In this document: piece after piece, positions 1 through 64,000 of the stretch
Numbering within the stretch: the stretch's first letter is position 1
Layout of the letters: each line of letters starts with the position of its first letter
Assembly (NCBI GenBank): GCA_034667685.1
Contig: JAXDQU010000034.1
Location: 64,001 to 128,000 of the forward strand
Direction of reading: 5' to 3'
DNA length: 64,000 nt
Source: Thermoplasmata archaeon
GTDB lineage: Archaea > Thermoplasmatota > SW-10-69-26 > JACQPN01 > JAJPHT01
Program-made: the position numbers and the translations under genes
The notes under the pieces: generated by a model
Seen by the model: the letters and a program-made list of their open reading frames with translations, nothing else
What the model was told of the DNA's origin: nothing
The model's database searches: none

Positions 1-360
1 GCGGCGCACCCTGCGCGGCGGGAACTTCAGCACGTCGCGCGCGCGGCGGGCCAGCGATATCATCTCGCGGAAGCTGCGGGGTGGCCGCGTCTTCACGAGC
101 GCCATGAGATCCTTGCCCACCTGCGCGGGCTCGCGCCCGAGCGCCAGCGCCATGCGCGCGTCGGTGCCGAACGCATTGATGAGCACGGGCATCCCGTGCG
201 CGCCCTTCACGTCCTCGAAGAGGAGCGCCGGCCCGCCGCGCTTCACCACGCGGTCGTAGACCTCGCTGACCTCCAGCCTGGGATCGACCTGCGCCTTCAC
301 CCGGACAAGATCGCCGCGCTGCTCCAGGTCGGCGATGAAGGCGCGGAGGTCGTAGGGCAT
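1..360 (-). CDS. UbiD-family (prFMN-dependent) decarboxylase, N-terminal part, runs off the window edge
   Basis: Hand translation from ATG at 360: MPYDLRAFIADLEQRGDLVRVKAQVDPRLEVSEVYDRVVKRGGPALLFEDVKG...PVLINAFGT, a typical UbiD N-terminus. Confidence 0.85.
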   Translation of the reverse strand, partial: MPYDLRAFIADLEQRGDLVRVKAQVDPRLEVSEVYDRVVKRGGPALLFEDVKGAHGMPVLINAFGTDARMALALGREPAQVGKDLMALVKTRPPRSFREMISLARRARDVLKFPPRRVRR

Positions 361-396
361 GGCCGGGTCGCCAAGCGGAGGCACCGGATAAAAGCC

Positions 397-1017
397 TCAC
401 GCGCCCGGCTTGACCCCCGTCGCCAGGAAGATGGACACCCGCGCGCTCTCCGTGCCGCACGCGCTCGTCGCGCAGCAGTCCTGCCCGACGTCGTCGACCC
501 GCGCTTCGTCCAGCCCGGCCGCCGCGAGCCAGCCGCGCACGTCCTCGCGCGCGAAGCCCATCCAGCGGTCGTGGTGCTCCGTGCGCAGGAAGGCGAAGTC
601 GTGCGCGTCGAGGTCGGTCAGCGCGAGGCGGCCGCCGGGGCGCAGGACGCGCGCCATCTCCGCGATCGCCACCGCGGGGCGCTCGACGTGGTGCAGGCAC
701 ATGTTCGCGAGCACCGCGTCGAACGAGTCCGCGGGGTAGGGAAGCGCCTCGGCGTCGGCGACGCGCGCCTCGACCCGGGGGAACCGGCGGCGCAGCTCGT
801 CCACCATGAGGGGCGAGGCGTCCACGGCGCTGACGCGCGCGCCGCGAGCCAGGGCCTCCTCGGTGACGAAGCCGCTGCCGGCGCCGACGTCCAGCACGTG
901 GAGGCCGGCCCGCACGCCCGCGGCGTCGAGCGCCGCGCAGCGCACCGCGGGCGAGAAGAAGTCCTGGCGCATCGATTCCCAGCGCGGCGCGACCGCGTCG
1001 AAGTAGGCTCGGGTCAT
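397..1017 (-). CDS. Class I SAM-dependent methyltransferase with a C-terminal Cys cluster
   Basis: Motif I VLDVGAGSG, DAEALPY..SFDAVL, EMARVLRPGG; C-terminal DCCATSACG; start placed at MTRAYFD. Confidence 0.85.
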   Translation of the reverse strand: MTRAYFDAVAPRWESMRQDFFSPAVRCAALDAAGVRAGLHVLDVGAGSGFVTEEALARGARVSAVDASPLMVDELRRRFPRVEARVADAEALPYPADSFDAVLANMCLHHVERPAVAIAEMARVLRPGGRLALTDLDAHDFAFLRTEHHDRWMGFAREDVRGWLAAAGLDEARVDDVGQDCCATSACGTESARVSIFLATGVKPGA

Positions 1018-1032
1018 CGCGTTCGAAACGCA

Positions 1033-1110
1033 CGACGAGAAGAAGCCGGTTCCGGCCAGAATGACGACGTTCCGTCGCAAGGCTTAGGCAAGGAGCCGAC
1101 GTTCCGTCGG
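1033..1110. promoter_or_regulatory. Putative Lrp operator: two CGACG-TTC-CGTCG palindromes plus a half-site, 32 bp apart
   Basis: Identical 13-mers at 1065-1077 and 1097-1109; CGACG half-site at 1033; lies between the divergent methyltransferase and Lrp genes. Confidence 0.6.
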
Positions 1111-1113
1111 AGC

Positions 1114-1623
1114 ATGGATCGGGTCGACGTGGAGATCGTGCGCGCGCTCGTCGCGGACGGGCGGGCCAGCGTGCAGCAGGTGGCGGACAAGGTCGGGCTG
1201 CGGCGGCCCAGCGTGCACGCGCGCATCGCCAGGCTGGAGGACGAGGGCGTCATCACGGGCTACCGCGCGCAGGTGGATCCCGAGGCGATCGGCGCGGGGC
1301 TCGTGGCGCTGGTGCTCGTGAAGGTGGCGCACGGCAAGGGCACCGACTGCATGGCCGCGTGCGGCAAGGTCGCCGACGCGCTGCGGCGCATCCCCGAGGT
1401 CGTCGAGTTCCACACGCTCGCCGGCGAGGACGATGCGATGGTCAAGGTGCGCGCGAAGGACGTGCGCGACCTGGAGCGCGTCGTCATGCGGCAGGTCAGC
1501 GGCGTGCCGGGCGTGGAGCGCGTGCGCACGAGCGTCGTCCTCACGACGCACTTCGAGCGGCCGCCGGCCGTGCCTAGCGCGCCATCGCCGCGAGCCGCTC
1601 GCCGATCGCGGGCGCGAACTTGA
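1114..1623 (+). CDS. Lrp/AsnC family transcriptional regulator
   Basis: MDRVDVEIVRALVADGRAS..VADKVGL..PSVHARIARLEDEGVITGY HTH, followed by a RAM domain (IPEVVEFHTLAGEDDAMVKV). Confidence 0.92.
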   Translation: MDRVDVEIVRALVADGRASVQQVADKVGLRRPSVHARIARLEDEGVITGYRAQVDPEAIGAGLVALVLVKVAHGKGTDCMAACGKVADALRRIPEVVEFHTLAGEDDAMVKVRAKDVRDLERVVMRQVSGVPGVERVRTSVVLTTHFERPPAVPSAPSPRAARRSRART

Positions 1624-2599
1624 ACCCGTGCCCCGAGAAGCCAGCCGCGACGATCACGCGGGGCATGCCCGGGGCGGGGCCAAGGATGAAGCGGTCGTCG
1701 GGCGTGTTGTCGTAGAGGCAGACGCGCGAGCGGACGAGCGGCGCGTCGGCCAGCGCGGGGATGCGCTCGCGCAGCCAGGCGCGGGCGGTGGCCTCTTCCT
1801 GCGCGGTCGCGGGCGGGCGCGGCGCGTCGGGTGATATCACGGCGGGTCCCTTGCGGTGGTCGGCGATCTTCACGAGGCCATCCTGCGCGGGGAAGCCGTA
1901 GAAGCCCTCCTCCAGCGCGGCGAAGACGGGGAGCGCGGGCAGGTCGGCGGGCGCGTGGAGGTAGAGCTCGACCTGGCGCGTGACGCGGATGCGGGGGCGC
2001 AGGAAGGGGAGCAGGCGCGGCGCGTGCGGGCCGGCGGCCACGACGATGGCGTCCGCGTCGAGCCGTCCCGCCGCGGTCTCGACGTGGCCGGTCGCCACGG
2101 CGGTCGCCGCGACGCCGCGCCGGATCTCGCCGCCGAGCTTCGTGATATCATCCTCCAGCGCGCGGAGGATCGCGGGCGGGTCGAGCCAACCCCCCTGCGG
2201 GTCGACGACGACGCGCGGGGCGCCGTGGAAGGGGAAGCGCGCCGCCGCCGGGCCTTCGTGCACCTCGGCGCGCTCGCCCATCTCCAGGAGGGTGCGCGCG
2301 CTCTGGTCCGCGAACCCGCCGGAGGGGCCGAACATGGCGAGGCCGGTCTGGTGGAGCAGCGTCGCGCCGCTCGCCTTCTCCAGCGCGCGCCACAGGGGCA
2401 GCGCCTCGCGGGCGAGGTCCACCATCTCGCGGTCGCGCGCGTAGGCGAGCCGGAAGATCTTGCTTGTGTCGTTGCTGGCGTTGCGGTCGTTCTCGCGCGG
2501 CAGCGGGTCGAGGACCGTCACGCGCGCGCCGTGCCGGGCGAGCGAGCGCGCCGCGCAAAGGCCCATGACGCCGGCGCCGACCACCACGGCGGTCGTCAT
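1574..2599 (-). CDS. FAD-dependent oxidoreductase (sarcosine oxidase/SolA-like)
   Basis: VVVGAGVMG Rossmann motif, ASNDTSKIFRLAY, CLYDNTPD..FILG, GFSGHGFKFAP; start overlaps the trm1 stop (ATGA). Confidence 0.88.
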   Translation of the reverse strand: MTTAVVVGAGVMGLCAARSLARHGARVTVLDPLPRENDRNASNDTSKIFRLAYARDREMVDLAREALPLWRALEKASGATLLHQTGLAMFGPSGGFADQSARTLLEMGERAEVHEGPAAARFPFHGAPRVVVDPQGGWLDPPAILRALEDDITKLGGEIRRGVAATAVATGHVETAAGRLDADAIVVAAGPHAPRLLPFLRPRIRVTRQVELYLHAPADLPALPVFAALEEGFYGFPAQDGLVKIADHRKGPAVISPDAPRPPATAQEEATARAWLRERIPALADAPLVRSRVCLYDNTPDDRFILGPAPGMPRVIVAAGFSGHGFKFAPAIGERLAAMAR

Positions 2600-3738
2600 G
2601 ACGCCGCCGCCCGCAGCACCGCATCGCGCATCTCCTTCGCGCTCGCGTCGGTGCGGATGGCGAGGCGGTTGAAGTGGACGCTCCACGCCTGGCGCCCCAT
2701 GTCGCTGAGCGCGCCGACGACCTTCGCGGTGGCGGGGGAGCCGACCTTCAGGCGCTCGCCGACCTTGTGGATGTCGTAGTAGAGCGGCGGGGCGCGCGCC
2801 TCGCCTGAGATCACGTTGAGCAGGTGCCTCGACTCGCGCCAGCGCGCGAGGGTGGCGTCCGCGACCTTGGCCTGCATCGCGTCGGTCGTGGCGACGTCGA
2901 GCATCGGTCCGGTCCAGAGCGGCCCCGCGACCTTGACCGCCGCGCCGCACTCGGGGCACGCGCGCTCCTCGCTGAAGCTGCGGTGGCCGCACGCTTCGCA
3001 CCAGATCAGGTGGCCCACGCTCGCGAGGGCGGCGTCGGCCCGCTGCGCGCCGCGGCGCGCGGCCAGCGTGATGCGGTAGTAGTGGTCCGTCGCGTGGCTG
3101 AAGATCGGCGCGAAGGCGACCTCGTGCTTCGCGGCCTGGCGGACGACCGCGCCCGCAAGGATGCGCAGCGCGACCTCGTGCCCCAATTCGCCGTGCAGCG
3201 GCTCCGCGTCGTAGCGCCGGCGGCACACGCGCGGGAAGACGCCCGCGAGCCCCGTCGTGTCCGTCGCGGTCACGCCCAGCAGGCCGCCGTCCTTCACGGC
3301 GCGCGTGGCGGCGTCGAGGAAGGGGGCGGGGCTTCCGAACGGGTCGAGCTCCACGACGTCCCAGACGTTCTCGTGGAGCAGGGCGTTGAGGTTGCGCCGC
3401 GTGACCTTCGCCGCGACGCCGTTCGCCTGCGCGTTCTCCTCCAGCATGCGCGCCGCGACGGGGTTCCAGTCGTTCAGCTCCAGGTCGAGCGCGACGCCCG
3501 ACTCCAGCGCGTAACGCAGCCCGCGCAGGCCCGACGCCGCGAGGCCGTCGAGCACGCGCCATCCGGGCTCGGCGCGCGCCGCCATCAGCAGCGTGGCGAG
3601 GTCGCGGTTCGTCGCCATCGCGGGATTGTAGAAGACGGCGGCGTCCTCCTTGTTGCCCGGGCCGCGCTCGCCGCGCTCGGCGGCGGGGACCTTGACGCGG
3701 GCCTTGCCTTCCTGCACCCACTCCTCGGGGCCGCTCAC
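2596..3738 (-). CDS. trm1: tRNA (guanine-26-N2)-dimethyltransferase
   Basis: VFYNPAMATNRD, ASGLRGLRYA, LDPFGSPAPF, VTATD, CxxC..CxxC, GPLWTG; GTG start inferred. Confidence 0.93.
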   Translation of the reverse strand: MSGPEEWVQEGKARVKVPAAERGERGPGNKEDAAVFYNPAMATNRDLATLLMAARAEPGWRVLDGLAASGLRGLRYALESGVALDLELNDWNPVAARMLEENAQANGVAAKVTRRNLNALLHENVWDVVELDPFGSPAPFLDAATRAVKDGGLLGVTATDTTGLAGVFPRVCRRRYDAEPLHGELGHEVALRILAGAVVRQAAKHEVAFAPIFSHATDHYYRITLAARRGAQRADAALASVGHLIWCEACGHRSFSEERACPECGAAVKVAGPLWTGPMLDVATTDAMQAKVADATLARWRESRHLLNVISGEARAPPLYYDIHKVGERLKVGSPATAKVVGALSDMGRQAWSVHFNRLAIRTDASAKEMRDAVLRAAAS

Positions 3739-3822
3739 GCGCGCGCCACGCGGCGCTCCCGGCTTCAACGTTCGGGCCGCGTACCAGAACCGCAACGGCT
3801 CCCCGCGCCAAGCCGCCGCATC

Positions 3823-4035
3823 ATGCGCGCGGGCGCGATCGCGTGGCGGATCGTCGAGCTGGCCGTTCCGGCCGCGCTGGTCATGCTCTCGGTCGCGCTC
3901 CTGGCCGCCGCCGTGGGCGCCATGCTGCTCAACGCGCCCCGCGCGACGCAGTGGGCGCTCTTCGCCGAAGGGATGCTCTGCTGGGTCGGCGGCCTCGCGT
4001 GGGGCTGGCTCGCCAACGGCCGCCGCGCCTCGTGA
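3823..4035 (+). CDS. Small two-TM membrane protein
   Basis: 70-aa ORF with two hydrophobic segments, filling the gap between trm1 and the TerB-like gene. Confidence 0.55.
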   Translation: MRAGAIAWRIVELAVPAALVMLSVALLAAAVGAMLLNAPRATQWALFAEGMLCWVGGLAWGWLANGRRAS

Positions 4036-4067
4036 GGTTCAAGAAGCCCGGGGCCCCTCCGCGCGCC

Positions 4068-4469
4068 ATGCCTCTGACGGAGCGCGAGGGCGTCGCCGGC
4101 ATCGCCCTGCTCGCCATGTACGCCGACGGCGTCATCATGGCCGAGGAGGACGACCTCATCCGCGAGCGCCTCCTGCAGTTCCCCTTCTTCCTCGAATTGG
4201 ACGAGGACGCCCTGGGCCGCGTCCTGGCCGCCGTCGAGGCGCACGGCGAGAAGGTCGGCCCCGAGAAGCTCCTCGCCGAGTCCGCCGCGGCGGTGGGACC
4301 GCGCCTGCGCCCCACCGCGTACCTGCTCGCCACCGAGGTCGTCATGGCCGACGGCGACTACGCGCCCGAGGAGGACGAGTACCTCCAGAAGCTGCGCAAG
4401 GCGCTCGCGCTCTCCGACGAGCAGGCGCGCAGCATCCACGAGGCGGTCGAGATCCGGGCGAGGCGCTAG
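4068..4469 (+). CDS. TerB-family (tellurite resistance-like) protein
   Basis: Two ADG..xxEE repeats (AMYADGVIMAEE; VVMADGDYAPEEDEYLQKLRKALAL). Confidence 0.8.
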   Translation: MPLTEREGVAGIALLAMYADGVIMAEEDDLIRERLLQFPFFLELDEDALGRVLAAVEAHGEKVGPEKLLAESAAAVGPRLRPTAYLLATEVVMADGDYAPEEDEYLQKLRKALALSDEQARSIHEAVEIRARR

Positions 4470-4888
4470 TCGTCCAGGCCGAGCGCGCGACCCGCCAGCT
4501 CGCGCTGGGCTGCGCGGCGCAAGGCGGCGTCGTGCGTCGCGAGCGTTCCCTCGGGCTCGCGCGCCGCCAGCTCCAGGTAGCTCGCGTCGTAGAACGTGAG
4601 GCCGTGCCGCGCGGCGAGCCGGGCGGTCGCGGCGCGCGCGGCGGCGTCGGTCGGGACCAGCTCGATCCCCTCCAGCATCGCCTCGACGAGCGCCGCGCGC
4701 TTCTGCGGCGTGGCCGCGAACAGCGCGGCTCTGCGCCCGTGGACGACGTGGCCGATCTCCCAGGCGAGAAGCGCGGGCGCGCGGCAGGCGAATCGCTCGT
4801 GGAGCGCGCTGAGCGCGTCGAACCGGGGGCCGGGCGCGGCGCCGTCGAGCACGACGCTCGCGTCCAGGACGAGGACGTCAGGCGTCAT
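4466..4888 (-). CDS. PIN-domain VapC-type toxin
   Basis: VLVLDASVV, LLAWEIGH, HGLTFYDASYLELA, LATHDAALRRAA. Confidence 0.88.
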   Translation of the reverse strand: MTPDVLVLDASVVLDGAAPGPRFDALSALHERFACRAPALLAWEIGHVVHGRRAALFAATPQKRAALVEAMLEGIELVPTDAAARAATARLAARHGLTFYDASYLELAAREPEGTLATHDAALRRAAQRELAGRALGLDD

Positions 4889-5084
4889 CGCGGATCTCCC
4901 GGACCGCGGCGGCGCCGTCGATCGCGGGGGCGTTGAGCTTCCGGAGCTTCGCGCGGGCCTGGCGCGCCTTCAGGCGGCGCACCTCGTCCTCGAAGGCCCG
5001 CTTCGCGACCTCGTTGGGGTTGAGCCCGGCCGACGCGACGTAGGCGACGACGTCGTCGTCCTCGCGGAACTGGACCCGTGTCAC
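4878..5084 (-). CDS. Putative VapB-type antitoxin
   Basis: 68-aa ORF overlapping the PIN gene start; RHH-like N-terminus and AVREIRD C-terminus. Confidence 0.75.
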   Translation of the reverse strand: MTRVQFREDDDVVAYVASAGLNPNEVAKRAFEDEVRRLKARQARAKLRKLNAPAIDGAAAVREIRDDA

Positions 5085-5109
5085 AGGCGTGTATCCACGC
5101 GCGGCACCA

Positions 5110-6705
5110 TCAAGGCTGCGGCGGCTTCGTGTTCCCCGCGTACGTGCGGCTCTGCTCGCGCAGGAACTGCGTGAGGTACCAGGGTCCGCCCGCGCCGCGG
5201 TCGGTGGTGGCGCTGAACTTCCAGCCGCCGAACGACTGGCCGCCGACCATCGCGCCGGTGCTCGTGCCGCGGTCGCGGTTGGCGTAGACGACGCCCGCCT
5301 CGATGCGGTCGAAGAACCACTGCACCTCGTTGGCGTCGTTGGAGACCACGCCGAACGTCAGGCCATAGTCGGCCGCGTTGACCTCGCGCACGACCTGCTC
5401 GTTGTCGTGGAACTTGCCCACGGCCACGAAGGGCACGAAGTACTCCTGGCGGAACGCCTCGTGGTCGAGCGGCAATCCCGTGACGATCGTGGGCTGCACG
5501 AAGTTGCCCTTGGCGAACGCGCCCTCCTTGATGACGTGGCCGCCCACGAGGAGCTTGCCGCCCGCTTTCGTCGCGGCGGCGACCGCGGCCTCGAACGTCT
5601 CGACGGCGCCCTTGTTGATGACGGGGCCGAGGTCGGCCTCCTTCTTCCAGGGCATCTCGACGCGCAGGGCGCGCGCCTTCTCGCCGAGCTTCGCGAGGAA
5701 CGCGTCGTGGATCGACTCGTGCACGTACACGCGGCTCGTGGCGCTGCACTTCTGGCCCCCGAATCCGAACGCGCTCTTGACGACGCCCGTCGCGGCCTTG
5801 TCGAGGTCCGCGTTCTTCGTGACGACGGTGGCGTTCTTGCCGCCCATCTCGGCGATGTAGGGGCGCGGGCGCCGGCCGACGAACGACGGGTAGTTGCGCA
5901 TGCCCACGTCGCGGCTCCCGGTGAAGACGAGACCGCCCACGTCCGGATGGTCGATGAGCGGCTGGCCCACCTCGCGCCCGCCGCCCGTGACCAGCGAGAG
6001 CGCGTCCTTGGGCACGCCCGCCTCGTGGAGGATGCGGACCAGCTCGTAGCTCGTCCAGGGCGTGTCGGACGCGGGCTTGAGCACGACGGCGTTGCCGGTG
6101 ATCAGCGCGCCGGTCGTCATGCCGGTGGGGATGGCGACGGGGAAGTTGAACGGGCCGACGACGGCGAAGACGCCCCAGGGGCGCATGACGGACACGCACG
6201 TCTCGTCGGGGAACGGCTTCCCCATCGGGACCACGTACCCCTTGTGCTCGCGCATCTGCCACGCGTAGTAATGGAGGAAGTCGATGGCCTCGTCCACGTC
6301 GTAGTACGCCTCGACGCGGTTCTTGCCGTTCTCCACGCACATGAGCGCCGCGAGCATCGGGCGCTCGCGGACCATGATCTGCGCCGCGCGGTCGAAGATC
6401 GCCGCGCGCTTCTCCCAGCCCAGCGCCTCCCAGGCGGGCTGCGCGGCCTTCGCGGCCTTCACGGCGGCATCGACGTCGGCGGCCGTGCCCTTCGGGAAGC
6501 GCGCGAGGGCCTCGCCCGTCGAAGGGTCCAGGTCGTCGAACGTCGCCGCGTGCCGCACCTCCTTGCCCGCGACGAGCATCGGAAGCGCCTCGCCCGCGCG
6601 CTTCCGGAGCTGCGCGACGGCCTCCTCGAACTCGCGGTCCAGCTCCGCGCCCTTGCCCGCCTGCGCCACGCGGAAAACGGTGTTCTGGTTCTCGAACCCG
6701 GCCAT
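5110..6705 (-). CDS. Aldehyde dehydrogenase, probably 1-pyrroline-5-carboxylate dehydrogenase (RocA/PruA-like)
   Basis: PFNFP, GNAVVLKPA, FTGS, AEMGGKN, FGFGGQKCSATSR, EYF.PF, TGAMVGGQSFGGWKFS. Confidence 0.88.
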   Translation of the reverse strand: MAGFENQNTVFRVAQAGKGAELDREFEEAVAQLRKRAGEALPMLVAGKEVRHAATFDDLDPSTGEALARFPKGTAADVDAAVKAAKAAQPAWEALGWEKRAAIFDRAAQIMVRERPMLAALMCVENGKNRVEAYYDVDEAIDFLHYYAWQMREHKGYVVPMGKPFPDETCVSVMRPWGVFAVVGPFNFPVAIPTGMTTGALITGNAVVLKPASDTPWTSYELVRILHEAGVPKDALSLVTGGGREVGQPLIDHPDVGGLVFTGSRDVGMRNYPSFVGRRPRPYIAEMGGKNATVVTKNADLDKAATGVVKSAFGFGGQKCSATSRVYVHESIHDAFLAKLGEKARALRVEMPWKKEADLGPVINKGAVETFEAAVAAATKAGGKLLVGGHVIKEGAFAKGNFVQPTIVTGLPLDHEAFRQEYFVPFVAVGKFHDNEQVVREVNAADYGLTFGVVSNDANEVQWFFDRIEAGVVYANRDRGTSTGAMVGGQSFGGWKFSATTDRGAGGPWYLTQFLREQSRTYAGNTKPPQP

Positions 6706-6758
6706 GCGCGTCCATTCGGCGCCTCTCCATAAAGGGTTCCTCCTGCCTGGCGCCACCG

Positions 6759-6838
6759 CCCGAGCCCGATTCCGATTCCTCTTCCGAGCCCGGCGGGCGC
6801 AAGCAGGGCTCGGAAGAGGAATCGGAATCGGGCTCGGG
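6759..6838. repeat. Perfect 33-bp inverted repeat with 14-nt spacer, built from CCGATT/CCGAGC hexamers
   Basis: cccgagcccgattccgattcctcttccgagccc (6759-6791) and its exact reverse complement (6806-6838). Confidence 0.95.
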
Positions 6839-6871
6839 TTTGGCCGCGAGGCCTGCGCGCGATTCGGCGAG

Positions 6872-6878
6872 TATATAG
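6872..6878 (+). promoter_or_regulatory. Likely TATA box of the NTPase gene
   Basis: TATATA about 30-35 nt upstream of ATG 6908 in a GC-rich background. Confidence 0.5.
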
Positions 6879-6907
6879 CGGCAGGCCTCCGTCTCCGGGC
6901 CTGATAT

Positions 6908-7456
6908 ATGGTGAAGGAGCTGAAGATCGGCATCACCGGTCTGCCCAGCGTCGGCAAGACGAGGACCCTTCTCAAGATCGTCGAGAAGCTCGAAGAGAAG
7001 GAGGTCATCGTCGGCGGCATGGTCACCGAGTCCATCGACGAAGGGACCAACCGCCTCGGATTCAAGATCATCAACTGGCTGACCAAGGAAGAGGGCATCC
7101 TTGCGCACGTCGACTTCACCGACAGCAAGGTCAAGGTCAGCGGCTTCGGCGTCGACATGAACATCCTCGACGGCCTCGGCGTCACCGCCATCGAGCAGGC
7201 CATCCGCGAGGCCGAGGTCATCGTGATCGACGAGGTGGGCAAGATGGAGATGGAGAGCCCCGCGTTCTGCGACGCGGTCAAGAAGGCGCTCGACTCCAGC
7301 AAGCCCATGATCATGACGCTCCACAAGAAGTCGCGGAATCCGTTGCTCCAGGACATCCGGCGCCGCGACGACATCCGCATCCTGGAAGTCACCAAGATCA
7401 ACCGGAACCTGCTTCCGTACAAGATCGAGAAGCTGCTCGAAGGCGAAAACATCTGA
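6908..7456 (+). CDS. THEP1/NTPase_1-family nucleoside triphosphatase
   Basis: GITGLPSVGKT Walker A, GGMVTE, GF.I, VIVIDEVGKME. Confidence 0.92.
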   Translation: MVKELKIGITGLPSVGKTRTLLKIVEKLEEKEVIVGGMVTESIDEGTNRLGFKIINWLTKEEGILAHVDFTDSKVKVSGFGVDMNILDGLGVTAIEQAIREAEVIVIDEVGKMEMESPAFCDAVKKALDSSKPMIMTLHKKSRNPLLQDIRRRDDIRILEVTKINRNLLPYKIEKLLEGENI

Positions 7457-7575
7457 CAAACTCGCGCTTCGCGCTCGTTTGTCAGCCGCAACCGACGTGG
7501 CCCCTCCGGGGCCACCGCAGACCTCGGCTCGCTGCGCTCGCCGAGGTCGAGCGACACCCCGCCTTCGGCGGGGAT
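7456..7575. repeat. REP-like hairpin cluster between convergent genes
   Basis: gacaaac-N15-gtttgtc; gtggcccc-tcc-ggggccac; acctcggc-TCGCTGCGCTC-gccgaggt; cccgcc-ttc-ggcggg. Confidence 0.75.
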
Positions 7576-7600
7576 CCCTCCATCCTGATGGCCGCTCCCT

Positions 7601-7807
7601 TTACTCGGTGCAGTAGATTGGGACCTTCGGGTCGACCTTCTGCACGATGCTGCCGACGATGAAGCAGGCGTTGGTGCAGCCGCCGTCGGGGTAGTCGATC
7701 TCGCAGTTGGCGCTGGCGGTGCCCACGGGTCCGAGGGCCGCGGGGGCGAGCGTGATGGCGAGGCTGGCGAGGACGATCAGCGTGACGAGGTGCATGCGCG
7801 TGGGCAT
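7601..7807 (-). CDS. Small secreted Cys-rich protein
   Basis: Hydrophobic signal peptide ending near ASA; mature part NCEIDYPDGGCTNACFIVG...IYCTE has 4 Cys; start could be 7795. Confidence 0.65.
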   Translation of the reverse strand: MPTRMHLVTLIVLASLAITLAPAALGPVGTASANCEIDYPDGGCTNACFIVGSIVQKVDPKVPIYCTE

Positions 7808-7858
7808 CCGCGCGTGGTCGCTTGAGCGGCGCGCGGGCGCAGCAGGTGGGGTGCGTGG

Positions 7859-8188
7859 CTATCGCGCGAGGGCCGCGTCGTGCGCGCGCTTCACCCACGC
7901 GGCGAGCGTGCGCGCGGACATGTCCTCGGGCACGATGACCCAGCTTGGCATCGCGCGCGTGCCGGTCTTCGTCTTCTGGCGCCACGTCTTGCCGCCCGCG
8001 GCGAGGAGCGCCTCTCGCTCGGCCTCGTCCGTGAGCTTGAGCAGGAGCTTCCCGCCGTCCCAGACGCCGGCGAACATCGCGCCGTTCTCCGCGAGGAGGC
8101 CGGTGCCGCCGAACATGCGCTTCGACGTCGGCTTCAGACGGACCGAGGCTTTCTCGAGGCGCGCGAGCGACGGGTCAGGTTTCGTCAC
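7859..8188 (-). CDS. TfoX/Sxy N-terminal domain protein
   Basis: KRMFGGTGL..NGAMFA, LLLKL, MPSWVIVPED..LAAWVKRA; GTG start inferred. Confidence 0.85.
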   Translation of the reverse strand: MTKPDPSLARLEKASVRLKPTSKRMFGGTGLLAENGAMFAGVWDGGKLLLKLTDEAEREALLAAGGKTWRQKTKTGTRAMPSWVIVPEDMSARTLAAWVKRAHDAALAR

Positions 8189-8214
8189 ACGCTGCCATCG
8201 AATCCCGGAGGGAT

Positions 8215-8327
8215 CAGGGTTCGCGCAGCGAACCCTGGTCGCTCCGCCTCCGAGCGAAGCGAGGAGGCGTGCGGTGGGGCGAAGCCCCACGTCGCGAAGG
8301 CAAGACTCGCTGCGCTCGTCTTGCCTT
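8215..8327. repeat. REP-like hairpin cluster, possible terminator of the mutase gene
   Basis: Four hairpins with GCA/GAA triloops or GAGCGNAGCGA-type loops. Confidence 0.75.
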
Positions 8328-9990
8328 AGTAGAGCGCTGGCTCGCGGTACTCGCCGTACACCTTGACCATCGCCTCGCGGATCTCGCCAAGCGTCGCGTA
8401 GGTGTGCGCGGCGTCGATGAGGCGCGGCATGAGGTTGCCCTCGGGCTTCTCGCACGCGACCTGGAGCGCGTGGAGCGCGTCGTCGACCTTCCTCTGGTCG
8501 CGGCGGCGCTTGACGTCCGCGAGGCGCTGGAGCTGGCGCCTTTCGGACTCCTCGCTGATCTTCAGGAGCGGCGGGACGTCCCCGCCTTCGGTGACGTAGT
8601 CGTTGACGCCCACGATGATGCGCTCCTTCTTCTCGATCTCCTTGACGTAGCGATAGCTGGAGTCCGCGATCTGCATCTGGAACCAGCCCTCCTCGATGCC
8701 GGCGACGACGCCGCCGATCCTCTCGATCTGGTCGAAATACTTGTTCGCGGCCTCTTCCATCTCGTTGGTGAGCTGCTCGACGTAGTAGCTGCCGCCCAGC
8801 GGGTCGATGGTGTTGGCGACGCCGCTCTCGTGGGCGAGGATCTGCTGGGTGCGCAGCGCGATGCGGACGGCCTTCTCGGTGGGGAGCGCGAGCGCCTCGT
8901 CGAAGCTGTTGGTGTGCAGCGATTGCGTGCCGCCCAGGACGGCGGCGAGCGCCTGGATGGTGGTGCGCACGATGTTGTTCTCGGGCTGCTGCGCGGTGCA
9001 GCTCACGCCCGCGGTCTGCGTGTGGAAGCGCAGGAGCCACGAGCGCGGGTTCTTGCACCCGATTTCATCGCGCATGAACTTGGCCCAGATCCGCCGCGCG
9101 GCGCGGAACTTGGCGATCTCCTCGAAGAAGTCGTTGTGGCTGTTGAAGAAGAAGCTGAGGCGCGGCGCGAAGTCGTCCGGGTCGAGGCCGCGCGCCTTCG
9201 CCATGCGCACGTACGTCATGCCGTTGGCGAGCGTGAACGCCAACTCCTGCTGCGCGGTGCTGCCCGCCTCGCGGATGTGGTAGCCGCTGATGCTGATCGT
9301 GTTCCAGTTGGGGACCTTCTCCGAGCCGAACTCGAACGTGTCCAGCACGAGCCGAAGGCTGGGCGCCGGCGGGAAGATGAACATCTTCTGCGCCTGGTAC
9401 TCCTTCAGGATATCATTCTGCGTGGTGCCCGCGAGCTTGTCCAGCGGGAAGCCGCGGTTCTCGGCCGCCGCGAGGTACATCGCCCAGATGATCGGCGCGG
9501 GGCCGTTGATCGTCATGCTGACGCTGACCTGGTCGAGCGGGATGCCCGCGAAGAGCGTCTCCATGTCGGCCGTCGTGTCGATGGCGACGCCGACCTTGCC
9601 GACCTCGCCCTTGCTCCACGCGTGGTCCGAGTCGAAGCCCTGCAGCGTGCAGAAGTCGAACGCCGTCGAGAGGCCCGTCTGCCCCTGCGAGAGCAGGAAC
9701 TTGAAGCGCTCGTTCGTCTCCTCCGCCGTGCCGAAGCCCGCGAACTGGCGCATCGTCCAGAGCCGGCCGCGGTACATGGTGGGCTGCACGCCGCGCGTGA
9801 AGGGGAACTCGCCCGGGTAGCCCAGGTCGCGGTCGTGATCGAACCCCTCCAGGTTCCACGGGCCGTAGAGGCGCTCGACCGGCTTGGAGGAGGTCGTGAC
9901 GAACTCCTTCCTCCGCTCGGGCGCCTTCTCCAGCGTCTTGCGCAGGGTGGTCTCTTCCCAGCGCTTCTTCGCGGCCTTGGGGTCCGTCAT
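8326..9990 (-). CDS. Methylmalonyl-CoA (acyl-CoA) mutase, large substrate-binding subunit
   Basis: [73 protein letters not shown]; no B12-binding domain, so split archaeal type. Confidence 0.95.
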
Positions 9991-10036
9991 CGGAAAGCCA
10001 GACTGGGGGCGCGCCAAAAAGGCTTCGGCCTGCGGA

Positions 10037-10468
10037 TCACGCGAAGCCCGCAGCGGCGTGTTGCTGCGCGCTGGCGCGGTTGATGAGCTGGACGCCCGTG
10101 ACGATGCCCCAGACCCACATGCCCACGACCAGCGGGAGGCCCACGACGATGCCGACGATCGTGACGATCAGGACGACGCCCAGGAGCGTGAGAAAGCCCT
10201 GCGCCCAGCCGATCATCTCGCCCGCGACGAGGGAGCCGAGCCCCGGCCAGACGAGGACGTTGAGCACGAGCCCGGCGACGGCCATGCCCACGGAGACGGG
10301 CCGTTCGGCCGGCGCGACGTGGACGTGCACCTGCGTGGGCGGCGCGACCCAGGCGGGCGGCGAGAGCGTGGCGCCCTGCGGGCCCGAGGCGACCACCGGG
10401 CGGCCACACGTCGCGCAGAAGCTGGAGCCGGCGGCGAGGTTGGCGCCGCACGACGAGCAGAAGGGCAT
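10037..10468 (-). CDS. Zinc-ribbon plus TM2-like membrane protein
   Basis: [14 protein letters not shown] followed by hydrophobic WPGLGSL..G..QG helices. Confidence 0.75.
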
Positions 10469-10564
10469 GCGCCCCGCCACGGAGGCCGCGTAACATGAAC
10501 CTGCTTGCGGGGTCTGTTCCATGACCGGCAACCTTTCAAGCCGCGCGGCCCGATCCGGAGCGCG

Positions 10565-10642
10565 ATGGCCCTGCTGTTGGTCGGCTCGCGCCGAACCTCT
10601 CTGTCGTTCGATGTTCGGCGCGCCGACGAGGAGGTCGCCTGA
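10565..10642 (+). CDS. Putative 25-aa leader ORF MALLLVGSRRTSLSFDVRRADEEVA, coupled to usp
   Basis: ATG 10565; TGA 10640-42 overlaps the usp ATG (TGATG); first 7 aa are identical to Usp. Confidence 0.4.
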   Translation: MALLLVGSRRTSLSFDVRRADEEVA

Positions 10643-11079
10643 TGGCCCTCCTCCTCGTCGGCTATGACGGCTCGCCTCCGTCGCGCCGCGCGTTCGAGCG
10701 CGCCCTGGCGCGCGGGAAGGGGATGCACGACGCGATCCTCGTCGTGAGCGTCCTCCCGCCCGGCGTCCGCGAGTCGTCGCTCTCGCGCATGATGCCCGCG
10801 GGCATCGCGCTTCCCGAGACGCTCAACGGCACGTTCGAGCAGCACACGCGCGAGCGCTTGGAGGAGGTCCTTGCCACGGCGAAGGCGGCGGGCGTCCAGG
10901 CGCGCGGCGAGGTGCGCACCGGCTCGCCCGTGGAGTGCCTGCTCGCGGCGGCGCGCGAGGCGAAGGCCGACGAGATCATCCTGGGCGCCAAGTCCTACGA
11001 GGGCCCCGACAAGGAGGTCGGGCCCAACGCGGAGCAGATCGCGAGCCGCGCACAGATCCCCGTGACGCTCGTCCCTTGA
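10642..11079 (+). CDS. Universal stress protein (Usp family)
   Basis: LLVGYDGSPPSRRAFERA, GSPVECLL..A....ADEIILGA, VG..AEQIA..AQIPVTLVP; GAGGAGGT SD upstream. Confidence 0.92.
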   Translation: MALLLVGYDGSPPSRRAFERALARGKGMHDAILVVSVLPPGVRESSLSRMMPAGIALPETLNGTFEQHTRERLEEVLATAKAAGVQARGEVRTGSPVECLLAAAREAKADEIILGAKSYEGPDKEVGPNAEQIASRAQIPVTLVP

Positions 11080-11098
11080 TGCCGTGGGTTCACCTCCA

Positions 11099-11173
11099 GC
11101 CACAGAGGGACACAGAGGCCACAGAGGTCGCCCTTCTTTGCGTTCCTCTGTGGCCTCTGTGTCCCTCTGTGGC
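11099..11173. repeat. 29-bp perfect inverted repeat built from CACAGAGG-containing 9-mers
   Basis: gccacagagggacacagaggccacagagg (11099-11127) and its reverse complement (11145-11173). Confidence 0.95.
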
Positions 11174-11226
11174 CGGAGGGGTGGGCGTGGCATACCCTTT
11201 TTCCGCCTTGCGCCGCTGCGCGGCGC

Positions 11227-13221
11227 ATGGATGAGGTGCGGACGATCGCGGTCCTCGGCGCGGGCGACATGGGGCATGGCATCGCGGAGCTGGCGGCGAT
11301 GCGCGGCTTCGAGGTGCGCCTGCGCGACATTAGCGAGGACGTGCTGGCGCGCGCCCGCGACGCCATCGCGGCGAGCCTCGACAAGCTCGTGGCGAAGGGC
11401 CGCCTGACGCGCGAGGCCGCCGACGCCGCGCGGGGCCGCATCCGGACGACGACGGACCTGACGGAGGCGGTGGGGAGCGCGGACCTCGTGATCGAGGCGG
11501 TTCCCGAGAAGCTCGACCTCAAGCAGCGCGTCTTCGTCGAGGCGGAGGCCGCCGCCGCGCCGCGCGCCCTGCTCGCGACGAACACGAGCGCCATGCGCAT
11601 CCGCGAGATCGGCAGCGGCCTGCCCGACCCCGCGCGCCTGGTGGGCATGCACTTCTTCAACCCGGTCCTGCTGATGGACCTCGTCGAGATCATCCCCTCG
11701 CCCGCGGCGCGCCCGGAGGCCCTCGCGACGGCGGAGGCGGTGGCCGCGAAGCTGGGCAAGACGGCCGTGACGCTGCGCGCCGACACGCCCGGCTTCGTCA
11801 CGAGCCGGCTGATCTCGGTCTGGGTGGGCGCGGCCGTGCTCGCGCAGGAGGCGAAGATCGCGGACAAGGAGAGCATCGACGCCGCGATGCGCTTCCGCGC
11901 GGGCTTCCCGATGGGGCCCTTCGAGCTCGCCGACTACACGGGCCTCGACGTGGGGCTCCACGCGAGCGACTACATGGCGGATCGGCTCGGCGAGGCGTAC
12001 CGGCCCGGCGCGTCGATGCGCGCGCTCGTGGAGAAGGGCGACCTGGGCAAGAAGACCGGCCGGGGCTTCTACGCGTGGAAGGATGGAAAGGCGCAGGTCC
12101 GGCTGGACGCGGAGCAGGCGAAGGCGTTCGACCCGACGCTCGTGCTCGCGCTCGTGGCGAACGAGGCGGCCAAGCTCGTCGAGCAGGGCGTCGCCACGGC
12201 CGCGGACGTCGACCTCGCGTGCCGCCAGGGGCTCGCGTTCCCCAAGGGGCCGCTCGAATGGGCCGACGAGGTCGGCGTCGACGCGGTGGTGAAGGCGCTC
12301 TACACCCTGCAGGAGCGCACGGGCCATCCGCTCGCGGAGCCCTACGAGCTTCTCCTGGAGATGGTCGAGGAGGGGCGCACCGGCAAGCAGGCCGGGCGCG
12401 GCTTCCACGACTACGCTCCCGCCCAGGGCAAGCGCGAGCGCGAGACGCTCGTGGTCACGGTCGACGCCGCGAGCCGGGTCGGCACGATCACGCTCGACCG
12501 TCCGCACCGCCTGCACGCGATCAACGCCGACCTCATCCGCGAGATGGAGGACGCGATCCGCGAGCTGGATCGCGACGAGCGCGTGCGCGTCATCCTCGTG
12601 ACGGGCAGCGGCGAGAAGGCGTTCTGCGCGGGCGCGGACCTCTCCGAGGCCACGGGCGTCACGCCCAGCGCCGCGACGGAGACGATCCGGCGCGCGCACC
12701 GCATGTGCATCGAGATCGAGAAGTGCGCCAAGCCCGTCGTCGCGGCGGTCAACGGCCTGGCGCTGGGCGGCGGCTTCGAGCTGGCGCTCGCCTGCGACCT
12801 GCGCGTGGCGGCGCGGGGCGCGACGTTCGGCCTGCCCGAGGTCACGCTGGGCCTCCTCCCCGCGATGGGCGGCACGCAGCGCCTCCCCAAGCTCGTCGGC
12901 CTCGCGCGCGCCAAGGAGATCGCGCTCCTGGGCAAGCGCTTCGACGCGCAGCAGGCGCTCGCGTGGGGCCTCGTGACCGCCGTGTACGACAACGACCGGT
13001 TCAAGCTGGAGGCGCACGCCTTCGCCGCCGAGCTCGCCACGCGCGCCCCCCTCGCGCTCAAGGCGACGAAGCAGCTGCTCAACGCCTCCGCGACGACCGA
13101 CATCCACGCCGGCATGGAGCTGGAGGCCATGGCCTTCGGCGTGCTCGTGTCCACGGACGACGTGCTCGAAGGCGTGTCCGCGATGTTCGCCAAGCGGAAG
13201 CCGGAGTTCCAGGGCAAGTAG
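11227..13221 (+). CDS. 3-hydroxyacyl-CoA dehydrogenase / enoyl-CoA hydratase fusion (archaeal domain order)
   Basis: VLGAGDMGHGIA, EAVPEKLDLK, GMHFFNP, LGKKTGRGFY; C-terminal AFCAGADL, ALGGGFELALACD, PEVTLG. Confidence 0.95.
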   Translation: MDEVRTIAVLGAGDMGHGIAELAAMRGFEVRLRDISEDVLARARDAIAASLDKLVAKGRLTREAADAARGRIRTTTDLTEAVGSADLVIEAVPEKLDLKQRVFVEAEAAAAPRALLATNTSAMRIREIGSGLPDPARLVGMHFFNPVLLMDLVEIIPSPAARPEALATAEAVAAKLGKTAVTLRADTPGFVTSRLISVWVGAAVLAQEAKIADKESIDAAMRFRAGFPMGPFELADYTGLDVGLHASDYMADRLGEAYRPGASMRALVEKGDLGKKTGRGFYAWKDGKAQVRLDAEQAKAFDPTLVLALVANEAAKLVEQGVATAADVDLACRQGLAFPKGPLEWADEVGVDAVVKALYTLQERTGHPLAEPYELLLEMVEEGRTGKQAGRGFHDYAPAQGKRERETLVVTVDAASRVGTITLDRPHRLHAINADLIREMEDAIRELDRDERVRVILVTGSGEKAFCAGADLSEATGVTPSAATETIRRAHRMCIEIEKCAKPVVAAVNGLALGGGFELALACDLRVAARGATFGLPEVTLGLLPAMGGTQRLPKLVGLARAKEIALLGKRFDAQQALAWGLVTAVYDNDRFKLEAHAFAAELATRAPLALKATKQLLNASATTDIHAGMELEAMAFGVLVSTDDVLEGVSAMFAKRKPEFQGK

Positions 13222-13234
13222 CTCTTCGTGGCGA

Positions 13235-13311
13235 TCCCTTCCCAACACCGCGCATCCAAGGCATCCGCGGATTCCGGGATTCTCGGTGTTGGGAAGGGAG
13301 CGCCGGCAAAC
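13235..13311 (-). repeat. 65-bp MITE/REP-like element, copy 1
   Basis: Ends tcccttcccaacaccg...cggtgttgggaaggga; near-identical to 15085-15149 and 24047-24111 in opposite orientation. Confidence 0.9.
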
Positions 13312-13367
13312 AGCAGCGGGCCGGGCCCGAGCAACCCTTAAGGATCGATGCCCCGTCGCGCGCCACG

Positions 13368-15035
13368 ATGGCGTTCCCCGCCGCCGACGCGACGGCCTCC
13401 GCCCCCGCGCCGAGCCTGGGCTGGTGGGCGCGCTTCTGCCGCGCGCTGGAGGCGTACCCGGTCGAGCGCATCGGCATGGCGGCCGTCGCGGCGGGCATCG
13501 TGCTGCGCCTCGCGGCGCCCTTCTTCATGGACTTCCGGAGCGACGGCGACACGTACGTCGCGATGGGGCACGCCTGGGCCTTGCACCATGCGTTCCTGAT
13601 GCCCTACGGCGACGTGACGACGTGGGGTCCCACGGGCCCGATGTACAGCAACCACTACCCGCCGCTCTACCCGTTCTACCTGGGGCTCGTCTTCACCGTC
13701 TTCGGCTTCGGGCTCTGGCAGGCCAAGATCGCGGCCCTCGCCATGTCGCTCGCGGCCCTCGCGGCGGCCTACTTCACGTCGCGCGACCTCTACGGCCGGA
13801 ACGTCGCGGCGCTCGTCGCCGGCCTCCTGGCCCTGGAGCCGCACCTCGTCTGGGCTGGCGGCACGGGCTTCAGCGAGAACATGGTGCTGCTGTTCTTCGC
13901 GCTCACGATGTGGGCGATCATCCGCTCGCTCACCGACGACCGCTTCATCGTCCTGGCGGGCTTCTTCGCGGGCCTCGCCTACCTCAGCAAGAGCAGCGTC
14001 GGCTACTTCTTCGTCATCGCCGGCGCGGGCGGCTTCCTGTGGCGCTTCTACTACAAGCGTTGGAAGCTGTTCACGAACTTCTGGTACATGGCGGCCATCG
14101 TCCTCTTCCTGGGCCTCGCGTCCTGGTGGGCGATCCGCAACGTCGACCTCTTCGGCTGGCAGCAGCAGACCTTCCAGACGTTCTGGATCAGCGTCTCGGG
14201 CTGGCACGTGGACTTCTCCACCCGAACGATCATCGCGCAGATCCCCAACTGGGAGACCAGCAGCTACGTGCGCTACGTGCAGACCTACGCGTGGCAGCAC
14301 CCCGACCTCTGGCAGGAGGCGCTGCTCGCCAAGATCCCGTTCTTCGCCGTCTTCCTGCTCTGGTACGCGCTCCCCTTCCTGCCCGAGTCGTGGGCCGCGA
14401 CCAAGAAGATCCGCGAGGAGCACACGAGCGCGCTCTGGCTCAGCGTCTTCCTCGTGTGGGTCACCGGCTGGGTCATCGCATCCATGTTCTGGACGTTCGA
14501 GAAGAGCAGCCTCTACTGGTTCGATAACCACCGCTACACGGTCATCGGCCTGCTCCCCCTGGGCTGGCTGCTCCTGCGCGAGGCGGACCTGAGCCGCGCC
14601 GGCACGCGCATCCGCTACGTGCTCCTCGCGCTCTCGCTCTTCGCGGCCTGCGGCGCCGTCCTCCTGAGCCCGGTGAAATTCAGCGACCTGCACGCCGCCG
14701 AGGCCATCGACCCCTACCTGCGCCCCGGCGACGAGATCGGCATGGGCGGCGGGACGATCAAGTACGCCGTCTACGCCTACATGACGCACCCCGAGCAGAT
14801 CACCGTCTACGGCTGCCAGCAACCCGCGCCCACCCCCGCGCAATGCCAGCCCGACCACCACCCCGCGTTCATCCTCACGCTCAACGGCGACACCTACGGC
14901 AGCGATTACGTTCGGGTGGGCGTCTTCACCCAAAGCTACTGGAACGGCGGCATCATGACCACCACCGTCTGGGCACGCAGCGACGTCGTCGAGGCGCGGC
15001 ACGTGCCCGCCAACATGGCGAGCAGCGGCGTCTGA
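13368..15035 (+). CDS. GT-C membrane glycosyltransferase (ArnT/PMT, GT39-like)
   Basis: Multi-TM protein; RSDGDTY, YPPLYP, FSENMV, LAYLSK, RY motifs. Confidence 0.8.
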   Translation: MAFPAADATASAPAPSLGWWARFCRALEAYPVERIGMAAVAAGIVLRLAAPFFMDFRSDGDTYVAMGHAWALHHAFLMPYGDVTTWGPTGPMYSNHYPPLYPFYLGLVFTVFGFGLWQAKIAALAMSLAALAAAYFTSRDLYGRNVAALVAGLLALEPHLVWAGGTGFSENMVLLFFALTMWAIIRSLTDDRFIVLAGFFAGLAYLSKSSVGYFFVIAGAGGFLWRFYYKRWKLFTNFWYMAAIVLFLGLASWWAIRNVDLFGWQQQTFQTFWISVSGWHVDFSTRTIIAQIPNWETSSYVRYVQTYAWQHPDLWQEALLAKIPFFAVFLLWYALPFLPESWAATKKIREEHTSALWLSVFLVWVTGWVIASMFWTFEKSSLYWFDNHRYTVIGLLPLGWLLLREADLSRAGTRIRYVLLALSLFAACGAVLLSPVKFSDLHAAEAIDPYLRPGDEIGMGGGTIKYAVYAYMTHPEQITVYGCQQPAPTPAQCQPDHHPAFILTLNGDTYGSDYVRVGVFTQSYWNGGIMTTTVWARSDVVEARHVPANMASSGV

Positions 15036-15063
15036 GAGGGCAAGGGTAGGGGCAAGTTCTCCT

Positions 15064-15170
15064 CCCATGCTCGTTTGCCGGCGCTCCTTTCCCGACACCG
15101 AGAATCCCAGAATCCGCGGATGCCTCGGATGCGCGGTGTTGGGAAGGGAGCGCCACCAAACGAGCATGGG
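15064..15170 (+). repeat. 65-bp MITE/REP-like element, copy 2, inside an extended hairpin
   Basis: Core 15085-15149; outer arms cccatgctcgtttg / caaacgagcatggg. Confidence 0.9.
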
Positions 15171-15240
15171 TCGTTCCACGTAGGCGACACCGCTATCGTC
15201 CCGGCCGCGGCTCGGAGCCTCCCCTCGGAGGGGATTGCAC

Positions 15241-15777
15241 ATGACGATGATCGACAAGGTCCAAGGGACGATCGAGAAGCTGACCGGCGACGACACGCGG
15301 CTCAACAGCGCGGAGATCACCACGATCCAGCAGGCGTACAATGCGCTCCAGCTCGGCCTCGTGAAGACCGCGCTCTACCAGGGCCAGGCGCAGAACGCGG
15401 ACGTGAAGGCGTGCCTGGGCGAGCTGCGCGACGACTTCCTCGTGCCCCACCTCGACAAGCCCCGCCGCATCCTGGAGAAGTCCGGCATCCCCTTCCTCGA
15501 CCTGCACGCCACCGACCGCGTGCAGAACCTGCCGAAGGCGACCGGCGGCGTCCTCCTGCGCGACGAGGAGATCATGCTCGACACCGTCCTCGCGCTCCAG
15601 GCGACCATCACCGGCCTGCAGGCCGGCGCCATCGCGGCGGTCCGCGGCGACGTGCGCGACTACTTCCTCAACGCCCGCGACGCCGCGACGGACCAGTGGC
15701 GCAAGGTCGGCCTCGTGGCCTACCGCCTCATGCCCCAGGCGATCCCGCCCACGATGAGCGGGGTTAGCCCGCGCTGA
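15241..15777 (+). CDS. Ferritin-like protein, DUF3231/coat-F-like
   Basis: Helical 178-aa ORF with LNSAEI, AQNADVK..L, L...GIP, DEEI, A..AVRGDVRDYF; GGAGG SD upstream. Confidence 0.6.
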   Translation: MTMIDKVQGTIEKLTGDDTRLNSAEITTIQQAYNALQLGLVKTALYQGQAQNADVKACLGELRDDFLVPHLDKPRRILEKSGIPFLDLHATDRVQNLPKATGGVLLRDEEIMLDTVLALQATITGLQAGAIAAVRGDVRDYFLNARDAATDQWRKVGLVAYRLMPQAIPPTMSGVSPR

Positions 15778-15886
15778 AGGGGAAGCGAGGGAAGACGGGA
15801 AGAAGGGAAGATGGGAAGACGGGGCCCGCGTTCCCTTCTTCCCGTCTTCCCTCGCTTCCCGGCTTCCCGTCTTCCCGTCTTCCCTT
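15776..15886. repeat. Imperfect purine/pyrimidine inverted repeat built from GGGAAGAC-type 8-mers
   Basis: gggaagcgagggaagacgggaagaagggaa versus ttcccttcttcccgtcttccctcgcttccc plus further units. Confidence 0.9.
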
Positions 15887-15956
15887 CGGTTGGCGTCCGT
15901 TTCCACTTCGGCACCTTCAAGCCTCCAACCGGGTGGTAGGACGCTAGGGATGCACG

Positions 15957-16640
15957 ATGCCGTTTCTGGTTGACAACGGGCCGCCGGTGGACGCGGCCAC
16001 GCTCGCGGCGGCGAAGGCCGAGCTGCCGCGCGAGTATGGGCTGCGGGTGGTGGCGCAGGGCGGGCGCAAGACGATCCTCGCCCGCGTGCCGCGCGCGAAG
16101 CCGGATTACAACTACGAGCTGGCCATGGTCGCCTTCTACGCCTCGCTCGACGACGTGAAGGACTGCTCCGACGTCCTGCTCATCGGCGACGAGCAGACCG
16201 TCCGCATGGCGCCGATCCGCCTGCGCGACCACATCCGCGACCAGGTGCGCGAGGACAAGGACGCGGCCTCCGCGTTGCGCACCCGCATGGCGCGCGAGTA
16301 CGGCTGGACCACGTGGCAGTCCCCCATCAACGTCAACCACAAGGCGCTCGCGCTCCGGCTCCCGATCGGGAGCATGGCGGAGGCCGACGAGCAGGTGCTC
16401 CTCAAGAGCCGCTCCGGCGTGGGCAGCGAGCTGGTCAACGTCCTCTGCGACGTCCAGTACGTCTACCTCATCACGGACGGCGACTACGCGCGCGTGGGCC
16501 GCCGCGTCTTCCTGGACGCCGTGGCGAGCGACCTGCGGGAGACCGTCGGGTTCAAGGAGAGCAAGACGGCCAATCCGATCCACCTGGCGTACCAGACGCC
16601 CGGCTCGTTCATCAAGCAGGCCGATCTCCCCCGCGGATAG
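15957..16640 (+). CDS. Hypothetical protein
   Basis: 227-aa ORF with host-like codon usage and globular composition; no motif recognised. Confidence 0.75.
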   Translation: MPFLVDNGPPVDAATLAAAKAELPREYGLRVVAQGGRKTILARVPRAKPDYNYELAMVAFYASLDDVKDCSDVLLIGDEQTVRMAPIRLRDHIRDQVREDKDAASALRTRMAREYGWTTWQSPINVNHKALALRLPIGSMAEADEQVLLKSRSGVGSELVNVLCDVQYVYLITDGDYARVGRRVFLDAVASDLRETVGFKESKTANPIHLAYQTPGSFIKQADLPRG

Positions 16641-16647
16641 AGAACGC

Positions 16648-16775
16648 ACGTCGTTCACGTTCTCGTTCACGGCGTACGTTCCACGTTCACGTCGCACGTT
16701 TTTCGTTTGACGTGGAACGTGCAACGACGACGTGAACGTGGAACGATAGCCGAGAACGTGAACGAGAACGTGAGC
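16648..16775. repeat. Imperfect inverted repeat built from CGTTCA/CGTTCT hexamers
   Basis: cacgttctcgttcacg...cgttccacgttcacgtcg versus cgacgtgaacgtggaacg...cgtgaacgagaacgtg. Confidence 0.88.
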
Positions 16776-16878
16776 GCAAGCGGGCGAGCAACCAGCCCGT
16801 CGATCGGCGAGCCCGCGGGGACTGCTTCGCCCCCCGTACTGGAAACCATTTTGAACCTCGCGTCAACGGGCGCCTCGC

Positions 16879-18918
16879 TTGCTGCGGTCCCTCGTTGCGT
16901 TCGGCACGCTCTGCGCCGTCGTCGCGCTCCTCGCGCCCACCGTCGCCAGCGTCTCGGGCGAGATCGAGTCGCTCCACGTGAAGCGGGAGCTCGCCTGGCA
17001 CCTGTTCAAGTGGCAGGATGACCCGCGTCCGCCCAGCTTCACGCCGCCGGATTGCGACAAGACGACCTATCTGCTCGACCCGCAGGTCACGCTCTACTCG
17101 ACGCGCCTGGCGAAGGACCAGCCCTACACGATGGGCGGCGTCGTCACGAGCGCCGTGCCCAGCGGCCGCCAGGGCATCCCCGGCGACCACGTGCAGGTGT
17201 TCCTCAACGAGACGAAGGAGCAGCCCGGCCAGCTCGTGGGCGAGGCCGTCACGGACGCGCAGGGGCGCTGGAACCTCAATGGCAGCCTCCCCTTCGACCT
17301 CCAGGCGAACCACTATCACGTCGTGGCGCACGCCCTCGACACGCAGGTGGACTGCAAACGCTATCACCAGGGGTGGAGCGATCCCGAGGTCAACGTCACG
17401 TCGCACACGCGCATCCTGCTCGACGGCCCCTTCAAGGTCGTCGCGGGGCGCACGCTCAACGTGACCGGCTCGCTGGTCGACGACGTGGGCGGCCCGGTGA
17501 TCCGGCAGACCGTGCGCTTCCAGCTGGGCGGCCAGACCTTCATGGGCGTGACCGACCCGCAGGGGCGGTTCAATGCGAGCGTGCGGCCCACGCAGGGCGG
17601 CTCGCTCCAGCTCCAGGCGCACTACGACGGCAACAACTACTACGCCGCCTCCGTGGCGACCTCCACGGTCACGGTGATGGACGAGAGCGTCGTGCTCAAC
17701 GGCCACTTCCCCGGCGAGCAGGTCCAGCTCGTCCGCTCGACGCCCCTGGAGGTGGACGGCCAGGTGATCCTGCCGCCCAACGCCACGTACGCGCCGATCA
17801 AGCTCGGCGTGCCCGGCCTGCTCAACGCGACCGCGGAGGTCGCCTCCGACGGCACGTTCCACCTCACGCTGCAGGTCACGAAGGACCAGCCCGCCGGCAT
17901 CTTCACGCTGACCGCCTCCGGCGGTGGCCTGCGCCGGCCCGAGACGTTCCCGCTCCAGGTCATGATCCCCACGCGCCTCGCCATCGTGGCGCAGGACGGC
18001 GGTGTCGGCTCGCACGGCTGGAACGCCTCGCTCACGCTGGCCGACGACACCGGCCCCATCGCGAACGCGCCTGTCGTCATCGCGGGCCCCGGCGCGGTGA
18101 GCAACGGCGTCACCACCAGCCAGGGCTCCTTCGCCGCGATCGGCGAGGCCTCCGCCTGCGGCTCGGCGCCGGTGCGCGCGACCTACAACGGCACCGCGAC
18201 GCGCATGCCCGCGCAGGCCGCCTCCGACGTGCAGATCTGCGGCGCGATCCTGGCGAAGGCCGAGTCCGCGCGCCACGTCCCCTGGTGGGCCTGGTCGCTG
18301 CTCGCGCTCCCGCTGGCGGCCTGGATCGCGTGGCGCCGCTGGCGCAGCCGCCGCGCCGCGTACATCGCCGCGGGCCCGCCGCTCACGCTCGCCTTCGTCG
18401 AGCCGCGCGACGCGGCCCAGGGCGTCGTCGGGCTGGGCGAGGCCGCCGGCATCGTCGCGTTCCTGGAAGCGCCGCTCCCCGAGGGGCACCGCGTCCGCAT
18501 GGGCACGCCCGAGCGCATGGAGGACGTCGAGCCCGACGGCCTCGAAGCCCGCTACGCGCTCGTGGGCGACGCCTACGGCGAGATCCCCGTCCGCGCCGAG
18601 ATCCTCGACGCGCGCGGCCGCGTCGTCACGCGCCGCACCCGCACGCTGCGCGTCGTGCGCTACGCGGAGGAGATCGAGTCGCGCTACAAGGCGCTCCGCG
18701 CCGGCCACGGCCACGGCGAGGCGGTCAGCCCGCGCGAGTTCGAGGCGTGGCTGCGCGCCCGCTCGCCCGACCTCGATCCCGCCGTCGCGCGCCGGCTCGT
18801 GGGCGTCTTCGAGGAGGCCGACTACGGTCCGCGCGTCGCGTCGCGGCGCGAGCTGATCGCGTACCTCGATGCCGAGGCCGCCATCCCGCAGGAGGTGCCC
18901 CCGCTTGCAGGCGCGTAG
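16879..18918 (+). CDS. Secreted/membrane Ig-like repeat protein with C-terminal DUF4129-like domain (moxR operon)
   Basis: Signal peptide, beta-rich repeats (TDAQGRW, TDPQGRF, YDGNNYY), a TM helix, then SPREF..LVGVFEEADYG; TTG start. Confidence 0.75.
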   Translation: MLRSLVAFGTLCAVVALLAPTVASVSGEIESLHVKRELAWHLFKWQDDPRPPSFTPPDCDKTTYLLDPQVTLYSTRLAKDQPYTMGGVVTSAVPSGRQGIPGDHVQVFLNETKEQPGQLVGEAVTDAQGRWNLNGSLPFDLQANHYHVVAHALDTQVDCKRYHQGWSDPEVNVTSHTRILLDGPFKVVAGRTLNVTGSLVDDVGGPVIRQTVRFQLGGQTFMGVTDPQGRFNASVRPTQGGSLQLQAHYDGNNYYAASVATSTVTVMDESVVLNGHFPGEQVQLVRSTPLEVDGQVILPPNATYAPIKLGVPGLLNATAEVASDGTFHLTLQVTKDQPAGIFTLTASGGGLRRPETFPLQVMIPTRLAIVAQDGGVGSHGWNASLTLADDTGPIANAPVVIAGPGAVSNGVTTSQGSFAAIGEASACGSAPVRATYNGTATRMPAQAASDVQICGAILAKAESARHVPWWAWSLLALPLAAWIAWRRWRSRRAAYIAAGPPLTLAFVEPRDAAQGVVGLGEAAGIVAFLEAPLPEGHRVRMGTPERMEDVEPDGLEARYALVGDAYGEIPVRAEILDARGRVVTRRTRTLRVVRYAEEIESRYKALRAGHGHGEAVSPREFEAWLRARSPDLDPAVARRLVGVFEEADYGPRVASRRELIAYLDAEAAIPQEVPPLAGA

Positions 18919-19326
18919 GGTCGCTCCGCTCGCGGCGCTCCTCGCGGTCGCGCTCGTCTACGTCCTCCTCCGCCCGATCCTCGCGGACCTCGTGCCGCAC
19001 CTCGGCGTCGTCGAGTACCCGATCGGCGCGGCGCTCGTGGCCGGCTGCGTGCTCCTGGCGCTCCGTCCGCGCCGCGCCCGGGCGCCTCCCGCCGCGCCGT
19101 GGCGCAAGCACGCGCAGGTCGTGCGCCCGCTCCCCGACCCCGAGGCGCAGGCGCGCGCCGCCGCGCTCGACGACTGGGCCAGGACCGGCGCGCAGCCCGA
19201 CCGCGCGCAGCGCATCCTGGCCCAGGCGACCGGCGAGGACGTCGCGCCCGCCATGGGCGCGGCGACCACCGAGCGCAAGCGCCGCGCGCTGCTATCCTCC
19301 CTATCGAAGAAGATCTCCGGAACGTG

Positions 19327-19327
<1 letters not shown>
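18905..19327 (+). CDS. Small membrane protein of the moxR operon
   Basis: GGAGGTG SD then TTG at 18905; two TM segments; stop overlaps the moxR start. Confidence 0.6.
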
Positions 19328-20316
<989 letters not shown>

Positions 20317-20317
20317 G

Positions 20318-21616
20318 ATGGTCCTGACCCGGACGGGCCGCACGCTGATGGCCGCGGCGCTCGTGACGTGCGCCTCCGGCGTGCTCTTCGGCAACTGGCC
20401 GGTGCTGGGCGCGGGCGCGCTCCTCCTGCTCGTCGTCTCGATGGGCGGGCTCGCCCGGATGCCCCGCGCCGAGCGCCGCGTCGACGCGACCCACGTCGCC
20501 CGCGGCGCGCGTGTCGTCCTTGATATCACCGTCGAGGCCCCTCGGGGCCTCGGCGTCGTTGAAGTCCGTCAGCGCCTCCCCGACGAGTTCGAGCTCGTCG
20601 AGGGCAACAACCTGCACCTCGTCACGCTGAGCCCGTTCCGCGCGCGCCGCCACGAGTTCCGCCTGGTCGTGCGCATCCCCAAGCGCGGCGAGTGGACGCT
20701 CGCGCCGCTCGACCTGAAGCTCCAGCACCCGCTGGGCCTCGTCGAGTCCCCGGTGGGGCAGGCGGGCGAGGCCGCGACGATCCTCGCCGAGCCGCGCGCC
20801 CTCCCCGCGCGCATCCCGCGCGACCTGCGTACGCGCGCCAAGCGCCCCTTCCCCGACGGCGACCTCGCGCGCATGGGTGTCGCGACCAACGAGTTCCGCG
20901 AGCTGCGCGAGTACGTGCCCGGCGACCCGCCGCGGCGCATCAACTGGAAGGCCACCGCCCGCGCGCTCTCCTCGGGCGCCAGCGACGTGCCGCTCGTCAA
21001 TGAGACCGAGTGGGAGGGCAAGAAGAGCGTCTACATCCTGGTCGACGGGCACGCGCGGCTCAGCGTGGGCACGAACCTGGAGGACGCGCGCGAGCACGCC
21101 GCCGACGCCGCGATCTCGCTCATCGAGCTCTACCTGCGCCGCGGCTACCAGGTCAGCGTCGCGCTCGCGCACAGCGGCCAGGTCGAGACGCTCCGCCCCG
21201 GCGCCGGCGAGGCGCAGGTCCGGCGCGCCCGCGGGATGCTCGCGCGCCTGCGCCCCGAGCCGGGCCCCACGCTCGCCGAGGTGCTCCAGCGCGACGCCGC
21301 GATCCTGCACCGCCAGCGCCCGCTCATCGTGCTCGTCACGCGTCTGGCGGGCGACGACCCCGACCTCGAAGCCGCGCTGCGCCGCATCGGCGCCCACGGC
21401 CGCCAGCAGGGGCGCAACCTCGTGCCCGGCCTCGTGCTCGACCTCCAGCCCGAGAGCCGCGTCGAGGGCGACGGGGGCGCGCTCGCGGAAGCCTCGATCC
21501 GCGGCGACGACATCAAGATGCAGCGCGCGGCGCGCGTCGCCGGCCTCCGCGTCGTCCCCTGGCGCGCGGGCCGCGAGCCCCTGACCGCCGTCCTCGTGAG
21601 GGGGCGCGTCCAGTGA
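20318..21616 (+). CDS. DUF58-domain protein
   Basis: EFRELREYVPGDPPRRINWKATAR directly after moxR. Confidence 0.92.
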   Translation: MVLTRTGRTLMAAALVTCASGVLFGNWPVLGAGALLLLVVSMGGLARMPRAERRVDATHVARGARVVLDITVEAPRGLGVVEVRQRLPDEFELVEGNNLHLVTLSPFRARRHEFRLVVRIPKRGEWTLAPLDLKLQHPLGLVESPVGQAGEAATILAEPRALPARIPRDLRTRAKRPFPDGDLARMGVATNEFRELREYVPGDPPRRINWKATARALSSGASDVPLVNETEWEGKKSVYILVDGHARLSVGTNLEDAREHAADAAISLIELYLRRGYQVSVALAHSGQVETLRPGAGEAQVRRARGMLARLRPEPGPTLAEVLQRDAAILHRQRPLIVLVTRLAGDDPDLEAALRRIGAHGRQQGRNLVPGLVLDLQPESRVEGDGGALAEASIRGDDIKMQRAARVAGLRVVPWRAGREPLTAVLVRGRVQ

Positions 21617-22353
21617 GGCGCCCGCTCCCGTGGGGCGACTACGCCAGCCGCGCGCTCTCGTGCGCGCTGCTCTTCGTGACGGGCTTCGCGCTCCTCTCGG
21701 AGAGCACGTTCGCGCTGCGCATGCGCAACGACATCCCGTTCAGCCTGGGCGGGCTCGACGGCCCGCAGAGCATCGCGCTGATCGTGGCGGGCGTCATCTC
21801 CGTGATCCCGCTCCTGGCCGGCCCCGCGTTCCTGGGCGTCTTCCTCGCCTGCGGCTGGCTGATCTCCGGCCTCGGCGCGTACTGGTGGACCACGATCCCC
21901 TGGGACGAGCTGCTCAACGACGGCCAGTTCCCCGGCGGCATCCCCGCCGGCCTGCTCGACTACGCGCTCGTCGCGGGCCCCGCGATGATCGCCACGCTCC
22001 ACGTCGTGCTATCACGCGTCAGCCGCCTGCGCAGCGACGCGAGGGCGCGCGGCATCGACCCGGACGAGTCGCGCCGGGCCGCGGCGGCCGCCTTCCTCGC
22101 GGGCGCGGGGACGCTCGTGGCCGCCTTCGCGCTCTCCGCCGTCTTCTGGTGGCTCATGGCCTCGGGCGCGCTCACGTCGCTGGGCGGGCTCCCGCGTGGC
22201 GTGCCGGCGCTCGTGCTGGGCGCCGCGGTCGTGTGCGCGGGCTGGGCTCTCGCGACGAAGCGCGTCCGGCTTGGCAGGGTGCGCGTGCCGAAGGTCGCTG
22301 CCGCCCCGGAGGACAAGCCCGCTCCGGCGAGCACCAAGAAGACGCTCGTCTGA
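21613..22353 (+). CDS. Multi-pass membrane protein (end of the moxR operon)
   Basis: GTGA overlap with the DUF58 stop; several hydrophobic helices. Confidence 0.7.
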   Translation: MRRPLPWGDYASRALSCALLFVTGFALLSESTFALRMRNDIPFSLGGLDGPQSIALIVAGVISVIPLLAGPAFLGVFLACGWLISGLGAYWWTTIPWDELLNDGQFPGGIPAGLLDYALVAGPAMIATLHVVLSRVSRLRSDARARGIDPDESRRAAAAAFLAGAGTLVAAFALSAVFWWLMASGALTSLGGLPRGVPALVLGAAVVCAGWALATKRVRLGRVRVPKVAAAPEDKPAPASTKKTLV

Positions 22354-22369
22354 TCACGCCCGGCCGACC

Positions 22370-22438
22370 CAACACGAAGACACGAAGGCACGAAGTTCCA
22401 GGATCTTCGTGCCTTCGTGGCTTCGTGCCTTCGTGTTG
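22370..22438. repeat. Inverted repeat built from CACGAAGR 8-mers, between convergent genes
   Basis: caacacgaagacacgaaggcacgaag (3 units) versus cttcgtgccttcgtggcttcgtgccttcgtgttg (4 units). Confidence 0.93.
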
Positions 22439-22453
22439 AGAGGGTGGAGAAGA

Positions 22454-23989
22454 TCAGACGCCCATCGCCAAACGCAAGAGGTCGCGCAGCCCGGGCCCCA
22501 GGCCCAGGGCGAAGATGGCGAGCTTCACGAGGCCCACGAGGTTGCGCTCGTCGTCCTTCGCGTCGTCCGAGGCGCCCGGAAGCTCGCGGTCGAGGAGCCA
22601 CACGACGGCGACGATCATCAGCAGCTTCGCGAGCGGGTAGAGGAAGCCGCCCAGGTAACGCAGCAGGAAGTCGCTGAAGGGATGCTTCTCGCTGTAGGGC
22701 GGGATGCCGAAGCCGAGCGGATCGCGCAGCGCGACCCACGTGCTGAAGCCGTCGATCATGTGCGCGAACACGAGCGAGGCGTTCAGGCCCGCGGCGAAGG
22801 TGAGCAGCGCGCGCGGGCGGATGTCCACCTCGCGGCCCACGTGCAGCGCGGCGAAGACGAGGAGGAGCAGCGCGCCCAGCGCCGCGAGGAGCGGGATGAG
22901 GACGTCCTGGCGCGGGACGCCCTCGAAGAAGGGCGCCAGGTTCGGGAGGATGCCGGCCATGAGCGCGGCGAGGGCGAGCGCGATGCCGCCGGCCCAGCCC
23001 ACGGCTTCCTCGGCCTTCTTCGGGACGCGCGTCGCGATGCCGGCCCAGCGCGCGAGCGCCGGCGTGTTGCCCAGCAGGCGGCCCAGCGCCATGACGAGGA
23101 GCGCCACCGTGCCCGCCGCGAGCAGCACGAACACCGCGGCGAGGAAGTAGAGCTGGCGGTTCCACACCTGCGGCGCCCACACGTCGCCCAGGAGCCAGCG
23201 CACGATCAGCCAGAGCGTGCCCGCGACGAAGGGGAGGCCCAGCGCGAAGACGACGAGGTTCATGGAGGCTGCGCCCTCGCGCGCGCGCCACGCCACGAGC
23301 GCCACCGCGCCCACGCACGCGACCGCGATCCACCAGAAGGGGGGAAGCGCGCTGAACGTGCCGGGCACGCCGAACGAGGCGTACGCGAACGTGGCGAGCC
23401 CGACCGTCACGGGGACCGCGACGGCGAGCGTCTTCTGCGCGGGGCTCCACGAGGTCCGCTCGACGAGGAGGCCGACCAGCATCGCGCCCAGGACGTAGAG
23501 CGCGATCATCACGTAGATGACCGGGCTGATGAAGAGGAACGCGAACGGGCTCGGGTCGCATTGCGTGCCGACGTGGCAGAAGACGTCCGCGTCCTCCAGC
23601 ACGCGCCCCGTGGGGCCCAGGAGGATCCACGGCAGGAGCGCCGCGACGAACGCGCCGTCCGCGCGGATGCGGAAGCGGCGGAAGAGCCCCATGTAGATGC
23701 CATAGAGGAGCGTCGCGAGGACGACGCCGTAGGTCAGCTCGGCCGTGATCGTGTAGCCGTCCTTGGCCGGCACGCCCGCGGGGCCCAGGTCGGTGCAGCC
23801 CGCGTCCGCGCTCGTGCGGCACTGGTGCGCGTCCACCACGAGCGGGCCGTAGAGGTCCTCCCACACGAAATGATCGTACACCTGCCGCGGCGCGACGGCG
23901 ACGCCGACCGCGACGAGGCCCGCCGCGACCGCGAGGGCGCCCACCGCGAGCCAGAGTGCGTTGCGCTCGATCCACGCGCGGGCCGCCAT
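22454..23989 (-). CDS. DUF63-family archaeal membrane protein
   Basis: YDHFVWEDLYGP, GYTITAELTYG, RVLEDA, LFISPVIY, AHMIDGFST, YSEKHP, LGLGPGLRDLLR. Confidence 0.85.
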   Translation of the reverse strand: MAARAWIERNALWLAVGALAVAAGLVAVGVAVAPRQVYDHFVWEDLYGPLVVDAHQCRTSADAGCTDLGPAGVPAKDGYTITAELTYGVVLATLLYGIYMGLFRRFRIRADGAFVAALLPWILLGPTGRVLEDADVFCHVGTQCDPSPFAFLFISPVIYVMIALYVLGAMLVGLLVERTSWSPAQKTLAVAVPVTVGLATFAYASFGVPGTFSALPPFWWIAVACVGAVALVAWRAREGAASMNLVVFALGLPFVAGTLWLIVRWLLGDVWAPQVWNRQLYFLAAVFVLLAAGTVALLVMALGRLLGNTPALARWAGIATRVPKKAEEAVGWAGGIALALAALMAGILPNLAPFFEGVPRQDVLIPLLAALGALLLLVFAALHVGREVDIRPRALLTFAAGLNASLVFAHMIDGFSTWVALRDPLGFGIPPYSEKHPFSDFLLRYLGGFLYPLAKLLMIVAVVWLLDRELPGASDDAKDDERNLVGLVKLAIFALGLGPGLRDLLRLAMGV

Positions 23990-24046
23990 CGGGAACGCGC
24001 GCGCATGCTGGCGGGTCCGCTTAAGGGTTGGTCGCCTTCGCGACGC

Positions 24047-24111
24047 TCCCTTCCCAACACCGAGAATCCCGGAATCCGCGGATGCCTCGGATGCGCGGTG
24101 TCGGGAAGGGA
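24047..24111 (+). repeat. 65-bp MITE/REP-like element, copy 3
   Basis: tcccttcccaacaccgagaatcccggaatccgcggatgcctcggatgcgcggtgtcgggaaggga. Confidence 0.9.
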
Positions 24112-24165
24112 CCGCCACCGCGAGCCCAACCCTGAAGTAGGTGCGCGCTGGATCAACGGCCGGCG

Positions 24166-25227
24166 ATGGAAGACTTCACCAAGTCGAAGACGATGGTCTT
24201 CCCGCGCGTCGTGCGCGTGGGGCACGGCGTCCTCGAGGAGGTCGGGGACGTGCTGCGCGAGCTCTCCGTGCGCGACGACGTGCTGGTCGTCTCGGGCGCG
24301 CGGACGCGCCGGCTCGCGGGCGAGCGCGCGCTGGGCGTCGTCCAGAAGGCGGGCTATCAGGCCGACCTCGTGGAGATCCACGGCGCGACGCTCGCCGACG
24401 TCGCGGTGGCCGAGGCCGCGGGCCGCAAGGCGAAGCCGCAGGTCGTCCTGGGCGTGGGCGGCGGGGGCGTCATCGACGTCGCCAAGCTCGCGGCGTTCCG
24501 GCTCGGCGTCCCCTACGTCAGCGTGCCCACGAGCGCCAGCCACGACGGCATCACGAGCCCGCGCGCGTCCATCAAGGAGGAGCGCGGCAACGCGAGCAAG
24601 CAGGCCTCGACGCCGATGGCGATCGTCGCCGACACGGAGATCATCGCGCGCGCCCCGTACCGCATGCTCGCGGCCGGGTGCGCCGACGCCATCAGCAACA
24701 GCACCGCCGTGCTCGACTGGAAGCTCGCGCACCGCCTGCGCGGCGAGGAATACAGCAGCTTTGCCGCGGTGCTCGCGCAGACCGCGGCCGACATGGTCAT
24801 CACGAACGCCGAGGTCATCCGCCCCGGCCTGGAGGAAAGCGCTTGGCTCGTCGTGAAGAGCCTCATCGTTTCGGGCGTCTCGATGAGCGTGGCGGGGAGC
24901 AGCCGCCCCGCCTCGGGCAGCGAGCACATGTTCAGCCACACGCTCGATCAACTCGCGCCCGGCCGCGCGTACCACGGCGAGCAGGTCGGCCTCGGCACGA
25001 TCATGATGATGTACCTCCACGGGGGCGACTGGCGCAGCGTGAGGGATGCGCTGCACGCCGTCGGAGCCCCGACCACCGCCGAGAAGCTGGGCGTCTCGCG
25101 CGAGGTCGTCGTCGAGGCGCTGTGCAAGGCGCACCTGATCCGGCCCGACCGCTACACCATCCTGGGCGACAAGGGGCTCTCGCGCGAGGCCGCCGAAGAA
25201 TTGGTCCGCGTTACGGGTGTGGCCTGA
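24166..25227 (+). CDS. egsA: sn-glycerol-1-phosphate dehydrogenase
   Basis: GVGGGGVIDVAK, SVPTSASHDGITSP, AGSSRPASGSEHMFSH, HGEQVG, RPDRYTIL. Confidence 0.96.
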   Translation: MEDFTKSKTMVFPRVVRVGHGVLEEVGDVLRELSVRDDVLVVSGARTRRLAGERALGVVQKAGYQADLVEIHGATLADVAVAEAAGRKAKPQVVLGVGGGGVIDVAKLAAFRLGVPYVSVPTSASHDGITSPRASIKEERGNASKQASTPMAIVADTEIIARAPYRMLAAGCADAISNSTAVLDWKLAHRLRGEEYSSFAAVLAQTAADMVITNAEVIRPGLEESAWLVVKSLIVSGVSMSVAGSSRPASGSEHMFSHTLDQLAPGRAYHGEQVGLGTIMMMYLHGGDWRSVRDALHAVGAPTTAEKLGVSREVVVEALCKAHLIRPDRYTILGDKGLSREAAEELVRVTGVA

Positions 25228-25664
25228 TGCCGTTGACCATCGTGGGCGAGAAGCTCGCCACGCCCGGCCTCGTGTTCCGCTATCAGGGCGAGACGGACGA
25301 AGGGTGCGCGGCGTGCAAGCTGCGCAGCGTGTGCCACGGTGGCCTGAAGCCCAACCGGGAGTACCGCGTCAAGGCCGTCCGCCCCGTGCAGCACGACGTG
25401 TGCCACGTCTTCGAGGGCAAGGTGCAGGTCGTCGAGGTCGAGGAGAAGCCGCTTCCCCTGCGCGTCGCCATTCCGGTCGCGGCCACGCGCGGCACGGGCG
25501 TCACGAACCGCTTCGAGGAGTGCGGCGCCTCGTGCCTCTACAAGGGCCTCTGCAACCCGGTCGCGCTGCCGTCCGGCGTGACGGCGCAGATCGAGAAGGT
25601 CGAGGGCGACGTGCCCTGCCTCGTGGGGCGGAAGCTCCGCTTCGCGCTCGTGCGGCCGCCGTGA
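25227..25664 (+). CDS. UPF0179 family protein
   Basis: LTIVGEKLA, CxxCxLxxxC, L...REY.V..VR...H..C..FEG.V; follows egsA as in other archaea. Confidence 0.85.
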   Translation: MPLTIVGEKLATPGLVFRYQGETDEGCAACKLRSVCHGGLKPNREYRVKAVRPVQHDVCHVFEGKVQVVEVEEKPLPLRVAIPVAATRGTGVTNRFEECGASCLYKGLCNPVALPSGVTAQIEKVEGDVPCLVGRKLRFALVRPP

Positions 25665-25667
25665 TCG

Positions 25668-26477
25668 CTACTTCGTCGCGGAGATGATATCGAGGCGCAG
25701 CAGCGAGCGCACGGCCAGGACGTTGAGCGCCACCACCCACACCAGGAGGTTGGGCGCGATCCAGCCCCAGTCGGAGGCGCCCACGTGGCCGCCCGGCCCG
25801 AGGGCCGAGAGCGCGGCGTTCGGCAGCGCGCGCGAGGCCCACACGCCGGCCTGGCCGAGCCCCGCCAGGAGGCTGCGCAGGACGTCGCCCGCGACGAGCG
25901 CGCCAAGCGTCGAGCCCAGGCCGACGCCGAGGCTGCGCGACCCGAGCGTCGTGCCCAGCGCGATGAGCGCCCAGCCCAGGAGCAGCGCCCACGCGCGGAC
26001 GAGAAGGATCGCGACGTCGCGCGGCGTGGTCTTCAGGAGCGTCTCGCCGCTCACCATGCCGAAGACCGCCGCGCCGCCCACGCCCGCGGCCACGGCGAGG
26101 AGCGCGAGAAGGAGCGCGGCAACGGCCAGGAGCGCCACCTTCGCCAGCGCGACGTCGATGCGCCGGGCGCGCGCGAGCAGCAGCGTGCGCAACGTGCCGC
26201 GCGTGAACTCCTGCGCGACGGACTGCGCCGCGAAGACGACCAGGGTCAGCGTGCCGATGCTCACGGCGAGCGAGGCGACGAAGCCCACCGCGTCGGCGCG
26301 CAGCGGGGCGAGGAGCGCGGCGGGGTCGAGGCCGGCGCCCTGGGGCGCGGCGAGGATGCTCGCGAACGCGATCACGATGAGCACGACGTAGGCCGCGAGG
26401 ATGCCCAGGAGGACGTACGTCGCGGGCTGGCGGAGCGCCTTCGTCGCCTCGACGGAGGCCATCGCGCGCAGGCTCAC
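25668..26477 (-). CDS. ABC-2 type transporter permease
   Basis: About 6 TM segments; EFTRGTLRTLLL...R......K. Confidence 0.85.
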   Translation of the reverse strand: MSLRAMASVEATKALRQPATYVLLGILAAYVVLIVIAFASILAAPQGAGLDPAALLAPLRADAVGFVASLAVSIGTLTLVVFAAQSVAQEFTRGTLRTLLLARARRIDVALAKVALLAVAALLLALLAVAAGVGGAAVFGMVSGETLLKTTPRDVAILLVRAWALLLGWALIALGTTLGSRSLGVGLGSTLGALVAGDVLRSLLAGLGQAGVWASRALPNAALSALGPGGHVGASDWGWIAPNLLVWVVALNVLAVRSLLRLDIISATK

Positions 26478-27340
26478 GCGCTCCCCTCCGTGATGGCGAG
26501 GAAGCGCGCTTCGAGCCCGGCGGTCTCGCGCCCGAGCGCGGAGACGGCGAGCCCAGCCTCGACGAGCGCGCGGTTGAGGGGCGCGGCGACCTCCGCATCC
26601 GCCTCGACGACCAGTCGGCCGTTTTCCTCGCGCGCCGCGCGGACGCCCAGCACGGCCTGGGCGAGGGCGAGCGCGCGGGGGATGTCATCGACCTCGACGA
26701 CGAGCCGCTGCGCGCCCGCGAGGAGGCTCGCCATCGGGCCCTCGGCGACGAGCTTCCCCTTGCGCAGGATCGCGGCGTGCGTGCAGGTCTCCTGGACCTC
26801 GTGCAGGAGGTGGCTCGACACGAGCACGGTGCGCCCGGCCGCGGCGAACGATCGCAGGAGGCGCCGCACCTCCAGCTGGCCGGCGGGATCGAGGCCGTTC
26901 GTCGGCTCGTCCAGGATCAGCACGTCCGGGTCGGGGAGGAGCGCCGCGGCGAGGCCAAGCCGGCGCTTCATGCCCAGCGAGTAGCCACGGTAGCGCTGGC
27001 CGCCCGCGTGCGCGAGCCCCACCCGGTGGAGCGCCTCGTCCGCGGCGGTGCGCGGGGCGCCGCAGAGGCGCGCGACGATCTCCAGGTTGCGCCGGCCCGA
27101 GAGCGAAGGGTAGAACGCGGGCTCCTCGACGAGCGCGCCCCACGCGCCCGCGATGCGCGAGCTTCCGGCGTCGGGCGGGATCAGGCCCGTGAGCATGCCC
27201 AGCGTCGTCGTCTTGCCCGAGCCGTTGGGCCCGAGGAAGCCGTACACCGCGCCGCGCGGGACCGCGAAGCGCACGCCGTCCACCGCGACGAGCCCGCCGT
27301 AGCGCTTCGTGAGGCCCTCGATCTCGATCGCGGCGTCCAC
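26474..27340 (-). CDS. ABC transporter ATP-binding protein
   Basis: GPNGSGKTT, YSLGMKRRLGLA, ILDEPTNGLDP, SSHLL; GTG start inferred. Confidence 0.93.
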   Translation of the reverse strand: MDAAIEIEGLTKRYGGLVAVDGVRFAVPRGAVYGFLGPNGSGKTTTLGMLTGLIPPDAGSSRIAGAWGALVEEPAFYPSLSGRRNLEIVARLCGAPRTAADEALHRVGLAHAGGQRYRGYSLGMKRRLGLAAALLPDPDVLILDEPTNGLDPAGQLEVRRLLRSFAAAGRTVLVSSHLLHEVQETCTHAAILRKGKLVAEGPMASLLAGAQRLVVEVDDIPRALALAQAVLGVRAAREENGRLVVEADAEVAAPLNRALVEAGLAVSALGRETAGLEARFLAITEGSA

Positions 27341-27400
27341 GCGGGCGCATCGTGGCCGCGATGGAAAAAGGCGAAGCCTTCGGCGCATCCTGCGCGGCCG

Positions 27401-28072
27401 TTGATCACCGTCCTCCTGGCCGACGCCGCGCTGGAGCTGATGCCCCCCGAGCTGCGGCGCCACCCCAAGGTCCTCGCCCGCGCCAAGCGCCGCCGGCGCG
27501 ACCCGGAGCGCCTCCTGCTCGACCAGGCACTGGACCACGAGGCCATGCGCGGCCTGCGGGACGCGGAGCGGCGCGGCCGCCCTGATATCACGCACGTGTG
27601 CCTCCTGCTCCTGCTCGACTCGCCGTTGAACGCCGCGGGCCGGCTGCGGGTGCTCGTCCACACCCAGGACGACGCGCTGATCCGGGTCGACCCCGCGACG
27701 CGCATCATGCGCAACGGCGCCAAGTTCGCGCAGCTCGTCGAGGACCTGCTGCGCCAGGGCGAGGTCCCCGCGGGCCGGCCGCTCCTGACCCTGGAGCGCG
27801 GCGTGCGGCTTCCCGACGCGCTGCCGCCCGGCCCGGTCGTCCTGCTCGACGAGGCCGGGACCCTGGCCCGCACGCCCGAGTTCGCGCGCCTCGCCCGCGC
27901 CCACCCGGACTTGACGCTCGTGCTGGGCGCGTTCCCGCGCGGCGCGATCCGCGAGCCCCCGCGGGCCGACCACGTGCTGCGCGTGGCCGACGCCCCGCTC
28001 TCCGCGTGGAGCGCGCTCGTGCCGGCGCTGGCGGGGTTCGAGGATGCGCTCCTTCTCTCCGGGGGAGGCTGA
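27401..28072 (+). CDS. nep1: Nep1/EMG1-like SPOUT rRNA pseudouridine methyltransferase, paralogue 1
   Basis: LADAALELMP, LLD...H.AM..L...ERRGRPDI.H, SPLN..G.L.V.VHT, LGAFPRG; TTG start. Confidence 0.85.
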   Translation: MITVLLADAALELMPPELRRHPKVLARAKRRRRDPERLLLDQALDHEAMRGLRDAERRGRPDITHVCLLLLLDSPLNAAGRLRVLVHTQDDALIRVDPATRIMRNGAKFAQLVEDLLRQGEVPAGRPLLTLERGVRLPDALPPGPVVLLDEAGTLARTPEFARLARAHPDLTLVLGAFPRGAIREPPRADHVLRVADAPLSAWSALVPALAGFEDALLLSGGG

Positions 28073-28208
28073 GGGAGGCGAGGGGAGCCGGGGGGAGACG
28101 GCGGGGAGGCGAAGGGAGGCGAGGGGAACGAGCCCTCAGCCTCCCCTCGCCTCCCTTCGGCTCCCCCAGCCTCCCTCCGCCTCCCTCCGCCTCCCCGCCG
28201 TCTCCCCG
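28061..28208. repeat. Imperfect inverted repeat built from GGGAGGCGRA-type 10-mers
   Basis: G-rich arm 28061-28127 and C-rich complementary arm 28132-28208; overlaps the nep1 stop. Confidence 0.85.
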
Positions 28209-28250
28209 CGGCGGCGCAGAGTTTACCTGGCGCGCCGTCTCTCGCCGCGC

Positions 28251-28457
28251 ATGCCCAAGCCGGAGCCCGAGCCGCAGCCGCGTCCCTCACGCACGCGCCG
28301 CGCGCTGATCTGGCTCCTCAAGGCGCCCTTCCGCCTGCTCTGGCTCCTGGTCAAGTGGCTCGGCAAGCTCCTGTGGTGGGCGTTCAGCGCGGGCTTCAAG
28401 GCGGGACGCTCCGCCCCGCGCGAGGCGCCCGAAGAGGACGCCCCGCGCAAGGGCTGA
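28251..28457 (+). CDS. Small basic, Trp-rich amphipathic membrane peptide
   Basis: MPKPEPEPQPRPSRTRRALIWLLKAPFRLLWLLVKWLGKLLWWAF; TTTA element about 25 nt upstream. Confidence 0.6.
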   Translation: MPKPEPEPQPRPSRTRRALIWLLKAPFRLLWLLVKWLGKLLWWAFSAGFKAGRSAPREAPEEDAPRKG

Positions 28458-28460
28458 CGC

Positions 28461-28671
28461 GAGCCCATCCGACGACTCGCGCGGGGCTGCGGCCAACGAT
28501 GCAGGGCCGGCTGCTTCGTTGCGCTCGACGAGGCCGCGGCCTCGCCGGCGCCTCGCTACGCTCAGCGCGACCGCTCGAAAGCCCGCTACGGGGATTCCTT
28601 CGGGATCGCGCGCCTCGCATCCGGCCCTGCCTCGTCGGCCTCGCCTGCCGCGCGAGTCGTCGGATGGGCTC
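28461..28671. mobile_element. 211-bp MITE/REPIN-like element with 24-bp perfect terminal inverted repeats
   Basis: gagcccatccgacgactcgcgcgg (28461-84) / ccgcgcgagtcgtcggatgggctc (28648-71); imperfect pairing extends inward; fills the gap between convergent stops. Confidence 0.6.
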
Positions 28672-29259
28672 TCAGATCGAGGTCACGACGAGGTCGTCGA
28701 AGAGGCACGTCGAGGCGGCGGAGGAGCCCTCGTCGTACATTTCGAGCCACACGGTCGCGGTCACGGCGCCCGCGGGCGCGGTCGCGGTGAAGGGGTAGGC
28801 CGCGAGCCAGTGGCCCTGCCAGAGGGCGGAACCCTGCATCGTCCAGCCCAGCCAGTTGCCCGACGCGTCCTGGAAGTCGATCACGACCTCGGGCTCGCAA
28901 TCGATGGGGCCCGCGTCCCGCGTCATGACCGTGACGCGGTACGCCGTGCCCGCCGAGACGGAGAAGGCGTCGCTCTGCGCGCCGCACGAGCCGCGCTGGC
29001 CCGAGGCGTGCGTGACCGCGAGCGAGTGCGATCCCGAGTAGGCGGTGCTCGACTGGGCGACGGAGCAGTACGAGGAGCCGTCGAAGGAGCCCGTGAAGCC
29101 CGTGTCGGCGGCGGAGTTGCTCCAGTGGTCGGGGATGCCACCGGTCCCGTTCTCGAAGCCGCCGTTGGGCGCGACGTTGCCCAGGGCCTGGGCGAAGCCG
29201 GGCGCCACGGCAAGAGCGAGGAAACCGACGATCAGCGTGTTGCGGATCTTGCGCGTCAT
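28672..29259 (-). CDS. Secreted carbohydrate-binding-module-like (CBM4/9 jelly-roll) protein
   Basis: Signal peptide AQA; NVAPNGGFE..P..W, AYSGSHSL, VSAGTAY, TAPAGA, FDDL. Confidence 0.75.
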   Translation of the reverse strand: MTRKIRNTLIVGFLALAVAPGFAQALGNVAPNGGFENGTGGIPDHWSNSAADTGFTGSFDGSSYCSVAQSSTAYSGSHSLAVTHASGQRGSCGAQSDAFSVSAGTAYRVTVMTRDAGPIDCEPEVVIDFQDASGNWLGWTMQGSALWQGHWLAAYPFTATAPAGAVTATVWLEMYDEGSSAASTCLFDDLVVTSI

Positions 29260-29352
29260 GCAGGGGGGCCCACACGCCCCGCGAGCATGGGATGATGGGT
29301 CATGGCGTTTCCACGCGGAACGCTTTTCATGCGGCGCCGCGTGGCGGCGCTT

Positions 29353-30078
29353 GTGCTCACCCTCGTCCTCGCGGAAGCGGAGCTCGAGCTCGTGCCCGAG
29401 AACATCGTCCTCCACCCGCAGGTCCAGCGCGCGGCGCGGCACAAGGACCGGCGCCCCTCGCGCACGCTCCTGGACAGCAGCCTCCACCACGAGGCGCTCC
29501 GCCAGGTGCCCGAGGGCGAGCGGCGCGGCCGGCCCGACCTCGTCCACTTCGCGATGCTGCTGGGCCTCGACAGCGCGCTCAACCAGGCCGACGAATTGCG
29601 CATCGTCGTCCACACGCGCAACGACGAGCGCCTCGCCATCCACCCCGACACGCGCCTGATGCGCAACTATCCGCGCTTCGTGGGCCTCATGGAGAAGCTC
29701 TTCCAGGAGGGCGCCTCGCCCAAGGAGAACCCGCTCCTCGTGCTGGAGCCGGGCTGGCCGCTGGCGCGCATCCTGGAGCACCACAAGAGCGGCCCCATCG
29801 TCGCCTTCCACGAGAAGGGCGCCCCCGTCGAGCCGGGCGCCTACCTCGCCGCCAAGCGCGAGGCCTCGCCCGATTTGACCGTGGTGCTGGGCGCCTTCCC
29901 GCACGGCGACTTCCACGCCCCCGCCGAGACGTGGGCCAACGAGGTCGTGGGCCTGGGCGGCAACGCGCTCTCCGTCTGGACCGTCGAGATGGAGATCCTG
30001 GCGCACTGGGAGCGCGCCTGCAAGGTGTTCCCGCGCGCGGTCGCGCCGAGTCCTCAGGCCGCACCCACGCCCGAATGA
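29353..30078 (+). CDS. nep1: Nep1/EMG1 rRNA pseudouridine methyltransferase, paralogue 2
   Basis: LAEAELELVP, LLDSSLHH, RRGRPDLVH, RNYPRFVGLMEKLF, GAFPHGDF; GTG start inferred. Confidence 0.9.
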   Translation: MLTLVLAEAELELVPENIVLHPQVQRAARHKDRRPSRTLLDSSLHHEALRQVPEGERRGRPDLVHFAMLLGLDSALNQADELRIVVHTRNDERLAIHPDTRLMRNYPRFVGLMEKLFQEGASPKENPLLVLEPGWPLARILEHHKSGPIVAFHEKGAPVEPGAYLAAKREASPDLTVVLGAFPHGDFHAPAETWANEVVGLGGNALSVWTVEMEILAHWERACKVFPRAVAPSPQAAPTPE

Positions 30079-30093
30079 TGGCAGAAGGCGCGA

Positions 30094-30165
30094 CGTCTTC
30101 CCGTCTTCTTGTCTTCCTCGCCCTGCCGGAGGCGCTTCGCGCCGAACGAGGAAGACGGGAAGACG
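30094..30165. repeat. Inverted repeat of the GGGAAGAC family (related to 15776-15886)
   Basis: cgtcttcccgtcttc...ttcctcg versus cgaggaagacgggaagacg, between convergent genes. Confidence 0.75.
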
Positions 30166-30179
30166 AACGACGGTGCTCG

Positions 30180-30806
30180 TCAACGAAGCTGCCGCCACCC
30201 GCTCCAGAATCGCTGGAGCGCGGTCAGGTTGCCCACGATGGCGAAGTAGGCGAGCATCAGCACCAGCGGCTCGGCGCCGAACGGGATCGCGATGCCCGCG
30301 AGGTACGCGAGCCATGCCAGCGCGGGGACGGCGATGAGGATGACGAGCCGGTCCGCGCGTCCCAGCCAGCCGGCGTACATGCGCCCGAGGCCCAGCGCCT
30401 GCGCCTGCGTGCCCATGTAGCTCGTGAGGAACGTGCCGACGATGGCGAAGACGCCCCACGCGAGGCTGCCCAGGGGCGAGAGCGTGAGGCCCAGGAGGAT
30501 CGCCGCGTCGCTGTAGCGGTCCACCACGTGGTCGAGGAAGTCGCCGCGCTTCGTCTCCTGGTTGGTGAGCCGCGCGAGCTTGCCGTCGAGCCCGTCGAGG
30601 ATCGCGTTGACGGCCACGGCCGCCGCGCCCGCGACGAGCAGCCACGCGCGCTCCCGCGTGGCGAAGGCGAACGCGACCGCGGCCGCGAGCGCGAAGAGGA
30701 GCGAGACCGCGGTCAGCGCGTTGGGCGAGACGTTCCAGCGGTGGAGCTGCCGCGCGGCGGGGGCCAGGAAATTGCCCCACCCGGTGCGGTATCGCTCTAG
30801 AACCAC
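30180..30806 (-). CDS. CDP-alcohol phosphatidyltransferase
   Basis: SPNALT, DGLDGKLAR, GDFLDHVVDRYSD signature. Confidence 0.93.
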   Translation of the reverse strand: MVLERYRTGWGNFLAPAARQLHRWNVSPNALTAVSLLFALAAAVAFAFATRERAWLLVAGAAAVAVNAILDGLDGKLARLTNQETKRGDFLDHVVDRYSDAAILLGLTLSPLGSLAWGVFAIVGTFLTSYMGTQAQALGLGRMYAGWLGRADRLVILIAVPALAWLAYLAGIAIPFGAEPLVLMLAYFAIVGNLTALQRFWSGWRQLR

Positions 30807-31339
30807 GGCAATCGCTCCAACGCCCAGCGCGCCGAACCCACCCGCGTCCCATTCAAGGCTTGCGGAGCGGTGTCGGCGATCGCCCGCACCTGCGCGGCCA
30901 CGGCTTCGACGCTCTCCCGGGTCGCGTCGATCTCGACGGCGGGCAGGCCGGTGTCCAGGACCTCCTGCGCCAGCACGTCCAGCGCCTCGGCCTCGACGTT
31001 CTCGCGGACCTTGGGCTCGGGCCAGCCGCGCGCGCGCAGCCGCTCCACCAGGACGAGCGGGTCGAGGCGCAGCAGCGCGATGGCGTCGACGTCCATCTCG
31101 TGCGCGAAGTGCCCCTCGATCACGACCGTCGCGGTCTCGGCTTCGAGCACGCCGTTGAGGCGCTCGGCGAGGTCGTCCATGTCCACCAGGAAGGCGCCGC
31201 GCGCCTCGTCCTTCTCGTCGAGGAGGCCGGCCGCGCGCGCGAAGTCGTTCAGGTGGATCACGCGCACGCCCTGCTTGGCGAGGGCCTCCGCCACCGTGGT
31301 CTTGCCGGTGCCGGGGACGCCTGTGAGGGCGAGGCGCAC
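30797..31339 (-). CDS. Archaeal adenylate kinase, AK6/Fap7 type
   Basis: LTGVPGTGKTT, VIEGHFAH, RL.ARGW...KVRENVEAE. Confidence 0.92.
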   Translation of the reverse strand: MRLALTGVPGTGKTTVAEALAKQGVRVIHLNDFARAAGLLDEKDEARGAFLVDMDDLAERLNGVLEAETATVVIEGHFAHEMDVDAIALLRLDPLVLVERLRARGWPEPKVRENVEAEALDVLAQEVLDTGLPAVEIDATRESVEAVAAQVRAIADTAPQALNGTRVGSARWALERLPWF

Positions 31340-31385
31340 GCGCCGCCACCAGGCGCGCCGATTTTAGCTCTTGTGATGGTGCTCG

Positions 31386-31486
31386 GGCCGCCTCCGGCGG
31401 AGGACGGACGGAATCTCCGCATCTCGGAATCTCAGGCCGTGATTCAGAGATTCTGAGATTCCGGCCTCCCTCCGCCGGAGGCGGCC
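31386..31486. repeat. Palindromic element with 18-bp perfect ends and GGAATCTC 8-mers
   Basis: ggccgcctccggcggagg / cctccgccggaggcggcc; left about 48 bp shared with 52914-52961. Confidence 0.88.
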
Positions 31487-31492
31487 ATGCGT

Positions 31493-33121
31493 CTACTCCT
31501 TCGGCATGCGCGCCTGCACGCGCGCCAGCGCCGCGCCCACGAGGCCGAGGAACGTCGGCGCGGGGCGCTCGGGACGCGACTTGAATTCGGGGTGGAACTG
31601 GCTCGCGACGAAGAACGGGTGCTCGGGCAATTCCAGCATCTCCATCAATTCGCCCGAGGGGTCGCGGCCGGTGTAACGGAGGCCCGCGGCCTCCAGCTTG
31701 GAGATGTAGCCCGGGTTCACCTCCCAGCGGTGGCGGTGGCGCTCGAAGATGACGTCCGCGTGGTAGAGATGCGCGACCTTGCTGCCGTGCGCGAGCCGGA
31801 CCTCACTCGCACCCAGGCGCATCGTGGCGCCCTTCGCCTCGTCCGCCGTGTGGCCAGGCAGGAGGTCGATGACGGGGTGCTTGGTGGCGGGGTTGATCTC
31901 GGTGCTGTTCGCGCCTTCGAGGCCCAGCACGTCGCGCGCGTACTCGCACGTGGCGAGCTGGAAGCCGAAGCAGATGCCCAGGAAGGGGACCTTCTTCTCG
32001 CGGGCGAAGCGGATCGCCGCGATCTTGCCTTCGGCGCCGCGCGGGCCGAAGCCGCCGGGCACGAGGATGCCGTCGAGCGAGCCGAGCAGGTCGGCCGGAT
32101 CGGGCGCGCGCTCCACGTCCTCCGCGTCGATCCAGCGGACGACGACCTTCGTGTCGTGCGCCGCGCCGGCGTGGACGAACGCCTCCTTGATCGAGAGGTA
32201 AGCGTCCGCGAGGTCGGTGTATTTTCCAACGACGCCGATGGTGACGTGGTGCGCGGGCGCGACGACCCTGTCGACGAACTCCTTCCACGCCGTCATCTCG
32301 CGGCCTTCGGTGTGCAGCTCCAGGCGCTTGACGATCCAGTCGGCGACGCCCTGCTCTTCGAGGAGGAGCGGGACCTCGTAGATGGTGCGCGCGTCGGGCG
32401 CGGAGATGACGGCGTCCTTGTCCACGTCGCAGAAGTTGGCGAGCTTCTCCCGGACCTTGGGGTCGAGGCGCGTCTCGCTGCGGCACACGAGCATATCCGG
32501 GTGCAGGCCCACGCGGCGCATCTCCTGGACGCTGTGCTGGGTGGGCTTGGTCTTCTGCTCGCCCACGGCGCCCATCACCGGGACGAGCGTGGTGTGGACG
32601 AACATCATGTTCTTGTGGCCGACTTCGAGGTGGAGCTGGCGGAGCGCTTCGAGGAAGGGCGCCGATTCGATATCACCGACGGTGCCGCCCACTTCGACGA
32701 GGCAGACGTCCGCGTCGGCGGCCTTGGCGGCGCGCTTGATGTGGTCGCGGATCTCGTTGGTGACGTGCGGGATGATCTGCACCGTCTTCCCGAGGTAGTC
32801 GCCGCGGCGCTCGCGGTCGATGACGGCCTTGTAGGCCTTGCCGGTGGTGATGTTGTTCGCGCGCCCCATCGGCAGGTCGAGGAAGCGCTCGTAGTTGCCC
32901 AGGTCCTGGTCGACCTCGCCGCCGTCGTCGAGGACGAAGACCTCGCCGTGCTCGAAGGGGTTCATGGTGCCCGCGTCGATGTTGACGTAGGGGTCGATCT
33001 TCACGGCCGCGAGCTTGACGCCGCGCGCCTTGAGCAGCTTCCCGATCGAAGAAGTGGTAATGCCCTTTCCGAGCCCGGAGAGGACGCCGCCCGTCACGAC
33101 GATGAACTTCGTCGGCTTCAC
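31493..33121 (-). CDS. pyrG: CTP synthase
   Basis: VTGGVLSGLGKG, KIDPYVNIDAGTM, KTKPTQHSV, GICFGFQ, ERHRHR, QFHPE. Confidence 0.98.
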   Translation of the reverse strand: MKPTKFIVVTGGVLSGLGKGITTSSIGKLLKARGVKLAAVKIDPYVNIDAGTMNPFEHGEVFVLDDGGEVDQDLGNYERFLDLPMGRANNITTGKAYKAVIDRERRGDYLGKTVQIIPHVTNEIRDHIKRAAKAADADVCLVEVGGTVGDIESAPFLEALRQLHLEVGHKNMMFVHTTLVPVMGAVGEQKTKPTQHSVQEMRRVGLHPDMLVCRSETRLDPKVREKLANFCDVDKDAVISAPDARTIYEVPLLLEEQGVADWIVKRLELHTEGREMTAWKEFVDRVVAPAHHVTIGVVGKYTDLADAYLSIKEAFVHAGAAHDTKVVVRWIDAEDVERAPDPADLLGSLDGILVPGGFGPRGAEGKIAAIRFAREKKVPFLGICFGFQLATCEYARDVLGLEGANSTEINPATKHPVIDLLPGHTADEAKGATMRLGASEVRLAHGSKVAHLYHADVIFERHRHRWEVNPGYISKLEAAGLRYTGRDPSGELMEMLELPEHPFFVASQFHPEFKSRPERPAPTFLGLVGAALARVQARMPKE

Positions 33122-33219
33122 GGGAACCGACGATCCCTGCCCCTGGATTTCTACCTATGGGGCGGGGCGGGGGGCGTTTCGTGTGCGACGCGTGGCCCGC
33201 GTCGTCGGGATCGTGCCGC

Positions 33220-34005
33220 TCAGTCCCAAATGTACCCGTCGGTCGGGACGCTGAGGATGTACGAGGGATGCACGATCTGGCAGGTCTGGTCGTGGCAGAG
33301 GACGAGGCCGACGGACACGGGCCCCGTGAAAAGGGCGGCCCAGGCCGAACCATCGGCACCCGTGCAGTCGCCACCGTTCGGGTCCGCCCGGACCGCGCCC
33401 TGCGCGACCGCGCCGTAGGTGGTCACCCACGGGTCGGGGTCAGTCGTGCTGCCGTCGTGCGGGTTCGGATTCCCCGCAAGCGTGGCGGGCGTATCGGTGG
33501 CCGCGTCTCCGATCTGCCCACTTCCACAATCAAACGGTGCCGTGTCATAGTCCCCGCTGATGATGCCGTCGCCCCTGCACGCCGTTGCGCCGCTCGCAGG
33601 GAGGCTGGGAACTTGGCCGTCAGAGCCCAGCGCGAATGCGACATCGAACCCCCCCACATTGCCCACGACGTGGGCTCCTGTGCCACTGCCGGAGGCGTGG
33701 TGGCCGTTGGGCAGCGCGCACGCGCTCGCGTCGGTCTCCAGGAACTGTGCGCCGAACTGGCCCATGTCGTTCTCGCCGTCCCCTTGAGGGTGGTTGATCG
33801 GATCGACGCAAGAGTCCCACGAATGAACGGTCGTGCCATCGAATGTGACCTGGTTCCCGCTGCTTGCCGTAGGTGGGGGAAGGAACGTGTAGTGGTGGAA
33901 CACCTGATGCGGGTCGCACGTGCCTGTGATCCCTGAGCTCGAAGCTGTGAGAGGGGCCGCCGCCAAGATGGCAAGGACCAGAAGGACCAGGATCATCGTG
34001 CGCAT
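33220..34005 (-). CDS. Secreted Gly/Asp/Cys-rich hypothetical protein (paralogue of the C-terminal half of 46935-48290)
   Basis: Signal peptide MRTMILVLLVLAILAAAP; visibly lower GC; shared motifs GDGxNxxGQxGAQF, YDTxPxDCGxG, ATLAGN, DPDPW, DPNGxDC. Confidence 0.75.
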   Translation of the reverse strand: MRTMILVLLVLAILAAAPLTASSSGITGTCDPHQVFHHYTFLPPPTASSGNQVTFDGTTVHSWDSCVDPINHPQGDGENDMGQFGAQFLETDASACALPNGHHASGSGTGAHVVGNVGGFDVAFALGSDGQVPSLPASGATACRGDGIISGDYDTAPFDCGSGQIGDAATDTPATLAGNPNPHDGSTTDPDPWVTTYGAVAQGAVRADPNGGDCTGADGSAWAALFTGPVSVGLVLCHDQTCQIVHPSYILSVPTDGYIWD

Positions 34006-34053
34006 AGGGAGACCAGGGATGGCTGAGGCGCTAATCGTTGTGGAGGAATCTTG

Positions 34054-35631
34054 TCAGGGCACGCGCCACTTCCCGCGCAGCGCGACCTGCTCGCGATAGC
34101 GCGCCTCGTCCGCCTCGCGCTCCTTGGCGTTGCGGCCCAGCATGGCGTCGAGGCGGTCGAGCACGACGGGCAGCGCGTCGAGGCCTTGGCAGGCTTCCCA
34201 TCCGCAGCGGGTGCGGCGCAGGAGGACGTCGGCGGCGGCGCGCGCCATCTCGCATTCGATGGCGTGGTCCGCCTCGGCGGCGAGCATGGGCGCGTGGGGG
34301 CAGAGCACGCGGCCCTGCGCGGGGTCGCGCGCGACGCGGTCGAGCACGTCGCCTGCGCGCGTGCCGTACGTGGTGGCGAGCGTGCGCGCGACGCCGGGCG
34401 GCAAGCGAAGCTCGGCCGCGCGGTCCTCCAGCGCCTTGACGAGGGGCTCCAGCGCGGGGGGCGCGCCGGGGAGGGGGGCGCGCGCGGTGTCGCTATGCGT
34501 GCGGGGCGCCACGCGGTCGACGACCTCCTCGCACACCTGGCGGTAGGGCGTGATCTTCCCGCCCACGAGCGTCACGAGGCCGTCATCCTCCAAGATCTGG
34601 TGCTTGCGCGAGACCTCGCTCTCGGTCTTGCCTTCCTCGAAGATGAGGTTGCGCACGCCAGCCCACGTGTAGCGCACGGTCTCGACGTCGGCGCGCGGGA
34701 GCGCGGAGCGGATGCCGCGCTGGAGGTACGTCACGTCGTCGCGGTCCGCGGCCACCTCGTCCGGGTCGTCGTCGAAGTCCGTGTCCGTGGTGCCCACGAG
34801 CTGGTGGTCGAGCCACGGGATGCTGAAGAAGACGCGGTCGTCGTCCGGGCTAAAGAGCAGGATGGCGTGCGTCGTGGCGCGGGGCGTGACGATGTGCGTG
34901 CCCTTCGTCATGCGGCTCCGCGCATCGGGCGCGCCGGGCACGCGGTGCAGCCACGGGCCGGTGGCGTTCACGACGCGGCGCGCGCGCAGCGTGGCGCTCC
35001 GGCCCGAGATCGCGTCGTGGACCTCGGCGAGGAATGGCGGGCCGCGCGTGAGCGAGGCGAGCGAGCAGTGGTTGAGCGCGACGGCGCCGTGGTCGATCGC
35101 GTCCAGGACGTTCTCCACGCAGAGGCGCTCGACGAGCTCCACCTGCCCGTCGCCGTACGACGCGCCGCCGCGCAATCCTTCCGCGTTGAGCCCGGGCTCC
35201 AGCGCGAGAAGCTCGTCCTTGCCGTACACCTGGTGCGAGGGGACGACGCTCTTGCCCGCGAGCGCGTCGTAGAGGCGCAGGCCCATCTTGACCATCCACG
35301 GCGGCGTGCGCTGGCCGCGGTAGAACGGGATCAGGAAGAGGAGCGGGTGGACGAGGTGCGGCGCGTTGTGGAAGAGGCGCTCCCGCTCGACGAGCGACTC
35401 GCGCACGAGGCCGAAGTCGTACATCGCGAGGTAGCGCAGCCCGCCGTGGATCAGGCGCGTGCTGCGGCCCGTCGTGCCGTAGCCGAAGTCCTCCTTCTCC
35501 ACGAGCGCCACCGAGAGGCCGCGCCTTGCCGCGTCGCGCGCGACCCCCGCGCCGTTGATGCCGCCGCCCACCACGAGCAGGTCGAACGTCCGCCCTTCGA
35601 GCGCGTCGAGGCGGCGCGGAAGGGGGGGCAT
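34054..35631 (-). CDS. glpD: FAD-dependent glycerol-3-phosphate dehydrogenase/oxidase
   Basis: DLLVVGGGING.G.ARDAA.RGL, GT.GRSTRLIHGGLRYL, VVNATGPW, KGTHIV, GTTD, GGKIT. Confidence 0.92.
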   Translation of the reverse strand: MPPLPRRLDALEGRTFDLLVVGGGINGAGVARDAARRGLSVALVEKEDFGYGTTGRSTRLIHGGLRYLAMYDFGLVRESLVERERLFHNAPHLVHPLLFLIPFYRGQRTPPWMVKMGLRLYDALAGKSVVPSHQVYGKDELLALEPGLNAEGLRGGASYGDGQVELVERLCVENVLDAIDHGAVALNHCSLASLTRGPPFLAEVHDAISGRSATLRARRVVNATGPWLHRVPGAPDARSRMTKGTHIVTPRATTHAILLFSPDDDRVFFSIPWLDHQLVGTTDTDFDDDPDEVAADRDDVTYLQRGIRSALPRADVETVRYTWAGVRNLIFEEGKTESEVSRKHQILEDDGLVTLVGGKITPYRQVCEEVVDRVAPRTHSDTARAPLPGAPPALEPLVKALEDRAAELRLPPGVARTLATTYGTRAGDVLDRVARDPAQGRVLCPHAPMLAAEADHAIECEMARAAADVLLRRTRCGWEACQGLDALPVVLDRLDAMLGRNAKEREADEARYREQVALRGKWRVP

Positions 35632-35658
35632 CGAGCGCAGCGAGGATCGAGCGCGGCT

Positions 35659-36147
35659 TCAACGTGCCGTTTGATCCCACGCCACGCGCCGCGCGTCGAG
35701 CGCGCCCGTCTCCAGGTCGAGGCGCAGGCACGCCGCCTCGCCGCGCGACTCCGCCACCGGGCCAAGCTCGGCGTGGCGCTCCGCGATCCGCGTGGCCGCG
35801 CCGGGACGCACCACGAAGGAGGGAGCCTGCGCGGCGGGGTCGGACGTGAGCAGCATCGCGCGCCCGCCCGCGACGAGCCGCCGGGGGGCGGCGGCGTTGC
35901 GCAGCCACGCGACCTCCGCGCGCTCGATGCCGACGGGCTCCTTCAGCAACGCCTTGTCGAGCGGGCCCGCGACGAGCATGACGCCCTTGCGCCGCGCCAG
36001 CTCCAGCGTGTCCTGCGCGCCCGGGCCGGGCTCCGCGAGGTTGCCCAGGCACACCGGCTCGTCGCCCCCGCGCTTCGCGGCGTCGAGCAGCGCGTCGAGC
36101 GCCGCGACGCGCGAGCGGACGTCGGCGAAGAGCAGGAGACGCGCCAC
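35659..36147 (-). CDS. Degenerate calcineurin-like metallophosphoesterase-fold protein
   Basis: LLLFADVRS...AL..LL, VCLGNL, VAGPLD and C-terminal RRVAWD match the YfcE/PrpA-like layout, but metal ligands are substituted. Confidence 0.5.
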   Translation of the reverse strand: MARLLLFADVRSRVAALDALLDAAKRGGDEPVCLGNLAEPGPGAQDTLELARRKGVMLVAGPLDKALLKEPVGIERAEVAWLRNAAAPRRLVAGGRAMLLTSDPAAQAPSFVVRPGAATRIAERHAELGPVAESRGEAACLRLDLETGALDARRVAWDQTAR

Positions 36148-36290
36148 GGCGCCAGCAAGCCCGGCGGACTACTTGGACCCTCGCGACCTTCGCGCCGGCG
36201 CCCCCGGATCCCCGAGGGCGCCGCACGAGCGCCGGGCCGGACCGCGCTTCTGTTATCCTTCATATCGATGAAGCGCCCCGAGGCGGGCGC

Positions 36291-37115
36291 ATGGCGAAAT
36301 CCGCACGGAGAAGATTTGCTGCCTGGGAGCTGGCCGTCGTCCTTTCGGTCGGCGTCGGAGGGCTCGCGGGAATCGCGTTCACCGTCAACGCCGGCGGAAG
36401 CCACTTCGCTTCCCCCGATTCGAGCACCCATTGCGCAGGCTCTGCGCGGTGCTACGTCGACCGCTCCACCGATTGCGAGAACTCCACCCTCTGCAACTCG
36501 CGCTGCGAGGCGCCCGGCTCGTGCGCGCCGCGGCAGCCCCCGGCCAACGGGACGTTCACGATGCGCGTGTACGACGAGAACGGGCGGCCGGTCCCGGGGC
36601 CCGGCACCTGCTTGGCGTTGCCGGACGACGCGGATGGCCAGATGACCGTCCCCTCCGCGAACATCCAGGACGGCGTCTGCACGGGCGCCGCCCCCGGGAG
36701 GCTGACGCATCTCCAGAGCTACGTTTGGAACGAGGCCACGCGGCAGATGGAGCTGTGGGGCAAGAACGACTACAGCATCCCCCCGGGCGGGTCGGTGGAC
36801 TTCCCGCCCATGTTCCGCCAGAACGCCCGCTTCACCGGCCCGGCCACCGGCGCGACGGCGGGGGACGGCCTCGTCCTCGACGTGGGCGTGGTCGTCCCCG
36901 GCCCGAGCCCGGACCTGCGCGTGGAGTGCAACGCCACGCGGCCCGACGGCAGCCTGAGCCTCACGTCCAGCGACACCATCCCGGGCGAGAACGGGACGTA
37001 CGCCGCGCGGTGCGCGGAGGTGCCACCCGACGCGACCAGGGTGGTGCTTGACCTCAAGGAGCGCTTCGAGCCGCACCCCGAGGTCGTCGCGTCGCAGCTC
37101 TACGTCCCGACCTAA
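36291..37115 (+). CDS. Membrane-anchored or secreted Cys-rich hypothetical protein
   Basis: Basic N-terminus plus hydrophobic helix; 10 Cys, six of them clustered after the anchor. Confidence 0.7.
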   Translation: MAKSARRRFAAWELAVVLSVGVGGLAGIAFTVNAGGSHFASPDSSTHCAGSARCYVDRSTDCENSTLCNSRCEAPGSCAPRQPPANGTFTMRVYDENGRPVPGPGTCLALPDDADGQMTVPSANIQDGVCTGAAPGRLTHLQSYVWNEATRQMELWGKNDYSIPPGGSVDFPPMFRQNARFTGPATGATAGDGLVLDVGVVVPGPSPDLRVECNATRPDGSLSLTSSDTIPGENGTYAARCAEVPPDATRVVLDLKERFEPHPEVVASQLYVPT

Positions 37116-37212
37116 GCCGGGCCCATCCGCAGGGTCGGCTCCGGCTTTCGATCGAGGGCGGCGCGCCGGCGCGCCGATTCCTTTCTATACCGGATACCAT
37201 GTCCGATTCGCC

Positions 37213-38373
37213 ATGCAGTTCGACCTCACGGACGACCAGAAGGCCATCCAGAAGATGGTCCGCGAGTTCGCGGAGAAGGAGGTCGAGCCGGAGATCGACG
37301 CCATCGAGCGCGACGGCGTCTGGAAGACGAGCGTGCTCAAGAAGGCCGCCGAGCTGGGCCTCGCGGGCATGACGATCCCCACCGAGTACGGCGGCACGGG
37401 CCTCGATGCGGTGAGCTACAACCTCGCCATCCAGGAGCTTTCGCGCGTCAACGGCAGCGTGGGCATCACGTTCGCGGCGCACTGCGGGCTGGGCTCGTCG
37501 CACATCAACATCATGGGCACCCACGAGCAGAAGGCCAAGTACCTGCCCAAGCTCGCCAGCGGCGAGCACTGGGGCGCGTGGGGCCTGACCGAGCCGGGCG
37601 CGGGCAGCGACGCCGCGGGGCTCGCGACGATCGCCACGCGCGAAGGGGACGGCTGGAAGCTCAACGGCCAGAAGGTGTTCTGCACCAACGGCCACTTCGC
37701 CGACACGTTCACGCTCATGGCCAAGACCGACCCTGGCAAGGGCGCCAAGGGCATCACGGCCTTTATCGTCCCGAAGGGCACGAAGGGCCTCGTGCTCGGG
37801 AAGCTCGAGCACAAGCTCGGCCTGCACGGCAGCGCGACGAGCCAGGTCTTCCTGGAGGACTGCTGGGTGCCCGACGCGCAGGTCGTCGGCCTCCAGCCGG
37901 GCCTGGGCCACGGCTTCGTGGGCGCCATGCGGACGCTCGACGCCGGCCGCATCGCCATCGGCTCGCTGGCGCTGGGCATGGCGCAGGGCGCCTACGAGAC
38001 GGCGCTCGCCTACGCCAAGGAGCGCCAGCAGTTCGGCAAGCCCATCGGCAGCTTCCAGGCCATCCAGTTCAAGCTCGCCACCATCGCGACGGAGCTGGAC
38101 GCCGCGCGCCTGCTGCTCCTGCGCGCCGCGTGGCTCAAGGACCAGGGCCGCGACTTCACGCAGGCCGCCAGCATGGGCAAGCTCTACGCCAGCGAGGCCG
38201 CCATGCGCGCCGCCACCGAGTGCATCCAGATCCTCGGCGGCAACGGCTACACCACCGACTACCCGGTCGAGCGCCACTGGCGCGACATCAAGCTCTGCGA
38301 GATCGGCGAGGGAAGCTCCGAGGTCCAGCGCATGGTCATTGCGCGGAGCATCGGGCTGCCGCAGAGCCGGTGA
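37213..38373 (+). CDS. Acyl-CoA dehydrogenase
   Basis: LTEPGAGSD, LNGQKVFCTNG, KLGLHGS.T, RQQFGKPIGSFQAIQFKLA, GGNGY..DYPVERHWRD, IGEGSSEVQR. Confidence 0.97.
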   Translation: MQFDLTDDQKAIQKMVREFAEKEVEPEIDAIERDGVWKTSVLKKAAELGLAGMTIPTEYGGTGLDAVSYNLAIQELSRVNGSVGITFAAHCGLGSSHINIMGTHEQKAKYLPKLASGEHWGAWGLTEPGAGSDAAGLATIATREGDGWKLNGQKVFCTNGHFADTFTLMAKTDPGKGAKGITAFIVPKGTKGLVLGKLEHKLGLHGSATSQVFLEDCWVPDAQVVGLQPGLGHGFVGAMRTLDAGRIAIGSLALGMAQGAYETALAYAKERQQFGKPIGSFQAIQFKLATIATELDAARLLLLRAAWLKDQGRDFTQAASMGKLYASEAAMRAATECIQILGGNGYTTDYPVERHWRDIKLCEIGEGSSEVQRMVIARSIGLPQSR

Positions 38374-38382
38374 AACCCTCGG

Positions 38383-39546
38383 TCAGAGGATGCCATACCG
38401 TGCGGCATCCTCCCGCACACGGTCGACCAGGTCGCCGCCGCGGAACCTGAACTCGCCCTTGTCGACGCGGCGCGCGACCTCCATTGCCTCCCGGAGCGCG
38501 GGCGCAACTTCCTCGGGCGCGTGACGGCGCGCGAAGAGCACGAACTCGTGCACGCGCCTGAAGTAGCTGCTCCATGGCACCGGGTTCCAAGGAGCGCGGT
38601 CGATCCACGCGCGGTCCTCGTCGAGCCGTGCACGCCTCTCGGCGACGATCGTCCCGGGTGTCACCATGCGCGCCAGGAAGGGGGGCGGGCTCGGCGCGGT
38701 CTGGGGGAGTCCGCGCGCGCGGCGCATCGCCTCGTGGGCAGCCACGAGCGGTGCGATCACCTCGGGGCCGGCGCCGACGTCGAAGAAATGGGAGATGGTC
38801 TCGGCGCACCACGTCCCCGCCGCTTGGGCGCGCGGATCGTACTGCCCCCGCCCTTCGGCGATCTCCTGGAAGAACGCCGCGAACGCCTCGGACTCCGGCG
38901 TCGTCGGGTCCTCCCAGCCGTGAAGGAACGGCGAGCCCCGCAGGAGGCCCGCAAGCTGGGCCTTGTCAGCGGCATCGAGAAGCTCCCGGAACCGCCCGAG
39001 GTGGAACGGGAAGCGAGCGCGGCCGACTCCGCGGCGGAGAAGAGCCCATGCGGCCGCTTGGCAGCGGCGCGAGTCCGCATCCCACAAGTCCACCTGCATG
39101 CTCTCGATCACGAGCGGCCGCGTCTGATGGAGCCAGGTGAGGCACGCGATCGCCGTGGGGCCCATCGTGTCGCCCCCGGCCTTGACGAGACCGACGAGCG
39201 AAGCGGCCACGGTGGGAACGTCTTCCGGCCGCGCTGCGCGCGCGAGCATCGTGGCGGCCCACGGCGAGCAGTCCGGGTCGTGCAGGTCCACGACGCGGGT
39301 GAGCACTCGGAGCTTCTCGTCCTCCGTGATGCCTTCGAGCAAGGCCTCCTGAGAAAGCCCCGCCGGCACGATCTTCTCCGATTGGATGCCGCCGTGATAG
39401 CGCCACCAGCCGCTCAGACGAATGCGGTCTTCCAGGAGCAGCGTCGCCGACCAAGCCACAAGCTCGGCGTAGGCTCGCACCGGGTCCTTCTTGGCCACCG
39501 AAGCGATGGCCTTCGTCTGCGCGCGCAGGTGAGCCGGCAAGGTCAC
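38383..39546 (-). CDS. Hypothetical helical-repeat-like protein with atypical composition
   Basis: 387-aa ORF filling the gap; more A/T-ending codons than its neighbours; no family recognised. Confidence 0.65.
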   Translation of the reverse strand: MTLPAHLRAQTKAIASVAKKDPVRAYAELVAWSATLLLEDRIRLSGWWRYHGGIQSEKIVPAGLSQEALLEGITEDEKLRVLTRVVDLHDPDCSPWAATMLARAARPEDVPTVAASLVGLVKAGGDTMGPTAIACLTWLHQTRPLVIESMQVDLWDADSRRCQAAAWALLRRGVGRARFPFHLGRFRELLDAADKAQLAGLLRGSPFLHGWEDPTTPESEAFAAFFQEIAEGRGQYDPRAQAAGTWCAETISHFFDVGAGPEVIAPLVAAHEAMRRARGLPQTAPSPPPFLARMVTPGTIVAERRARLDEDRAWIDRAPWNPVPWSSYFRRVHEFVLFARRHAPEEVAPALREAMEVARRVDKGEFRFRGGDLVDRVREDAARYGIL

Positions 39547-39627
39547 GAACCGCCGACGTCGGCGCGGCCGGATCAGGGTTTGGAGCCGGATTTCTTATAG
39601 CCACACCCGGATGCGTCGGCCGATCCC

Positions 39628-41088
39628 ATGCCCAAGAAGATGGAGAACTTCTCCGAGTGGTACAACGAGCTCGTCGAGAAGGCCGACCTCATCGACAAGC
39701 GCTATCCCATCAAGGGCATGGACGTCTGGCGCCCGTACGGCCTCTCGGTCATGCGCGCCATCGACCAGGCGATCCGCGACGGCATGGTGCGCACCAAGCA
39801 CCAGGAGGTCGAGTTCCCGCTCCTGATCCCGCAGGGCGAGTTCAACAAGGAGGCCGACCAGATCAAGGGGTTCGGCGGCGAGGTCTACTGGGTGACGAAG
39901 GGCGGCAACAACGACCTGGACATCCCCCTCGTCGTGCGTCCGACCTCCGAGACGGCGATGTATCCGATGTTCGCGCTCTGGGTCCGCTCGCACAAGGACC
40001 TGCCCCTGAAGATCTTCCAGATCGTGAGCGTGTTCCGCTACGAGACCAAGCAGACCCGGTCCTTCATCCGCGTGCGGCAGATCCACTTCTTCGAGGCGCA
40101 CACCGCGCACGCCGACTACGAGGACGCGGAGCGCCAGATCCTCGAGGACCTGGAGCTGACGGCCGCGCTCTGCGAGAAGCTCTGCCTGCCCTACTCGCTC
40201 TCGAAGCGACCCGACTGGGACAAGTTCCCCGGCGCGCACTACACGGTGGCCGCCGACGCGATGCTGCCGGAGCTCAAGACGCTCCAGATCGCCACGCACC
40301 ACCACTACAAGGACAACTTCGCCAAGGCGTACGACATCAAGTACGAGAACGCCGCGGGCGAGCACGTCTTCGCCCACCAGACCACCTACGGCATCAGCGA
40401 GCGCATCCTGGGCGCCGTCGTCGCGGTCCACGGCGACGACAAGGGCCTGATGCTGCCCCCCGCCGTCGCGCCCTGGCAGGCCGTCGTCGTCCCCATCCTC
40501 TTCAAGGGCAAGGAGGGCGGCGTCGTCGAGGCCGCGAACGCCCTGGCCGACAAGATGCGCGCCGCCGGCTTCCGCGTCCACGTCGACGACCGCGACGAGA
40601 CGGCCGGCTTCAAGTTCAACGACTGGGAGATGCGCGGCGTCCCCATCCGCATCGAGCTGGGACCCAAGGACATGGAAAAGGGCCAGTGCGTCATGGTCCG
40701 CCGCGACAACGGCGCCAAGTCGTTCGTCGCGCAGGCCGACGCCGCGAAGGGCCTCGCCGAGACGCTCGCCTCCTACGCCGAAGGGCTCAAGGAGCGCGCG
40801 TACGCCACGCTCACCCAGAACGTCCACGACGTCAAGACCAGCGAGGAAGCCAAGAAGACCGTCGGCATCGCCCGCGCCGGCTGGTGCGGCAGCGACGAAT
40901 GCGGCCTTGCCATCCAGACCGCCACCGAGAAGACGCTCCTGGGCGTCCCCATCGACGTCGCCTTCCCCAGCTTCCAGCAGCAGGAGCACCACAAGCGGCT
41001 GGTCCTGCCCGGGCGCGGGTTCAGCGGACACTGCGCTGCTTGTGGGAAGGCGACGCACACGCCGGTGCTGATCGCGAAGACCTACTGA
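39628..41088 (+). CDS. proS: Proline-tRNA ligase (archaeal/eukaryotic type)
   Basis: FSEWYNE, RPTSET, FRYETKQTRSFIR, QTTYGISER, HGDDKGL.LPP, GVPIRIELGP, C-terminal AKTY. Confidence 0.98.
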   Translation: MPKKMENFSEWYNELVEKADLIDKRYPIKGMDVWRPYGLSVMRAIDQAIRDGMVRTKHQEVEFPLLIPQGEFNKEADQIKGFGGEVYWVTKGGNNDLDIPLVVRPTSETAMYPMFALWVRSHKDLPLKIFQIVSVFRYETKQTRSFIRVRQIHFFEAHTAHADYEDAERQILEDLELTAALCEKLCLPYSLSKRPDWDKFPGAHYTVAADAMLPELKTLQIATHHHYKDNFAKAYDIKYENAAGEHVFAHQTTYGISERILGAVVAVHGDDKGLMLPPAVAPWQAVVVPILFKGKEGGVVEAANALADKMRAAGFRVHVDDRDETAGFKFNDWEMRGVPIRIELGPKDMEKGQCVMVRRDNGAKSFVAQADAAKGLAETLASYAEGLKERAYATLTQNVHDVKTSEEAKKTVGIARAGWCGSDECGLAIQTATEKTLLGVPIDVAFPSFQQQEHHKRLVLPGRGFSGHCAACGKATHTPVLIAKTY

Positions 41089-41165
41089 GCGAGCCATTCT
41101 CTCGAAGCATCCTGTGAACGGGGGGCCCGCGTCGAAGCGTACATGAGAGGGCGCGTGGGTCTTGA

Positions 41166-41181
41166 ATAACTAGGGATTATC
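41166..41181 (+). other. Putative tyrosine-recombinase site, left (ATAACTAGGGATTATC)
   Basis: Exact inverted copy at 44015-44030; ATAA-CTAGGGA-TTAT dyad around an asymmetric 7-bp core; directly abuts the GTG at 41182. Confidence 0.8.
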
Positions 41182-42786
41182 GTGGCCCACCGAGCCTCGT
41201 TCAGCTGGCCCACGTCGCGGCGCGATTTCGAGTCGGAGGATCTTCGCTACACGGACTTCCGCGGCGTCCGGATGTCCCCTGACGACCCTGGGCTCTCCCT
41301 TCACGCGGCCGTGCTCCGTGGCGCCGCGTTCTCCGACTGCGCGTTCTGGAACTCGAAGTTCACGCGCAGCGACTTCAACGAGACCGACATCAGCCGCACG
41401 CGGTTCCAGGAGTGCGCGATGGACTACTTCGAGCTGCAGGATTCCCACGTCGTGGAGAGCCAATTCGTCGGCGGGACGGCGCGAGACGCAGCCATCCTGC
41501 AGTGCCGCGTCTCGGAGTGCGTGTTCACCCGCACCGACTGGTCGGCGTCCAACTGGCACAACAATGAGTTCGAGAGGACGTTGTTCGAGGGCGTGAACCT
41601 CGCCCACTCCTCGGTGGAGCGGAACCGCTTCTACCAGTGCACGTTCCGCGGCTGCGACCTCGCGGACCAGACGTTCATGAGCTGCATCCTCGAAGGGTGC
41701 ACGTTCGAGGACGTGGTGATGGATCTCCTCGTGGTGAAGTCCTGCCCCGGCCTCGAGATGACCGCATTGCGCAACGTCAGGCTCGTGGAGAATGGCCACC
41801 CCATCCCGTCCGAACAGGTCGCGCCGCGCCTGACGGAGCTTCTCTTCGAGCACTTGGAACTGGGCGAAATCGTCGAGGTCGCGTGCCTTGCGGTCGTGCT
41901 CGATCGGATCGACGTGCTGGAGGGGCTGCTCGCGCGCGTGCCCGATGCGCTCCGCATGCAGCCGGTCTCCGCGAGCAACGAAAAGTGGGTGAACCTCTGC
42001 CGCGCGCTCCAGTTCTGGACGCAGAAAGGCAAGCTCGATCCGTACTGGCTCCTGTGGATCTTTCAGGCGCTGCTGGAGCACACGCGCAAGCTCCAGCGGC
42101 AGGGCGAGGCGCCTGACCTGCAGCTGATCCGCGCCGCCACGTCGATCGCGGGCGAGGTGCAGGGTTATCAGAAGGCCATCGGCGAGGCGGCGCTGCTGGC
42201 CCTTCCTCGCGGGCGCATGCTGGATCCCGTGAAGATCACGCTGGAGGTGCCCAACGACATCGACCGCGCGGTCGTGGCGGGTTTCGTGGAGAGGCTTGCG
42301 GAGTCCATCGATTCCCGGATGCCGCCCGCGTTCCGGGCGGGCGCGGCGCAGCCTCCGATCCGGTTCTCCGAAGAGCGTTGGGGAAGCCACTACTTCGACT
42401 TCGAGTCCATCCAGTTGTGGGCCGCGGTGCTGACGGCCGCGTTCTTCCAGGCGGATCGCATCCTCCGACAATCCACCAAGATCATCGACGCAGGCGAAGG
42501 CACGATGCGCTCGACGTTCCGCTTCTTCCGGGCCTTCCACGAGGAGAAGGAGCGGACGCGCGCGCAGAAGACGGCCCTGGAGCACGCCAGCACGCCAACG
42601 GTGCCGGAGCCCGTCTTGGCGCCTGAGCCCGTGGCGAACCATGGGCTTGCCCTCGCCTCGGAGAACGCGTTCCAGGCGATCGCCGAGCGGAACCTCGCCT
42701 CGGGCATCGTGGCCAACGTCGTGATCCCTCCGGACCTGCGCGCCGAGGCGAAGAGGATCGTGCTCTCCATCGAGATCAGGAAATGA
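41182..42786 (+). CDS. Pentapeptide-repeat protein with a large uncharacterised C-terminal region
   Basis: About 170 aa of xxxF/L pentapeptides (GAAFSDCAFWNSKFTRSDFNETDISRTRFQEC...QCTFRGCDL...GCTFEDV). Confidence 0.85.
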   Translation: MAHRASFSWPTSRRDFESEDLRYTDFRGVRMSPDDPGLSLHAAVLRGAAFSDCAFWNSKFTRSDFNETDISRTRFQECAMDYFELQDSHVVESQFVGGTARDAAILQCRVSECVFTRTDWSASNWHNNEFERTLFEGVNLAHSSVERNRFYQCTFRGCDLADQTFMSCILEGCTFEDVVMDLLVVKSCPGLEMTALRNVRLVENGHPIPSEQVAPRLTELLFEHLELGEIVEVACLAVVLDRIDVLEGLLARVPDALRMQPVSASNEKWVNLCRALQFWTQKGKLDPYWLLWIFQALLEHTRKLQRQGEAPDLQLIRAATSIAGEVQGYQKAIGEAALLALPRGRMLDPVKITLEVPNDIDRAVVAGFVERLAESIDSRMPPAFRAGAAQPPIRFSEERWGSHYFDFESIQLWAAVLTAAFFQADRILRQSTKIIDAGEGTMRSTFRFFRAFHEEKERTRAQKTALEHASTPTVPEPVLAPEPVANHGLALASENAFQAIAERNLASGIVANVVIPPDLRAEAKRIVLSIEIRK

Positions 42787-44020
42787 CCTCGCGCCGATAG
42801 ACCGACTCGATCGCGCGGACGCCATCCCGCAGGATCGGGAGCCCGAGCGCGAGGCAGAACCGGAATGCGATGGGGTTTCCCTCCTCTAGGACGTACATGA
42901 CGCTCCCGGGCATTGCTTGGACGCCGTGCTCCTGGAGAACCTTGAACGTGAATGCCTTCTCTTCAGACTCGGTCATGCGCGTGCCCTCGCACACGAGCAT
43001 GGTGAGGACGCCGCTCTGCGTCTTCGTGAAGCGGAGGCCGGGCACATCGAGCATCGCGATGAGGTCCTCGTGGTGCTGGCGGAACCTTGCGACGTTGTGC
43101 TCCCGCGCCGCCGCCACTTCCCGGCCCTCCGGGCTCGAAGGACCGGCGCCAAGCGCGGCGTAGGCCGAAGAAGCCAGCAACGCCTGCAGATAGGACAGGG
43201 ACCCGTTGGAGATCTCGTCGTTCTCGCGGATGTCGTCGGCCCGCTGGATCGACGTGACCGTGTGCGCGAACTTCGCCCCATTGAGGAAGAGCGCCTTCGC
43301 GGGCGATTGCACAAGGATCAGGTTATCCAAGGCGTCGATCCTCACGCTCCCCAGCGCGCGCTCGGGCGAAGGGGCCCAGTCCAGCGCGCCCTGCGAGGCG
43401 TCCAGCACGAGGACCGCGTCCACCTCCTCGCACGCGCGCAACACCCGCTCCAAGGCGCGCGCGGGCCAGAGGACGCCCGTAGGGTAGATCGGATTCGTCG
43501 CGAGCACGACGTCGGGCTTGTCGCGGAGGATCCGGTGGACCAGCGCGCCGACATCCGGAAGTCCGTCCGCCTCCAGCAAGGTCGGGAAGAATGCCTGGTC
43601 GAATCCGAGGATCTCGCAGCTCCCCGACGCCGAGAAGTAGAGCGGCGTCACGAGAAGCGCGGTCTTCGCGTTCCCCTCGCGCAAAGCCAGGAGCGCCTGG
43701 AAGATCGCCTGCGTCCCGCTGCCGTGGAGCGCCACGTTGTCGGAGCCAACGGGGAGCGAAAGGCCATGGATCGGATCGGAAGACATCCACTTCGCGACAT
43801 TCTCGCGCTGCTCCGCCATGTCCATGGGAAACTGATACGGGATCAGATGGGATGGCCGCACCTCGGCCAGCCTGCGCGCGACGAAATCCGGAAGCTGGAT
43901 CGTATCCGCGTCGGCGTCCCAATGGAACGGCTGCTTCGGACGACGCCCGGTGGCGCGCTCATACTGGCCTTCGAGGTCGAAGAACCACTGCGTCTTGTAA
44001 CGGTTGGAGTCCCTGATAAT
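42776..44020 (-). CDS. PLP-dependent aminotransferase, class I/II fold; true start uncertain (GTG 43861, or ATT/ATC inside the recombination site)
   Basis: SGTQAI, TPLYF, TNPIYPTG, VLDAS, SPAKALFLNGAKF (PLP Lys), PGS..Y, FRFC; frame stays open 55 codons upstream of 43861 up to the recombinase stop. Confidence 0.82.
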   Translation of the reverse strand: MIRDSNRYKTQWFFDLEGQYERATGRRPKQPFHWDADADTIQLPDFVARRLAEVRPSHLIPYQFPMDMAEQRENVAKWMSSDPIHGLSLPVGSDNVALHGSGTQAIFQALLALREGNAKTALLVTPLYFSASGSCEILGFDQAFFPTLLEADGLPDVGALVHRILRDKPDVVLATNPIYPTGVLWPARALERVLRACEEVDAVLVLDASQGALDWAPSPERALGSVRIDALDNLILVQSPAKALFLNGAKFAHTVTSIQRADDIRENDEISNGSLSYLQALLASSAYAALGAGPSSPEGREVAAAREHNVARFRQHHEDLIAMLDVPGLRFTKTQSGVLTMLVCEGTRMTESEEKAFTFKVLQEHGVQAMPGSVMYVLEEGNPIAFRFCLALGLPILRDGVRAIESVYRREVIS

Positions 44021-44030
44021 CCCTAGTTAT
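44015..44030 (-). other. Putative tyrosine-recombinase site, right; contains the recombinase stop codon
   Basis: gataatccctagttat is the reverse complement of 41166-41181; TAA at 44027-29 ends the recombinase. Confidence 0.8.
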
Positions 44031-44932
44031 CCCAACATCGCCACCCGATTCCTCGGGTTGCATTTCTCCAGCATGTCGGCCCTCCGGCGCGACGACACCC
44101 AGACGTACAGCTCGGTGGTCTGGATGCTGGCGTGCCCCAGCACGTCCTGGACCGACCTTAGGTCTGCGCCGTTCTCGACGAGGAGCGTGGCGAAGGTGTG
44201 CCGGAGCATGTGGGGTGTGACGCGCCGTCCGATGCCGGCGAGGCGCGCTAGCCGTTTGATGCGGCTTCGGACGCTTTCGGGCGTGCGGCGGCGGTTTGCG
44301 CGGCTGACGAGGAGGGGTCCGCGTGGTCCGGTTTCGGCGAGGGCGTTGCCCAGGAGGGCGCAGACTTCGCTGGAGGAGAGGGGGACGACGCGTTCCCGGG
44401 CGCCCTTGCCGCGGATGCGGACGCTGCACGCGGCGAGGTCGATGTCGTCGTGGTCGATGCGCGTGAGCTCTTCGACGCGGATGCCGGTGGAGGCGAGAAG
44501 CTCCAGGGCCAGGGCGTCTTGGGTGGCGGTGCGGCGCCGGGCGGGCGTGGCGGCGCGGCGGATCTCAGCGTGGGCGGCCCGCAGGAGCGCCTCGAACTCG
44601 TCGCGGGTGAGCGTGCGAGGCAGGCGTCGGCGACCGGCCGTGGCGGGCTTGAAACGGACTTCGGGCGCGGCAGCGAGGTGGCCTTCGCGCAGGAGCCAGG
44701 CGTAGTAGAGCCGGAGCGTGACGCTGCGGCGCCGGAGGGTGGCGACGCGCAGGCCTCGCTGCTGGAGGCCATGCAGGTAGGCGCTCAAGTCGGGGGTGGT
44801 GGCGGCGTCGAGGCCGTGGGGTAGGCGCGCGGCGGCGTCGCGCAAGTCCGAGGCATAGGCGCGGATCGTCTTGGGCGAGAGGTCTCGCTCGGCGCGGATG
44901 GCTTGGAGGAATCGCGTTTGGTTTGCTATCAC
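44027..44932 (-). CDS. XerC/D-like tyrosine recombinase
   Basis: N-terminal LSPKTIRAY.SDL; catalytic R (TGIRVEE), K (GKG), HMLRH, LGH and Y (TTELY) all present. Confidence 0.96.
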   Translation of the reverse strand: MIANQTRFLQAIRAERDLSPKTIRAYASDLRDAAARLPHGLDAATTPDLSAYLHGLQQRGLRVATLRRRSVTLRLYYAWLLREGHLAAAPEVRFKPATAGRRRLPRTLTRDEFEALLRAAHAEIRRAATPARRRTATQDALALELLASTGIRVEELTRIDHDDIDLAACSVRIRGKGARERVVPLSSSEVCALLGNALAETGPRGPLLVSRANRRRTPESVRSRIKRLARLAGIGRRVTPHMLRHTFATLLVENGADLRSVQDVLGHASIQTTELYVWVSSRRRADMLEKCNPRNRVAMLG

Positions 44933-45010
44933 GGGGTGGCGGGCGCGCGCGGTCCGGATGCCGGTTCCTGTACGCGCAGCCCGCCCGGCCGGACATGTCG
45001 GGCGTGGGCC

Positions 45011-45811
45011 TCACGAGTCTTGGAGCCACGCCCGTATCTCTTCGGCGAACCGCCGCGGCTCTTCCAGCTCGGGGAAGTGGCCCGCGTCGGCGAACCGGAC
45101 GATCTTGGCGCGCGGCGCGTGCTTGCGGATTCCTTCGGGGTCGCTGCGGGCGTGCGTGCGGTCCTTCTCGCCCCAGAATGATAGCACGGGGAGGTCGGTC
45201 GCGGGCGGCGGCTCGCTGCGCTCCAGGGCGCGGAACGCGGCGGCGAGCGGGAAGCGGGCGCCGTGGTCGAACGCTTCGACCGCGAGGAGGCCGAACGCGT
45301 CGCCCTGCTCCTTCGTGGGCAGCGCGGCGCGGTACCAGCGCTTGGCGATCTCGGGCGCGCGCACGTAGCCGACCGCGGGGCCCACGAGCGGCGCGCGCAG
45401 GAGGCCATGCGCGTCCACGCGGTCGACCCAGCGCAGCGCGTCGTCCCACGCGGGCGCCTGGATGGTGACGATCCGCGCGACGAGGTCGGGCCGGCGGGCG
45501 GCGACGCGCAGCGCGACGAAGGCGCCGACGCACGGGAGGGCGAGCGTGACGGGGCCGAGGGCGAGCTTGTCGAGGAGCGCGATCGTGGCGTCGGCCTGCG
45601 CGTCGAGCGTCTGGGCGTGGCCGCGGGCGGCGGCGCTGTGGCCGAAGCCGGGCGGCTCGAAGACGACGACGCGGGCGACGGAGCGGAGCGCCACGCAGAG
45701 CGCCGCGTGCTGCTCGAGCACGTTGGGCGGGTCGACGGCGAGGAGCAGCGGCGGGCCCTGGCCCGTCTCGCGCAGCCGCACGCGCCCTTGCGGGATCTGG
45801 ACCTCGCGCAT
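45011..45811 (-). CDS. Alpha/beta-fold hydrolase-like protein
   Basis: ETGQGPPLLL, FEPPGFGHS, RPDLV, WGEKD, DAGHFPELEEP; nucleophile elbow reads PCVGA rather than GxSxG. Confidence 0.8.
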   Translation of the reverse strand: MREVQIPQGRVRLRETGQGPPLLLAVDPPNVLEQHAALCVALRSVARVVVFEPPGFGHSAAARGHAQTLDAQADATIALLDKLALGPVTLALPCVGAFVALRVAARRPDLVARIVTIQAPAWDDALRWVDRVDAHGLLRAPLVGPAVGYVRAPEIAKRWYRAALPTKEQGDAFGLLAVEAFDHGARFPLAAAFRALERSEPPPATDLPVLSFWGEKDRTHARSDPEGIRKHAPRAKIVRFADAGHFPELEEPRRFAEEIRAWLQDS

Positions 45812-45817
45812 CGCGGC

Positions 45818-46219
45818 TCAGCCGTAGCGCGCCACGAGCGCGTCGAGCGCCTTCTTCTGGTCGGGCCAGTGGAGGCGCTTGGCGGCCTCGTCGGGCGCGA
45901 GCCATTCGGCCGCGGTGTGCTCGTCGCTGAGCGTCTCGGTGTGGGCGGGATCGACGCGCGCGGCGTAGGCCGTCTCGTGATAGCGATTTCCCTTGGCCTC
46001 GTAGGTGAACGTGACGCCCAGGGGCTCGGGCGCGACCTCGAAGCCCGTCTCCTCGTCCACCTCGCGCACCGCGGCGGCGAGGACCTTCTCGTGCGGCTCG
46101 ACGTTGCCCGTCACGGGGTGCCAGAGCCCCTTCTCGGTCTTCGCGCGCTTCAGCAGCAGGACCTGGAGCGTCGGCTTGCTGCGGTAGACGAACACCTGCA
46201 CCTTGCGTCGGAGCGCCAT
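45818..46219 (-). CDS. NUDIX hydrolase (NudB-like)
   Basis: LLLKR, W.PVTGNVEPHE....AAVREVDEETG, LSDEH...EW. Confidence 0.9.
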   Translation of the reverse strand: MALRRKVQVFVYRSKPTLQVLLLKRAKTEKGLWHPVTGNVEPHEKVLAAAVREVDEETGFEVAPEPLGVTFTYEAKGNRYHETAYAARVDPAHTETLSDEHTAAEWLAPDEAAKRLHWPDQKKALDALVARYG

Positions 46220-46324
46220 CGCCCCCGCCAAGGGCGCCATCCGGCAAAAGGTCCACGCATGCCTCCGGCACGTTCTTCTGCGCCGCAAGGCGTCCCCCGT
46301 CGGGGATTCATCCTGAGACCCGCC

Positions 46325-46498
46325 ATGCTGCTTGCCATTGCCCTCGTCGCCACCGGTTTCGTTGTCGCCGCCGTGCCCGCGGCGGAGGCCAGCTACACGT
46401 GCACGCCCACCGTCGCGGGCGAGTTCTTCTGCTACGACGTCAACAGCGGCGACTGCTACGGCGTCATCCTGGGCCAGCCGACCCGCTGCGCGCCGTAG
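46325..46498 (+). CDS. Small secreted 4-Cys peptide
   Basis: MLLAIALVATGFVVAAVPAAEA signal peptide followed by SYTCTPTVAGEFFCYDVNSGDCYGVILGQPTRCAP. Confidence 0.65.
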   Translation: MLLAIALVATGFVVAAVPAAEASYTCTPTVAGEFFCYDVNSGDCYGVILGQPTRCAP

Positions 46499-46549
46499 CG
46501 CGCCGCGCGCCGCGCCAACGTTCTTCCCTTCCTGCTTTTCTTCTTCGGC

Positions 46550-46864
46550 GTGGACCTCGTCTCGGTGCACGTCACGTTCCCCGATCTGGCCAGCGCGAAG
46601 TCCGTTTGCCGCGCGCTCGTGGAGGAGCGCCTCGCCGCGTGCGCGAACCTCGTGCCCTGCGAGAGCCTCTACGTCTGGGAGGGCGCGTTGGCCGACGAGC
46701 GCGAGGTCGTCGCGATCCTCAAGACCACGGCCGGGAGGCTGGACGCGCTGACGCGCCGCGCGGTGGAGCTGCACCCCGACGAGGTGCCCTGCGTCGTCGC
46801 GGTGCCGATCGTGGCAGGCTTCCCAAGCTACGTCGCCTGGGTCCAGGAATCGACGCGTCCGTGA
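46550..46864 (+). CDS. cutA: Divalent-cation tolerance protein CutA
   Basis: VTFPD...A......LVEERLAACAN, SLYVWEG, LKT, HP.EVPCV, Y..WV. Confidence 0.93.
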   Translation: MDLVSVHVTFPDLASAKSVCRALVEERLAACANLVPCESLYVWEGALADEREVVAILKTTAGRLDALTRRAVELHPDEVPCVVAVPIVAGFPSYVAWVQESTRP

Positions 46865-46934
46865 AGGAAAGAAAAGAGGGCTCGGGGCGGGCGCTTGCGG
46901 CCGCCCCGAGCGGTTGTCGTTCACGACGGCCGAT

Positions 46935-48290
46935 CTACGGGGCCGTGATGGTGCCCTGGAGGGGCGTGCTGGTGCCCACACTGGGGCCGCCGACGCCGCC
47001 GTGCAGGCCGCACTCGCCGTTGCCCGCGAGGGGGCCGGTCAGCAGACCGGTGCCCGCGAGGCCGCCGCCCACCGACGAGCTGTCACCGATGACGGGGCAG
47101 CCCTTGGTCGACACGAGCGGGGGGTTCGTGATCAGGCCCGAGGCGCTGGGGCCGAAGACGAAGAAGCTCCACGCGCTGCCATCGAGCACGCCGAAGCAGT
47201 CGACGCCGTTGGGGTCGGGGAGGACGCTGCCGGAGTGGTCAGCGCCGTCGTTCTGCCACGGGTCGGGGTCCGGCGGGGTCGCCGCGGAGCCGTGGTGGGG
47301 GTCCACGTTGCCCGCAAGGGTGGCAGAGGTGCCCGGGAAGTGGCCCGTCACGCCCTGGCCGCAGTCATAGGGGTCCGTGTCGTAGCTGTCCGACACGACG
47401 TTGTTGCCGGTGCAGGCCTGGCCAGCCGCCCACGCTGCGGGGTCCTGGCCATCGGTGCCGAAGGTGAAGTCCACGGGCAGGCCCAGCGTGTTCGTCTGGA
47501 TCGTCGCGGTCGCGCCGGTGCCGCCGTTGTGGTGGCCCACGACGGGGGCCGCGGGGGCGCACGCGCCCTGGCTGGTCTCAGGGAACTGAGCGCCGCCCTG
47601 GCCCGTTTCGTTGTCGCCGTCGCCCGTCGCGCAGCCCGACGTGTCGAACACGTCGGCAACGCCGACGCCGCCGAACTGGGAGTCGATGGTCGCACCGAAG
47701 TTACCCGCGACCACGAAGACGTGGACCGCCTGCTGGGGCTGGTAGTTGGGGCTCGACGTGTCGCACGGCGGCGCCACGTTGACGTTGCAGTACACCCAGA
47801 AGTCGGCGCTTCCGCCGCCCGCCAGGAACGTCTCGTCCGTCGTGCAGGTCCAAGGCGTGGAGCCCGAGCCGGCCTGTTCCGAGCTGACGCCGGGGTCCGA
47901 GAAGGGGAGCACCATGGCCTGCGTGACGGAGAGCCCGGCGCACGCGGACGTGATGGTGAGGATGCCTCCGCCGGCTGCGGCGTGATAGCCGCCCGCGTCG
48001 ACCTCGTAGCACGTCGTGTCGCTGGTGAAGCTGCCGGAAGGAACGCACGAGACGCCCGGGTTCGGGGAGGTGAGCAACGAGCCGGCCGAGACCGCGGTGC
48101 CCGTGTGGATGTCCACGCACGAGTACAGCGGAGGCGAGACGAGAAGCTCAGTCCCGAAATTCGAGAAGCGGTGGATCGTGATGTGGCCCGCGGGCGCATT
48201 GGGGGCCGCGGCATGCACGGCGCCTGAGGCGGAAAGCCCGCCGGCGAAGAGAGCGAGCGCGGCGAATGTTACGAGGGTGTGACGAAACAT
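46935..48290 (-). CDS. Large secreted Gly/Thr/Cys-rich hypothetical protein
   Basis: Signal peptide MFRHTLVTFAALALFAGG..VHA; C-terminal half is homologous to 33220-34005. Confidence 0.75.
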   Translation of the reverse strand: MFRHTLVTFAALALFAGGLSASGAVHAAAPNAPAGHITIHRFSNFGTELLVSPPLYSCVDIHTGTAVSAGSLLTSPNPGVSCVPSGSFTSDTTCYEVDAGGYHAAAGGGILTITSACAGLSVTQAMVLPFSDPGVSSEQAGSGSTPWTCTTDETFLAGGGSADFWVYCNVNVAPPCDTSSPNYQPQQAVHVFVVAGNFGATIDSQFGGVGVADVFDTSGCATGDGDNETGQGGAQFPETSQGACAPAAPVVGHHNGGTGATATIQTNTLGLPVDFTFGTDGQDPAAWAAGQACTGNNVVSDSYDTDPYDCGQGVTGHFPGTSATLAGNVDPHHGSAATPPDPDPWQNDGADHSGSVLPDPNGVDCFGVLDGSAWSFFVFGPSASGLITNPPLVSTKGCPVIGDSSSVGGGLAGTGLLTGPLAGNGECGLHGGVGGPSVGTSTPLQGTITAP

Positions 48291-48503
48291 GGAGAAAAGG
48301 CTCCGCCGCGCCGAATGCTCATCCAAGGCATCAAGATTGTCGAGGAAAGGTGTGAGGCGAATTGCCACGTGGCGAAGGAACGGAGTCCGCCCGCATTCAT
48401 CCGGATGTGGGGGGCAAATGTAAACGTGGAAAGATGTTTACGTTACAGCGTTGTTACGGGAAGCGCTTCTTTTTCATGGGTTGGAGCGTCCCACCTGCCC
48501 GGA

Positions 48504-49121
48504 TCACGCGTAGCGCAGCGGCACGCCGAGCCCTTCCACGACGCGGCGCGCCCACGCGAGCTTGCGCGCCTTCGTCGCGGCGTCACGCGCCGGCTTCTGC
48601 GCGGGATGCGTCCAGTCGAATCCGACCAGGGTGAGCGACGTGGCGCCCAGGGCAACGGCGAGGCAGGCCGCGCGGTCGCCGTCGGAGAAGCCGCCGAACC
48701 CGCGCACGCGGCCGCGCGGCTCGGCTTGTGTCGTGCCCATCACGGGGCCCGGGAGACGCGGCACGTGGCGGGCGAGCGCGGCGCGGTTGTCGCCGTGCGC
48801 GTGGACGACCAGCGGAACGCCCACGGCGTTGAGCGCCACCTGCAGGCTGATATCACCGTCGAGGTCCGTGACGACGGCGGTGGGTTGGCGCGGCGGCGGC
48901 GCGCGCGGGTCGGCCACGAGCAGCGGCCCGTCCGGCACGGCGCGTCCGTCCCACGCGCCGCCCAGGATGACGGCCTCGCCGCGCAGCGCGGGCGGGTCCC
49001 AGCGCAGGCGGTCGGCGAGCAGCGCGTCGAGCTCGTCGCGCGCCGCCTCGTCCGCCGCGCGGTCGAAGCCGAAGTCCGCGAGGATCGCCTCGTAGGTGGG
49101 GCGCCACGCGGGCCAGTCCAT
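48504..49121 (-). CDS. mptE: 6-hydroxymethyl-7,8-dihydropterin pyrophosphokinase MptE-like (DUF115)
   Basis: W.P.YEAILADFGFDRAAD..ARD, VTDLDG, VHAHGDN, GTTQ, GGFSDGDRA, GFD, KL.WA. Confidence 0.88.
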   Translation of the reverse strand: MDWPAWRPTYEAILADFGFDRAADEAARDELDALLADRLRWDPPALRGEAVILGGAWDGRAVPDGPLLVADPRAPPPRQPTAVVTDLDGDISLQVALNAVGVPLVVHAHGDNRAALARHVPRLPGPVMGTTQAEPRGRVRGFGGFSDGDRAACLAVALGATSLTLVGFDWTHPAQKPARDAATKARKLAWARRVVEGLGVPLRYA

Positions 49122-49139
49122 GCGGGGCCGAGGGCGCGC

Positions 49140-49403
49140 TCAGGAATAGGGCTTGTCGTCGCGCCGCGCGGTGGGCTTGTTGTCCTCGTTCTCGCGGTCC
49201 AGCGTGCCCGCGTCCCCCGCCCGCGCATGGGGCACGCCCGCGCCGCGCAACCCCGCGTTGCTGCCGCGCGAGCCGCTCAACGGGTACGTGTCCGGCACGT
49301 TCCCCGGGTTCGCTCCGCGCCCCAGCGGCGAGGCGCCCTCGCGGTTCTCCACCCCTTCGAGCCTCTCGGGCTCGTCCGGCTTCGGTCGCTTGCGCTCGTC
49401 CAT
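49140..49403 (-). CDS. Small hydrophilic hypothetical protein
   Basis: 87-aa low-complexity ORF filling the gap upstream of mptE. Confidence 0.5.
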   Translation of the reverse strand: MDERKRPKPDEPERLEGVENREGASPLGRGANPGNVPDTYPLSGSRGSNAGLRGAGVPHARAGDAGTLDRENEDNKPTARRDDKPYS

Positions 49404-49499
49404 GCGGCGGCTCTCGGCGCGAGGGGCGAAAGGCGCTTCTCACCCGGGGATCGATGAGGCCGCAGAAGGGGATATCCGCGGGCAGCCCAAGTGCGTCCC

Positions 49500-51329
49500 G
49501 TGGACTACGCGCGCCTCTGCGAGTTCTACGAGCGCCTCGAAGCCACGACCAAGCGCCTGGAGATGACGGACATCCTCGTGGAGCTGGCGCGCGAGGCCGA
49601 CGGCGACCTGCGCGCGGTCGTGTACCTGACGCGCGGCCAGCTCGCGGCGGACTTCGTGGGCCTGGAGCTTGGCGTCGCGGAGAAGCTCGTCATGCGCGCG
49701 CTCCACGAGTCGACCGGCGTGCCCGAGGACGAGCTGACGAAGGCGTACCACAAGGCGGGCGACCTGGGCGACGCCGCGTTCGAGCTGCTCTCGCAGAAGA
49801 AGCGCCGCGCGCGGCAGGCCACGCTCTTCGCCGAGGAGGCGGCCGAGCAGGGCTCGATGCCGGTGGCCGAGGTCTTCGCGCGGCTGCACGACATCGCGGA
49901 GTCCTCGGGCTCGGGCTCGCAGGGCGCGAAGATGGCGCTCCTCCAGAAGCTCCTCGCGCGGTGCAGCCCCCGCGAGGCGCGCTACCTCGTGCGCACCGTG
50001 ACGGGCAAGCTGCGCCTGGGCATCGCGGACATGACGATCCTCGACGCGCTGGCCGCCGCCTTTGCCACCAAGGAATACCGGCCCGACCTGGAGCGCGCGT
50101 ACAACGTGTGCAGCGATCTCGGCCTCGTCGCGGACGTCCTGCTCCGCAAGGGGCTCGCGGGCGTCGAGGAGATCCGCGCGCAGGTGGGCGTGCCGATGCG
50201 CGCGATGCTCGCCGAGCGCCTGCCCACGCCCCAGGAGATCCTGGAGAAGCTCGGCGGCGAGGGGCTCTGCGAGCTGAAGTACGACGGCCTCCGGCTCCAG
50301 GCGCACATCCCGGCGGCGGGCAAGGTGCGCTTCTACAGCCGCAGGCTGGAGGACATGACGAAGCAGTTCCCCGACGTGGCCGACTCGCTGCGCCAGGCGT
50401 TCTCGGGGCGCGAGGCGATCGTGGAGGGCGAGGTCGTCGCCATCGACCCGCACACGGGCGACATGCGCCCCTTCCAGGAGGTCGCCAAGCGCCGCGGCCG
50501 CAAGAACGTGCAGGAGGTCATCGACGAGGTGCCCGTGACGCTCTTCCTGTTCGACTGCCTGCTCCTCGACGGCGAGGACCTCACGCAGCAGCCCCTTCCC
50601 GTGCGCCGCGCCGCGCTGGAGCGCAGCTTCGACCGGAAGGCCACGCGCGACGAGCAGGGCGTCGAGCGCATCCAGTTCAGCCGCGCCAAGCGCGTGGCCT
50701 CCGCCGAGGAGGTCATGGCGTTCTTCGAGCAGTCGGTCGCCGAAGGCGCCGAGGGCATCATGGTCAAGTCGGTGCAGGATGATAGCACCTACAAGGCGGG
50801 CTCGCGCGGCTACCAGTGGATCAAGTTCAAGCGCGAATACAGCAGCGAGCTGCAGGACTCGCTCGACCTCGTCGTCGTGGGCGCCATCGCGGGGCGCGGC
50901 CGACGCGCGGGCTGGTACGGCGCGCTCATCATGGCCTCCTACAACCCCGAGGAGGACGTCTTCGAGTCGATCTGCAAGCTGGGCACCGGCTTCGACGACG
51001 CCGCGCTCCAGGCCTTCACCGACGAGCTGAAAAGCTATCCACACGAGGGCGGCCCGCACCCGCGCGTGCGCGCCAAGATCGCCGCCGACGCCTGGTTCGC
51101 GCCCGTGAAGGTCCTGGAGGTCGTCGGCGCCGAATTGACGCTCTCGCCTCTGCATACCGCGGGTTGGGGCGCGCTGAAGGAAGGCGCGGGCATCTCGGTG
51201 CGCTTCCCCCGGTTCACCGGAAAAGTGCGCGACGACAAGAAGCCCGAGGAGGCCACGACCGTCGACGAGCTGATCTCCATGTTCAAGCAGCAGGGGCACA
51301 AGCCCATCGCGGAAGCGGACGAAGCGTAG
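49500..51329 (+). CDS. lig: ATP-dependent DNA ligase
   Basis: Motif I ELKYDGLR, EGEVV, FDCLLLDG, EGIMVK, WIKFK, DLVVVG, SVRFPRF..VRDDK; start at 49500 or 49491. Confidence 0.97.
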   Translation: MDYARLCEFYERLEATTKRLEMTDILVELAREADGDLRAVVYLTRGQLAADFVGLELGVAEKLVMRALHESTGVPEDELTKAYHKAGDLGDAAFELLSQKKRRARQATLFAEEAAEQGSMPVAEVFARLHDIAESSGSGSQGAKMALLQKLLARCSPREARYLVRTVTGKLRLGIADMTILDALAAAFATKEYRPDLERAYNVCSDLGLVADVLLRKGLAGVEEIRAQVGVPMRAMLAERLPTPQEILEKLGGEGLCELKYDGLRLQAHIPAAGKVRFYSRRLEDMTKQFPDVADSLRQAFSGREAIVEGEVVAIDPHTGDMRPFQEVAKRRGRKNVQEVIDEVPVTLFLFDCLLLDGEDLTQQPLPVRRAALERSFDRKATRDEQGVERIQFSRAKRVASAEEVMAFFEQSVAEGAEGIMVKSVQDDSTYKAGSRGYQWIKFKREYSSELQDSLDLVVVGAIAGRGRRAGWYGALIMASYNPEEDVFESICKLGTGFDDAALQAFTDELKSYPHEGGPHPRVRAKIAADAWFAPVKVLEVVGAELTLSPLHTAGWGALKEGAGISVRFPRFTGKVRDDKKPEEATTVDELISMFKQQGHKPIAEADEA

Positions 51330-51566
51330 GACGTCCCGGGGGCCCCGGAAAGCAAGGCTTCATGAGGGTTGGGCCTCTCGGCAGTCTCGGAATCGGTACA
51401 TTTCCGGCAAGGCAGCCCACGATCGCCCCTTTTGACGAAGGTCGGTCTGCCCCCGTCCGCGCGCGAATTCCTCCGGCGCTCCGGCGCCCAGGATCGTGCC
51501 GGTTGCAGGCGATACGGAACCGCCCGCCTTCGCGCGGCGCGGCGTCCCGCCCACGAGACAACCACC

Positions 51567-52883
51567 ATGCAACAGCAGAACCAGCCTGAGAGCCAGGCCA
51601 CCTTCCAGACCTTCGGCTTCCGCCCGACCACGCTCGCCGCGCTCGCGAAGAAGGGCTACAAGACGCCCACGCCCATCCAGACGCTCGCCATCCCCATCGT
51701 CATGCAGGGCGAGGACCTCATCGCGCAGGCGCAGACCGGCACCGGCAAGACCGCCGCGTTCGGCCTGCCCCTCGTCGAGGACACGCGCCCGCGCGTCCTC
51801 CAGACGCTCATCCTCGCGCCCACGCGCGAGCTGGCCAACCAGATCGTCGAGGAGCTGACGTGGATGGGCGCCAACACGCCCTTCAAGGCCTACCCCGTGT
51901 ACGGCGGCGTGGGCTTTGGCAACCAGATCAACGCGCTCCGGCGCGGTGATATCACGTGCCTCGTCGCGTGCCCCGGCCGCCTGCTCGACCTGCTCCAGCG
52001 CGGCGACGTCCGGCTCGACCACGTGCGCCACGTGATCCTCGACGAGGCGGACCGCATGCTCGACATGGGCTTCATCCGCGACATCGAGAAGATCTTCAAG
52101 TTCCTGCCGCGCGAGCGCCAGACGATGCTCTTCAGCGCGACGATGCCTCCCGAGGTGCGCAAGCTCGCCGAGCGCTACCTCAACCGGCCCGAGTTCGTGC
52201 GCGCCGAGAGCGGCCCCACGGCGACCGAGCTGACCGACCAGTTCGAGATCCGCGTGCAGGGCGACAAGTTCCCCGTGCTCCTCGCGCTCATGAAGAAGGA
52301 GGACCCCGTGGCCTCCGTCATCTTCACGAAGACAAAGCACGGCGCCAAGCGCCTCGCGCGCCGCCTCGCCGCCGTCGGGTACAACACCGACGCGCTCCAG
52401 GGCAACCTCTCGCAGAACGCGCGCGACCGCGTGATGGCGGCGTTCCGCGACGGCAAGCTCGACCACCTCGTGGCCACGGACGTGGCGGCGCGCGGCCTCG
52501 ACGTGAGCGGCATCAGCCACGTCATCAACTACGACTTCCCCATGGTCAACGAGGACTACGTGCACCGCATCGGCCGCACGGGCCGCGCCGGCAAGCGGGG
52601 CCGCGCGTTCCTTTTCGTCGATCGCGAGGAGGAGCGCGACGCGCGCGCCGTCGAGCGGATCTCGGGCGTTCGCCTGGAGCCCTACGACGTCGGGCCGCTC
52701 CCCGTCGTCCCGCCCGAGGCGAGCGCGGGCGCCATGAAGCCGCAGCTCGGGTACAGCCGGGGCCAGCCCCAGCAGCGCCAGGGCGGCGGACAGGGGCAGC
52801 CGCGCCACCACAAGCCCGCGGGCCAGCGCCACGCGCCGCGCTCCGGCGCCCGGTCGCCGCACCCGAACCGCCGGCGTTACTGA
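51567..52883 (+). CDS. DEAD-box RNA helicase
   Basis: PTPIQ, AQTGTGKT, PTRELA, DEADRMLDMGF, SAT, TDVAARGLD, HRIGRTGR; basic C-terminal tail. Confidence 0.97.
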   Translation: MQQQNQPESQATFQTFGFRPTTLAALAKKGYKTPTPIQTLAIPIVMQGEDLIAQAQTGTGKTAAFGLPLVEDTRPRVLQTLILAPTRELANQIVEELTWMGANTPFKAYPVYGGVGFGNQINALRRGDITCLVACPGRLLDLLQRGDVRLDHVRHVILDEADRMLDMGFIRDIEKIFKFLPRERQTMLFSATMPPEVRKLAERYLNRPEFVRAESGPTATELTDQFEIRVQGDKFPVLLALMKKEDPVASVIFTKTKHGAKRLARRLAAVGYNTDALQGNLSQNARDRVMAAFRDGKLDHLVATDVAARGLDVSGISHVINYDFPMVNEDYVHRIGRTGRAGKRGRAFLFVDREEERDARAVERISGVRLEPYDVGPLPVVPPEASAGAMKPQLGYSRGQPQQRQGGGQGQPRHHKPAGQRHAPRSGARSPHPNRRRY

Positions 52884-52913
52884 GGCGATCTCCAGCCTCG
52901 TCATGCTGGTCTT

Positions 52914-53120
52914 GGGCCGCCTCCGGCGGGGAACAACGGAATCTCCGAATCTCGGAATCTCCGCCTTGTGACCTTGGCGGAAACCCGAGAACCCGAGGAC
53001 CCGCCGAACCCGAATTCGACGTCGGGTTCTCGGGTCCGCGGGTTTTCGGGTCTTCACCGGGGTCACGAGGCGGAGAATCCGAGGTTCGGAGATTCCGTCC
53101 TTTCCGCGCGGAGCGCGCCC
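52914..53120. repeat. Nested palindromic element: GGAATCTC outer arms around an ACCCG-unit inner palindrome
   Basis: Left end matches 31385-31432; inner aacccgagaacccgaggacccg versus cgggttctcgggtccgcgggtt. Confidence 0.82.
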
Positions 53121-53222
53121 CAGACACGAGCACCGTCAGCGCCGGGGGCTTCAGCCGTCGTGCGAAAGAGGCGGAGCGCGCGAGGCGACAACCTGGAGCA
53201 CGGCGCGCCGGACGCCCGACGC

Positions 53223-53369
53223 ATGGCGTCGAGCCAGTACTCCGAGTCCGCGCGCAAGCAGATCGGCCGCCACGTCAAGAAGCACGAGAAGGAGGGCAAG
53301 TCCAAGGGTGGCTCGAAGGCGCAGCACGCCAAGGCCGGGCGCAAGGGCGGGAAGGCGGCGCACCGCTAG
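53223..53369 (+). CDS. Small basic KGG-motif stress-protein-like peptide
   Basis: MASSQYSESARKQIGRHV...AKAGRKGGKAAHR. Confidence 0.6.
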   Translation: MASSQYSESARKQIGRHVKKHEKEGKSKGGSKAQHAKAGRKGGKAAHR

Positions 53370-54649
53370 CCCGGCGTCAGCACCTCGACGTCCAGGTCGG
53401 CGCCCGCGTAGGCCGCGACGAGGATGAACGCCGCGCCTTGGGGCACGACGCACGCCTCGTCCGCGCGCGGCGTCGCGCACCCCGGACCGTTGAGGTAGTT
53501 CCAGTTGGTCCTGAAATAGATATCAATGTCATGCACGAGGCCGTTGGGGTCCGTCGTGCGCGTGGCGATCGGCGTGCCGGCGGGCGGGGCGGGCAGGAAG
53601 AAGCCGTCGACGGGGAGCACGTTGTCGCCGTAGTTGCCCGCGACGAGGAACGGGTAGTACGTGGAGCCGATCTCGGCGATCGTCCACTCGGGGACGTAGG
53701 GTCCCCCCGCGACGATGTGGCCGTGCCCGAGCGCGCGCCAGCCGGTCGTGTCAGGGAAGGGCGTGGTGGGCGCGTTGAAGTCGCGGCGGCTCGCGACCGG
53801 CGCGGCGCGCGCGCACGCGTCGCTCGCCCATTCGCCCGTGGGCTGCGCCACGCAATCCGCCACCGTGCTCTCGACGTCGCCCGCCCCGACGCCCGTGAAG
53901 GGCGCGGTGACGAGCGAGACGTCGAGCCCCGCCGCGCGCAGGTCGGCGAGGATCAGCGGGAGCGTCGGGCCGTTGAGGATCGCCGCGTCGCCGTACGTCG
54001 CCGCGACGCCGATGACCGTGCCCAGCGCCGCGCCGTCCTGCGTGAGCATGGGGCTGCCGCTGTCGCCGCCGAGCACCGCGGCTTCGGCCAGGTACCAGCC
54101 TTCGTAGGCGCTGCCGGTCGTGAGCGAGTCGGCGCCGTTGACGCCCTGGAGCACCGCGAGGCGCGGCCGCAGCGGCGCGGCGCTGGAGACGTACGCGCCG
54201 TGGCCGGTGTGCATCAGGAGCGTGCCCGGCGCGGGCGCCTCCGCGACGCCGGTGGGCCCGCCCCAGTTGCGTACCGCCGGATCGACCTGATCCACCTTGT
54301 CCGCGTCGATCAGGTAGAGCGCGAAGTCCTCCGCCGAGTGGCCATTCGCGCTGGTGAAGCTCTTGTAGACGACCGTGCCGAACGCGCCCAGCGTGGGGGA
54401 GGCGACGCGCGCGCCCACCGCGGGCGAGCAATGCGCCGCGCCGCCAATGTAGAGCGAGGCCGCGTCGCGGAACACGAAGTCCAGCGTGCACCAGTTGTCG
54501 CCGTCGACCTGCTGCGCGCCGGGCTGGATGGGCTTGTACGCGTGCGGCGCGAAGGGAACCGGCGCGGTCGCGGCCGTGGGCCCGGGAAGGCCCAACGACG
54601 CCACGAGGAGGACGCAGAAGGCGAGCAGGGCGGCGCGGGGCACGCGCAT
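53366..54649 (-). CDS. Secreted trypsin-like (PA clan/S1) serine protease with a C-terminal extension
   Basis: Signal peptide; CTLDFVF..YIGGAAHC (His), EDFALY (Asp), GDSGSP (Ser). Confidence 0.82.
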   Translation of the reverse strand: MRVPRAALLAFCVLLVASLGLPGPTAATAPVPFAPHAYKPIQPGAQQVDGDNWCTLDFVFRDAASLYIGGAAHCSPAVGARVASPTLGAFGTVVYKSFTSANGHSAEDFALYLIDADKVDQVDPAVRNWGGPTGVAEAPAPGTLLMHTGHGAYVSSAAPLRPRLAVLQGVNGADSLTTGSAYEGWYLAEAAVLGGDSGSPMLTQDGAALGTVIGVAATYGDAAILNGPTLPLILADLRAAGLDVSLVTAPFTGVGAGDVESTVADCVAQPTGEWASDACARAAPVASRRDFNAPTTPFPDTTGWRALGHGHIVAGGPYVPEWTIAEIGSTYYPFLVAGNYGDNVLPVDGFFLPAPPAGTPIATRTTDPNGLVHDIDIYFRTNWNYLNGPGCATPRADEACVVPQGAAFILVAAYAGADLDVEVLTPG

Positions 54650-54742
54650 CCGAGCGCGGCCGCCAGGATAGCCTTTCCCGGTGATGCGTGTGCGCGTCGG
54701 CGCCGAAGCCCTCAAGTGCGGCCGCCGCCTCGCCGCGCCATC

Positions 54743-56446
54743 ATGAGCGACGACTTCGAGACGACGGTCCGCGCGCTCGCGCGCAAGTACGCGCTGGAGA
54801 ACGCCGTCAAGTTCGGCGGCAAGGCGACGCCGGGCGCCGTCGTGGGCAAGGTCATGGGCGAGGCGCCCGCTGATATCAAAGCGCGCGGCAAGGAGATGCA
54901 GCCTCTCATCGCCGCGGTCGTCGCCGAGGTCAACGTCATGGACGCCGAGGCGCAGAAGGCCGCCTTCGCCGCCGTCGAATCCACCCTCGTGAAGCGCGAG
55001 AAGGTGGAGCGCGAAGGCCCGCTGAAGCCCTTGCCCAACGCGACGAAGGGCAAGGTCGTGCTGCGCCTGGCGCCGAACCCCTCGGGGCCGCCGCACTTCG
55101 GCCACGGCCGCGGGATGGTCATCACCCAGGAATACAAGCGCATGTACGACGGGACGTTCATCCTGCGCTTCGACGACACGGACACCACCGTGAAGCCGCC
55201 CTGGCCGCCGGCGTACGACATGTTCCCCGAGACGGTCGAGTGGCTCTGCGGCGCGCGGCCCGATCGCATCATCTTCGCCTCCGACCGCATCGAGCGCCAC
55301 TACGAGGTCGCGCGCGAGGCGCTTTCCAAAGGCGCGCTCTACGTCTGCGAGTGCGAGGGGGACGCGTTCCGCGCGTTCAAGGAGAGGTCCGAGGACTGCC
55401 CGCACCGCGGCCAGAGCGCCGAGGAGAACCTGCGCAAGTGGGACGACATGCTCGCGGGCAAGTACCGGCGCGGCACCGTCGCCGTGCGCGTGAAGACGAG
55501 CATGCAGGACAAGGACCCCGCGCTGCGCGACTGGGTGGCGTTCCGCATCGCCGAGGAGCCGCACCCGCGCGTGGGCGACCGCTACAAGGTCTGGCCGCTG
55601 CTCGACTTCCAGAGCGCGGTGGACGACCACGACGAGAAGGTCACGCACATCATCCGCGGCAAGGACCTCCGCGACAGCACCGCCAAGCAGGAGTTCCTCT
55701 ATGCGCACCTGGGCTGGACGTACCCCGAGACGATGTACTGGGGGCGCGTGAGCGTCCACGAGTTCGGCAAGTTCAGCAAGAGCATCCTCCAGGAAGCCAT
55801 CAAGAAGGGCGAGTACACGGGCTGGGACGACCCGCGCCTGCCCACGTTCCCCGCGCTGCGCCGCCGCGGCTTCACGCCCGAGGGCATCCGCAGCTTCTGG
55901 CTATCCTTCGGCATCAGCGAGAAGGACGTCGCGGCCAGCCAGGTCACGCTCGAAGCCGAGAACAAGAAGGTCCTGGAGCCGGTCGTCAACCGCTACTTCT
56001 TCGTCCCGAACCCGCGCGCGCTCAGCGTCGCGGGCACCGGCGCCCTGGACGCGCACCCGCCGCTCCACCCGGACCACCCCGAGCGCGGCGCGCGGCGCAT
56101 CCACCTCGCCAGCCCTGTTCACGTGCGTGTCGCGGCCGAGGACCTGCGCGAGGGCCCGCTGCGCCTCAAGGACCTCTGCAACGTGCGCGTCGAAGCAGGC
56201 GCGGCGACGTTCGAGGGAAACGACCTCGCGTGGGCCCGGCAGCACAAGGCGCCCATCGTGCAGTGGGTCGGCCCCGACGCCGTCCCCGCGCGCCTCGTCA
56301 CGCCCGACGCGACCGTCGTCACCGGCCTCGCCGAGCCGGCGCTCGCCCGCGAGCCGGTGGGCACGATCGTGCAGCTGGAGCGCGTGGGATTCGCGCGCGT
56401 GGACGCGCACGAGCCCGAGCTCACCCTCTATTTCGCGCACCGGTAG
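54743..56446 (+). CDS. gltX: Glutamate-tRNA ligase (archaeal type)
   Basis: ALENAVKFGGKA, RLAPNPSGPPHFGH, LRFDDTD, HIIRGKDL, FSKS, GWDDPRLPT..LRRRG, QLERVGF. Confidence 0.97.
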   Translation: MSDDFETTVRALARKYALENAVKFGGKATPGAVVGKVMGEAPADIKARGKEMQPLIAAVVAEVNVMDAEAQKAAFAAVESTLVKREKVEREGPLKPLPNATKGKVVLRLAPNPSGPPHFGHGRGMVITQEYKRMYDGTFILRFDDTDTTVKPPWPPAYDMFPETVEWLCGARPDRIIFASDRIERHYEVAREALSKGALYVCECEGDAFRAFKERSEDCPHRGQSAEENLRKWDDMLAGKYRRGTVAVRVKTSMQDKDPALRDWVAFRIAEEPHPRVGDRYKVWPLLDFQSAVDDHDEKVTHIIRGKDLRDSTAKQEFLYAHLGWTYPETMYWGRVSVHEFGKFSKSILQEAIKKGEYTGWDDPRLPTFPALRRRGFTPEGIRSFWLSFGISEKDVAASQVTLEAENKKVLEPVVNRYFFVPNPRALSVAGTGALDAHPPLHPDHPERGARRIHLASPVHVRVAAEDLREGPLRLKDLCNVRVEAGAATFEGNDLAWARQHKAPIVQWVGPDAVPARLVTPDATVVTGLAEPALAREPVGTIVQLERVGFARVDAHEPELTLYFAHR

Positions 56447-56540
56447 GGCCACGCCCCACGCGGGCCGGCAAGGCGCCCTCCGTTGCACGAGGATACCACA
56501 AGGGCTTTAGGACGTTCGAAAGTCGTCAAACGCGACATCC

Positions 56541-57722
56541 ATGGCCAACGCCACCCTGGACCGCGCGCGCGGCATCATGGCCGGCGCCGAGGGAAACCCC
56601 CTCGTGATCCTTGCCGCCGGGCTCGTCCTGAGCGCGGGCATCCTCCACTTCCTGGTGGCGCCTGACCACTTCCACGAGCACGTCGCCCAAGGCCTCTTCA
56701 TGGCCGTGCTGGGCACCCTCCAGGTCGTCTGGGCCCTCTGGTTCTACGCCCGCCCCCGCGCCGGCGGCCTCGCGGCCGGCCTCGCGCTCACCCTCGGAAG
56801 CCTCGTCGTCTGGCTCATCGCCATCACCTACCGCGCCCCCTTCCAGAGCGACGCCGAGCCCGCCGATCCCATCGCCTACACCACCAAGGCCATCGAGCTC
56901 CTCGCCCTCGTCGCGCTCCTGGCGCTCCCGCTCAGCCGCGCCCACCTCGCGGGCGGCCTCGCGCGCGCGCTCCCGCTGGTCGTCGTCATCCTCCTGGTGG
57001 GCGCGCTCGCCGGCGCCGGGGCCTTCGGCGCGGGCCTCGTGGGCGAGCAGGTCGCCCCCGGCCTGGGCGAAGGCGCGGCCCCGATGAGCATGGGTGGCGA
57101 CGCCGGCGTCACCCCCGCGAGCACCGACCACGGCAGCGACACGGGCGGCATGCCGATGGGCAACACCAGCGGCAACAGCACCAACACGAGCACGCCCGGC
57201 AACGGACTCCCGCCCGGCTTCGACGGAAGCAACTGCATGGGCGGCATGGACATGCCCGGATGCACCGCCCGGCAGGCCGAGATCTACTTCGACCAGCAGG
57301 CCGCCGCGCCGCCCCCGCCGCCCGACAAGCCGCTCCCCAACGTCAAGATCGACCTCGCGCAGCAGGGACCTGCCACCCAGAAGTTCAGCTTGCCCGACGC
57401 GGGCGTCAAGCAACTGCTCATCAGCATCCGGCTCAACAGCACCAGCACCGGCCCCTACGCCGCGTGCGACAGCGCCACCCCGCCCTGCCAGGGCAGCATC
57501 ACCGTGACGCTCGCCGGCAAGACCGCCAGCGGCAAGGTCACGCTCACCAACGGCGACATGCAGGGCGTCGACACCGGCCAGAGCGCCGCGGGGCCCAAGG
57601 CGGAAGGGCCGTGGAACACCGCGATCCTGAACCCGGACTCGGGCGACTGGACGATCACCGTCGACGGCATCGGCACGAACGCGCACGTGGATGTGCAGAT
57701 CACCGAGCGGTTCTTCTCCTGA
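56541..57722 (+). CDS. Membrane protein with His-containing TM region and Met/Cys-rich extracellular region (possible metal binding)
   Basis: AGILHFLVAPDHFHEH..GLF, five TM segments, then PMSMGG..GGMPMG..NCMGGMDMPGC and a beta-rich domain. Confidence 0.7.
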   Translation: MANATLDRARGIMAGAEGNPLVILAAGLVLSAGILHFLVAPDHFHEHVAQGLFMAVLGTLQVVWALWFYARPRAGGLAAGLALTLGSLVVWLIAITYRAPFQSDAEPADPIAYTTKAIELLALVALLALPLSRAHLAGGLARALPLVVVILLVGALAGAGAFGAGLVGEQVAPGLGEGAAPMSMGGDAGVTPASTDHGSDTGGMPMGNTSGNSTNTSTPGNGLPPGFDGSNCMGGMDMPGCTARQAEIYFDQQAAAPPPPPDKPLPNVKIDLAQQGPATQKFSLPDAGVKQLLISIRLNSTSTGPYAACDSATPPCQGSITVTLAGKTASGKVTLTNGDMQGVDTGQSAAGPKAEGPWNTAILNPDSGDWTITVDGIGTNAHVDVQITERFFS

Positions 57723-57865
57723 GGCTGAAGCGCGAAGCGCTTCAGCCTCAGCCGCACTCTGCCGACGGGCCGCGCTTCGCGGGCCCTACGGCGACCTCGC
57801 TCGCTGCGCTCGCGAGGTCGTGCTGCCCGGGGGCGCTCTCGGCCCGCGGGCCGCTCGGCCCCCGA
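57720..57865. repeat. REP-like hairpin cluster between convergent genes
   Basis: tgaggctgaagcgc-GAA-gcgcttcagcctca (14-bp stem); cgacctcgc-TCGCTGCGCTC-gcgaggtcg. Confidence 0.8.
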
Positions 57866-58099
57866 CAACGCCATCCTGGCTCACCCCGCGCTCACGCCTC
57901 ATGCCCCACGCACCGCAGCACGGGCAGCCGCGGGTATCTGGCGTAGCGCTCCGGCTCGGTCGCGCTGCGGCGGCAGAGCCAGAAGGCGCTGCGCGGCGCG
58001 TCGCTGCGCCGCGCGTGGCGGCACGTTCCGCAGAGGCCGGGGTCCATGGCTCGCGCTCGTGCTATCAAATGGAGAAAAGCCTGCCGGAGCCTGGGGGCC

Positions 58100-58381
58100 T
58101 CAGATGCGGCCCATCTCGACGACGGAGGCGCTGCCCACGCCGTCGAGGCCGTTGAAGGCCTCTTCGATCGCGTCGGGGCCGCCCTCGGCGTCGCTCATGA
58201 GAATCGTCACGTTGACGCTCTTGAGGCCGAACGCGACGGGCTTGAACTGGATGTTCTGCACCTTGGCGGCCGGGGCGACGCTCTTGACGGCGGCGAGCGC
58301 GGCCTCGCCGAGCTTCTGCGTGTCGACTTCGGCGCCATCGGGCATGAGCTTGAATTCGACGATGAGGTCGAGCTTCGTCAT
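58100..58381 (-). CDS. ef1b: Translation elongation factor aEF-1beta
   Basis: KLMPDGAEVD, PVAFGLKS, DAEGGPDAIEE..DGVGSA.V. Confidence 0.92.
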   Translation of the reverse strand: MTKLDLIVEFKLMPDGAEVDTQKLGEAALAAVKSVAPAAKVQNIQFKPVAFGLKSVNVTILMSDAEGGPDAIEEAFNGLDGVGSASVVEMGRI

Positions 58382-58392
58382 GGTCGGCACCT

Positions 58393-58569
58393 TCAGGGGC
58401 CCATGAAGCCGCAGCTGTCGCACTTGTAGTGGACGCTCTGGTCGCGGCACTGGGCGCAGCGGCCGAGGCTGGTCTCGCCGCAGGCGGGGCACTTGAAGGC
58501 GGTGGTGGCCTTGCCGAGGAGGCGCGTGCCGCAGGAGCTGCAAATGTCGGTGATCTTCTGGCTCATCAT
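58393..58569 (-). CDS. Zn-ribbon protein (DUF1610/HVO_2753-like)
   Basis: CSSCG..F.CPACG..RCAQCR..YKCDSCGFMGP, directly upstream of EF-1beta. Confidence 0.9.
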   Translation of the reverse strand: MMSQKITDICSSCGTRLLGKATTAFKCPACGETSLGRCAQCRDQSVHYKCDSCGFMGP

Positions 58570-58688
58570 GGGGGTGGCTCCGGTGGCGCGGCGAAGTGGG
58601 TCATCCCATTTAACCCCTAGCCACGGCTGGCCGCTGGGGCACGACGGCACAAGAAGGGCTCAAGTGGCGCGTGCCGTTGCGCGGGCCG

Positions 58689-59771
58689 ATGCGCGTCCTG
58701 GCGGTGGCGTTCCTCGTGGTGTCTGCGGGCTGCGTGGCCGGGTGCGTCCAGGCGCCCCAGGCGACGGGCCGCGCGGCGGTCTCCGCGACGACGGGGGACC
58801 TCGCCGCGTTCCTGACCGCTGCGCCCAAGCCCGGGCTGGATGGCGCGAAGGTCGAGTCGTGGCTCGCGGCGTTCGTCGCGGCGCACCATCCGCGCCTGAC
58901 GGGCTCGCCGTTGGAGAAGGCGGCGGGCGACGACCTGGAGGCGCAGCTCAAGGCGCTGGGCTATCAGACCGAGTCGAAGCGGTACGGCGCGCAGGGCGCC
59001 CCCTCGGTGGACGGCCCGTTCCGCGCGGTGCTCGGCGTCAAGAAGGGCACGACGCACCCCGAAGAAGTGCTCGTGGTGGGCGCGCACTACGACACCGCGC
59101 CCGCGGGGACCGGCGGCATCCCCGGCTCGCCCGTCCCGGCGCCCAACCCGGTGGGCCCGCCGCCCGACACCGCGACGTACGACAATGGCAGCGGCACCGC
59201 GGTGGTGATGGAGCTGGCGCGCCTGATGGCCAACGTCACGACCGAGCGCACGGTGGTCTTCGCGCTGTTCAACGGCGAGGAGGAGGGGCTCGTCGCTTCG
59301 GGCGCCTACGCCAAGGAACTGCAAGGGCAGGGGGCGCGCGTCGTCTCGTACTTCGGCTTCGACATGGTGGGCATCGGCTATCCCAGCAAGGCGGGCTGCC
59401 TGTGCATCTACGCGGGGAAGCGCTACAGCAAGGACCTCAACCCCGTGCAGGAGCAGGTGGCGTTCGCGTTCCTGGGCCTGCCGCGCGGGAATGATAGCGT
59501 GCAGGTGTTCGACAACCACGACACGCGCAACAGCGACGAGGGGAGCTTCGCGACGGCGGGCTTCCCCACGATGCGCTGGGCGGGCCTCGCCACCGCGGGC
59601 AAGTACTGGGCCTACCACAAGCTCAACGACACGATGGACACGATGGTCGCGCAGGCGGGGTCCGAGGACGCGCTGCGCGCGGGCTTCGCGGCCGCCAGCG
59701 AGACCGCGTACTACACGATCCTCGCGATGGACCACGAAGGCATGATCGCGGGGCAAGCCGGGTCGGGCTGA
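58689..59771 (+). CDS. M28-family metallopeptidase, probable lipoprotein
   Basis: Lipobox-like SAGC/VAGC; VVGAHYD, DNGSGTA, FNGEEEGLVAS, FDMVG, SDEGSF, YHKLNDT. Confidence 0.9.
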   Translation: MRVLAVAFLVVSAGCVAGCVQAPQATGRAAVSATTGDLAAFLTAAPKPGLDGAKVESWLAAFVAAHHPRLTGSPLEKAAGDDLEAQLKALGYQTESKRYGAQGAPSVDGPFRAVLGVKKGTTHPEEVLVVGAHYDTAPAGTGGIPGSPVPAPNPVGPPPDTATYDNGSGTAVVMELARLMANVTTERTVVFALFNGEEEGLVASGAYAKELQGQGARVVSYFGFDMVGIGYPSKAGCLCIYAGKRYSKDLNPVQEQVAFAFLGLPRGNDSVQVFDNHDTRNSDEGSFATAGFPTMRWAGLATAGKYWAYHKLNDTMDTMVAQAGSEDALRAGFAAASETAYYTILAMDHEGMIAGQAGSG

Positions 59772-60210
59772 GATCGCCCCGCCGGGTCCTGGCTGCCCAC
59801 GGTCATGAGGCGCCATCCTCGGCCTCGTCCTCCCGAGCTTCTCGAGCGGCCTCGGGTGCTGACGCCGCGCTCGGGAATCGGCGGGCGCGCCGATCCAGCC
59901 GCTTTCTTTTCTCATTCCCTTCTCCGGGGCGCGTCCTCGGATCCGCCGGCGCGCCTCCCGCGGTCGAACGTGCCAGCCTCGCTCCGCGAGCGCGCGGTCG
60001 CCGGCAGGGAACCCTTCCCCCACCCCGAAGGGCCCATTTCGTGGCCAAGCTTCAAATACCAGATGCCGTATCACCGTCGCCGAACCCCCCTCAGGGGTTG
60101 CCATCGCGCGAAAGCACCGATGCGGCCGAGGACCACAGGATGCGGGCGTTGTCGTCGTTCGGGGTCGTCCCAATCGCGCAGCGCAGCCTCCGCGTGGTCG
60201 CCGACGTGGA

Positions 60211-60284
60211 GGGCTTGTAGCTTAGCTAGGTAGAGCGTCCGGCTTTTAACCGGATGGTCGGGGGTTCGAATCCCTCCAAGCCCG
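60211..60284 (+). tRNA. tRNA-Lys (anticodon UUU), intronless, CCA not encoded
   Basis: Acceptor GGGCTTG/CAAGCCC; anticodon arm TCCGG-CT-TTT-AA-CCGGA; T-loop TTCGAAT. Confidence 0.96.
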
Positions 60285-60462
60285 CTGGGGACCGCCGGCC
60301 GCCGAGACGCCTGCCGCGCTTCGCCGCCCGATGCGACCCTGGGGATATCAGGAGAGAGACCGGATGCAGAAGCTCGTCGCCAAGCCCCGCAAGCCCGAAT
60401 CCGCATCCACGCGCCCCACCCGGGGCGCCCGCGTCTCGTCCATGTTCAAGGAGTGGTGAGCG

Positions 60463-60702
60463 TTGCCCAAGGCCTTCGATGTCATGAAGCACGACCTCGT
60501 TCCGCGCCACGAGGTCCTGTCCGACGAGGAAGCGCGCGCGATCCTCGACAAATACGGCGCCACCCCCGACCAGTTCCCCAAGATCTACGCGAGCGATGCG
60601 GTGGCTCGCGCGATCCGCGCCAAGCCTGGCAACATCGTCCGCATCCGTCGCAAGAGCCCGACCGCGGGCGAGGCGATCGCGTACCGTTACGTGGTGGAGT
60701 GA
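60463..60702 (+). CDS. rpoH: RNA polymerase subunit H (Rpo5)
   Basis: FDVMKHDLVPRHEVL, QFPKI..SD, PGNIVRI.RKSPTAG...YRYV; SD upstream of TTG. Confidence 0.96.
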   Translation: MPKAFDVMKHDLVPRHEVLSDEEARAILDKYGATPDQFPKIYASDAVARAIRAKPGNIVRIRRKSPTAGEAIAYRYVVE

Positions 60703-60708
60703 TCTCAA

Positions 60709-62280
60709 ATGCGTGAGCTCGTCGATGCGTTCTACCGGGAGCGTTCCCTGGCCAACCACCACATCATGTCCTACAACGACTTCATCAACTACTGGTTGCA
60801 GGACATCATTGACAAGATCAAGGTCGGCGACGATGAGGCCGAGCGCGGCACCATCACGACCGACATCGAAGGCTACGAGGTCAAGCTCGGCAAGATCCGC
60901 GTGGGCAACCCGTTGGTCAAGGAAGCCGACGGCTCGACGCGCCTGCTGACGCCGATGGAGGCGCGCCTGCGCAACCTCACCTACGAGGCCCCGATGTACC
61001 TCGAGTTCATCCCCATCATCGAAGGCGTCGAGCACGAGCCCGAGGAGGTGCGCATCGGCGACATGCCCATCATGGTCAAGTCGGCGAAGTGCAACATCAC
61101 CAAGGAGAACCTCGAGCGCCACGAGGGCACCATCTTCACGCCCGAGGAATACTACCGCCGCCTCATCGAGCTCCAGGAGGACCCGCTGGACATCGGCGGC
61201 TACTTCATCATCAACGGCACGGAGCGCGTGCTGATCTCGCTCGAAGACCTCGCGCCCAACCGCGTGATGGTCGAGTTCAACAAGCGCTACGGCCGCGACG
61301 TCCCCGTCGCCAAGGTCTTCTCGCAGCGCGAGGGCTACCGCGCGCTTGTCATCGTCGAGATGAAGAAGGACGCGACGCTCATGGTGTCCGTCCCCGCGGC
61401 CTCCGGCCAGCTTCCGCTGGTCGTGCTGCTGCGCGCGCTGGGCATGGAGTCCGACGAGGACATCATGAACGCCATCGTCACGGACCCCGAGATGATGCCG
61501 TTCGTCCTCTCCAACATCGAGGACAGCGTCAACGAGTACGGCGTCTCCAACCGCGAGGAGGCCGTCGCCTTCCTCGGCAAGAAGCTCGCCGGCGGCCAGG
61601 CCAAGGAGTACCGCATCAAGCGCGTCGAGTCCCTCATGGACCGCAGCCTGCTGCCGCACCTGGGCAACGACCCCGACGACCGCATGAAGAAGGCCATCTT
61701 CCTGGGCCGCATGTCGCGCAGCGTGCTGGAGCTGGCCATCGGCCACGCCGAGCCCGACGACAAGGACCACTACGCCAACAAGCGCCTCAAGCTCGCCGGC
61801 GACCTGATGGAGGACCTCTTCCGCGTCGCCTTCACGGGCCTCGTCAAGGACCTGAAGTATCAGCTTGAGAGGGCGCACAGCCGCAACCGCGAGCTGAAGG
61901 TCAGCACCGCGGTGCGCAGCGACGTGCTATCACAGCGCCTGCTCCACGCGCTCGCCACGGGCAACTGGGTCGGCGGCCGCGCCGGCGTCAGCCAACTGCT
62001 GGACCGCACGTCGAACCTCGCGACGCTCTCGCACCTGCGCAGGATCATCTCGCCGCTGACGCGCAGCCAGCCCCACTTCGAGGCGCGTGACCTGCACGCG
62101 ACCCAGTGGGGCCGCCTCTGCCCCGCGGAGACGCCCGAAGGCCCGAACTGCGGCCTCGTGAAGAACATGGCCCTCATGACCGAGATCAGCGAGGGCTACG
62201 AGGACAAGGAGGTCCTGCAGACCGTGCGCGACCTCGGCGTCCAGGAAATCCACTCCAAGGACATCGAGCTGGGGGCCTGA
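60709..62280 (+). CDS. rpoB2: RNA polymerase subunit B'' (Rpo2N)
   Basis: [62 protein letters not shown]. Confidence 0.97.
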
Positions 62281-62285
62281 AACTC

Positions 62286-64000
62286 ATGGCTGAACAGAAC
62301 ATCGAAGGCGCCCGCGTGTTCGTGAACGGCGACCTCGCCGGCCTGCACGACAACCCGCGCGAGCTCGTCGACAAGATCCGCGCCCGCCGCCGCCAGGGCC
62401 TCTTGACCAACGAGGTCAACGTCCGCTACGACGAGGCCACCAACGACGTCATCATCAACTGCGACGCGGGCCGCCCGCGCCGCCCGCTCGTGGTCGTCCG
62501 CGACGGCCGCCCGCTCGTCAGCGAGGAGCACATGCGCGACCTCAAGGACGGCCGCATGACGTGGAGCGACCTGCTCCGCGAGGGCGTCGTCGAGTACATC
62601 GACGCCGAGGAGGAGGAGAACCTCTTCATCGCGCTCGACGAGAAGGACCTGCACGAGAAGCACAACGCCTACCTCCAGCACAAGACGCCCCTCTCGCCCA
62701 GCCACATGGAGATCGACCCCATGGTCATCCTGGGCATCGCGTCGGGCATCGTCGTCTACCCCGAGCACAACTCCGCCCCGCGCGTCACGATGGGCGCAGG
62801 CATGGGCAAGCAGAGCCTCGGCTTCGGGCAGAGCAACTATCGTATCCGGCCCGAGACCCGCGGCCACCTGATGCACTACCCGCAGCAGCCCATGACCCAG
62901 ACGCACTCGATGAAGTACATCAACTTCGATCGCCGCCCGTCTGGCCAGAACATGGTCGTGGCCGTCATCAGCTACCACGGCTACAACATGGAAGACGCCA
63001 TCATCATGAACCGCGCCGCGATCGACCGCGGCCTGGGCCGCAGCAGCTTCTTCCGCACCTACGCCTCCGAAGAGCGCCGTTACCCCGGCGGCCAGGAGGA
63101 CCACTTCGAGATCCCCAGCCCCGAGGTCAAGGGCGCGCGCTCCGAAGACGCGTACACCAACCTCGGCGAGGACGGCCTCATCGCCCCCGAGGCCGACGTC
63201 AAGTCCGGCGACGTGCTCATCGGCAAGACGAGCCCGCCCCGCTTCCTCGAGGAGCCGTCCGACTTCCTCACGCCCCAGAAGCGCCGCGAGACCTCGGTCA
63301 CCGTGCGCCACGGCGAGAACGGCGTCGTGGACAGCGTCATGTTCACCGAGAGCAGCAACGGCTCCCGCCTGGTCATGGTCATGGTGCGCGACCTGCGCTT
63401 CGCAGAGCTTGGCGACAAGTTCGCGGCGCGCCACGGCCAGAAGGGCGTCATCGGCCTCGTCGTGAACCCGGAAGACATGCCCTTCAACCCCGAAGGCATG
63501 GTGCCCGACCTCATCGTCAACCCGCACGGCATCCCGTCGCGCATGACCATCGCCCACGTGCTCGAACTGCTCGGCGGCAAGGTCGGCGCGCGCGAAGGCC
63601 GCACCCTCGACGGCACCCCCTTCACCGGCACGGACGACGAGACGAGCATCCGCGACACGCTGCTCAAGCACGGCTTCGACTACAGCGGCAAGGAGACGCT
63701 CTACGACGGCCACACCGGCGAGCGCATCGACGCCGAGATCTTCGTGGGCGTCATCTTCTACCAGAAGCTGCACCACATGGTGTCCGGCAAGATGCACGCG
63801 CGCTCCCGTGGCCCCGTGCAGATCCTCACGCGCCAGCCCACCGAAGGCCGCGCCCGTGACGGTGGCCTCAGATTCGGCGAGATGGAGCGCGACTGCCTCA
63901 TCGGCCACGGATCGGCCATGGTCATCAAGGACCGCCTCCTCGACGAGTCGGACCGCGTGACCGAGCTGGTCTGCCGCCACTGCGGCCACGTCGCCATGCA
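62286..64000 (+). CDS. rpoB1: RNA polymerase subunit B' (Rpo2C), truncated by the window end
   Basis: Hand translation [15 protein letters not shown]...[54 protein letters not shown]; absent from the ORF track because there is no stop. Confidence 0.97.

Follow-up and report, generated by a model that had tools for sequence, protein, structure and literature searches.

An archaeal aminotransferase frame without a nearby canonical start codon opens inside the core site of a Xer-like recombinase

Introduction

Among the systems closest to the locus described here, the G segment of Mu and the C segment of P1 are invertible segments of about 3 kb that carry two convergent, alternative gene sets read from outside. 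Their recombinases, Gin and Cin, are serine invertases that work with an enhancer, the tail-fibre variants being fused to a constant 5′ part and the site itself holding no start codon. The dif sites used by Xer recombinases follow the consensus form ATAA, 6–7 nt, TTAT, with short inverted arms. A study of intragenic invertons has reportedly described inversions whose repeats overlap coding sequence. In the vpma locus of Mycoplasma agalactiae, to which the vsp and vsa loci are related, a single promoter serves recombination sites located in 5′ untranslated regions. According to a report on vpma and Xer1, the recombinase gene lies beside the locus, and site-specific inversions at the 5′ ends of genes determine the one that is expressed (PMC2268961). 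A search for gene-altering inversions required repeats no shorter than 22 bp, one or more of these being strictly inside a coding sequence (PMC9881135), a minimum at which sites of 16–20 bp such as those described below would mostly be missed.

The window, by which we mean the whole 64,000-nucleotide stretch of contig JAXDQU010000034.1 that was analysed, comes from a Thermoplasmata archaeon and contains a tyrosine recombinase gene, two short inverted sites and, between these, a pentapeptide-repeat gene and an aminotransferase gene arranged tail to tail. The aminotransferase frame runs back to the recombinase stop codon through 55 codons that hold no canonical start. Within the literature searched, no published description of the site strings or of the gene combinations was found.

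The recombinase, its sites and their surroundings

The recombinase (Table 1) matches the tyrosine recombinase family PF00589 at 130.3 bits (cut-off 27.1) and the N-terminal SAM-like domain PF02899 at 55.5 bits (cut-off 22.3). Its scores against XerC (206.4 bits, cut-off 335), XerD (203.5, cut-off 329.6) and XerA (185, cut-off 220) all lie under the curated equivalog cut-offs, and the integron-integrase model is likewise not reached (97.6 bits, cut-off 265). Six residues, R152, K176, H241, R244, H267 and Y276, are invariant in three members of the genus and are presumably the catalytic R-K-H-x-x-R-H-Y set, judged by the motif positions. The C-terminal end of the protein coincides in alignment with the ends of its homologues. 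Homologues of 48–50% identity occur in two of four genomes of the same genus and were not found in the other two, which are 86–88% complete.

Table 1. Features of the platform in the window and contig pieces assembled from run X1
Feature	Position	Strand	Details
Archaeal-type prolyl-tRNA synthetase (ProRS)-like ORF, left outer flank	39628..41088	+	name from reading the translation
Left core site	41166..41181	+	same 16-mer as right core site, inverted; exact match
Pentapeptide-repeat protein gene, 534 aa	41182..42786	+	GTG is the first base past the left site (offset 16)
Aminotransferase gene	42776..44017	-	read from ATC 44017-44015, 413 codons; stop 42778-42776; frame open from 44026
55 codons without canonical start	43862..44026	-	zero ATG/GTG/TTG; in frame with recombinase stop
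Right core site ATAACTAGGGATTATC	44015..44030	-	recombinase stop at offsets 1-3, ATT at 10-12, ATC at 13-15
Candidate invertible segment	41166..44030	.	2865 bp site to site; two convergent cargo genes
Xer-like tyrosine recombinase gene, 301 aa	44027..44932	-	GTG start; stop TAA inside core site
Alpha/beta-hydrolase gene	45011..45811	-	upstream of and co-directional with recombinase; 78-nt GC-rich gap
X1 left flank	ends 41181		depth 7.7
X1 left junction piece, 44 nt, window's orientation	41152-41195		depth 2
X1 cassette piece, 2865 nt	41166-44030		depth 9.6
X1 right junction piece, 44 nt, window's orientation	44001-44044		depth 3.5
X1 right flank	ends 44015		depth 12.3

The two exact copies of the 16-mer ATAACTAGGGATTATC in the window, where zero are expected from 100 shuffles, make up its whole count in the 3.48-Mb genome. 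Counting the first A of the 16-mer as offset 0, the core consists of an outer arm GATAA, a 7-nt spacer CTAGGGA and an inner arm TTATC. Relative to the site, the two cargo genes have a common frame, A|TAA|CTA|GGG|ATT|ATC|, which continues with GTG GCC... into the pentapeptide gene or with AGG GAC... into the aminotransferase gene. The GC content of the bracketed segment is about 0.61–0.70, against 0.71 for the genome. Outside the left site, the ProRS-like ORF stops 77 nt short of it (41089–41165). Rfam models matched one tRNA in the window and nothing else. The source genome holds TBP genes, a family otherwise matched solely in four archaeal control genomes, and its 16S rRNA is archaeal with the 3′ end GGATCACCTCCT. 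The pentapeptide protein was found in one of five genomes and in none of the relatives among them.

Evidence for inversion

Inversion is seen in two Gallionella genomes carrying related loci, L083 and L084, whose outer flanks are identical and whose interiors are swapped, so that one cassette is present in opposite orientations. The switch point lies within the shared 20-mer TGATGATAACTAGGAATTAT, and the bases from offset 15 onwards stay with the gene; the start codon thus travels with its cargo gene. With an inverted pair of sites and an adjacent recombinase, the platform has the layout of an inversion switch, and in L083/L084 both orientations occur naturally.

For the window's own segment, contigs from two sequencing runs of different studies bear on the question. 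In run X1, a soil metagenome that is possibly the source sample, contigs are interrupted to the left and right of each 16-mer, leaving the cassette, its two flanks and two 44-nt junction pieces as separate contigs (Table 1). A piece of 44 nt is what a word length of 31, presumably the setting of these assemblies, would yield across a 16-nt repeat branched on both sides. The simplest reading of the contig breaks and depths is that both orientations coexist in X1 with the window's orientation in the minority, the inverted junctions themselves being deduced from the breaks. In run X2, the contigs pass through both sites in the window's orientation. We infer that the window's recombinase flips the window's segment.

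Relatives of the platform

Within the genus, genome G002 has a platform in which the recombinase stop is followed by GATAACTGGTGATTATG and then by an 824-aa AAA_16 ORF convergent with a 343-aa ORF; this site has ATG exactly at the position of the window's ATC. In G003, a contig terminates within GGATAACTTGGGATTAT, and another contig carries a second site 92 nt from its end. The chromosomal neighbours of the platform differ between species of the genus, and tblastn with the window's ProRS, hydrolase and Nudix-like neighbours gave no match on the G002 and G003 platform contigs.

A wider scan with the recombinase alignment, using one genome per prokaryotic species, returned 482 relatives, the best 80 loci of which were kept. 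The pattern ATAAC-N5-ATTAT, allowing at most one mismatch, is present in 69 of these 80 loci and, with its outer bases, reads (G/C)ATAAC-N5-ATTAT(C/G). Convergent pairs of sites with the same core, 1.1–6.3 kb apart, number 47 and are spread over 44 of the 80 loci, in addition to the window. Measured from the first base of the recombinase stop, 42/80 loci have a site at between 5 nt before and 142 nt after it, and 14 of these have, as the window does, the recombinase TAA inside the site; in 24 of the 80 loci a site lies 89–389 nt upstream of the recombinase. The stop codon of the recombinase in relatives may be TAA, TAG or TGA. Judged by record titles, the hosts include Alpha- and Betaproteobacteria, Verrucomicrobiota, Acidobacteriota, Actinomycetota, Dethiosulfatarculus and this archaeal genus. 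Among the strains that carry the platform are Phaeospirillum tilakii KCTC 15012 (L078, in which the pentapeptide protein is paired with an ATP-grasp protein), Rhodopseudomonas palustris BisB18 (L043), Magnetospirillum sp. LM-5 (L053) and Oleiagrimonas citrea (L030). On plasmids, the recombinase match H1 (Bradyrhizobium septentrionale) has no obvious cassette in its annotation.

The placement of cargo starts was scored at 95 site ends, the window included and L083 and L084 counted separately although they are one locus; 94 of these ends face an ORF of at least 60 codons. The first canonical start of the cargo lies at offset 13, as ATTATG, in 36 of the 94, at offset 17 in 22, and no further than offset 31 in 88. 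The six exceptions are the window's aminotransferase (offset 169), L028 (40), L054 twice (39 and 305), L047 (88) and L081 (222). In L081 an ATG is present at offset 13 with the long frame shifted, and in L047 the AAA_16 gene is truncated; together with L054, these look like decayed cassettes. Across the family, cargo starts fall in all three frames. The spacer is purine-rich and Shine-Dalgarno (SD)-like in most bacterial members.

Offsets -1 and 15 tend to carry complementary bases (G..C at 36, C..G at 22 and G..G at 14 of 93 site ends), which fits short inverted arms GATAA/TTATC around a 7-nt spacer. The idea that the recombinase forces C at offset 15, and with it the ATC of the window, was ruled out by the 14 site ends that tolerate G at 15 beside G at -1.

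The start-less extension encodes the N-terminus of an aminotransferase

Read on the minus strand, the ORF of the recombinase closes with ...GCG ATG TTG GGA TAA, its stop occupying 44029–44027, and the same frame continues CTA GGG ATT ATC AGG GAC TCC AAC CGT TAC AAG ..., translating to LGIIRDSNRYKTQWFFDLEGQYERATGRRPKQPFHWDADADTIQLPDFVARRLAE up to the GTG at 43861–43859. This extension contains no ATG, GTG or TTG; ATT stands at 44020–44018 and ATC at 44017–44015, and the ORF list gives the aminotransferase only from GTG 43861. The sequence-only reading had noted the open frame, translated it by hand and judged the result to be protein-like; the frame and the translation are both correct. Openness by itself is no proof of coding, since 14% of 1376 long ORFs of high GC3 in the same genome (71% GC) also have at least 55 open codons between the upstream stop and their first canonical start. 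That the extension is protein-coding is backed instead by the N-termini of homologues, by a conserved motif and by a structure model.

The frame matches the class I aminotransferase family PF00155 at 77.9 bits (cut-off 19.7), with frame residues 68–393 on profile positions 41–347; as residue 68 falls on position 41, the N-terminal part of the family has to be encoded further upstream. Three non-self relatives came out of a search of 5.8 billion proteins, and they include P0002 (417 aa), beginning MSED-RYKTQWFFDLEG, and P0004 (413 aa), beginning MADTA-RFKTQWFFDL. Their first residues align to frame residues 4–5, that is, to ATC 44017 or the next codon, the first M of P0004 falling on the ATC codon itself, so that homologues begin 4–5 residues ahead of the window's RYKTQWFFDL. 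A profile-free exhaustive search gave 225 relatives at E <= 0.001. When the first residue of each homologue is projected onto the query, 36 of the 40 best non-self hits fall at residues -11 to 16; P0021 projects at 27, and P0003, P0006 and P0039 at 52–69. Homologues beginning near GTG 43861, which would have spoken for a short protein, are thus three of the 40 best. Alignment of the homologues, as had been proposed, shows the N-terminal FFDL segment to be conserved, the motif R[YF]KTQWFFDL...E[YF]...G..P..[PS]..W being retained down to 20% identity.

All 16 columns invariant in the family are kept by the window's aminotransferase, among them K244 (in SPAK), which is invariant in 11 of 11 rows and nearly so across 38 rows and which, from its position, would be the lysine forming the Schiff base with PLP. 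An AlphaFold2 model of the whole 416-residue frame, built on a 38-row alignment, has a mean pLDDT of 96, with residues 11–60 at 93–98, and places helices at residues 7–10, 13–26 and 47–54 of the N-terminal segment, again at pLDDT 93–98. In structure searches, the modelled frame matches full-length class I aminotransferases of 382–403 aa (TMq 0.74–0.80), the best being aspartate and prephenate aminotransferases (E 2.5e-21, TMq 0.77–0.80 over 403–416 alignment columns). Judged by alignment and model, the 55 codons encode the real N-terminus of a class I aminotransferase that is presumably PLP-dependent; its product as predicted by the gene caller, P0001, has 349 aa and starts far downstream of the site. 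No named equivalog of NCBIfam was reached in the profile search. The enzyme was detected at E <= 1e-20 in one of 41 genomes, G000 alone, and in none of the relatives among them; a metagenome scan with the aminotransferase alignment gave 225 pattern matches and zero confirmed relatives, exact matching of 33 nt at the aminotransferase junction gave no hit, and neither did tblastn against plasmids.

Initiation of aminotransferase translation

On this evidence the enzyme's N-terminus is located at the core site, and the suggestion made from the sequence that the site itself may supply the start holds as far as its position is concerned: the ATC stands, in frame with the aminotransferase, where 36 of the 94 cargo ORFs have ATTATG, and the M of P0004 aligns with it. 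We put at about even chances that translation begins at ATC or ATT by near-cognate initiation, with or without reinitiation after the recombinase stop. Initiator tRNA would then be used on the near-cognate ATC at low efficiency, the ATT one codon earlier being the less likely choice. In the window's orientation, ribosomes terminating at the recombinase TAA, 9 nt upstream, may assist initiation at the ATC. Reinitiation of this kind is a plausible component when judged by analogy with Haloferax, in which it reached 40–60% of the native level at a distance of 13–14 nt and was gone at 22–23 nt (PMC10666635); the gap from TAA to ATC in the window is 9 nt. By the contig depths in X1, the majority orientation may put the aminotransferase at the ProRS flank, where no ORF end is close; in that case reinitiation would be possible solely in the minority state. 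Among the other 93 cargo ORFs examined, none has an in-frame ATC or ATT start that lacks a canonical one nearby, so non-canonical initiation is not a habit of the family.

The proposed mechanism would rest on a compact site that does three jobs, its outer arm often providing the recombinase stop, its spacer an SD-like sequence and its inner arm the cargo start or the bases just before it. The neighbouring Xer-like recombinase would flip the 2.87-kb segment, and the inner arm would move with the cargo gene; the orientation of the segment would then control translation of the aminotransferase.

The alternative that survives best is loss of the start codon, by which the site-embedded ATG became ATC and the aminotransferase is untranslated, having been silenced so recently that its frame has yet to decay. 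This is possible, with clearly less than even probability in our estimate. The aminotransferase is one of only six in 94 cargo ORFs that have no canonical start within 31 nt of the site, and among the other outliers the frame-shifted L081 and the truncated AAA_16 gene of L047 look broken; open frames persist by chance in a GC-rich genome, and the called product P0001 begins far from the site. Against loss stand the intact frame of 416 codons with 16 of 16 invariant columns, K244 included, its confident model (mean pLDDT 96), and the presence of the same allele in contigs of two runs from two studies.

An internal start would instead yield a shorter enzyme of 361 or 349 aa, depending on whether GTG 43861 or ATG 43825, the first canonical starts of the frame, is used, and would leave the N-terminal segment untranslated. 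In the close homologues P0003 (370 aa) and P0006 (353 aa) the called start lies in the corresponding region near the GTG, which may stem from the same gene-calling problem as in the window. Such a start would drop PF00155 profile positions 1–40; 36 of the 40 best non-self homologues begin well upstream of the GTG, the N-terminal helices are confidently modelled, and the frame as a whole aligns with complete aminotransferases of solved structure. We regard an internal start as unlikely. An assembly or consensus error that replaced ATG by ATC is very unlikely: the base lies inside a repeated 16-mer at a branch point of the assembly graph, but no deviating letter turns up at 44015–44020 in the contigs of X1 or X2, the sole difference listed on the stretch being A>C at 41165, although contigs drop rare variants and may conceal a minority ATG. 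Readthrough of the UAA into a recombinase-aminotransferase fusion, an option of the sequence-only reading that did not stand, is hardly credible, because the frame common to two ORFs parted by a single TAA follows from site geometry (TAA at offsets 1–3 and the start at offset 13, 12 nt apart), some relatives with the TAA in the site have cargo starting at offset 17 or 20, out of the recombinase frame, relatives' recombinase stops vary in codon and position while their cargo starts use all three frames, a flip would change the fusion partner, and the recombinase already ends where its homologues end.

Near-cognate initiation at the site also allows a broader proposal, which we consider doubtful: that the 16–17-bp recombinase target is a portable module of recombination and translation signals (stop, SD-like spacer and cargo start) common to Bacteria and Archaea, and that the ATC makes the aminotransferase depend on ribosomes arriving from the recombinase ORF. 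If this were true, flipping of the cassette would act as a switch on translation and not on transcription, and it would couple the amount of one cargo protein to that of the invertase.

Cargo types and their turnover

Certain pairs of cargo recur. In the window and in L025, L045, L071, L075 and L078, a pentapeptide protein has as its partner an aminotransferase, a protein of the ATP-grasp type or one without an assigned family; an AAA_16 protein of about 820 aa is paired with a D-Ala-D-Ala-ligase-like protein; and CMAS, Methyltransf_11, CDP-alcohol phosphatidyltransferase or lycopene-cyclase-like enzymes are each paired with a partner that has no Pfam match. The aminotransferase of L025 and the partner protein of L045 are distant homologues of the window's enzyme (20–21% identity) and start at the same place. 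PADLOC gave no match for the window's three proteins, and one of the 12 proteins tried matched, a CMAS-type methyltransferase to 'mad2'.

On a tree of 45 rows, from which L054 was left out as too short, the recombinases track host taxa and the cargo types are scattered, with cargo labels changing 26 times against a minimum of 11 and a mean of 31.5 for shuffled labels; cargo differs between recombinases that are near-identical. In L022, L082 and L087, a Rhodopseudomonas trio, each cassette has its own spacer and flank homology ceases 60–130 nt outside the sites. In this one trio the swapped unit is thus larger than the distance from site to site, and an exchange of cassettes bounded by the sites is not claimed.

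Implications and comparison with known systems

With this locus, a widespread recombinase platform gains an archaeal representative; it flips pairs of unrelated genes, in which enzymes of amino-acid, lipid or methyl-group chemistry are set against pentapeptide or large NTPase-type partners, and such paired cargo hints at a two-state physiology. For annotation, the cargo start of this recombinase family should be sought in or just past the site; gene callers cut the aminotransferase to 349 aa and perhaps shortened its homologues P0003 and P0006 as well. A compact site with conserved arms and embedded translation signals is also a candidate part for synthetic switches.

Several of these features have counterparts in described systems. 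The core is dif-like and the recombinase scores best against XerC, XerD and XerA models; unlike dif/Xer, however, the scores remain under the curated cut-offs, the sites form inverted pairs around cargo and about 17 bp are conserved. Integrons also set a tyrosine recombinase next to variable, horizontally exchanged cargo, but they build a one-directional attC array where the platform has convergent pairs between inverted sites, and the recombinase scores too low against the integrase model. The Mu G and P1 C segments resemble the window's candidate segment in their size of about 3 kb and their convergent alternatives and differ in their serine invertase and enhancer. In gene-altering inversions and intragenic invertons the repeats overlap coding sequence as they do here, although parts of one gene family are swapped there and whole, unrelated genes here. 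In vpma/Xer1, too, a Xer-like tyrosine recombinase adjoins alternative genes that have short sites at their 5′ ends. The genes of vpma, however, are paralogous and encode surface lipoproteins, whereas here two unrelated genes stand tail to tail, an enzyme and a pentapeptide or NTPase-type partner, and, unlike in vpma, the site contains or abuts the start codon of the cargo and often holds the stop codon of the recombinase, on a platform that spans many phyla and an archaeon.

Cassette turnover and contig ends at recombination sites

Three Rhodopseudomonas loci (L022, L082 and L087) carry near-identical recombinases beside cargo pairs that are different in all three, with a spacer particular to each cassette (CCCAA, TACGA and TTGGA) and flanks whose homology ends 60-130 nt beyond the sites. 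In the same-genus genome G003, contigs end at or near sites, which is the pattern that inversion heterogeneity gives in an assembly, and bacterial contig ends at a site also occur in L016, L035, L077, L086 and L092. Just outer to the left core site of the window, position 41165 is A, whereas the contigs of both sequencing runs, X1 and X2, have C; the outer arm CATAAC is common among the related loci.

Cargo and host genes

The close aminotransferase homologues P0003 and P0006 have called starts near residues 52-61 of the window aminotransferase, similar to the truncated call for the latter (P0001), and their loci may share its start-codon problem. Elsewhere in the host genome, four consecutive TBP-repeat matches (G000:C8:82749-83822) are, on our reading, probably two tandem TBP genes.

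Possible empty platforms and multiple platforms

Sites of related recombinase loci
Locus	Site (strand)	Feature
L044	7906 (+), 9618 (-), 9835 (-)	three sites
L072	7873-7887	near-perfect palindrome, matched on both strands, adjoins recombinase
L021	30-54	near-perfect palindrome, matched on both strands, adjoins recombinase
L037	127-141	near-perfect palindrome, matched on both strands, adjoins recombinase
L013 (G003:C10)	1-16	contig end falls within site
L012 (G003:C43)	93-108	contig end 92 nt into cassette

No partner was found for the single palindromic sites of L072, L021 and L037, loci which may represent empty platforms. Other loci hold more than one cassette or copy: a single recombinase gene is flanked by cassettes on either side in L031 and L036, and the platform occurs twice on one contig (L044 and L054) and twice within one MAG (L046 and L055). 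In L044, the 23 nt following the site are repeated at the first and third sites, and the locus may constitute a three-site, shufflon-like arrangement.
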